Assembly: GCA_002410925.1 (NCBI GenBank)
Contig: DHPR01000013.1
Span: 140,995-175,696 of the forward strand
DNA: 34,702 nt
Reading direction: 5' to 3'
Origin: a bacterium UBP13_UBA5359
GTDB lineage: Bacteria > UBP13 > UBA5359
Part shown: in pieces, positions 1 to 34,702 of the stretch
How positions within the stretch are numbered: position 1 is the first letter of the stretch
Layout: each line of letters opens with the position of its first letter
Translations under genes and position numbers: made by a program
Notes under the pieces: generated by a model
Seen by the model: only the letters and a program-made list of their open reading frames with translations
Databases searched by the model: none
Told to the model about the DNA's origin: nothing

Positions 1-2
1 CA

Positions 3-1061
3 GCTATCTATACATTCAACCCGGAAGATATAATCTCCGTTAAAGTTATGAACCATCCCGAATTCAGCGTAGACCAAGCGGTAATAACCCCCGACGGCAG
101 AATAAACCTGCCTGTAGCAGGAGAAATGACCGCCGTCGGCAAAACCTTGAAGCAACTGGAAAATGAAATTACCAACGCTTTGCAAAAGCGCCTGGTCAAG
201 CCCGAAGTAAGCGTTATTATCGTGCAAACCGCTCCTCGGCGCATCTTTGTGCTGGGAGCCGTCAAAAGCCCCGGCGTATATGACTGGAAGCCGGGCTGGC
301 GTGCAACCGAAGCCCTGGCCAATGCCGGCGGTTTATTATCCCGCCCGGAACTGACCGTAGGGTTGATACTCCGACAGAACAAGCAATCCATAGCGCTGGA
401 TATTCAGGCCGTTATGAACGGCAGTAACGACGCCAATCTTGAGATACATCCCGGCGATGTCATCAACCTGACGGAAAGAACCATAAAAGTAAGCATCGCC
501 GGAGAAGTTAAATCTCCCGGCACTTACGATCTTCCCATAGGGGCAGGTGTTGTGGAAGCCGTAGCCATGGCCGGTGGAGCCCAGCCCAGGGCAGCCCTCA
601 CCGCCGTCAAAGTAAAGCGTGCTGACGGCAGCATTATCTCCTTAGACCTCTTTAAAGCTATGGTCAAAGGCGAAATAACCGATAACTGCAAGCTCTCCTC
701 AGGAGACCTGATACTTCTTCCTCAATCCATTGCGCGTATAGCTGTCCTGGGCGCAGTACAGAAGCCCGGCTATTATGATATAGAAGACGGCACCATAACA
801 AAGCTATCCGATGCCGTAGCCATGGCCGGTGGAGCCGTTAAACATGCCCGCATAGCAGAGATAGGCGTTATCCGCCGGAACAACGGCAAGCAACAGCGTA
901 TCATTGCCAATCTTGATAGCATACTTCGCCAGGGCAAGACCGATCAGGATATAGCTATAAACAGCGAAGATATTATCTATGTTCCTGATTCAAAGGTAGA
1001 TTGGGATCTTTTCCTTAGAAGTATATCCTCCATCGGTGTTTTAAGATGGTTTTTCGATTAA
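3..1061 (+). CDS. wza: Polysaccharide biosynthesis/export protein (Wza-like; Poly_export plus several SLBB domains), 5'-truncated by the window
   Basis: The frame is open from position 3 (AIYTFNPEDIISVKVMNHPEFS...PDGRINLPVAGE), a Poly_export motif. Three SLBB-type repeats follow (VLGAVKSPGVY, IAGEVKSPGTY, VLGAVQKPGYY, each followed by a 'AxAGG' motif), then a C-terminal amphipathic helix. It lies directly upstream of wzc. Confidence 0.88.
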   Translation, partial: AIYTFNPEDIISVKVMNHPEFSVDQAVITPDGRINLPVAGEMTAVGKTLKQLENEITNALQKRLVKPEVSVIIVQTAPRRIFVLGAVKSPGVYDWKPGWRATEALANAGGLLSRPELTVGLILRQNKQSIALDIQAVMNGSNDANLEIHPGDVINLTERTIKVSIAGEVKSPGTYDLPIGAGVVEAVAMAGGAQPRAALTAVKVKRADGSIISLDLFKAMVKGEITDNCKLSSGDLILLPQSIARIAVLGAVQKPGYYDIEDGTITKLSDAVAMAGGAVKHARIAEIGVIRRNNGKQQRIIANLDSILRQGKTDQDIAINSEDIIYVPDSKVDWDLFLRSISSIGVLRWFFD

Positions 1062-1133
1062 GCTTAAAGAGCCGGCAGAAGCAGACCTCAGAAGTTAGCT
1101 AGAGAAAGAGCATAATAACCAACCGAAATTCTT

Positions 1134-1168
1134 CTGGCGCCTGACTCCTGACTCCTGGCTCCTAACCA
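1134..1168 (+). repeat. Tandem heptamer repeat, 4-5 degenerate copies of CTGACTC
   Basis: CTGGCGC CTGACTC CTGACTC CTGGCTC CTAACCA read directly from 1134-1168. Confidence 0.8.
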
Positions 1169-1263
1169 AAGGATACACAAACAATCAAAGAAAGGATATT
1201 AGAGGACAACAGGCAACAGACCCCGGAAGTCGGCAGAAACAGACCTAACAAAAGAGCTCAACC

Positions 1264-1312
1264 TTCTGTCTTCTGACTTCTAACTTCCAGCTTCCAGCTT
1301 CTGTCTTCTAAG
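1264..1312 (+). repeat. Tandem heptamer repeat, 7 copies of a TTCYRNC-like unit, abutting the wzc ribosome binding site
   Basis: TTCTGTC TTCTGAC TTCTAAC TTCCAGC TTCCAGC TTCTGTC TTCTAAG at 1264-1312, followed by GAGGTG (SD) and ATG at 1324. Confidence 0.9.
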
Positions 1313-1323
1313 AGGTGCTCACC

Positions 1324-3549
1324 ATGTCCGAATCCGCCAACAATCAACCCAAACCTGCCTCCGGTTACGGCTACGTCTCCATCAATATGCCTTCCGGCAT
1401 GATGCCCGCAGCTTCCGCAGATGAGGATTCCATAGACCTTCATGAGCTTATAGCCATATTCTTTCGCCGTTGGAAAATAATGTTGATCTTCTTTGCTGTA
1501 GTATTTATTGCCATCTGCCTCCTTACCATACTCACAAGGCCTGTTTACCAATCCACGGCCAAGATACTGGTCAATTCCGACACCAGCCGTCGCAGCAACA
1601 GCGATGAGCTTCCCCTTATATCGGATTTGATGGGCATAACTCAGGCCCGATCTGTCCAGACACAGATAGAGATCCTGAAAAGTGTTCCCATACAGGAAGG
1701 CGCCTTGAGCAGGTTGAACAACAGCGATAGAGAAATACTCAAAAGCTTTTCCGATATCGATATTAAAGCTGTTAAAGATGCCGATATTATAGATATAGCT
1801 GTTTCCAGCCATAGCCCTAGAGCGGCAGCAGCATTGGCCAATGCCATTTGTGCGCAGTATATTGACGAAAACCAGCAGGATAACCGTCAGCAAACCAGCG
1901 CTGCCGCTGCTTATGTTGGGGTTCAGATGAAAACCATCAAAGAGAAGCTGGATAAGGCACGTTTAGGTTTAAAAAAGTATAAAGAGAAGAAAGGCACTCT
2001 GGATCTTACAGCAGAGACACAGCAAAAGGTTGCGCAGCTAGGACAACTGGAAGCCGATTTGAATAAATCCAAAGCGGATAACGCCGGCTATAAATCGCAG
2101 TTGAAAGCCATGAAAGGCATTGTCAGCGGTATGAAAGGAGATCAGATAGCTTCAACAACTATTGCCGCCAACCCTACGGTTGACCAGATCAAGACAGAGC
2201 TGACCCGGTTTGAACTATCCCGGATATCCATGTTGCAGGATTATTCGGCCGAAAGTCCCGAGATCAAGCGTGCGGACAGGCAGATAGCGGAAGCAAAACA
2301 GCGGCTGACCAAAGAGGCATCTACTGAAGTTAGGAGCCAACAGAGATCCCTCAATACCGTCAAGCAATCTCTGACACAGGATACAGCCCTTATTCAAAGC
2401 AATATCTGGGCCTCTGAAGCCCGCACCGCAGCCCTGGAAAGTGCAGCCGCAGGTATAAGAAATAACCTGAGCAAACTGCCTGAACAGGAGTACCGCCTGG
2501 CGCAGTTAACCACAGACCTGGGCGTTCTTGATCAAACATACCGGATGCTCAATGAGAAATACCAAAGCCTGCGCATCAGTGAGCAGGCCCGCCTGGCCAG
2601 TGCCTGCATACTGGCTCCAGCTCGGCCGGATATCTTACCCATCAAGCCTCAAAAGAGCCGTAATCTGGCAGTGGCTTTCATTTTAGGGCTGATGATAGCT
2701 GCCGGCGTTGGCTTTTTGGTAGACAGGATGGATGATCGAATATATTCAGAAGCAGATATACAGAGTCTTCTTTCCAAACCGATTCTGGCACATATACCTT
2801 ATGTGGAAGAGGCGGAGAAACGCCTTCTGTCCGGCATGGAGAAGAAACACTCGTACATTCTGCTTGAGAGCTTTCGTATGCTTAGATCGAATATTACCTT
2901 CATGGGTGTGGATAAGCCCATAAAATCCTTGGTCATCACCAGCTGTGAGCCCAATGAAGGCAAGAGCACCACAGCTATAAACCTGGCTACCGCTATGGCC
3001 ATGGACGGCAAAAAGGCTATTCTGGTAGATGCCGATCTCAGGCGTCCCAGCGTTCATAAAATGATGCAACTTCCACGCAATATCGGGTTTACCAATGTTG
3101 TGACCGGGGCTATCTCTTTACAGGACGCCTTGCAAGAAACGGCTGTTCACAATTTATTTGTATTGGCCGCCGGCCCTACACCGCCCAACCCGCCGGAGTT
3201 TCTTAATACCAGGGCTAGCCGTGAAGCTTTAAAATCCATCTTTGAAGCCGCTGATTTTATAGTTATAGACTGCCCACCGGCAATGATTATGCCTGATGCC
3301 CAGGTTGTAGCCCGCATAGCAGATGCTGTTATGCTGGTTGTTTCTGCTGGTGAGACTAGCAAAAATGCTGTAGGCCGAACAAACGAGGTTATATCTAAAT
3401 CCAATCTCAATTTCTTAGGCGTGGCCATGAATAAGCTAGGTATGGGATCTGGCGGATATTACAAATACTGTGGATATTACAGATACTATGGGTATTACGA
3501 CAAGAATGCGGATAAATATGGAAAGTATTATGTTAAAAAGAGTAGTTGA
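1324..3549 (+). CDS. wzc: Wzc/GumC-type polysaccharide co-polymerase with tyrosine autokinase domain
   Basis: N-terminal Wzz motif (SIDLHELIAIFFRRWK, TM helix, PVYQSTAKILV), coiled coil, PIKP plus second TM helix, Walker A (PNEGKST), A' (VDADLRRP), B (VIDCPP) and a Tyr-rich C-terminal tail. ATG at 1324 has SD GAGGTG; the ORF track start is GTG 1315. Confidence 0.93.
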   Translation: MSESANNQPKPASGYGYVSINMPSGMMPAASADEDSIDLHELIAIFFRRWKIMLIFFAVVFIAICLLTILTRPVYQSTAKILVNSDTSRRSNSDELPLISDLMGITQARSVQTQIEILKSVPIQEGALSRLNNSDREILKSFSDIDIKAVKDADIIDIAVSSHSPRAAAALANAICAQYIDENQQDNRQQTSAAAAYVGVQMKTIKEKLDKARLGLKKYKEKKGTLDLTAETQQKVAQLGQLEADLNKSKADNAGYKSQLKAMKGIVSGMKGDQIASTTIAANPTVDQIKTELTRFELSRISMLQDYSAESPEIKRADRQIAEAKQRLTKEASTEVRSQQRSLNTVKQSLTQDTALIQSNIWASEARTAALESAAAGIRNNLSKLPEQEYRLAQLTTDLGVLDQTYRMLNEKYQSLRISEQARLASACILAPARPDILPIKPQKSRNLAVAFILGLMIAAGVGFLVDRMDDRIYSEADIQSLLSKPILAHIPYVEEAEKRLLSGMEKKHSYILLESFRMLRSNITFMGVDKPIKSLVITSCEPNEGKSTTAINLATAMAMDGKKAILVDADLRRPSVHKMMQLPRNIGFTNVVTGAISLQDALQETAVHNLFVLAAGPTPPNPPEFLNTRASREALKSIFEAADFIVIDCPPAMIMPDAQVVARIADAVMLVVSAGETSKNAVGRTNEVISKSNLNFLGVAMNKLGMGSGGYYKYCGYYRYYGYYDKNADKYGKYYVKKSS

Positions 3550-3883
3550 TCCTTATCATTAATTTTTTGCAAATGGTTGTTTTGCTTGTAATTCTGGAAT
3601 AGGTAAATGAAGTAGTTTAAGTTATTATATTCTGTGCTAGAGAGGCAAAAGGCCGGGAACCGGCGTAGAGAAGCAGCGAAGAATGGCAAAGCTTGTGGTT
3701 TTTTTGACGATATCAGCGTATTTTTATTCCATGATTAAAATTTCCCATTACAGGACGTTTTTATCATAAATCACTTTTAAAAAGGGTGCCGATAAGCACC
3801 TGACGGGATTATGCCTGCCCTGTGATTATCTGTATGCCTCGAAACGTATGTTATTGAACACTTTTTAAGAAGATGGCAGAATA

Positions 3884-3955
3884 ATGAACAAGAATAAAAG
3901 AATTTATCTTTCATCGCCAACGATGAAGGATACGCAGCAACCTAAGCATTTATAG
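3884..3955 (+). pseudogene. N-terminal stub of a DegT/DnrJ/EryC1/StrS-family aminotransferase
   Basis: Translates MNKNKRIYLSSPTMKDTQQPKHL*. 'KRIYLSSPxM' is the typical N-terminus of PglE/EpsN-like sugar aminotransferases; similarity is lost after about 14 codons. Confidence 0.55.
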
Positions 3956-3994
3956 ATTAACTATTGATCTTTGTTGGAGTACATTCCTGTGAAT

Positions 3995-4615
3995 ATGATC
4001 GAAAAAAGAAATATTCTCTTTTCGCCACCCGATATTACCGATGCGGAGATTGCAGAGGTTTTACATGCAATGAGGTCTGGCTGGATTACAACCGGACCCA
4101 GAACAAAGCTATTTGAAAGAAGAATAGCCGAATATATTGGAGCAAATAGAGCTGTTTGCCTTAATTCCGCTACTTCTGCCATGGAGCTTACTCTTCGCAT
4201 ACTTGGTATAGGCCCTGATGATGAGGTTATTACGTCTGCATATACATATACGGCAACCGCTTCTGTAATAGATCATGTCGGGGCTAAAATAGTACTTATT
4301 GATACTGCTCCCAACTCATACGAAATGGATTATTACAAGCTTGTGGATGCTATCACTGAGCGCACGAAGGTTATAATACCAGTAGATATAGGCGGTGTTA
4401 TGTGCAATTACGAGAAGATATTTGCCGCTGTTGAGAACAGAAAAAATCTTTACAAACCTGGCAGCAAAATTCAGAATTTATTTGATCGTCCTATTGTTAT
4501 GTCGGATGCAGTACATTCATTCGGTGCGCCTTGGTGTGAAAAAGAGTCGGGGGATATTGCAGATTTTACACCATTTTCTTTACTTGAGGTAAAGTTCCTA
4601 ACAGGCAGCCAATAG
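3995..4615 (+). pseudogene. Truncated DegT/DnrJ/EryC1/StrS sugar aminotransferase (N-terminal half only)
   Basis: Motifs FSPPDI, SGWITTGP, NSATSAMEL, GPDDEVIT, IIPVDIGG, DAVHSFGA. It stops just after a degenerate PLP-lysine motif (FSLLEVKFLT versus the usual FSFHAVKNLT) at about 207 aa, whereas family members are roughly twice this length. Confidence 0.85.
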
Positions 4616-4668
4616 CATCAACAGCCGAAAACCTTGATATATCAATGTATTTTCGGTTTTATTGCTAT
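4612..4668. repeat. Imperfect inverted repeat centred on the palindrome TTGATATATCAA
   Basis: ATAGCA(4612)..CCGAAAA(4625)..TTGATA|TATCAA(4634-4645)..TTTTCGG(4650)..TGCTAT(4663-4668). Confidence 0.75.
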
Positions 4669-4834
4669 GCACTATAACGCTGTTTTTGTTACTTTTGACC
4701 GAAAGTTTTTATAAAAATAGCACCACTTATAATGAGGATAAGTTTCTAACAAAAATGATAATTATTATGTAATTACCTTAACTAATCAAGGTGTACATGA
4801 AGTAATTTAATCGAATATCTGTGAGGTTTCATTT

Positions 4835-5428
4835 ATGTATAAAGCTTTTTTAAAGCGTTTTTTAGATATAGTCCTTTCTTTTTTTGGTATTATCCTTTTG
4901 TCTTGGTTTCTTCTCTTGATATCATTAGCTATTGTTATAGACGACCCGGGGCCGGTTCTTTTTAAGCAAAGGCGCATAAGCAAAGACAAAAAGCTGTTTA
5001 AGATCTGGAAGTTTCGCAGTATGAAAATAAATACACCGAACGATACGCCAACACATATGCTTAAAAATCCCGAGCAATATATAACAAGGGTTGGTAAGTT
5101 TCTGCGCAGAACATCACTTGATGAGTTGCCACAGATTTTTAATATTTTAGCCGGTCAGATGAGCATTATTGGCCCTAGGCCCGCATTATGGAATCAGGAT
5201 GATCTTGTAGCCGAGCGCGATAAGTCCGGTGCAAACGATGTCCGCCCCGGACTTTCAGGCTGGGCGCAGATCAACGGCCGTGACAAGTTGGAGATTCTGA
5301 CCAAGGCTAAGCTCGATGGCGAGTATGTTGAGCGCATGAGTTTCGCATTCGATGCGAAGTGCTTCTTCGGCACGATATCGTCAGTTTTTAAGCACGATGG
5401 CGTCGTCGAAGGTGATACTGGTGAGTGA
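4835..5428 (+). CDS. Initiating phosphoglycosyl (sugar) transferase, Bac_transf family (small monotopic type)
   Basis: KRFLD, PGPVLFKQRR, KFRSM, TRVGKFLRRTSLDELPQ, MSIIGPRP, RPGLSGWAQINGR. Confidence 0.93.
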   Translation: MYKAFLKRFLDIVLSFFGIILLSWFLLLISLAIVIDDPGPVLFKQRRISKDKKLFKIWKFRSMKINTPNDTPTHMLKNPEQYITRVGKFLRRTSLDELPQIFNILAGQMSIIGPRPALWNQDDLVAERDKSGANDVRPGLSGWAQINGRDKLEILTKAKLDGEYVERMSFAFDAKCFFGTISSVFKHDGVVEGDTGE

Positions 5429-5482
5429 AGAAGAATGCTGGGGATACTTCTGAATCAGTAGAAGGAAAAAGACGAGGTTAAT

Positions 5483-6337
5483 ATGAAAAACAAATACGCT
5501 ATTTTGTCGATGGATGTTGAGGACTGGTACCATCTATACTACTTCCTTGATAAAGCCGACAAATCTTATTCCATGCTTGACGGATTTACCAGTTATATTG
5601 ATTTACTCAATAAACATAACGTAAAAACCACATTTTTTGTGCTCAGTGAGCTTGCCGATATCGCAAAGGATCAAATATTATATGCCGTTTCATGTGGGCA
5701 TGAGATAGCCTGTCATGGCAAAACACATATCAGGCCACTCGATTTGTCTCTGGAAGAATTTGAAGCGCAGATCACTGAAGCAAAAGCTAAGCTTGAGGAT
5801 ATGATCGGTAAAGAAATAATTGGCTACCGCGCTCCGTGTTATGCTATTGACGACGAGAGATATAAAATCGTACAAAAAGTCGGCTTTAAATATGGCTCAA
5901 GCAAAATGGATGTTCCCGGGCACCCGCTGTATGGCAAGCTTGATCTTTCTGAGTTTAAACAACCTGTAAAAGGAATATATACAAAAGAAGGGATGACAGA
6001 ATTCGCGTTGAATACGCAGAAATTCTGCGGAAAGCATATTGCCATTTCCGGCGGCGGTTGGATAAGGCTGCTTCCCTGGAATACCCTAATGAAACCGCTG
6101 ATAAAAAAATATCTGAAAGACGCAGAAAGCTACATATTGTACATACATCCGTTCGAGCTGTCAAAAAAGATGATGCCGAAGGTTCCGGACACTAGCTTGC
6201 TGACAAATGTTCGTGCAAGACGAGATCTCGGCAAGATGGATGGAAGGATAATAGAGCTGATAAGGCTCTTAAGAGAAGCGCAATTTCAGTTCGATACCTT
6301 TGCAGATATATGCTACAGGATTGAGGCTGTCAAATGA
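5483..6337 (+). CDS. Polysaccharide deacetylase family protein (NodB-like, DVEDW type)
   Basis: SMDVEDWYH, TTFFVL, GHEIACHGKTH, GYRAP, SGGGWIRLLP, YIHPFEL. Confidence 0.88.
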   Translation: MKNKYAILSMDVEDWYHLYYFLDKADKSYSMLDGFTSYIDLLNKHNVKTTFFVLSELADIAKDQILYAVSCGHEIACHGKTHIRPLDLSLEEFEAQITEAKAKLEDMIGKEIIGYRAPCYAIDDERYKIVQKVGFKYGSSKMDVPGHPLYGKLDLSEFKQPVKGIYTKEGMTEFALNTQKFCGKHIAISGGGWIRLLPWNTLMKPLIKKYLKDAESYILYIHPFELSKKMMPKVPDTSLLTNVRARRDLGKMDGRIIELIRLLREAQFQFDTFADICYRIEAVK

Positions 6338-6522
6338 CTGTAATTATTACAGGTGCGGCCGGAATGATCGGAAGCCGTCTTGCCGCAGATCTGCTTAATG
6401 AGAAATACAATGTCGTAGGAGTTGACAGACGCAATAGCAATGATGGCAGAGCAAGCGTAATAATTGCAGATTTAAACGATACCAGAAGTTTTAATAATTT
6501 TGTAGTAGGGGCAATTAGGTGA
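6334..6522 (+). pseudogene. Truncated NAD-dependent epimerase/dehydratase (Rossmann N-terminus only)
   Basis: MTVIITGAAGMIG...VVGVDR..ADL, then a stop at 62 aa. The start overlaps the upstream stop (ATGA). No catalytic YxxxK motif. Confidence 0.8.
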
Positions 6523-6529
6523 TAGGTAT

Positions 6530-7687
6530 ATGAATTATAATGGTGTTCGTGTATTAGTTCTTGAAGGGTATACAAGGCAGAGTTTACCTCTGATTAAGGC
6601 ATTTTTTGAACTTGGATGCGAGGTTACTGCACTTTGTTCATCAAAATTAGACGTTGCGTATGCTTCAAGATATACTCAGCACAAATATCGTGGCGTGTGT
6701 AATAGAGAGGATGCTAGAGGTACAGAAAAGCAAATTAGAGAGATGTTGGAAAGCGGAAAATTCGATGTTGTTGTTCCCACGGCGGATTTTTCTGCTTCGC
6801 TATTATCTAAAAATAAAATTGAATTTTCAAAATATGCAAAAGTTATTTCAAATGATTGGAATATTTATGAGATTGCAGCTGACAAAATTCGAACAATGAA
6901 AGTGTGTATGGAAAATGATATTCCATGTCCATATACGCTATTAAATGCACAAATAATTGATGATGTGCTCAATTCACAATTGAAATATCCAATTATAATG
7001 AAACCGAGGGTTGGATACGGAGCTATTGGATTTAAGAAAATTGATACAATAGATGACTTAATAAATGTTTTTGGAAAGAATGATAAACCTATTGAGCATT
7101 ATGTGTTTCAAGAGTATATTCCTCAAACAGATATTCAGTATGAATGTGCAATGTTTATTGATGATAGTAATGAAGTAAAAACCTCCTTAGTTTTTAGCAA
7201 AAATCGATGGTTTCCGGTTAAAGGGGGATCTAGTACATTGAATATTACTGTTGATAGACTTGACATTGTTGAGAGTTGCTCCAAACTCTTACAGAAAATT
7301 AATTGGAGAGGTGCCGCTGATATTGACTTAATTCAAGATCCAAGAGACAATACGGCGAAAATAATGGAGATTAATCCGCGTGTTTCTGGTAGTGTTAAAA
7401 TTACTTTTGTCGTTGGTACGAATCAAGCCAAGCAAATGTTGGAACTTGCTTATGGTCAGAAGGTATCTAAATATGAAAATTACGAAATAGGAAGAAGATT
7501 AAGATGCTCACAGACAGATTTGTTATGGTTTATCAAATCACCCAATAGATTCAAGGCAAAACCATCATGGTTTAGCAACTATAAAACTAGTGACCAAACC
7601 TTATCCTGGAGTGATCCATTGCCTTGGTTTGCATTTAGCATACAAAAGTTCTTTACCTTTAAAAAGGAAATGAGGAAAAGGTCATGA
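6530..7687 (+). CDS. ATP-grasp domain protein (carboxylate-amine ligase-like)
   Basis: ADKIRTM..IPCP, YPIIMKPRVGYGA, FQEYIP, GAADID, IMEINPR. Confidence 0.88.
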   Translation: MNYNGVRVLVLEGYTRQSLPLIKAFFELGCEVTALCSSKLDVAYASRYTQHKYRGVCNREDARGTEKQIREMLESGKFDVVVPTADFSASLLSKNKIEFSKYAKVISNDWNIYEIAADKIRTMKVCMENDIPCPYTLLNAQIIDDVLNSQLKYPIIMKPRVGYGAIGFKKIDTIDDLINVFGKNDKPIEHYVFQEYIPQTDIQYECAMFIDDSNEVKTSLVFSKNRWFPVKGGSSTLNITVDRLDIVESCSKLLQKINWRGAADIDLIQDPRDNTAKIMEINPRVSGSVKITFVVGTNQAKQMLELAYGQKVSKYENYEIGRRLRCSQTDLLWFIKSPNRFKAKPSWFSNYKTSDQTLSWSDPLPWFAFSIQKFFTFKKEMRKRS

Positions 7688-8550
7688 AGAGAATTTTAAT
7701 TGCAGGAATTGATAGCTATATTGGAAATTCAATTAAAAAGTGGCTAAATGATTGTGATGATAATTACATTATTGATGAAATTGATATGAGAAACGATGAA
7801 TGGGAGAAAAAAGATTTTTTCGAGTTCGATGTTATACTTTATATTGCTGGAATCGTTCATATTAAAGAGAAGAAAGAACTTTGGCCATTATATCATAATG
7901 TTAACACATTACTCCCATATAAGGTCGCATTGAAGGCTAAATATTGTGGAGTGCCACATTTTGTGTTTTTTAGCACAAAAGGGGTTTATAAACCCAATAC
8001 AAAGCATATAAATTTTGACACACAACCAGCTCCTACAAAAATGTATGGCAAAAGCAAGTTGGAAGGCGAGAAATTGCTATTGCCACTAAATAATGTCGAT
8101 TTTCATGTTTCGATTCTGCGTCCAGCAGTTGTATATGGCGAGGGGTGTAAAGGAAACTTTCCAAGATTAGTGATTCTGTCGGAAAAAATGCATGTATTTC
8201 CACAATGCACAAGTAGGCGGAGCATGATATATATTTGGAATCTATGTGAATATGTGCGCAGAGTTATTGAACAACCATTGAAAAAAACAATATTGTTTCC
8301 TCAGGACAGGAAACCCGTTAGTACGACTAACATAATGAAAGAATTGTGGAGGGCACGTGGAGAAAGATATTACGTAAGTAAATTTGGTGGTTTATGCGTA
8401 AAATATTTAATCAAAATGCCTGGCTTGAATACACTAAAAACAATGTTCATGGAAACTATTTATGATGAAACGATATCAAATGATTTTAATTATGAATATT
8501 GTGTATATACATTTGAACAAGCTATTCAGAAAGTTGCTCTTACTAAATAG
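7684..8550 (+). CDS. NAD-dependent epimerase/reductase (extended SDR)
   Basis: Variant Rossmann motif ILIAGIDSYIG, AGIVH, FFST, catalytic YGKSK, ILRPAVVYG, RSMIYI. Confidence 0.88.
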   Translation: MKRILIAGIDSYIGNSIKKWLNDCDDNYIIDEIDMRNDEWEKKDFFEFDVILYIAGIVHIKEKKELWPLYHNVNTLLPYKVALKAKYCGVPHFVFFSTKGVYKPNTKHINFDTQPAPTKMYGKSKLEGEKLLLPLNNVDFHVSILRPAVVYGEGCKGNFPRLVILSEKMHVFPQCTSRRSMIYIWNLCEYVRRVIEQPLKKTILFPQDRKPVSTTNIMKELWRARGERYYVSKFGGLCVKYLIKMPGLNTLKTMFMETIYDETISNDFNYEYCVYTFEQAIQKVALTK

Positions 8551-8612
8551 AAGATTTCTCAAAATTTTTGTATTAACTATTAATGGGTTGTAAAAACGAC
8601 AAGAGGTGTGAT

Positions 8613-9122
8613 ATGAAAAGAGAATTGTGTTCATTTATCAAAAAAGATGATTTTGAAATCTTGGAGTATACTCCGACTATATTTCACCTCTTTTATGATC
8701 GGATAGAGTATATTTCCTTTCAACGAAAAATTAGGTTTTTGTTTGAATATTTTAGAGGTTATAAAGTCTATTATCTTCTTGCTAATCATACTATTGTTGG
8801 TTATTGTGTCGTTTCAAAAGGGGGTGGCCGATACGCATTCGCTTCATGCAATGATATTGTAGTCGGTCCATATTATATTATTCCAAAGTTTCGAGGAAAA
8901 CATTATTCTGAAATTTTGTTATCAGAACTGTTAAATTGCGATAAATATTCTAAATTGACTGCATATGTTTGGATTAGAAAAAATAATATTCCAAGTTTAA
9001 AATGTTCTGAAAAAGTCGGATTTTGTGTGAATGGTGAAGCAAATATTGTCGGTCTCCTGCGAAAAATCAAGATAGTTTATGATGGAAGCGGTGAATATTA
9101 TGTATTTAAATATGGTAAATAA
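8613..9122 (+). CDS. GNAT family N-acetyltransferase
   Basis: IVGYC, YYIIPKFRGKHYS (motif A), NIPSLKCSEKVGF (motif B). SD GAGGTG before ATG 8613; the ORF track start is 8583. Confidence 0.78.
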   Translation: MKRELCSFIKKDDFEILEYTPTIFHLFYDRIEYISFQRKIRFLFEYFRGYKVYYLLANHTIVGYCVVSKGGGRYAFASCNDIVVGPYYIIPKFRGKHYSEILLSELLNCDKYSKLTAYVWIRKNNIPSLKCSEKVGFCVNGEANIVGLLRKIKIVYDGSGEYYVFKYGK

Positions 9123-9125
9123 TTA

Positions 9126-10313
9126 ATGAATGTTCTAGTTTTTAGTCAATATTATTATCCAGAACAGTTCCTTATTAATGACGTTTGTGAAACACTAGTG
9201 GAAAATGGACATAAAGTTACCGTTATCACCGGAATGCCAAATTACCCGTATGGGAAAATATACTCGGATTATATAAATTTTATCGGGGATCGAGAGATTA
9301 TCAACGGGGTCGAGGTTATACGCTGTAATGTTCGCCCTCGGAAAAACGGAATAATTAACTTGCTGTTAAATTATTATTCTTATATGAATAAAGCCTCGAG
9401 AAAGGTCAAAAGCATTTCATCGGATTATGATGTTGTATTCAATTATCAGCTTTCTCCGCTGACACAGGCGATACCCGCGATACTGTACAAGAAAAAGAAC
9501 AAAAAAGGCTTAGTAATTTATTGCCTTGATGTTTACCCTCGATCCGGCAGCGATTATACTAAGAGAATCCCGTTTACTTATTCCTGCATAAAATACTTAT
9601 CAAAAAAGATATACAATGCGGCAGACAAGGTTGCCGTTTCATCTGAACCTTTTATACCATATCTTCATGATGAAGTCGGAATACCCAATGAAAAATTAAC
9701 CTATATTCCACAGCATTCTGATGCAAGTCTTCTTAATGCTGATCTCTCATCGGAGGATAACGGGATTGTTGATTTTATGTTCGCGGGAAATGTCGGAAAA
9801 GGGCAAAGGCTTGATATTCTCGCAGACGCCGTAAAATTACTCGAAAATGAAAAGGACTTTTTGGTCCATATAGTAGGAGACGGCTCATACCTTTATGATT
9901 TAAAGCATAAAGTAAACGCTTTCGGCATAAATGATCTGTTTCGTTTCCACGGATATCATAAACGCTCGGAAATGATCCCTTTTTATAAAATGGCAGATGT
10001 ATTGTACATATCCCTCAGAAAAGAGAATCTTACCCTCCCGGGAAAATTTCAAACGTATTTATCCGCAGGCAAACCGATTATAGGCGCTATTGACGGAGCT
10101 GCGTGCAAAATAATAGACGAGCTTCAATGTGGTCTTTACGCGCCGGCAGAAGATACTCAAGCACTTGCCGCTGTGATGAAAAGATATATAAACCATACTG
10201 CCCCGACAGTGGACAGCGAAAAGATGAAAGCATATTTTATAGATAATTTCACTCTTTTGAAATTTACGGATCAACTGCTAAAACTGCTTGGCGAAGCAGC
10301 TCTCGGGCAGTGA
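9126..10313 (+). CDS. Glycosyltransferase family 4 (WbuB-like; plausible L-FucNAc transferase)
   Basis: SQYYYPE, VITGMPNYPYG, FAGNVGKGQ, IVGDGS, LPGKFQTYLSAGKPII. Specificity is inferred from fnlABC in the same locus. Confidence 0.9.
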   Translation: MNVLVFSQYYYPEQFLINDVCETLVENGHKVTVITGMPNYPYGKIYSDYINFIGDREIINGVEVIRCNVRPRKNGIINLLLNYYSYMNKASRKVKSISSDYDVVFNYQLSPLTQAIPAILYKKKNKKGLVIYCLDVYPRSGSDYTKRIPFTYSCIKYLSKKIYNAADKVAVSSEPFIPYLHDEVGIPNEKLTYIPQHSDASLLNADLSSEDNGIVDFMFAGNVGKGQRLDILADAVKLLENEKDFLVHIVGDGSYLYDLKHKVNAFGINDLFRFHGYHKRSEMIPFYKMADVLYISLRKENLTLPGKFQTYLSAGKPIIGAIDGAACKIIDELQCGLYAPAEDTQALAAVMKRYINHTAPTVDSEKMKAYFIDNFTLLKFTDQLLKLLGEAALGQ

Positions 10314-10329
10314 TGTTAGGAAAAAGAAA

Positions 10330-11412
10330 ATGAAAATAGCGCTAATTTTATCTGGAAGCTTGAAATATGCTCCTTATGCCAAATACTATATAAATTTGCT
10401 CGAAGAAAATAAAATTGAGTATGACGTTATTTCATGGAATAGAGGAATGAGCGATGAGGGAGCAAAATATACTTTTAAAACGAAACAGGACGGAAAAAAT
10501 GCTTTAGTGGCAAAAGTTCAGAAAGCGATCAATTATTTCAGATACAGCAGTTTTGTACAAAAGGTATGTCGCGGCAAGGATTACGACTGTTTGATTATTT
10601 TTACGGTACAGATGGGGCTTATATTAAGTCGTTTTCTGCTCAAAACTCAGAAACGCAGGTACATTTTTGATATACGCGACTATTCAAAACTGGACAGGTA
10701 TATGCATAAGTTACTGGACAAGCTTTTATATAATTCTGTTCTTAACGTTGTGTCATCGCAATCCTTTGAAAAATGGTTGTTGCATGAATGTACAGTATGC
10801 CACAACGTCGATTATACGCGCTTAAACAATATAAGCAGCGAAGGAATCTCCGACCCGGTTATTCCTCCATATAAAGTGGCGTCCATAGGAAATTTTTTAG
10901 AATCGGATATTAATATCGAATTGCTAAAGCAATTATTGAATAATAAACTGTTTTGCTTTTACTATATAGGAAAAGCAAATATCGATAAGGAAAAACTAAA
11001 AAAATACGTAAACGATTACGGTGTTATGAACGTAAAAATGATGGGCGCGTATTCTCCCGATGAAACGGATACGCTTTACCGTCATAATTGCGATTTTGTT
11101 AATATAATAAGACGTGAATCTGCCATAAATAAATATGCTCTGCCAAATAAACTTTATAACGGTATTATTTTGGGTAAGCCGATAATTACAAACAGAGCGA
11201 ATATCGCAATAGCTGATCTTATTGATAGGTATTATCTTGGAATAATATTGGACGAGCCGTTTTCTTCTGAAGCGATTATAAATGAAATAAACGCTTTTGA
11301 CCGTAAAGCATTTATTAAAGGAAGAGAGAGATTTCTACACGCAGTTTTTGACGAGCAGATGTTATTCAAAAAAAATGTAATTGATGCATTGAGCTTAAAA
11401 AAAGCTTTATGA
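10330..11412 (+). CDS. Putative GT-B fold glycosyltransferase / capsule biosynthesis protein
   Basis: Soluble ORF of about 360 aa with YIFDIRDY and a C-terminal ALPNKLYNGIILGKPII motif typical of GT-B enzymes. Start chosen at ATG 10330 (MKIALI). Confidence 0.7.
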   Translation: MKIALILSGSLKYAPYAKYYINLLEENKIEYDVISWNRGMSDEGAKYTFKTKQDGKNALVAKVQKAINYFRYSSFVQKVCRGKDYDCLIIFTVQMGLILSRFLLKTQKRRYIFDIRDYSKLDRYMHKLLDKLLYNSVLNVVSSQSFEKWLLHECTVCHNVDYTRLNNISSEGISDPVIPPYKVASIGNFLESDINIELLKQLLNNKLFCFYYIGKANIDKEKLKKYVNDYGVMNVKMMGAYSPDETDTLYRHNCDFVNIIRRESAINKYALPNKLYNGIILGKPIITNRANIAIADLIDRYYLGIILDEPFSSEAIINEINAFDRKAFIKGRERFLHAVFDEQMLFKKNVIDALSLKKAL

Positions 11413-11451
11413 ATTATATAACGGCATATCCAAAAAACAGGAGCAATTCGG

Positions 11452-12681
11452 ATGCATTTGCGTTGTAAATTGGCAGGCGCTTATTGTAACAGCGGCATAG
11501 CGCGAAATACAGCATTTATGACAAGTTTATTCAGCTTTGTTATCAGTATTGTGCCAATACTGTTTACCTACAAGTCGTTTGTCCCCGGAGTGAACATGGG
11601 AGAACTGGTTCTTGTTATTTTTAGCTTTTTTACAGTTTTCACGAACAGGCAGACAGGCGGTCTTTGGAGTAAGAGGATTATGACCGTCTGGTATCTCTAT
11701 ATATTGTTTATTGCGTTCAACGCATTAATTTCTATTGCTTTAGTTAATGAAAACAGCGCTAATATTATAGTCAGGACGGTGAGATATTCATCTTATTATC
11801 TATTTGTAATAATTTGTTCGCGAAAAATAGCGGACGTTAAACAGATAATGAAATGGGTGCTACGAATATCTGTAATAATTGTCTCGGTGATAATTATTCA
11901 GTATATCCTTTATTATTCTATGGGAATGAGACTTAAATTCTACATTCCATCATTAATCTATACAGAGGGATACAATTACATAACGTATTCCAGTAATTCA
12001 TTATTCCGTCCGGCGTCATTATTTTTGGAGCCGTCTCTTATCGGACAATATCTGTACATTCCTCTTGCTTTTTGTTTGCTTTCAAAGACGGACATCAACC
12101 ACCGGTATATTTTTGCATTCATATCATCGGCAGGCATGCTTTTGTCAAAATCATTGTGGACATATATTTTTCTGATCGTTATCTGGGGCATATGGCTCCT
12201 CTCGCGTTATTTTGCAAAAGATATAAAGCATAAGTTCAGGTATCTTCCGCTGCTTATAATTGTTCCTGCTATATGTATTTATTTATGGAATACTACAATT
12301 GTTCAGGATGCAGTATCCAGACTGATGTTGGATAATATTACCGAGAGTGCTGCTTTTAGATCTCGCTTCAGCGGTTATGATGTGCTTGATATATTTAGCG
12401 TAAGCGAAAGGATATTCGGTATCGGGTTCGGTAATCTTCGAGGATTTTCTGCTTCAAATTATATACTCTACGTTCTTATCGGGACAGGCTACATCGGTGT
12501 TGCTTTATTCTTTTTGTTCTGTTTTATTTCCTTTATGTCTGTGCGGACAAGATGGCAGAGAACGGCTTTGTTGTGTTTCTTTTTGCTTTGTTGGGGGGGA
12601 AACGCAATGCTGAGTGTAAACTGCGTTTTACAGCTTTCCGTCTGTTTCGCGTATTTTAACGATGCAAAAATCAACGAATAA
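11452..12681 (+). CDS. wzy: Polysaccharide polymerase (Wzy) / O-antigen ligase-like membrane protein
   Basis: Highly hydrophobic with roughly ten predicted TM segments, RPASLFLEPS motif, a late periplasmic loop ending in FGIGFG, and a position among the glycosyltransferases. Start codon uncertain. Confidence 0.8.
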   Translation: MHLRCKLAGAYCNSGIARNTAFMTSLFSFVISIVPILFTYKSFVPGVNMGELVLVIFSFFTVFTNRQTGGLWSKRIMTVWYLYILFIAFNALISIALVNENSANIIVRTVRYSSYYLFVIICSRKIADVKQIMKWVLRISVIIVSVIIIQYILYYSMGMRLKFYIPSLIYTEGYNYITYSSNSLFRPASLFLEPSLIGQYLYIPLAFCLLSKTDINHRYIFAFISSAGMLLSKSLWTYIFLIVIWGIWLLSRYFAKDIKHKFRYLPLLIIVPAICIYLWNTTIVQDAVSRLMLDNITESAAFRSRFSGYDVLDIFSVSERIFGIGFGNLRGFSASNYILYVLIGTGYIGVALFFLFCFISFMSVRTRWQRTALLCFFLLCWGGNAMLSVNCVLQLSVCFAYFNDAKINE

Positions 12682-12707
12682 GAAATTACTTACTGTGAGG
12701 CTATAAA

Positions 12708-15056
12708 ATGAAATTATCGATAATTACGATCCATTGCCAAACAAATTTCGGCTCGGTATTGCAAAGCTTTGCGCTGTATAATTTTCTTGCCAGCGCAGGT
12801 TATGACAGTGAAATCATAGATTACCGCCCGGATTATATAGACAGCAATCTGGGAAGTGGTATCAAAATTTTTATAAAAAAACTGTTACTTTCAGGAAAAC
12901 GGAAACGAGCCAAAAATCTTTATGACTCATTTATTGCGGGAAATATCAAGCTGACTCCCACAACATACAGAAGCTGTGAGGAACTTAAGAAAAATCCCCC
13001 TGAGACAGATCTTCTCATCTCCGGGAGCGATCAGCTTTGGAATTTAAATTATAAATGTGGGCATGACGACAGCTATAAACTCTTGTTCACTGATAATCTA
13101 CCGAAAATATCTTATGCGACGAGCCTTAACGCCATAGGTATGGCTGAAGAGGATACTAAGCGGCTGGCAGGTAAAATCTCCGCTTTCAGGTCTCTTTCGG
13201 TGAGAGAAAGATCCTCCGCCGAATTGCTGAGCAGAGCAATGGGCCGCAGCGTGGAGTGGGTATGCGATCCGGTCTTTCTGCTTGATAAAAATACTTATGA
13301 GAGCATGTGTAAGAAGCCTGAATACGATGATTATATACTCGTCTATCTTGCGGATAAGGGCGAACTTCTTGATGAAGCCGTAAAATATATGAAAGACAGG
13401 CTATCCTGCAAGGTAGTATTCGTAGGAGGAGCGCTGCCTAAATGTAAGTGCGATGTTCACATAAAGGGTGCCGGCCCCGAGGAAATGCTGGCGCTTATCA
13501 GACATGCAAGATTTATAATAACGGGTTCATTCCATGCCACTTCGTTTTCTCATATTTTTCATAAGGATTTCATGACTCTTATGCTTGGGGAAAACAGCGA
13601 ACGCATAAGCAGCTTGGTATCACTGACGGGTCTAAATGATCAGCTGGTAAAAAATAAAAATGATTTTGAAAGAGTAAAATGCAACATCAATTTTTCTCAT
13701 TCCGATGTGGCGCTAAAGAAATTTTCGGAAAAATCCAAAAAGTGGCTTGTTGACAATATTAACTATAGTAAGGCCGTTTATGGAAAGCGACCTTATTCCG
13801 AATTCCGAAGTGATAATATGACCCCTCTCAAAGCAGAAAGCGAATGCTGCGGATGCGGAGTCTGTGCCGACAGCTGTCCTAAAAACGCCATAAGTATGCG
13901 TGAGGATAGATACGGCTTTTTGTATCCGGCGGCAGACGAAGCTCTCTGCATCAACTGCGGACTGTGTGAAAAGATCTGTGCTCTGAAAAACAGCAGTCTT
14001 GATAATAAACCGCTTGCCGTATATGCTGGAGTTACGCGCAAAACCGACATCACGCAGTCGGCATCCGGAGGAATATTTGCAGCTCTCGCAAATGCAGTGC
14101 TTGAGGATGGCGGCTCGGTATTCGGTGCTTCGCTTTATAGCACAGGCGGTAAACTGGTCGTGAGGCATATATGCGTTAAAGACAAGTCGGAGCTTCATAA
14201 GGTGCTCGGCAGTAAATATGTGCAGAGCGAATCGACGGGTATATTCCCGGATGTAAGAGCCGAGCTCGACAGAAAGGTTGCGGTATTATTTTGCGGAACG
14301 CCGTGTCAATGCGACGCATTGAAACGGTATATCGGAATCCGTTATGAAAATCTGCTCCTTATCGATATAATATGTCACGGCGTCCCGAGCGGAGCGATGT
14401 TCAGCGCATATATACAAAGTCTTGAGAAAAAACTCAAGGGGGATATCATTGATTTTAAGTTCAGGGACAAGACCAGGGGTTGGGGCGGAACATGCAAATT
14501 TTTATATGATAAAAATAAAAAAACCAGAAGTGGATTCCTATCCCCCTCCGAGTCGTCGTATTACTCATTATTTGAAAAACGCGTTATTATGAGACCATCC
14601 TGCTATTCTTGTAAATACGCCTGTGAAAATCGTGGGGGAGACATCACCATCGGAGATTATTGGGCGGTACACGAAGAAAATCCAGAATTACTTATTGAAA
14701 ATGGCGGAAGGTTAGACGCTAAAAAGGGCGTGTCCGCCGTTATTGTAAACACAGAACATGGACTTGAAACCGTCCGTAATTATAAAGGTATATTTGATCT
14801 GTATCCGATAGAATTCGATAAGGTAAAAAAGAAAAACGAGCAGCTCTCGCATCCCTCCGCACAGCCTGATATAAGAAAAGAAATACTTGAGCTTTTTGTC
14901 GATGAAGGCTATGAAGCGCTGGAAAAACAATGGAAGAAACGCAGCGGTATCAGATATTATGTACGGTGGATAATAAACAGGATGCCAAGAAGATTAAAGA
15001 TTTTAAGCGTAAAATTGATAAAGCAGGATAATAGAAGGTGTGATAAAACCGGATGA
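12708..15056 (+). CDS. Fusion: polysaccharide pyruvyl transferase domain + 2x[4Fe-4S] ferredoxin + FrhB/FdhB-like (F420 hydrogenase beta-like) domain
   Basis: N-terminal half: NFGSVLQ, GSDQLWN, SYATS, SVRE, DPVFLL, SFHATSFS. C-terminal half: CCGCGVCADSCP, CINCGLCEKIC, SASGGIF, GSKYVQS, GTPCQ, IICHGVPS, RPSCYSC, DITIGDYW. Single uninterrupted 782-aa frame. Confidence 0.9.
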   Translation: MKLSIITIHCQTNFGSVLQSFALYNFLASAGYDSEIIDYRPDYIDSNLGSGIKIFIKKLLLSGKRKRAKNLYDSFIAGNIKLTPTTYRSCEELKKNPPETDLLISGSDQLWNLNYKCGHDDSYKLLFTDNLPKISYATSLNAIGMAEEDTKRLAGKISAFRSLSVRERSSAELLSRAMGRSVEWVCDPVFLLDKNTYESMCKKPEYDDYILVYLADKGELLDEAVKYMKDRLSCKVVFVGGALPKCKCDVHIKGAGPEEMLALIRHARFIITGSFHATSFSHIFHKDFMTLMLGENSERISSLVSLTGLNDQLVKNKNDFERVKCNINFSHSDVALKKFSEKSKKWLVDNINYSKAVYGKRPYSEFRSDNMTPLKAESECCGCGVCADSCPKNAISMREDRYGFLYPAADEALCINCGLCEKICALKNSSLDNKPLAVYAGVTRKTDITQSASGGIFAALANAVLEDGGSVFGASLYSTGGKLVVRHICVKDKSELHKVLGSKYVQSESTGIFPDVRAELDRKVAVLFCGTPCQCDALKRYIGIRYENLLLIDIICHGVPSGAMFSAYIQSLEKKLKGDIIDFKFRDKTRGWGGTCKFLYDKNKKTRSGFLSPSESSYYSLFEKRVIMRPSCYSCKYACENRGGDITIGDYWAVHEENPELLIENGGRLDAKKGVSAVIVNTEHGLETVRNYKGIFDLYPIEFDKVKKKNEQLSHPSAQPDIRKEILELFVDEGYEALEKQWKKRSGIRYYVRWIINRMPRRLKILSVKLIKQDNRRCDKTG

Positions 15057-15326
15057 AGTTATTTGAAAAACTTGCAGTTAAGAAAATAGAAGCCCTTATT
15101 GATAAAGGGACTCAAGGGCAAATAAGTCCAGAGAGATGTCGCCTGCGTCTTCAGAAAAATCAAGACAAAGCTGTCGGCCGGAAGTCAGGTCTTATCTCCC
15201 GCTAAACCATGTCAGGTTACAGCGCTGGAGCTTTATCTTGGCGAGGAGTACGACAATCTCATATGCATTGACCTTTTGTGTCGCAGTGTTCCCGGAGAAG
15301 AACTGTTTACAGCGTATTTAAGCCTG

Positions 15327-15702
15327 CTAGTCTGAGTTTACGAAATATTTCAAAAAAGCCTGGAGAAGCCCATAAAAAGAGGCTTTTCCAGAGATATCAG
15401 GTGTAGGCTTAAACGAATCTGTTAAAGTTCGGTACTTTGAAAACTTGATTCTGAATAGCGTTCTTCCTGCTGGGTGTTGTCACCGCCTTGACTTTGCCGT
15501 TTTTGGCCGGGTAGAGCAACAGCAGTTCCTTGATGGAGGAAAGCTGCTCATGCATCCTTTCCATGCTTATCTCTATCTCTGCCCGATGCAGTTGCCTCTG
15601 TAGCAGGGATGAGAGGGTTAAAGCCAACACACAATAGAAGGCATGTACTCGGATCTTTTGATCTGTCCAATGGTATACTAGTGAGAAGCTGATATGATGC
15701 GG
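15327..15702 (-). mobile_element. IS1634-family remnant: 3' end of transposase plus right end
   Basis: The minus strand 15702-15409 reads PHHISFSLVYHWTDQKIRVHAFYCVLALTL..., matching the 'PxxHWTxxxIRxHxFxCxLAL' C-terminal signature of IS1634 transposases. Host-gene homology stops at CTAG 15327 and resumes at about 15701. Confidence 0.8.
15351..15391 (-). terminator. Probable intrinsic terminator downstream of the transposase remnant
   Basis: Hairpin CTGGAGAAGCC(15360-70)/GGCTTTTCCAG(15381-91), followed on the minus strand by GCTTTTTT. Confidence 0.5.
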
Positions 15703-16298
15703 AGGTAGGGGTATAGTTTCCTTTAGCCTCAGAGATAAAAGCTACGACTGAAATTCGGTGGGCTAGGTGTCATATGTCGGAGACAGAAAGTGAAAGCAGT
15801 CCTTATATGTTTCAGAGCCTTCCTCTTATATGCTTTTTGAACAATTTGCCAGCCTTAGAAAATCCTGTTATTCCTGTTCCTTTACTTCTGCCAGACGTGT
15901 CGGAGATATAGCACTGGAAGATTATTGGGAAATACAGTACGAGCACTTGGAATATCTGAAACAAGGACTTGACACCGATAAGTGTCCTGGGCTCTAGTGA
16001 GCACGCAAAAAGGAGCTTATCTTGGACAGATACAGGGATAGTTGAAGTTTTTTCCATCGGAGCTTGGCTAGGTAAGCGAATATAATTCGACTCTTCCGCA
16101 TCCCTGAGATATTCCGTAAAAGAAAAGAGATCCTTTCTCTTTATAATAAATCTGGGTATGATGAAATAGAAAAATCGTTTGTAAAACGAAAAATCTTAAT
16201 TTTTATATATGAATGATAATAAACAGCACATCTCGGGCATAAAAAATACCTTTCGCAGATTTCTTAAGTGAGGCCTCGTAAGAGAGATAAAGGAAGCT

Positions 16299-17876
16299 AT
16301 GATTAACGAAATTACTAAAAAACTAACTAATGTATGGCGCGATAACGAAAACAAAATAAATGTGTTATCAAATATTGTTGCTCGCTTTTGGAGTATGGTT
16401 TCTGTGTACATATTTGTACCGTTTTACCTCAAGTTCCTCGGCGAGGAGCTCTATGGACTGATAACATTTTTCTCCACGCTTCAGGCCATTTTGAATATAC
16501 TCGGAATGGGCTTCTCCAAGGTTCTTCGGCGTGAATACGCTAGTTTTGACGATAGTGCCCCCTCACGGAATTACAAATACAAGCTGTTGCGCGGAATGGA
16601 ACTGCTTTTCTATGTTATGGCGGCGTGTATTGTGATCATATGTTTCTTCGGCTCAGGGTTTATTACGGACAAATGGCTGAATATCGCTGAGGTTCCCCGC
16701 GATATAGTGGTAAAAACCATTCGAATAATGGGCGTATCCATTGCGCTTCAGATAGTAGCCAATCTCTATAACGGCGGTATTATGGGCCTCGGCAGACAGC
16801 TTAGGGCAAACTTATATCTACTTGCATGGTCAACATTCCGATGTTTTGCGGTTATAATTGGACTCGCTGCGTTCGGAATCGATATCATAACTGTATATGT
16901 AATCTATGCTCTGTCTGACCTCTGTTATCTGATCGCGATGAGATTCGATCTGCCTAAGTTGATTTTCGGCGGCAGACGGAAAATCGTCTGGAAGCTTTCT
17001 GATTTCGGAATTCTGAAAAATATATGGAAGATTGCTCTTTCACTTATACTGGTGTCCCTGTTCGCTACAATAAACGGGCAGGTGAATAAGCTGATAATAA
17101 GCAATATGCTCTCGCTTACTGAACTCGGAGCATACAATCTTGCCTATTCGCTTTCCAATATTGCGTATTCACTGGCGCTTGCGCTTTCAATATCAGCTTT
17201 TCTTGACTATTCAAAGCTTTTCGGCAGTGGCGAGCTTGCAAAGCTCGATTCGCTGTATCTGTCTCATATAAAGAGACTAAATATATTTCTTCTTACTTTG
17301 GGTGCCTTCACCGCAGTTTTTTCTGGAGAGATAATTCTCCTATGGTCTGGCAATGCCAATCTCACAAAAATAGTATCGTCCACGGCTCCGCTGACAATTA
17401 TGGGGACAACGTTTCAGGCAACGCAGGTGTTTCCCTATGAATTCCTTATAGCTCGCGGCAACACAAAGCCCATAAATTGTTTTGTTATCATAAATACCAT
17501 GCTCATCCTGACGCTTTCACCGTCTCTTATCAGCCGCTTTGGCCTACTTGGCGCAGGTATGTCGTGGCTCATTTCCATGATTCTTCTTACTGGTGGCTAT
17601 TATTTTTATATCAATAGAAAATATGTCAGAAAGAATCCCTCGCTCTATTTGCTGGAGAGCATCATATTACCTCTTTCTTTTTCCTTTGCAGTTTCAATAG
17701 CAGCAAGATTCCTCATTCATGATATTGCTGGTTCCGTTGCAATTACCGTTCTTGTGGCTGTGCTGTTCGGAGCGATTACTCTCGTGTTGAATTATCTTAT
17801 CTTTGACCGAGGCTTTATTGCCGGCGCAATCAATAAATACAGACATAGAAAGCGAGTCTACCAATGCCTTTACTAA
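16299..17876 (+). CDS. wzx: Wzx-type oligosaccharide flippase
   Basis: 525 aa, multi-TM, with P-x-Y-x-x-x-LG-x-E-x-YG in the first loop, 'NKLIISNML..LGAYNLA' and 'FGLLGAGMSW' motifs of the MOP/PST family. Confidence 0.88.
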   Translation: MINEITKKLTNVWRDNENKINVLSNIVARFWSMVSVYIFVPFYLKFLGEELYGLITFFSTLQAILNILGMGFSKVLRREYASFDDSAPSRNYKYKLLRGMELLFYVMAACIVIICFFGSGFITDKWLNIAEVPRDIVVKTIRIMGVSIALQIVANLYNGGIMGLGRQLRANLYLLAWSTFRCFAVIIGLAAFGIDIITVYVIYALSDLCYLIAMRFDLPKLIFGGRRKIVWKLSDFGILKNIWKIALSLILVSLFATINGQVNKLIISNMLSLTELGAYNLAYSLSNIAYSLALALSISAFLDYSKLFGSGELAKLDSLYLSHIKRLNIFLLTLGAFTAVFSGEIILLWSGNANLTKIVSSTAPLTIMGTTFQATQVFPYEFLIARGNTKPINCFVIINTMLILTLSPSLISRFGLLGAGMSWLISMILLTGGYYFYINRKYVRKNPSLYLLESIILPLSFSFAVSIAARFLIHDIAGSVAITVLVAVLFGAITLVLNYLIFDRGFIAGAINKYRHRKRVYQCLY

Positions 17877-18991
17877 GTGTAATTATCCCGACAAAAAACC
17901 GATATATCTATCTGAAGGAGTGTATCAAGTCATTAATAAGCGTAAGACTTGATAATGTTGAGATTGTAATTCAGGACAATTCGGATAATAACAGTGAGAT
18001 TCTGCCGTATATGCAAGAGTATAGCTCTCCAATAATAAAATACTTCTACACTGACGACAAGATAGGGATGTCCGAGAATGCTTCAAGGGCAATAGAAAAT
18101 TCAAGCGGTAAGTATCTTATTTTCATCGGAGATGATGATACTGTTTGCTCGGATATATGCATGCTCGTAAGAATAATGGAGGAGAAACAGTTGGACAGCT
18201 GTGTTTTTACTCTTGCCAAATACTACTGGCCCGATAATAAATACTGCGACCAGAATCTGCCGAATCTTCAATATTCAGCTACAACAGGTAACGTGTGTAT
18301 GATTGACCCTATAAACGAGCTCAAGAAGGTCGTTGGCAGTTCCTATAATGGACTATGCAATATGCCGAAAATATATCACGGTCTTGTCACAAGGTCAGCC
18401 ATGGAAGAGGTGAAAAGAATATCCGGCTCGTATTTTCCAGGTCCCTCACCAGATATGGCTAATGCTGTTGCGCTATCACTTGTTGTGAAAAGACACGCAT
18501 ATGTTGACCGCATGGTGTTTGTTTCCGGTTACGGAGGAAACAGCGGTGGAAACCGTTTTCGCGGAATCAGCATAGACGATAAGGGCAAAATACCTTGGCT
18601 CCCGGCTGACATAGCCGAAACATGGTTTGAGAGATTGCCGCGCGTATACACGAATCAAGTCATATGGGCGCAATCAGCTTTTGAGGCGCTGAAGCGTATG
18701 GACGCTCTTGAGGAGTATAAGAAATATATAAATTATCATAAAATTTACGCACACTATCTCTCGTATATTCCGCGTTTTGGTGATATAACAAAGTTTCACC
18801 CGGGCTTTGTCGTAATCATGAAAACTCTTTGCTTGTGGCTTGTGTTTATAGTACGCAGAATGAAAAATCTTATTTCAAGAAAAGTTATCCGGCGTATGCC
18901 CTCTGACGTGCTGTGTAAATTTAAGGTTCCGTCTCTGTGCGACGCACAGCAGTTAATCGAAGGATATAACCGGAATATGGTGAAATGGTGA
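17864..18991 (+). CDS. Glycosyltransferase family 2
   Basis: LLSVIIPTKNR, EIVIQDNSD, SGKYLIFIGDDD. Confidence 0.9.
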   Translation: MPLLSVIIPTKNRYIYLKECIKSLISVRLDNVEIVIQDNSDNNSEILPYMQEYSSPIIKYFYTDDKIGMSENASRAIENSSGKYLIFIGDDDTVCSDICMLVRIMEEKQLDSCVFTLAKYYWPDNKYCDQNLPNLQYSATTGNVCMIDPINELKKVVGSSYNGLCNMPKIYHGLVTRSAMEEVKRISGSYFPGPSPDMANAVALSLVVKRHAYVDRMVFVSGYGGNSGGNRFRGISIDDKGKIPWLPADIAETWFERLPRVYTNQVIWAQSAFEALKRMDALEEYKKYINYHKIYAHYLSYIPRFGDITKFHPGFVVIMKTLCLWLVFIVRRMKNLISRKVIRRMPSDVLCKFKVPSLCDAQQLIEGYNRNMVKW

Positions 18992-19965
18992 TGGGACAGA
19001 AGAAAATATGCTTGCCTTAGGCACAAGGCGGAGGCTAAAAGATGTGTCATCTCGTAAACAAGATGAAGACTCGTAGAAACCTCAATACTGTCGTTTGTGT
19101 GGGAGGGTAGCAAGGCAAATGCTGGACTAGGTGCTGGAAATATTTCATTTTGAATCGTATCAAAAATGTTTGAAGCTGCTAAGCCTGGTGCCGTACTTAT
19201 TCACGGTGATACATCAATAACTTTCGTGACTGCTCTTGCCTATTTCTATTTTCAAATACCCGTAGGATGTTGAGGCAGGTTTTCGTAAATATAACATATA
19301 TTCACCATACCCCGAAGAATTCAATCGGTAAGCAGTAGGAATTGTTACAAAGTACAATTTTTGCACCTACAGAACTATCAATGCAAAACCTTTTACGTAA
19401 AGGAAAGAAACCAGAAGCCATTTTCGTCACTGAAAACACTGCAATAGACGCACTTAAAACAACTATAAAAAAGATTACACCTGTCCCGAACTTGAATAGG
19501 CGATGGACAGCCGTCTCATTATGATTACTGCACACCGTCGCGAGAATTTCGACAAGCCGATGCATTATATGTTTCGTTCAATTCGTCGTATTATAGATGA
19601 ACATACGGATGTTAAGGCACTGTATCCGATACATACGAACCCCCGTTGTCCGTTAGACAGCACAAAAGGAACTCGGAGATTGTGGCAGAATCTATATAAC
19701 GGAGCTGCTTGATGTCATTGACTGTCACAATATTATGGCGCACAGTTATATGATTCTTACAGGCTCCGGCGGAATTCAAGAGGAAGCACTGTCTCTCGGG
19801 AAGCCTCTTCTTGTGATGCGTGATACAACCGAGCGTCCCGAAGAGAGCAAAGCCGGAACATTAAAGCTTGTCGGTACAGACGAAGAGATTGTTTATGAAA
19901 ACTTCAAGCTGTTGCTTGAGGATAAGTATGCGTATAAAGCTATGGCCTGAGCAGCAATCCATAAT
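18991..19965 (+). pseudogene. wecB: Heavily frameshifted non-hydrolysing UDP-GlcNAc 2-epimerase
   Basis: Motifs recovered across frames: NTVVCV, RQMLD*VLEIF, KPGAVLIHGDT, VEAGFRKYNIYSPYPEEFNR, FAPTE, NTAIDAL, ITAHRREN, SGGIQEEALSLGKPLLVMRDTTERPE, GTLKLVGT. Many stops and shifts; the C-terminus is lost near the NPYGDG position. Confidence 0.9.
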
Positions 19966-19988
19966 AAAGAATTAATTCATGGGGGTTC

Positions 19989-21023
19989 ATGATTATGGGA
20001 CTATTTAAAGACAAAACTCTCCTCATAACCGGTGGCACCGGTACTTTTGGCAATGCCGTTTTGCAAAGGTTCATAAATACCGGCCTAAAAGAAATCCGCA
20101 TTTTTTCCCGCGATGAGAAAAAGCAGGATGATATGCGCAAGGCATATTGTAATCCCAAGCTTAAGTTTTATATTGGTGATGTACGCCATGAGGACAGCTT
20201 AAGGGATGCTATGGCCGGAGTGGATTTTATCTTCCACGCCGCTGCCTTAAAACAGGTTCCATCATGCGAATTCTTTCCGATAGAAGCGCTGAGAACCAAT
20301 GCCCTTGGAACGGAAAACGTTCTGAACGCTGCTATTAGAAACAATGTAAAAAGGGTTATCGTTCTCAGCACGGATAAGGCCGTCTATCCCATAAATGCCA
20401 TGGGCATCTCCAAGGCCATGATGGAAAAGCTGGCCGTAGCCAAATCAAGGGTAGCGGGGGAGAATACCATCATTTCTATTACCCGCTATGGCAATGTTAT
20501 GGCCAGCCGCGGCTCTGTTATCCCTCTCTTTATCAAACAGATCCAGGAGGGGCAGCCGCTGACCGTAACGGATCCGGCCATGACTCGTTTTATGATGACC
20601 ATAGAGGATGCGGTTGATCTGGTGATATATGCCTTTGAGCATGGCAGCCCCGGCGACACCTTTGTGCAGAAGGCGCCCTCCTGCACGCTGAGCACTCTGG
20701 CGCTGTCTTTGCGAAAGCTGCTTGGCGTGGATAACCCTGTAAAAGTTATCGGCGTCAGGCATGGGGAAAAGCTCTATGAAACGCTGCTTACCCGCGAGGA
20801 GATGGCCGTAGCCGAGGACATGGGCGGTTATTACAGAGTGCCGGCCGATAACCGTGATCTCAACTATTCAGTCTATTTCAGTGAGGGGAGCCATGAGGTT
20901 GCCGTCAGGGAGGATTACAATTCGCATAATACCGATCTTCTGGATGTTGGCGGCATGTGCGAATTGCTGCTTAAGCTGGATTGCGTACGACAGGCTCTTA
21001 ATGGGGAAAAAGTGGAGGTATAA
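19989..21023 (+). CDS. fnlA: UDP-GlcNAc 4,6-dehydratase/5-epimerase (FnlA/CapE/WbjB)
   Basis: TGGTGTFG, FSRDEKKQDDMR, HAAALKQVPSCEF, STDKAVYPINAMGISK, RYGNVMASRGSV, RHGEK, YNSHNT. First gene of the fnlABC triplet. Confidence 0.95.
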   Translation: MIMGLFKDKTLLITGGTGTFGNAVLQRFINTGLKEIRIFSRDEKKQDDMRKAYCNPKLKFYIGDVRHEDSLRDAMAGVDFIFHAAALKQVPSCEFFPIEALRTNALGTENVLNAAIRNNVKRVIVLSTDKAVYPINAMGISKAMMEKLAVAKSRVAGENTIISITRYGNVMASRGSVIPLFIKQIQEGQPLTVTDPAMTRFMMTIEDAVDLVIYAFEHGSPGDTFVQKAPSCTLSTLALSLRKLLGVDNPVKVIGVRHGEKLYETLLTREEMAVAEDMGGYYRVPADNRDLNYSVYFSEGSHEVAVREDYNSHNTDLLDVGGMCELLLKLDCVRQALNGEKVEV

Positions 21024-21047
21024 GTTTAGATGGGGGAAGAGGTCAGA

Positions 21048-22169
21048 ATGCGGATATTGGTGACTGGCGCTCGTGGTTTTGTGGGCAAAAATTTATGTGT
21101 TGCTTTACGTCGTTTGCCGAATCTGGAGTTGTTTGAGTATGATGTAGACAGCAGACTGCAGTATTTGGATGAAGCTCTGGCGGTTGCTGATATCATATTC
21201 CACCTGGCGGGAGTGAATCGTCCGCAGAATGCGGAGGAGTATCGGGCTGGCAACGCCGGCTTTACCGCCGAAATTTGCAAAAAGCTGCAACGGCTGGGAC
21301 GTGCTCCCAAGATAGTTATGAGTTCTTCTATTCAGGCAAAGCTCAATAACCCCTATGGAATCAGCAAAAGATTTGCCGAAGGAATTTTAAGGCGCTTTGC
21401 TGTAGATACCGGCGCTGAGTGCGTGGCATACAGGTTGAAGAACCTCTTCGGCAAATGGTGTCGGCCCAACTATAACTCGGTAACGGCAACTTTCTGTTAC
21501 AATGCGTCTCACGGTCTGCCTTTGCAGATATCGGACAGGAATAATGTGGTGGATCTTACCTATATAGATGATGCGGTACAGGCGTTTGTTATGGAGATCG
21601 AGCGACCCTCTCGCCCGGGCTTCCGCTTTGCCTCGCCGCTGGCTTCGCATGCCGTAACCTTGGGGGAACTGGCAGATACCATTAAGGGGTTTGCAGATCA
21701 TAGGGGCACGTTACAGCTACCTAATTATGAGGAGACTTTTATCCGTGCGCTCTATGCTACCTATCTCTCCTATCTGGATACCGATGATTTTGCTTATAAT
21801 TTAGATATCAAATCCGACGACAGAGGTGGTTTAGCGGAACTCATCAAAGCTCCCTGCTTTGGGCAGATATTCGTATCAAGAACAAAGCCTGGTATTACCA
21901 GAGGCAACCACTACCATCATACCAAGACTGAGAAATTTATGGTGCTTCAGGGAGAGGGTGTTATTCGTTTTCGCCGGATAGATGGAAATGAAGTGATAGA
22001 GTATCTCGTTAAGGGAGAGGAGTATCGGGTAGTGGATATCCCACCGGGATATACGCATTCCATCGAGAATGTTGGTGACAAGGAAATGGTAACTCTCTTC
22101 TGGAGCAGCGAAGTATTTGACCCTGATAGTCCTGATACATACTGGGATACAGTAATTCCGTCCAAATAA
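21048..22169 (+). CDS. fnlB: UDP-2-acetamido-2,6-dideoxy-hexulose reductase with cupin domain (FnlB/CapF/WbjC)
   Basis: TGARGFVGKNL, HLAGVNRP, SSSIQA..NPYGISK, FGKWCRPNYNS, and cupin RGNHYHHTKTEKF..IPPGYTHSIEN. Start at ATG 21048 (track: 21030). Confidence 0.95.
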   Translation: MRILVTGARGFVGKNLCVALRRLPNLELFEYDVDSRLQYLDEALAVADIIFHLAGVNRPQNAEEYRAGNAGFTAEICKKLQRLGRAPKIVMSSSIQAKLNNPYGISKRFAEGILRRFAVDTGAECVAYRLKNLFGKWCRPNYNSVTATFCYNASHGLPLQISDRNNVVDLTYIDDAVQAFVMEIERPSRPGFRFASPLASHAVTLGELADTIKGFADHRGTLQLPNYEETFIRALYATYLSYLDTDDFAYNLDIKSDDRGGLAELIKAPCFGQIFVSRTKPGITRGNHYHHTKTEKFMVLQGEGVIRFRRIDGNEVIEYLVKGEEYRVVDIPPGYTHSIENVGDKEMVTLFWSSEVFDPDSPDTYWDTVIPSK

Positions 22170-22190
22170 GCAGTTGAATTTTATAATGGA

Positions 22191-23324
22191 GTGAGTGGGA
22201 TGAAAGTAATAACTGTGGTCGGCACCCGTCCTGAGATAATACGCCTTTCACGCGTGATGGCAGCGCTGGATCGTTATACCAAGCATATTATCGTTCATAC
22301 AGGGCAAAACTACGATTATGAATTGAATGAGGTCTTTTTCAAAGAACTGGAGATTAGAAAACCTAATTATTTTCTTGAATGCGCCGGTGAAACGGCTTGC
22401 GAAACGGTAGGGCAGGTTATTGCCAGAGTCGATGAGGTGCTTGTAAAGGTTAAACCTGATGCCTTGCTTATATTGGGAGATACCAACAGTTGTTTGGCTG
22501 CATATCCTGCCAAGCGAAGAAAAATTCCTGTTTTTCATATGGAGGCTGGGAACCGTTGCTTTGATCAGCGGGTTCCTGAGGAGATCAATAGGAAGATTGT
22601 TGATCATATCAGCGATATAAACATGCCGTACAGCAGCATATCCAGAGAGTATCTATTACGGGAAGGGCTTTCGCCCGATAGAATCATCAAAACAGGGAGT
22701 CCCATGTATGAGGTGCTGCACTACTATATGCCTAAAATTATGGCATCAGACATTCTTCAGCGGCTTGATTTAAAGGAACATGATTATTTTGTTATCAGTG
22801 CGCATCGGGAGGAGAATATTGATGATCCGGTGCAATTTAATAACCTTATGGCTACCTTAAATAAGCTTGCAAATACTTACCAAAAAAGGATAATAGTTTC
22901 AACGCATCCGCGTACCCGTAAACGTATTGAGCTTGAAGATGCCAAACTAGATGACATGGTAGAGTTGGTAAAGCCTCTCGGTCTTTGCGATTATGTGAAG
23001 TTGCAGATGAATGCGAAAGCTGTTCTATCGGACAGCGGTACCATAACAGAGGAGAGCTCTATCCTGAATTTCCCGGCGTTGAATATTCGTAACGCTCATG
23101 AGCGTCCGGAGGGTATGGAAGAGGGAGCAGTGATGATGACAGGCTTGGACCCCATAAGAGTAATGGAAGGTCTAAAGATACTGGAAAGTCAGCCAAGAGG
23201 TAATGAGCGTATGCTCGATATAGTGGACGACTATTGTTGGCCTAACGTCAGTGAGAAGGTTGTGCGCATTATCATGAGCTATGCAGATTATGTAAATAGA
23301 TATGTTTGGCATAAGGGGAAATAA
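22191..23324 (+). CDS. fnlC: UDP-2-acetamido-2,6-dideoxy-L-talose 2-epimerase (FnlC/CapG/WbjD)
   Basis: [63 protein letters not shown]. The start may be ATG 22200. Confidence 0.95.
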
Positions 23325-23355
23325 TATAACAGCTAAATTAGAAGAGAGGTCTTGC

Positions 23356-24366
23356 ATGTCTAAGATACTCGTTACCGGTGCGGCCGGGTTTATAGGTTTT
23401 CATCTCAGCGGGCGCCTAATGGCGCGGGGAGATGAAGTGGTTGGCCTTGATAATATAAATGATTACTATGATGTCTCGCTTAAGGAAGCTCGGCTATCGC
23501 AGTTGAAGGAGAACAGGGCTTTCAAATTCTATAAGCTGGACCTTTCTGATTTGCCGGGACTGATGGGTGTATTCGAAAAGGAGCGGCCGGCTGTGGTGGT
23601 CAACCTGGCTGCTCAGGCTGGAGTGCGTTATTCGTTAAAGAATCCTCACACTTATGTACAGAGCAACCTGGTAGGCTTTGTAAATATTCTGGAGGGCTGC
23701 CGGTATCATAATGTCAAGCATCTGGTTTATGCTTCATCCAGTTCGGTTTATGGGGCCAACACCAGCATTCCCTTCTCTGTCCATGACAATGTGGATCACC
23801 CGGTAAGTCTCTATGCTGCCAGCAAGAAGGCCAATGAGTTGATGGCGCATACTTACAGCCATCTTTACGGTTTGCCCACTACCGGACTTCGTTTCTTCAC
23901 TGTTTACGGCCCCTGGGGCCGGCCGGATATGGCACTCTTTCTCTTTACCAAGGCTATATTGGAAGGAAAGCCGATAGATGTATTTAATTATGGTAAAATG
24001 GAAAGGGACTTTACTTATATTGACGATATTATCGAAGGAGTGGTCCGGGTAGCTGATAGAATACCGCAGCCTGATTCCAGTTGGTCTGGGGCTAATCCCG
24101 ATCCCGGCACCAGCTCTGCGCCTTACAGGGTTTATAATATCGGCAATAACCGGCCGGTGGAGCTGCTTTATTTTATCGAGACTATTGAGAATTGCCTTGG
24201 GAAGAGGGCTGAGAAGAGGCTTTTGCCGATGCAGCCCGGTGATGTTCCGGCTACCTATGCGGATGTGGATGATCTTATGCGGGATACCGGCTTCAAGCCG
24301 GATACTCCTATTGAAGTAGGAATCAGGCTATTTATAGAGTGGTATAGGGAATATTATCGGGTGTGA
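23356..24366 (+). CDS. uge: UDP-glucuronate 4-epimerase (Uge/CapI type)
   Basis: [75 protein letters not shown] before ATG 23356. Confidence 0.93.
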
Positions 24367-24450
24367 GGCCGATGCCTGGGATCTTGCGGCGGCACAGGCA
24401 TAGGGCTGATAGGGAGCTGATAACGGCTTGAAAGCTAAGGTGCTTATGTT

Positions 24451-25458
24451 ATGAATATATTAGTGACCGGCGGTGCCGGATATATAGGATCTCATACTTG
24501 TGTTGCTTTGCTGGAGGCAGGACATACGGTTATTGTTGCGGATAATCTCTGTAACAGCAAGGCTGATGCCTTAGAGCGGGTAAAAGAGATAACCGGCAGG
24601 GAAGTAAGCTTTCACCGGATAGATGTGACGGAGGAAGCCGCTGTAAATTCTCTTTTTGCTGCTTACTCCATTGACGGAGTCATCCATTTTGCCGGTTTTA
24701 AAGCGGTTGGTGAATCTGTAGAAAACCCTTTGAAGTATTATTTTAACAATACTGTCAGCACTATGCTTCTGGCTGGAGCCTGCCGAAGATATGGTGTAAA
24801 GCATTTTGTATTCAGTTCATCGGCCACGGTATATGGAGATAATCAAGTTCCTTTTATGGAATCCATGCCGCTATTGCCTGCTACAAGCCCTTACGGTGAG
24901 ACAAAAGCTATGAGTGAGCGCATCTTAACCGACATCGCCAAAGCAAATTCGGCCTGGTCGGTAGCCTTGCTGAGATATTTCAACCCTGTTGGGGCACATG
25001 AGAGCGGTTTGATAGGCGATGCGCCAAGCGGTATTCCCAATAACCTGATGCCGTATATTACTCAGGTAGCCAAAGGAAAATTGGCTAAACTGAGAATCTT
25101 CGGCAATGATTATCCTACGGCGGACGGCACAGGGGTTAGGGATTATATCCATGTTATGGATTTAGCCGAAGGCCATGTAGCGGCGCTGCATAAATTATCC
25201 GCAGGGGCGCATATCTACAATCTGGGTACCGGACAGGGTACCAGTGTCATGCAGTTGGTTAAGGCCTTTGAGGAGGCTAACGGCATAGAGCTGCCTTATG
25301 AAATAACGGCCAGGAGGCCTGGCGATATTGCTGAATACTATGCTGACGCTTCAAAAGCAGAAAGGGATTTGGGCTGGGCTGCCAAACGTGGTTTGATGGA
25401 GATGTGCCGGGATGCCTGGCGATTTGAGCAAAGGAAGAGTCATGGCGGCTATACGTAA
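24451..25458 (+). CDS. galE: UDP-glucose 4-epimerase
   Basis: TGGAGYIGSH, HFAGFKAVGES, FSSSATVYG, PYGETK, LRYFNPVGAH, PNNLMPY, DGTGVRDYIHV, RRPGD. Confidence 0.96.
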   Translation: MNILVTGGAGYIGSHTCVALLEAGHTVIVADNLCNSKADALERVKEITGREVSFHRIDVTEEAAVNSLFAAYSIDGVIHFAGFKAVGESVENPLKYYFNNTVSTMLLAGACRRYGVKHFVFSSSATVYGDNQVPFMESMPLLPATSPYGETKAMSERILTDIAKANSAWSVALLRYFNPVGAHESGLIGDAPSGIPNNLMPYITQVAKGKLAKLRIFGNDYPTADGTGVRDYIHVMDLAEGHVAALHKLSAGAHIYNLGTGQGTSVMQLVKAFEEANGIELPYEITARRPGDIAEYYADASKAERDLGWAAKRGLMEMCRDAWRFEQRKSHGGYT

Positions 25459-25945
25459 TAATATTTATCGCTACCGTTATCCTCTCATGCTAATAATCTG
25501 GATGCTCTTCATATTCATTCTTTCCACTGATTTGGGCTCTGAGACGCATACCATGGGCTGGACTTCAAAATTGATCCGCTATCTCTTTCCGGATATCAGT
25601 GCGCATGGCTTAAAGCTGGCTTCCAAGATTATTCGTAAGGCTGCACATGTGACGGAGTATGCCGTTATGGCCTTTCTGCTGGCCGGGACTTTACGTTCGT
25701 TGTTCTCCATATACGGCAGGAAGCTGGCTGCAGGAACCGTTGTTATATGTGCTGCTTTTGCCGGACTGGATGAGTTCCATCAGGGCTTTGCAGGCACCAG
25801 AACTCCTTTGATTAGCGATGTTTTTATAGATATCTGTGGCGCAGCTCTGGGAGTTTTGATCTTTACGGTATGGTATAGCAAGGTATCCACTTATCGAATA
25901 TATTCAAGAGCACGGTTGAGGGATAACAAGCCAGGCCGTAGATGA
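25442..25945 (+). CDS. VanZ family membrane protein
   Basis: WMLFIFILS, IRKAAHVTEYAV, DEFHQGF..R...DVFIDICG. Start at ATG 25442 (track: 25412). Confidence 0.9.
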   Translation: MAAIRNNIYRYRYPLMLIIWMLFIFILSTDLGSETHTMGWTSKLIRYLFPDISAHGLKLASKIIRKAAHVTEYAVMAFLLAGTLRSLFSIYGRKLAAGTVVICAAFAGLDEFHQGFAGTRTPLISDVFIDICGAALGVLIFTVWYSKVSTYRIYSRARLRDNKPGRR

Positions 25946-25963
25946 AAGAGGTGTAAGCAGGGT

Positions 25964-25990
25964 AAGGAGTTCATGAATGGACTCCTTTTT
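25964..25990 (+). terminator. Probable intrinsic terminator after the VanZ gene
   Basis: AAGGAGTTCAT..ATGGACTCCTT stem (one G-U pair) running into a T tract. Confidence 0.65.
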
Positions 25991-26098
25991 AGGATACAAT
26001 AATTGGGCAGGATTATTGCATCCTATTTCTGCCGGCAGTTGCCATAAAAAGAGAAAAAGGCTATTATGCATTTATATGAAAAGTATCGGAGGGTGCAC

Positions 26099-27130
26099 AT
26101 GAGAAAAGCATTGATAACCGGTATTACAGGTCAGGACGGCTCGTATCTGGCTGAGTTGCTGCTGGATAAAGGCTATGAAGTTCATGGTATCATCAGGCGT
26201 GTGTCACTCTTGAATACAGCGCGTATAGATCACCTCCATAAGGATCTGCATGAGCAGGTAAACAAGATACAGCTGCACTACGGCGATCTGAGTGATTCCA
26301 CCGGATTGCGGCGTATACTGGAGAAGGTTGAGCCGGATGAAATATATAACCTTGGGGCGCAATCGCATGTCAGGATATCTTTTGAACAGGCGGAGTATAC
26401 GGCCGATGTTGCCGGTCTGGGTGCACTGCGTCTGCTGGAAGCTATCAGAGATTATCAGGAACGCACCGGGCATGAGGTTCGTTTTTATCAGGCCGGAAGT
26501 TCGGAAATGTTTGGATCCGCCAAGCCGCCGCAAGCTCTGACGACGCCGTTTCATCCGCGCAGCCCTTATGCTGTGGCCAAGGCTTACGCTTTCTGGCAAA
26601 CTGTGAATCATCGTGAGGCATACGGGCTTTATGCCGCTAATGGCGTTCTTTTCAATCATGAATCACCTAGAAGAGGTGAAACCTTTGTTACTCGGAAAAT
26701 CACTCGCGCCGCCGGACGTATTAAAATGGGTTTGCAGAATAAGCTTTATCTGGGCAATCTGGAGGCCAGGCGTGATTGGGGCCATGCCAGGGATTACGTG
26801 GAAGCCATGCATCTGATGTTGCAGCAGGATGCTCCGGGCGATTATTTAGTGGCTACTGGTGAGTCTCATACGGTGCGTGAGTTTGCTGAGCAGGCGTTTG
26901 CTTTGCTGGGATTGGATTACAACGATTACATTGAAGTTGATCCGCGTTTCTTCCGGCCGGCGGAGGTGGATTATCTACAGGGAGATGCGGCGCTGACTTA
27001 TGAACAGCTTAACTGGCGCCCCAGGACCAGCTTTGTACAGCTTGTAAAAGAGATGGTGGAAGCGGATCTGGAACTGGCGCGTCAAGAACGCATATTGAAA
27101 GATGCCGGGCATGAGTTGATACCTATGTAG
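26099..27130 (+). CDS. gmd: GDP-mannose 4,6-dehydratase
   Basis: [75 protein letters not shown] before ATG 26099. Confidence 0.96.
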
Positions 27131-27237
27131 AGTTGCTTGCAGCCCGGGCAGTATGAGTTTGAAATGATATTAAGATAATTCCTCGTTAGATTATCGCAAA
27201 TAAGCAAAAGAAGTTTTTTGAAGGATATTGATAAACC

Positions 27238-28137
27238 ATGATAACAAAGGCTGTTATTCCGGCGGCAGGCCTGGGCACAAGGCTGCTGCCTATTACAAAA
27301 TCCCAACCTAAAGAGATGCTTCCATTGGGAAGCAAGCCCTGTATTCAGTATATAGTGGAGGAATTGGGCAGAGCGGCTACTCAGGATATTCTCTTTGTAA
27401 CCGGTCAGAAAAAGAGGGCCATAGAGGATCACTTTGATACTGATGTGGAACTGAATCGCATGCTCAAAATGGGCAATTACGGTGATCTGCTGGATGAGAT
27501 CGATTTTGAAGCGCTGGGGCAAACCTTCTTTTATACCAGGCAGCGCTATCCCGCCGGCCTGGGTGATGCTATAAGCTACGGCAGGGATTTTACAGCGAAT
27601 GAACCCTTTTATGTGGCTTTAGGCGATTCCGTTATTTATGAGGAGCGCCCAGCCGCTCTGCTGGAGCGTATGACAGAGGTGTTCCGGGAGAGAGAGTGCT
27701 CCTTTGTCATTGCTGTGGAAGAGGTAGAGCCGGAAGATGTTCGTAAATACGGTATAGTCTCTATAGGTCCCGCAGAGGGTGATGACATTCATCCCATAAC
27801 TGATCTGGTGGAGAAGCCGCCTGTGGGTATGGCTCCCAGCAATCTGGCCATTGCCGCCAGATATATCTTTGATTCCTCTATCTATGATGCGTTACAAAGC
27901 ACGCTGCCGGACAGCCGGGGAGAGATACAGCTTACCAATGCAATACGGATCCTTCTTAAGCAAGGCAAATGTGGATATGCTGTCAGAATGACTAATGGCC
28001 AGCGCCGCTATGATATAGGCAATATGGAGAGTTACTACAAGGCTTTTTTGGACTTTGCTCTCAGAGACGAAAGATACGGATACAGTCTGCGGCAGTATAT
28101 CAATCGTAACCTGGGGAAGGAGGCCACCTGGCGATGA
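27238..28137 (+). CDS. galU: UTP:sugar-1-phosphate uridylyltransferase (GalU family)
   Basis: KAVIPAAGLGTRLLPITKSQPKEMLP, IEDHFD, GLGDAI, LGD, VEKP, GEIQLT, RYDIG. Exact substrate uncertain (see findings). Confidence 0.88.
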   Translation: MITKAVIPAAGLGTRLLPITKSQPKEMLPLGSKPCIQYIVEELGRAATQDILFVTGQKKRAIEDHFDTDVELNRMLKMGNYGDLLDEIDFEALGQTFFYTRQRYPAGLGDAISYGRDFTANEPFYVALGDSVIYEERPAALLERMTEVFRERECSFVIAVEEVEPEDVRKYGIVSIGPAEGDDIHPITDLVEKPPVGMAPSNLAIAARYIFDSSIYDALQSTLPDSRGEIQLTNAIRILLKQGKCGYAVRMTNGQRRYDIGNMESYYKAFLDFALRDERYGYSLRQYINRNLGKEATWR

Positions 28138-29150
28138 TATGTGCCAGTGCCCCGGGAAGAGCAGGTATAATAGGCAACCCTACGGATGGATATGGAGGAA
28201 CCCTGATTTCCTGCGCCATAGATCGCCGGGCTAAAGTCACGCTGGCTGAAGCTGAAAAGACTGTTATCGAGAATGAAGGCCTGCAGTGTGCGTTGCATAT
28301 ACCGGATGATTACCGTAACAGGGGCGATGCCTTTGATATTGCCAGATCCGTGTTGCGTTTTTTCAACCTTTATGATAGAAAGCTGCATATAACCATCACC
28401 ACCGATATTCCGAAGCAGGCGGGGTTGGCCGGCTCTACAGCCGTCTTATCGGCTCTTCTCAGAGCCGTAATGGCTTATCTGGATATCAAAATCAATAATT
28501 ACATGTTTGCAGAGATAAATAGATTTGTAGAACTCAACCACATGAAGATGCAGTGCGGTTATCAGGATGCTTATATGACTACTTTCGGCGGGTTGAACTA
28601 TCTGGATTTTCGCGGCAAGGAGCATTACCGTGAATGGGATGAGGAGGATTACGGTACGGTTGAGCCTTTGGGTGAAAGGGTTGGACGGCTGCCCTTTGTT
28701 ATTGCCCATACCGGAGTCAGCCATGTCTCCGGAGATGTGCATCGTCCCTTGCGTGAGCGCTGGATGGAGGGTGATCCGGCCGTAATGAGTGCGTATAACA
28801 GAATTGCGGCTATAGCACGCGAGGGTAAGAAAGCCTTGCTGGAAGAGAATTGGGAACGCCTGGCAGAGCTCATGACAGAGAATCATGAGCTGCAGGATAG
28901 GCTGAGCCCGTCAGGGCAGGAGGTTGCGCGGCTGATAATTGCAGCCATGAATGCCGGCGCTTCAGCCGCAAAGCTGGCCGGAGCCGGCGGAGGGGGCACG
29001 GTTATAGCTCTTACCTTTGATGCGGAGAGAACGCTTGCCGCTATGTCTGAGGCAGGAGCGGCTGAATTTGTTGGGCTGGCTCCTCTGGCTGAGGGAGCGG
29101 TACTTGTAAGCAAGGATACTGATTATTCCATATTTAGCGCCTTAGGCTAA
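28134..29150 (+). CDS. GHMP-family sugar kinase, glucuronokinase-like
   Basis: APGRAGIIGNPTD (motif I), IPKQAGLAGSTA (motif II), CGYQD, AKLAGAGGGG (motif III). Start overlaps the galU stop (ATGA). Confidence 0.88.
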   Translation: MICASAPGRAGIIGNPTDGYGGTLISCAIDRRAKVTLAEAEKTVIENEGLQCALHIPDDYRNRGDAFDIARSVLRFFNLYDRKLHITITTDIPKQAGLAGSTAVLSALLRAVMAYLDIKINNYMFAEINRFVELNHMKMQCGYQDAYMTTFGGLNYLDFRGKEHYREWDEEDYGTVEPLGERVGRLPFVIAHTGVSHVSGDVHRPLRERWMEGDPAVMSAYNRIAAIAREGKKALLEENWERLAELMTENHELQDRLSPSGQEVARLIIAAMNAGASAAKLAGAGGGGTVIALTFDAERTLAAMSEAGAAEFVGLAPLAEGAVLVSKDTDYSIFSALG

Positions 29151-29163
29151 CTTCCACTTGTCA

Positions 29164-29192
29164 TTGGTATGCCTGATACATAATGGTATAAT
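29164..29192 (+). promoter_or_regulatory. Putative sigma-70 promoter with extended -10
   Basis: TTGGTA (29164-29169), 17-bp spacer, TATAAT (29187-29192) preceded by TGn; SD GGGAGG downstream before the next gene. Confidence 0.65.
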
Positions 29193-29215
29193 CTGTCAGG
29201 GGGAGGCGGATACTA

Positions 29216-31021
29216 TTGGTGGCCAAAACAAAAGAGCGTGAATCTGCTTTTGCAGGCTTGCAGAATATGCAAGGGCATGATAAAGCATCTACGCTGGATA
29301 CATTGCTCTCTCCGCGCGCCAGAAAACTGATCATCCTTATCTTAACTTTATTTCCCGCTGTGACCGTTTTCTTTTTTATAAAATCCTTTGGAGCCAATGT
29401 GGCCTTTGGTGATCAATGGGATTTTGTTCCCTTTCTGGAGAAGATGTTTACCGGTCACCTGAGTTTCAGTGATTTCTTTGCTCAGCATAATGAGCACCGT
29501 CTGATATTACCTCGCGCCGTAATGGCTCTTCTGGCCTTGCTGACACATTACAATAATGTGGCAGAGATGTATTTCGGTTTATTTGTTATGTGCCTGACAG
29601 GATATATATTCTTCCTTATCTACAGGCGGGCGTTAGGAGTGAGTGAAGCCGCTCTTTGGGCATTTATTCCCATCAGCCTCCTTGTTTTCAGCTTGAAGCA
29701 GAGCGGCAATATTCTTTGGGGCTGGCAAATTCAAATATTCATGCTGACGTTCTTCTTTTTGGCAACGGTATATTTAATAGATACGCTCGACGGCTCCTGG
29801 AAACGTTTACTGCTGGCTGTTGCTTCTGCCATAGGAACAACATTCTCCTTTGCCAATGGTATGCTGGCCTGGCCTGTCTGCCTGTTGCAATTATTGCTGG
29901 AAGGCAGATCTGCTGAAGCAGAGAGGAAGGGATTTTATTATAAAGCAGCGTTAATCTGGGGTCTTGCTAGCGTTGCTGTTTGCCTGGTATATTTTCATGG
30001 CTATGTCAAGCCAACGCAACATCCCAGTTTACTGGCTGTTCTGCAAAACCCTTTTGATTTCATCAGCTATGTTCTGGGCTCTGTAGGAGTGCCTCTGGCT
30101 ATAGGGACATTTGTCCTTCCTATCGGTGCGGTATTATTATTGGGTTATCTATTCCTGATACCGTATTACTTTAAATCTTACTCTGCATCAAGGACACGAA
30201 TCGTATTACCTTTGATTCTCTTTTCTCTGATCTCATCACTGGTTATGGCCGTAGGCAGATCGGGTTTTGGGCCTGAACAGGCTCTGGCTTCACGCTATAT
30301 TACCATAACGTATATAGGCATAGCCGGATTGTATATGGCGCTCTTTTCGCTTGTAAGAGAGAAGAAGCGTTTCAGTTCTTTTGCTTACAGCCTTTTTCTT
30401 TTATATATTATATTGAGCATGGCTATAGGGTATAATACTACGCTTAAAATCATTGCGGCAGAAACTGCGAACAGAGATTTGCTCTCCTATTGTATGAAGA
30501 ATTATCGCTACCAAAGCGATAGTATGCTTACGGTATGCTGTTCAATACCAGGGGCTGTTATATCCAGGGCTCCCATTTTGGAGCAATACCATCTTAACGT
30601 ATTTAATGAACCCTTTGTTGAGTTGCCTGAAATATGTAATGGCTCTGCCGGCTTGTTCTGCGCAGATACCTTTAATGATCGCTCTCTTACTGATATAGGT
30701 AAGGATGTGCTTATCGTTGATGAAGATATCGAAAATATACAGATAATCGGCTGGGCTATAGATGAAAAGATGTGCAGCTATGCCGGCGGGGTTTATGTGA
30801 CAATTGACGACCGTATTGATATACCTGCATTGTACGGACGGTATAGAGAGGATGTAGCGCAAGCGCTTGGTGATAAAAATTATGCTTGCTCCGGTTTTGT
30901 GGCGTTATTCTCCTCAAAAGTAGCGGGCAAGGGCAGGCACACATTATCCTTTAAGGTTATCGGGGCTGACGGGAAGGGATATTATGTGCCGAAGAAGAAG
31001 ATTATGGTGGATATCTTGTAA
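29216..31021 (+). CDS. Polytopic membrane protein, putative GT-C-like transferase with a C-terminal soluble beta-rich domain
   Basis: First TM helix followed by GDQWD and AQHNEHR in the first external loop, about ten further TM segments, an SRY motif, then a soluble domain with GWAID..REDVA..SGF. Start TTG 29216 or GTG 29219. Function is inference. Confidence 0.65.
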   Translation: MVAKTKERESAFAGLQNMQGHDKASTLDTLLSPRARKLIILILTLFPAVTVFFFIKSFGANVAFGDQWDFVPFLEKMFTGHLSFSDFFAQHNEHRLILPRAVMALLALLTHYNNVAEMYFGLFVMCLTGYIFFLIYRRALGVSEAALWAFIPISLLVFSLKQSGNILWGWQIQIFMLTFFFLATVYLIDTLDGSWKRLLLAVASAIGTTFSFANGMLAWPVCLLQLLLEGRSAEAERKGFYYKAALIWGLASVAVCLVYFHGYVKPTQHPSLLAVLQNPFDFISYVLGSVGVPLAIGTFVLPIGAVLLLGYLFLIPYYFKSYSASRTRIVLPLILFSLISSLVMAVGRSGFGPEQALASRYITITYIGIAGLYMALFSLVREKKRFSSFAYSLFLLYIILSMAIGYNTTLKIIAAETANRDLLSYCMKNYRYQSDSMLTVCCSIPGAVISRAPILEQYHLNVFNEPFVELPEICNGSAGLFCADTFNDRSLTDIGKDVLIVDEDIENIQIIGWAIDEKMCSYAGGVYVTIDDRIDIPALYGRYREDVAQALGDKNYACSGFVALFSSKVAGKGRHTLSFKVIGADGKGYYVPKKKIMVDIL

Positions 31022-31069
31022 TATATGGCCGGTAATATAATATAAGAATGAACAGATTTTTGTACGAGG

Positions 31070-32470
31070 ATGTATAACATGAAAATCGCTTGTAAGCGAT
31101 TGATAGATTTAGGTCTTGCAGTAAAGGAAACAATATACGGTTCCAGAAAAGGCATAGAAGATACGGCGGTTTCTCTTTTACCACAAATTGCATTACTTTT
31201 TGCTAATTTTGTTATTGCTGTGCTCATTGCACGCGGGCTGGGTCCTGATGGTATGGGGAAGTACGCTTTGATTCTTAGCGTTTCAGGGATGGCTACTGTA
31301 TTATCCGATCTTGGCATTGGGCAAACTGCTATTAGATTTGCAGCAAGAGCTGTAGCGATTGGTGATACGGAACAGCAACATGCGGTTTTGCGCTGGGCTT
31401 TCAAATGCAGGTTGTTACTAACTATATTAATTATAAGTATTGTTTATTTGTTATCTCCTACCATTGCTAATAAATTATGGCATGATAGCTCCCTTATTGT
31501 ATTGCTGCGCATGAGTCTTCTCACTTGCGTCTTTGCAGCAATTTCTGCTATCCCGGTCATCTATTTTCAATCGATCAGGCGTTTCAAGATGAATGCAGCT
31601 ATATCTATAGGGCAAGCGGTGTTTCTTTTAGTTGCTGTAGTATCTGTAGCCATAGCTGGTAAGTGGTCTTTGGAAATGCTTGTAGCTCTTAATATCATTG
31701 CAACAGCTATAGGCTCATTATTCTTTCTAGCCTTTATTCCTAAAACCGCAATTTTTAGTAAGAGTGATGCTGGCAGATTCTTTGCTGTTAACAGTAAGCC
31801 CGTGTGTATGCCTGAGAAAGGAACGGAAGATTGGCTAAGTAGTGATGATTTAGGTATAAATTCTTTTGCTTTTTATATGTTGCTATCCTCTGTTTTTGTT
31901 GCTCTTATAACGAGGATAGATCTGTGGCTTATGGGAATTTATTTGCCGAAGGATCAAATAGGCATATATGCGGTTGCTTCACGTTTATTTATACCATTAG
32001 CCATGGCATTAACAGCTTTAAATACAGCTCTTTGGCCTAGATCTTCTTCATTATCGGATATAAAAAGCGCACTCAGGCTTTTGAAAAGTATCTTCAGGCT
32101 GAGCCTGATAGTTGCTGCAGGAGGAGTGATATACTCCTTAATAGCTCCATTATTTATGCCTTGCTTTTTTGGTGCTGATTATGAAAGCGGAATTTTAGTT
32201 GCACAAATTCTCTGCATGCGATATTGCTTTGCGATATTGCTTTGTCCTCTTGGAGTTATAGGGTATAGCTTTGGTTTTGTTAAAAGCTATTGGTGGGTTA
32301 ATCTTATTCAGTTAATAGCTGTATTTAGTGTTAATATAGTGTTGTTGCCCAGGGTGGGTATTATTGGAGCAGCTATAGCATTGGTAATTAATGAAATAAT
32401 TGGTATGATAATTATCGGGAGTATGCTAAGAAGTAGGATAGTATCTCTAAGAGGAGCGACTGAATGGTAG
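31070..32470 (+). CDS. wzx: Second Wzx-type flippase
   Basis: IARGLGPDGMGKY, DLGIG, RIDLWLMG..IGIYAVASR, LLPRVGIIGAAIA; multi-TM. Confidence 0.88.
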   Translation: MYNMKIACKRLIDLGLAVKETIYGSRKGIEDTAVSLLPQIALLFANFVIAVLIARGLGPDGMGKYALILSVSGMATVLSDLGIGQTAIRFAARAVAIGDTEQQHAVLRWAFKCRLLLTILIISIVYLLSPTIANKLWHDSSLIVLLRMSLLTCVFAAISAIPVIYFQSIRRFKMNAAISIGQAVFLLVAVVSVAIAGKWSLEMLVALNIIATAIGSLFFLAFIPKTAIFSKSDAGRFFAVNSKPVCMPEKGTEDWLSSDDLGINSFAFYMLLSSVFVALITRIDLWLMGIYLPKDQIGIYAVASRLFIPLAMALTALNTALWPRSSSLSDIKSALRLLKSIFRLSLIVAAGGVIYSLIAPLFMPCFFGADYESGILVAQILCMRYCFAILLCPLGVIGYSFGFVKSYWWVNLIQLIAVFSVNIVLLPRVGIIGAAIALVINEIIGMIIIGSMLRSRIVSLRGATEW

Positions 32471-33210
32471 ATGACATCGGAAGCATAAAAGGTGAGATCG
32501 TTTCTATTTGGGATAAAGTTTCTGAGCATTATCAATGGGAAAGATATTGGGAATGTAATGAAAATCATGCTAATCTATCAGCCATTTTATCTCATATTGG
32601 TAATCCAAAGGGCAAGTATATCATTGAAGTAGGATGCGGTAGCGGCTTTACAACTATTGCTCTTGCCCAAAGAGGTGCAGAATGTTCTCTATTAGATATT
32701 TCACAGCAAGCTCTGAATACGGCAGTTTCTGCTTTCAGATCCGTTGGTCTATACACGCCAAAACACTATCTTGCTGATGCTTTAAATACTCGGCTCCCTT
32801 CTAGCGCCTTTGATGTTGTTTGGAATGGTGGAGTGATTGAGCATTTCAATAATTATGAGAAAGAATTGTTGCTTAAGGAGATGTTGCGTATTACTAAGCC
32901 AGGCGGAAAGGTAATTGTTCTTGTTCCTAATTCTTGGTGTTGGCAGTTCAGATTATTGCAAGTATATAAAAAATGGAGAGGAAGCTGGGAATACGGATAT
33001 GAGGATGATATGAGTCCGCGACGGTTAACAAAATTATGCGAAAGAATGAAAATAAATAATTTCATTGCTTATGCTTTTAATCCTATTTTAGGTTGGTTAT
33101 ACTTTTCAAAAATCAGGTGGTTAATACAAAAACTTGGTCTAGATACATTAGAATTGCATTCTCGCCAATCTAAATGGGGGTTTATATCCCTATTGATTAT
33201 TGAAAAATAA
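32464..33210 (+). CDS. Class I SAM-dependent methyltransferase
   Basis: IIEVGCGSG, LLDIS, FDVVWNGGVIEHF, LRITKPGG..VPN. Confidence 0.92.
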   Translation: MVDDIGSIKGEIVSIWDKVSEHYQWERYWECNENHANLSAILSHIGNPKGKYIIEVGCGSGFTTIALAQRGAECSLLDISQQALNTAVSAFRSVGLYTPKHYLADALNTRLPSSAFDVVWNGGVIEHFNNYEKELLLKEMLRITKPGGKVIVLVPNSWCWQFRLLQVYKKWRGSWEYGYEDDMSPRRLTKLCERMKINNFIAYAFNPILGWLYFSKIRWLIQKLGLDTLELHSRQSKWGFISLLIIEK

Positions 33211-33362
33211 TATTACTCCTTTTATATTATCATCGTGTTACGTGTTATCATGCAGAAGTCTAAAAGCCTTGATTATTTATTAAGTATCCTTTAGTTAACT
33301 TAATTAAAAGATGCGAAAGCGAATGGAAATGCTTTTAACGAGGATAGAAAAGAAATAACGCT

Positions 33363-34106
33363 ATGATAGATTACTTAATTACAAAATATCTTAAAGGGTA
33401 TACGGCTAAGAGTATATTAGACATAGGCCCTGGATATGCAAATTTTAGCCTAGCAGCTGCAAGGGTTACGAGAGCAGATCAGATTACCTATATAGATTGC
33501 GATTTATCTGTTTTAAACTGGCAAATAACTGAATGCCAAAAAGAAGGTTTGGAGGCAAAATCAATCCTAATGCTACTTAGCAGAGAGAGTATTCAGAATC
33601 TAGAAGATAAATACGATCTTATTCTTTGCCAAGAGGTGTTAGAGCACCTAAATGATGCTGAAGATGTTTTATTTGCATTAACTCAACGCTTATCAGATCG
33701 CGGAAAAATAATTATTACTGTTCCAACGAAAGCTTCAGAGAAATGGCTAAGATTTCTAAATCCGAATTATATGAAGAAAGGTTCGTTTTGTGGACATGTA
33801 CGAGATATAGATCGCAGTGATTTACTCCGAATATTGGATAGCGCGGGATTGATACCGCTTATAATTTTATCAACACAACCACATTATTTTATTTTTCATA
33901 CGTGGCTTTTTGCAATGCGTGCACCAGTAGATGCGGCAACTGGCAGATTGTTATCTACTGGTATCAGAACTAAAATAGGCATTAAACTTTTGTTGATTAC
34001 CAAGAAGCTTTTCATGATGACGAATATGCATTGGTGGGGGAAACGTCTTCCGCGAAATTATTTTGTGATAGCACAGAAAAAACGTATCAAACGAGGTGTA
34101 ATTTAA
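33363..34106 (+). CDS. Class I SAM-dependent methyltransferase
   Basis: ILDIGPGYA, YID, YDLILCQEVLEHL, GKIIITVP, GHVR. Confidence 0.9.
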   Translation: MIDYLITKYLKGYTAKSILDIGPGYANFSLAAARVTRADQITYIDCDLSVLNWQITECQKEGLEAKSILMLLSRESIQNLEDKYDLILCQEVLEHLNDAEDVLFALTQRLSDRGKIIITVPTKASEKWLRFLNPNYMKKGSFCGHVRDIDRSDLLRILDSAGLIPLIILSTQPHYFIFHTWLFAMRAPVDAATGRLLSTGIRTKIGIKLLLITKKLFMMTNMHWWGKRLPRNYFVIAQKKRIKRGVI

Positions 34107-34108
34107 AA

Positions 34109-34696
34109 TTGCATATAGCTGAACTAACATATAGGGGTCCAATGGCCATAGGCGGCGTTGAAACAAATGTTCTTGAAGTTGCTAAACGATTTGTAAATGC
34201 TGGTAATAAGGTCGAGATAATATCCTCGGATTTACTAAACTTTGAGGGATTGAAAGATGATAAACGACGCTTTGATTTAGACGGAATTTCCGTAAGAAAG
34301 CTTTATTCCTTACGAAGTCCACGTAACTTTCTTGACCCTCACCATCTAATTATACCGGAATTGCCCATGGCTTTGATAAGATTAGGTAAAAGAACGATTC
34401 TTCATGTTCGCTCATTCCCAGCTTTTCACTCTTACATGGCAATGTCTCTAGGACATATGTTCGAGTGCATAGTATTTACACCTCACTTTGATATTAAAGA
34501 TATGCGAGGATGTGCTCAGAGCTTCAGTGGTAGAATGGCATTCAATAAATTGCGAAAACTGCTCTTGACCAAAGAAAAAGCTTTTATTACAGCCGATACT
34601 GAACTGGAAAAAGACGCATATATTAATGAGATTAATATGCCATTTAATAAAGTTGCGCATATCCCTAATGGAGTTAATCTAGGAGGCCAGTGCTAA
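34109..34696 (+). pseudogene. Glycosyltransferase family 4, N-terminal domain only (prematurely terminated)
   Basis: IGGVETNV..A..GNKVEI, VFTPHF and HIPNGV, then GGQC* with no C-terminal Rossmann domain. Likely TTG start at 34109 after SD GAGGTG. What lies beyond the window edge cannot be seen. Confidence 0.7.
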
Positions 34697-34702
34697 ACCT
34701 CC

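Follow-up and report, generated by a model that had tools for sequence, protein, structure and literature searches.

The textbook view holds that bacteria obtain UDP-glucuronate only through the oxidation of UDP-glucose. A pair of overlapping genes in the bacterium UBP13_UBA5359 raises the question of whether a bacterium might also start from the free sugar acid. The pair lies in what is called here the window, meaning the whole stretch of 34,702 nucleotides that was analysed (assembly GCA_002410925.1, contig DHPR01000013.1, positions 140,995 to 175,696 of the forward strand). An earlier, sequence-only reading of the window saw in the pair a kinase resembling glucuronokinase coupled to a GalU-like pyrophosphorylase. 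It proposed that the two convert free glucuronate, or a related uronate, directly to a UDP-uronate. How does this proposal fare when the kinase, its partner, and the loci that hold them are compared with their homologs?

Layout of the locus

The genes of interest are these.

23302..24366, + strand: UDP-glucuronate 4-epimerase-like SDR of the same polysaccharide locus (PDB matches; homologues near the pair)
26066..27130, + strand: GDP-mannose 4,6-dehydratase (TIGR01472, 517.5 bits, cut-off 415)
27238..28137, + strand: GalU-family UTP:sugar-1-phosphate uridylyltransferase, kinase-linked variant, 299 aa (ORF, Pfam, NCBIfam, PDB match)
28117..28123, + strand: AAGGAGG, resembling a ribosome-binding site, 10 nt 5' of the kinase ATG (read off the sequence)
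28134..28137, + strand: ATGA, stop/start overlap of the GalU-like gene and the kinase gene (sequence)
28134..29150, + strand: 338-aa GHMP sugar kinase, member of clade A, a subfamily sister to true glucuronokinase (ORF, Pfam, tree, profiles, BLASTP)

The two reading frames (27238-28137 and 28134-29150) share the nucleotides ATGA, just as the sequence-only reading had it. This overlap implies that the GalU-like gene and the kinase gene would be translationally coupled. Upstream on the same strand, across a gap of 107 nt, the neighbour of the pair is the gene for GDP-mannose 4,6-dehydratase, which may be cotranscribed with the two genes. It adjoins the pair only within the same genus, and lies outside the conserved module. 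Promoter-like sites are not in excess in the window (9, against 10.5 expected from shuffled sequence); terminator-like sites number 11, where shuffling leads one to expect 6.2 with a standard deviation of 2.8.

The epimerase-like protein matches PDB entry 5u4q at 497 bits and 6zl6/6zla, the UDP-glucuronate 4-epimerase from B. cereus, at 154 bits. It is the probable consumer of UDP-glucuronate in this polysaccharide locus.

Conservation of the pair

The sample from the phylum itself held three genomes, all from one genus; other phyla were therefore used as the centres of the search. The pair that was first noticed in one genome recurs throughout. Among 301 Planctomycetota genomes, the GalU-like gene stands directly upstream of the clade-A kinase in 10 of 10 loci. 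The same order is seen in one Gemmatimonas genome and one Latescibacterota genome, making 12 of 12 strong-match loci outside the bacterium's own phylum. In metagenomes, 67 of 80 kinase loci have the GalU-like gene directly upstream; seven of the 13 that do not have less than 260 nt of upstream DNA. A scan of genome contigs with the single kinase protein returned 7 loci only. The adjacency is found in at least four phyla, and the pairing is far beyond chance.

The kinase and its family

The window kinase scores above cut-off in Pfam for both GHMP_kinases_N (PF00288, 46.8 bits) and GHMP_kinases_C (PF08544, 52.9 bits), and GHMP motifs I-III are intact. All six motifs quoted in the sequence-only reading were located in it, at residues 8-18, 92-101, 142-145, 152-164, 199-214, and 230-236. 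The following segments matter most for the argument.

28155..28187, + strand: GRAGIIGNPTD, N-terminal motif, in place of the GEHxDY sugar-binding loop of GalK (motif mapping, Lilium peptide)
28407..28436, + strand: IPKQAGLAGS, GHMP motif II, the phosphate-binding loop (Pfam, alignment)
28557..28568, + strand: GYQD, including the conserved Asp145 (alignment)
28728..28775, + strand: SGDVHRPLRERWMEGD block (alignment, BLASTP, Lilium peptides)
28971..28997, + strand: KLAGAGGGG, GHMP motif III (motif mapping, alignment)

The position of Asp145 holds Asp in 79-100% of each kinase group compared in the alignment; by likeness to other GHMP kinases, this residue is presumably the catalytic base. Within the SGDVHRPLRERWMEGD block, R209 and G213 are common to glucuronokinases and uncommon in the rows for mevalonate kinase (MVK), HddA, and GalK. 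The plant motifs that the sequence-only reading had cited proved sound. They match a plant GlcAK1 (P0252, "glucuronokinase 1 [Ziziphus jujuba]") and agree with the two peptides of the Lilium enzyme given in PMC2823444, one of which matches GRAGIIGNPTD. GNP[ST]D near the N-terminus and the block SGxVHxxxRxRW are found in the window kinase, in the plant protein, and in those peptides.

In BLASTP, P0252 is 30% identical to the window kinase over 330 residues (112 bits), and a fish GKUP (P0223, the carp orthologue) is also 30% identical, at 135 bits. A search of representative proteins gave the fish protein as the best named match (E 9e-27), and the plant protein at E 2.8e-23. By these scores, the glucuronokinases of plants and fish are the closest characterised relatives of the window kinase. 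A search aimed at longer, fused relatives brought up a single protein, of the fucokinase type; it took an exhaustive search of representatives to reveal the eukaryotic fusions.

Could the kinase simply be what automatic annotation calls its relatives? Clade A is common in metagenomes, at least 553 relatives being encoded among the 598 pattern matches listed, and the names attached to such relatives at their source are "mevalonate kinase," "galactokinase/mevalonate kinase-like predicted kinase," or nothing. The names have some basis in scores. The best NCBIfam model for the window kinase is mevalonate kinase TIGR00549 (108 bits), the HddA model NF049969 gives 73 bits, galactokinase TIGR00131 gives 44.6 bits, and the best PDB sequence match is a mevalonate kinase at 73 bits; no chain named glucuronokinase was returned by that PDB search. 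Each of the model scores is, however, far below its curated cut-off, which is 163 for TIGR00549, 600 for NF049969, and 226.65 for TIGR00131, with galactokinase models as a group ranging over 226.65-509. Profiles built for this analysis give 216 bits for the glucuronokinase clade (56 sequences) and 163 bits for eukaryotic glucuronokinases (7 sequences), against 135 bits for HddA-like proteins and 93 bits for MVK. The window kinase has GNPTD where GalK has GEHxDY and HddA has GGG[TS]D. The genome encodes IspE, an enzyme of the non-mevalonate route, as well as a GalK of its own with GEHTDY, located elsewhere and adjoining GalT. No gene for a GmhA, GmhB, or HddC that could act as partner was seen in the window. 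An assignment as mevalonate kinase, HddA-type heptose kinase, or galactokinase is thus very improbable.

The careful tree tells the same story. The sequence-only reading had named HddA, GalK, mevalonate kinase, and Fkp as families for comparison, and the window kinase clusters with none of them; all their rows lie across a branch from it. The four MVKs that pass the TIGR00549 cut-off form their own clade (100/98), and the HddA-like and GalK-like rows form starred clades of their own. The branch that parts the ingroup from MVK, HddA, and GalK is weak (68/92). A search of plasmids gave no mevalonate kinase that could serve as a named outgroup.

Within the ingroup, the proposal that the kinase is glucuronokinase-like holds in part. 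Glucuronokinase is its closest characterised family. However, the window kinase falls outside the glucuronokinase clade, a starred clade of 28 rows (100/98) that contains all the eukaryotic glucuronokinases and their bacterial orthologues (clade B). It belongs to a starred bacterial clade, clade A, of 29 rows (96/90). Of 52 positions conserved at 85% or more in the glucuronokinase clade, 28 are common to clade A, including GNPxD, Q144/D145, and R209. Three that are near-invariant in the glucuronokinase clade, R146, Q149, and R254 in window numbering (98%, 98%, and 100%), are lost in clade A; the window kinase has Ala, Thr, and Gln there. In the tree, clade A is a separate, uncharacterised bacterial clade. 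With the kinase outside the glucuronokinase clade and the three residues absent, a specificity for glucuronate is an inference.

The GalU-like partner

The partner protein is an NTP_transferase by Pfam (PF00483, 105.8 bits). It scores 278.1 bits against TIGR01099, below the equivalog cut-off of 326.8; the linked GalUs of ten clade-A genomes from other phyla give 261-290 bits. Its best PDB match is B. subtilis YngB (209 bits). The residues that bind uridine, phosphate, and Mg in GalU (E. coli A16, G17, K31, E32, Q109, G114, D137, E201, and K202; the list is from PMC11796359) are identical in the window protein. The sugar pocket is different at two sites.

27625..27630, + strand: Asp130-Ser131 codons of the GalU-like protein (E. 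coli positions 137/138; alignment)
27853..27855, + strand: Ala206 codon (E. coli position 215, adjoining 214, where the backbone contacts glucose; alignment)

Asp130 is at the position of the Mg ligand. Ser131 stands where ordinary GalUs have an Asp that contacts glucose, the residue following the Mg-binding Asp (D131 in PaUGP, D134 in YngB), as described in PMC11796359 and PMC7961091. In a diverse sample, all 29 unlinked GalUs have Asp at position 138, and all 17 that are linked to a kinase have Ser or Thr. The metagenome loci give Ser 56 times, Thr three times, Ala three times, and Asp never (n=62), so that kinase-linked GalUs overall have Asp at 138 in none of 79 cases. Position 215 is Ala in the linked GalUs (16 of 16 in the diverse sample, 64 of 67 in metagenome loci), and mostly Ile or Val in others. 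The GalU partners of clade-A kinases fall into one group with the partners of true glucuronokinase orthologues (17 rows, SH-aLRT 93), around a core of 14 rows with SH-aLRT 100.

The GalUs of E. coli and Klebsiella have Val at position 138 and are active, the E. coli protein being a normal UDP-glucose enzyme. The Asp is therefore not absolute, and its loss is no proof of a new specificity.

Further, the window gene is the only GalU-family gene in its genome, where RmlA and two ManC-like proteins make up the rest of the nucleotidyltransferases found. None of the 11 clade-A genomes has a GalU other than the linked one. For this reason, the window protein likely makes UDP-glucose from glucose-1-phosphate, and it is probably not an enzyme dedicated to glucuronate-1-phosphate.

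Genomic context

The absence of a Ugd from the window had been taken by the sequence-only reading as fitting a salvage route. The observation stands, for no NDP-sugar dehydrogenase is encoded in the window. The argument fails, because the genome encodes a TuaD-like UDP-glucose dehydrogenase outside the window (contig C1; the only match above the family cut-off). Among relatives, the logic fares no better. A UDP-glucose dehydrogenase gene adjoins the pair itself in four related loci, and an NDP-sugar dehydrogenase passes the family cut-off in each of the five clade-A planctomycete genomes that were checked. With a dehydrogenase in this genome and in those five, salvage is not needed for UDP-glucuronate.

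The context in relatives nevertheless points to uronic acids. Of 42 related loci, seven have a homologue of the UDP-glucuronate-epimerase-like gene, 58-67% identical, upstream of the pair. Six loci carry UxaE, the GalU-like gene, and the kinase in a run, followed in five of these by an SDR of the D-mannonate oxidoreductase type; a LarA-like hexonate epimerase is seen in two loci with this run. As judged from these gene neighbours, the pair is in some relatives inside operons for hexuronate catabolism. In the genome studied here, no UxaC or obvious source of uronate was found. A search of this genome for MIOX gave no match, the MIOX control being silent in every control genome as well. Beyond the pair, no conserved gene was found in the neighbourhoods of 13 clade-A loci.

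What the pair might do

Overall, the pair probably activates a free sugar acid with UDP for use as a building block. In the mechanism proposed, the GHMP kinase would phosphorylate a free hexuronic acid at C1, D-glucuronate being most likely and galacturonate possible. The co-translated GalU variant would then use UTP and the sugar-1-phosphate to make a UDP-uronate, which would pass to the UDP-glucuronate-4-epimerase-like enzyme and the glycosyltransferases of the polysaccharide locus. The variant would probably also make UDP-glucose for the UDP-glucose dehydrogenase route; as the sole GalU in the genome, it is probably a dual-purpose UDP-sugar pyrophosphorylase. Such a module would supplement the de novo pathway with a way in for salvaged sugar, without replacing it. 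In its full form, with a hexuronate-1-kinase (probably for glucuronate) feeding a dual-purpose pyrophosphorylase in a self-contained module for sugar activation, this explanation is given an even chance. The direct activation of a free uronate, as first proposed, keeps the conservation of the pair and the uronate context of its relatives on its side, while a specificity for glucuronate itself is inferred only.

The same sequence of steps might, of course, serve a sugar that is not a hexuronate, such as a pentose or a hexose that is neutral or modified at position 6. Clade A would then have parted from glucuronokinase by adopting a different sugar. The starred clade of the window kinase stands apart from the true glucuronokinases and lacks R146, Q149, and R254, and the neighbourhood beyond the pair is not conserved in the 13 loci. 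Further, Arabidopsis glucuronokinase is described in PMC2823444 as strictly specific, which means that a sister clade need not have the same substrate. Yet the GalUs that accompany true glucuronokinase orthologues have the pocket signature of the partner GalU and form one group with it. The recurrent neighbours are UxaE, D-mannonate oxidoreductase, UDP-glucose dehydrogenase, and the UDP-glucuronate-epimerase-like gene, and galactose is already served by the genome's GalK and GalT. A non-hexuronate substrate is accordingly regarded as rather unlikely. A simpler suggestion would disconnect the two proteins altogether, making the transferase a housekeeping UDP-glucose pyrophosphorylase and the kinase an enzyme for some non-sugar metabolite or a regulator of GalU, with adjacency reflecting co-regulation only. 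The linked GalU may indeed simply be the housekeeping enzyme, since it is the only one in all 11 clade-A genomes; all its catalytic and UTP-binding residues are kept, and three enzymes of the genome, UDP-glucose dehydrogenase, GalE, and GalT, depend on UDP-glucose. That a mevalonate kinase model is the best NCBIfam match would suit an uncoupled kinase. Against this stand the adjacency of the genes in at least four phyla and most metagenome loci, their overlap here, the loss of the glucose-contacting Asp only in the kinase-linked GalUs of the sample, and the independent fusion of kinase to pyrophosphorylase in eukaryotes, where the kinase domain of the fish protein is reported to be active (PMC3938481). 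These facts together favour metabolic coupling, and make the uncoupled pair quite improbable.

If the module does activate hexuronates, then clade A might hold unrecognised bacterial hexuronate-1-kinases, and the GalU with Ser/Thr138 and Ala215 might be a bacterial counterpart of the broad-range UDP-sugar pyrophosphorylase of plants. This wider proposal is tentative, and somewhat doubtful. The preference of clade A perhaps differs from that of the plant glucuronokinase, being for galacturonate, for example, or for both epimers.

Comparison with known systems

The plant enzyme (Arabidopsis GlcAK1, At3g01640, and its Lilium counterpart; EC 2.7.1.43) is, like the window kinase, a GHMP kinase with GNP[ST]D, GxQD, and SGxVHxxxRxRW. 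In plants, the kinase step is followed by a UDP-sugar pyrophosphorylase to give the UDP-sugar (PMC2823444), the same order as that proposed here. The plant kinase belongs, however, to a different clade, and its R146, Q149, and R254 are absent from the window kinase. Its partner is the eukaryotic USP, whereas here a short bacterial GalU, the product of the adjoining gene, takes that place.

DrGKUP of the zebrafish joins a glucuronokinase and a putative uridylyl pyrophosphorylase in one protein (PMC3938481), and here likewise a kinase is coupled to a short, bacterial-type nucleotidyltransferase. DrGKUP is a single polypeptide with the transferase N-terminal; the window system is two overlapping genes. 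Its kinase domain is active, while the pyrophosphorylase activity is described in that paper as extremely low or not confirmable. The pyrophosphorylase domain in the fish fusion is no GalU relative of the window protein (26 bits), which rules out a Rosetta-stone link from one to the other.

A parallel within bacteria is clade B, where uncharacterised kinases of the plant type are paired with a GalU in the same order in several loci. The partner comes from the same GalU subgroup, with Ser or Thr at 138 and Ala at 215, and is usually the sole GalU of its genome, as in clade A. Identity between the clade-B kinases and plant GlcAK is about 47%, and between them and the window kinase only 26-33%. 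In the planctomycete sample, the GalU gene is adjacent in 5 of 20 clade-B loci, compared with all 10 clade-A loci.

The same logic, a GHMP kinase acting at an anomeric (or heptose) position followed by nucleotidyl transfer, is seen in Fkp (fucokinase/GDP-fucose pyrophosphorylase), HddA/HddC, and GalK/GalT. These involve other kinase clades and other sugars than the window pair; Fkp and HddC use GDP as the nucleotide.

The sequence-only reading had called the route little described in bacteria. This must be qualified, since glucuronokinase homologues in "a few bacteria" were already noted in 2009 (PMC2823444). Among the titles listed in a literature search, no biochemical study of a bacterial glucuronokinase was found.

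Significance

A route through a kinase and a pyrophosphorylase would allow uronic acids from plant, algal, and microbial polymers to be used again without a cost in NAD+. It could also supply compact bacterial enzymes for the one-pot synthesis of UDP-glucuronate, which at present relies on the Arabidopsis kinase (PMC6604206). If the changes in the sugar pocket widen the substrate range, then many genes now annotated as "GalU" would encode broad-range UDP-sugar enzymes. And if the proposal is true, a single GalU variant would serve both the de novo pathway (glucose-1-phosphate to UDP-glucose, followed by oxidation) and salvage (uronate-1-phosphate to UDP-uronate), and the module would stand at the branch where free uronic acids are either burned or used again.

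The gene pair and its locus

Profile searches identify the window as a large polysaccharide locus that holds Wza/Wzc-type export genes, glycosyltransferases and flippases. The genes leading up to the pair, and the pair itself, are as follows.

19989-23324: genes for an FnlA-like dehydratase (below the FnlA cut-off), a WbcJ-like reductase and a WecB-type 2-epimerase
23302-24366: UDP-glucuronate-4-epimerase-like SDR
before the pair: GalE, VanZ and GDP-mannose 4,6-dehydratase genes, the dehydratase at 26066-27130
27238-28137, + strand: GalU-family gene (NTP_transferase), 299 aa
28134-29150, + strand: GHMP kinase gene, 338 aa

The trio at 19989-23324 looks like an FnlA/B/C set. The epimerase-like product scores 497 bits against PDB 5u4q and 154 bits against B. 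cereus UDP-glucuronate 4-epimerase entries. The GalU-like and kinase genes do overlap, as the sequence-only reading of this DNA had said; the kinase ATG shares ATGA with the TGA of the upstream gene, and AAGGAGG stands 10 nt before that ATG. The GalU-like protein scores 278 bits on TIGR01099 (cut-off 326.8), and its closest solved relative is B. subtilis YngB (209 bits). The kinase is below all curated cut-offs, with 108 bits vs 163 for mevalonate kinase (MVK), 73 vs 600 for HddA, and 44.6-82 on the GalK models.

Other genes of the locus deserve a record. Right after the kinase, 29216-31021 (+) encodes a 601-aa multi-pass membrane protein that matches nothing in Pfam or NCBIfam; only members of the same genus keep it 3' of the pair (locus L005, 85% identity; L006, 72%), and within the polysaccharide locus it may act as a polymerase or a GT-C-like enzyme. 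A DegT/DnrJ/EryC1 aminotransferase ORF at 3971-4615 (+; 214 aa) spans profile positions 2-177 of 360 and looks truncated or split. The 782-aa product of 12708-15056 (+) joins polysaccharide pyruvyl transferase, 4Fe-4S dicluster and FrhB/FdhB C-terminal domains.

A kinase clade apart from the glucuronokinases

The solved structures nearest to the kinase are a mevalonate kinase (73 bits) and an HddA-type kinase (69 bits). When 1.84 billion representatives were searched exhaustively, 6833 matched at E <=0.001, and names were looked up for 30 of the 150 matches listed. These include a carp "glucuronokinase with putative uridyl pyrophosphorylase" (P0223, E 9e-27) and a Ziziphus "glucuronokinase 1" (P0252, E 2.8e-23). 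Several of the named matches are fusions 620-660 residues long; those with a stated organism come from fungi and other eukaryotes. One planctomycete match among the 30 carries the NCBI name glucuronokinase. By BLASTP, the plant and fish enzymes are each 30% identical to the window kinase (112 and 135 bits). Every kinase motif quoted in the first reading is found in the protein, and the plant motifs that it gave are present in P0252, with which two Lilium peptides in a passage of PMC2823444 agree.

Profiles built for this work add some discrimination. The window kinase scores 163 bits on a profile of 7 eukaryotic glucuronokinases and 216 on one of 56 glucuronokinase-clade members, vs 135 on a profile of 4 HddA-like kinases and 93 on one of 4 mevalonate kinases; the members used for comparison on two of these profiles score 358-538 bits.

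The starting set for a tree comprised 151 rows. It contained the window kinase itself, 34 kinases taken from genome loci, the kinase domains of 8 named eukaryotic or fused proteins, 95 of the other 142 representative matches (47, of <300 or >470 residues, being left out) and 13 outgroup rows. The last were 4 mevalonate kinases (above the TIGR00549 cut-off), 4 HddA-like and 2 GalK-like kinases, GalK and IspE of the window's own genome, and a fucokinase domain. FastTree gave an overview of these rows; a careful tree was then built by IQ-TREE under a mixture model from 81 rows, hand-picked across all FastTree clades, with IspE excluded because of its long branch.

In the careful tree, all eukaryotic glucuronokinases join a set of bacterial kinases in one clade, here clade B (28 rows, support 100/98). 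The window kinase lies in a separate clade A (29 rows, 96/90). The MVK, GalK-like, HddA-like and Fkp rows are across a weak branch (68/92) from it, and clades A and B, together with three further uncharacterised lineages, form a five-way polytomy. The kinase therefore does not cluster with HddA, GalK or MVK, the outcome that would have spoken against the first reading; nor does it belong to the glucuronokinase clade. Clade A shares 28 of the 52 positions that are >=85% conserved among members of the glucuronokinase clade. It has lost R146, Q149 and R254 (numbered as in the window kinase), which are conserved there.

The window's genome encodes a further GHMP protein of 629 aa (contig C19:15843-19061; locus L022 937-2826), a weak galactokinase match (TIGR00131, 79 bits) and the fourth and last GHMP_kinases_N match there.

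A GalU partner with an altered pocket

The window GalU-like protein was aligned with 10 others linked to clade-A kinases, 5 linked to clade-B kinases, E. coli GalU and 30 bacterial GalUs taken one per family. The residues that bind uridine, phosphate and Mg are identical throughout. The proteins diverge at the residue that follows the Mg-binding Asp, a position at which P. aeruginosa UGP D131 and YngB D134 contact the glucose moiety, according to passages of PMC11796359 and PMC7961091. Here, 29/30 sampled GalUs have Asp, and 16/16 linked proteins have Ser or Thr. The sole sampled exception (Thr) adjoins a clade-B kinase 47% identical to plant glucuronokinase. As this exception is itself kinase-linked, the Ser/Thr split becomes 17/17 linked vs 0/29 unlinked, with the caveat for Asp as a signature that E. 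coli and Klebsiella GalU are active with Val there. Linked GalUs from metagenomes (n=62) have Ser in 56, Thr in 3, Ala in 3 and Asp in 0. Beside the backbone contact at position 214, linked GalUs have Ala in 16/16 and 64/67 cases, and unlinked ones mostly Ile or Val. In the GalU tree, a branch (SH-aLRT 93) sets the 17 linked proteins apart, with a core of 14 rows (11 clade-A-linked, 3 clade-B-linked) at SH-aLRT 100. By alignment and tree, the kinase-linked GalUs are a distinct variant.

Conservation of the pair

The pairing, whose conservation the first reading proposed to check, is kept across genomes. In a contig search of assembled genomes, a GalU-like gene is directly upstream of the kinase in 5/7 loci; the other two carry the most distant kinases (39% and 29% identity). 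Among 301 Planctomycetota genomes, 69 have a kinase match at E <=1e-15. Strong, clade-A matches (46-53% identity) have the GalU-like gene directly upstream in 10/10, contig ends cutting 2; it is adjacent in 5 of the 20 loci ranked after these (26-33% identity, clade-B type). The same pair occurs in one Gemmatimonas and one Latescibacterota genome, and in 3/3 genomes sampled from the window's phylum-level group, all three of one genus.

A metagenome scan with the clade-A alignment gave at least 598 pattern matches, at least 553 of which encode relatives. The best 80 loci, which are not mutually independent, were analysed. A GalU-like gene is directly upstream on the same strand in 67, and 7 loci contain <260 nt of DNA before the kinase. 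In one locus the kinase is preceded by a nucleotidyltransferase fragment and followed by a GalU-like gene; in another the GalU-like gene is upstream at a distance of 1.15 kb, and in 4 none was found within the DNA of the locus. In metagenome locus L147 (11-4056), three YheC/YheD-type ATP-grasp genes precede a clade-A kinase that has no GalU neighbour.

Other pairs of GHMP kinase and nucleotidyltransferase genes exist among outgroup loci (L065; L070-L072). In L065 (1486-3344), a GEHQDY-type kinase overlaps a 274-aa nucleotidyltransferase-like ORF; two of three HddA-like GGGTD kinases (L070, L071) adjoin ORFs whose N-termini look like those of nucleotidyltransferases.

Neighbours in relatives

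Across 13 clade-A loci, the pair itself is all that is conserved. The 80 metagenome loci show three recurring settings. One belongs to those relatives that are closest to the window outside its genus (58-64% identity in the kinase), where the pair is preceded by a homologue of the window's UDP-GlcA-epimerase-like gene (58-67% identity); this is so in 7/42 loci with >=2 kb upstream. Four loci have a UDP-glucose-dehydrogenase-family gene beside the pair, three directly upstream and one downstream; the one scanned scores 566 bits on NF011631, below the model cut-off.

In another lineage, six operon-like loci (L182 333-6876, L187, L169, L186, L189, L193) have the order UxaE (tagaturonate epimerase, 487 bits), GalU-like gene, kinase. 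A D-mannonate-oxidoreductase-type SDR is next in 5/6 (389 bits in the one scanned, above the 281 cut-off), and a LarA-like putative hexonate epimerase is further 3' in both loci scanned, with a ~296-aa unnamed protein between these two genes. Further loci carry partial copies of the run. By its annotations, this string combines predicted uronate catabolism with sugar activation. The third setting has a xylose-isomerase-like TIM-barrel gene on one side of the pair and, in some loci, rnpA on the other; it is uninformative. Taken together, the neighbours in relatives point to uronic acids as the probable theme.

The dehydrogenase route

The first reading saw support for salvage in the lack of Ugd from the window. 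That argument falls, as a UDP-glucose dehydrogenase is encoded elsewhere in the genome; this TuaD-like protein scores 558 bits on the TuaD model (cut-off 700) and 462 on a general NDP-sugar dehydrogenase model (cut-off 189.8). The genome also has GalE, GalK and GalT, and therefore needs UDP-glucose. The linked GalU is its only GalU-family match at E <=1e-30, as in 10/10 other clade-A genomes and 4/5 clade-B-linked ones; apart from it, the window's genome has RmlA and two ManC-like proteins as nucleotidyltransferases. An NDP-sugar dehydrogenase exceeds the family cut-off in 5/5 clade-A planctomycete genomes tested. The pair therefore stands alongside the dehydrogenase route, not in its place.

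What the pair may do

The most economical account is a hexuronate kinase with a dual-substrate GalU. The kinase would make a hexuronate-1-phosphate, which the remodelled GalU would take besides glucose-1-phosphate, and this salvage entry would supply the UDP-uronate pool also fed by the dehydrogenase. That the kinase and the GalU variant act in sequence is very likely. That their substrate is a hexuronate is somewhat less secure, though probable. D-Glucuronate in particular is a tentative choice, just short of an even call; in its favour, the sole characterised relatives are specific for glucuronate, and the partner is of the GalU variant found with true glucuronokinase orthologues. A different uronate, or a different sugar, is a serious alternative because the kinase belongs to a separate clade and has lost the arginines.

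Glucuronokinase genes in "a few bacteria" were already stated in a passage of PMC2823444, and the eukaryotic fusion of kinase and pyrophosphorylase was described in one of PMC3938481. Among the paper titles that a literature search listed, none is a biochemical study of an enzyme from bacteria. The present case brings together a second, widespread kinase clade, a closer link with GalU, and a pocket signature of the partner that can be tested.
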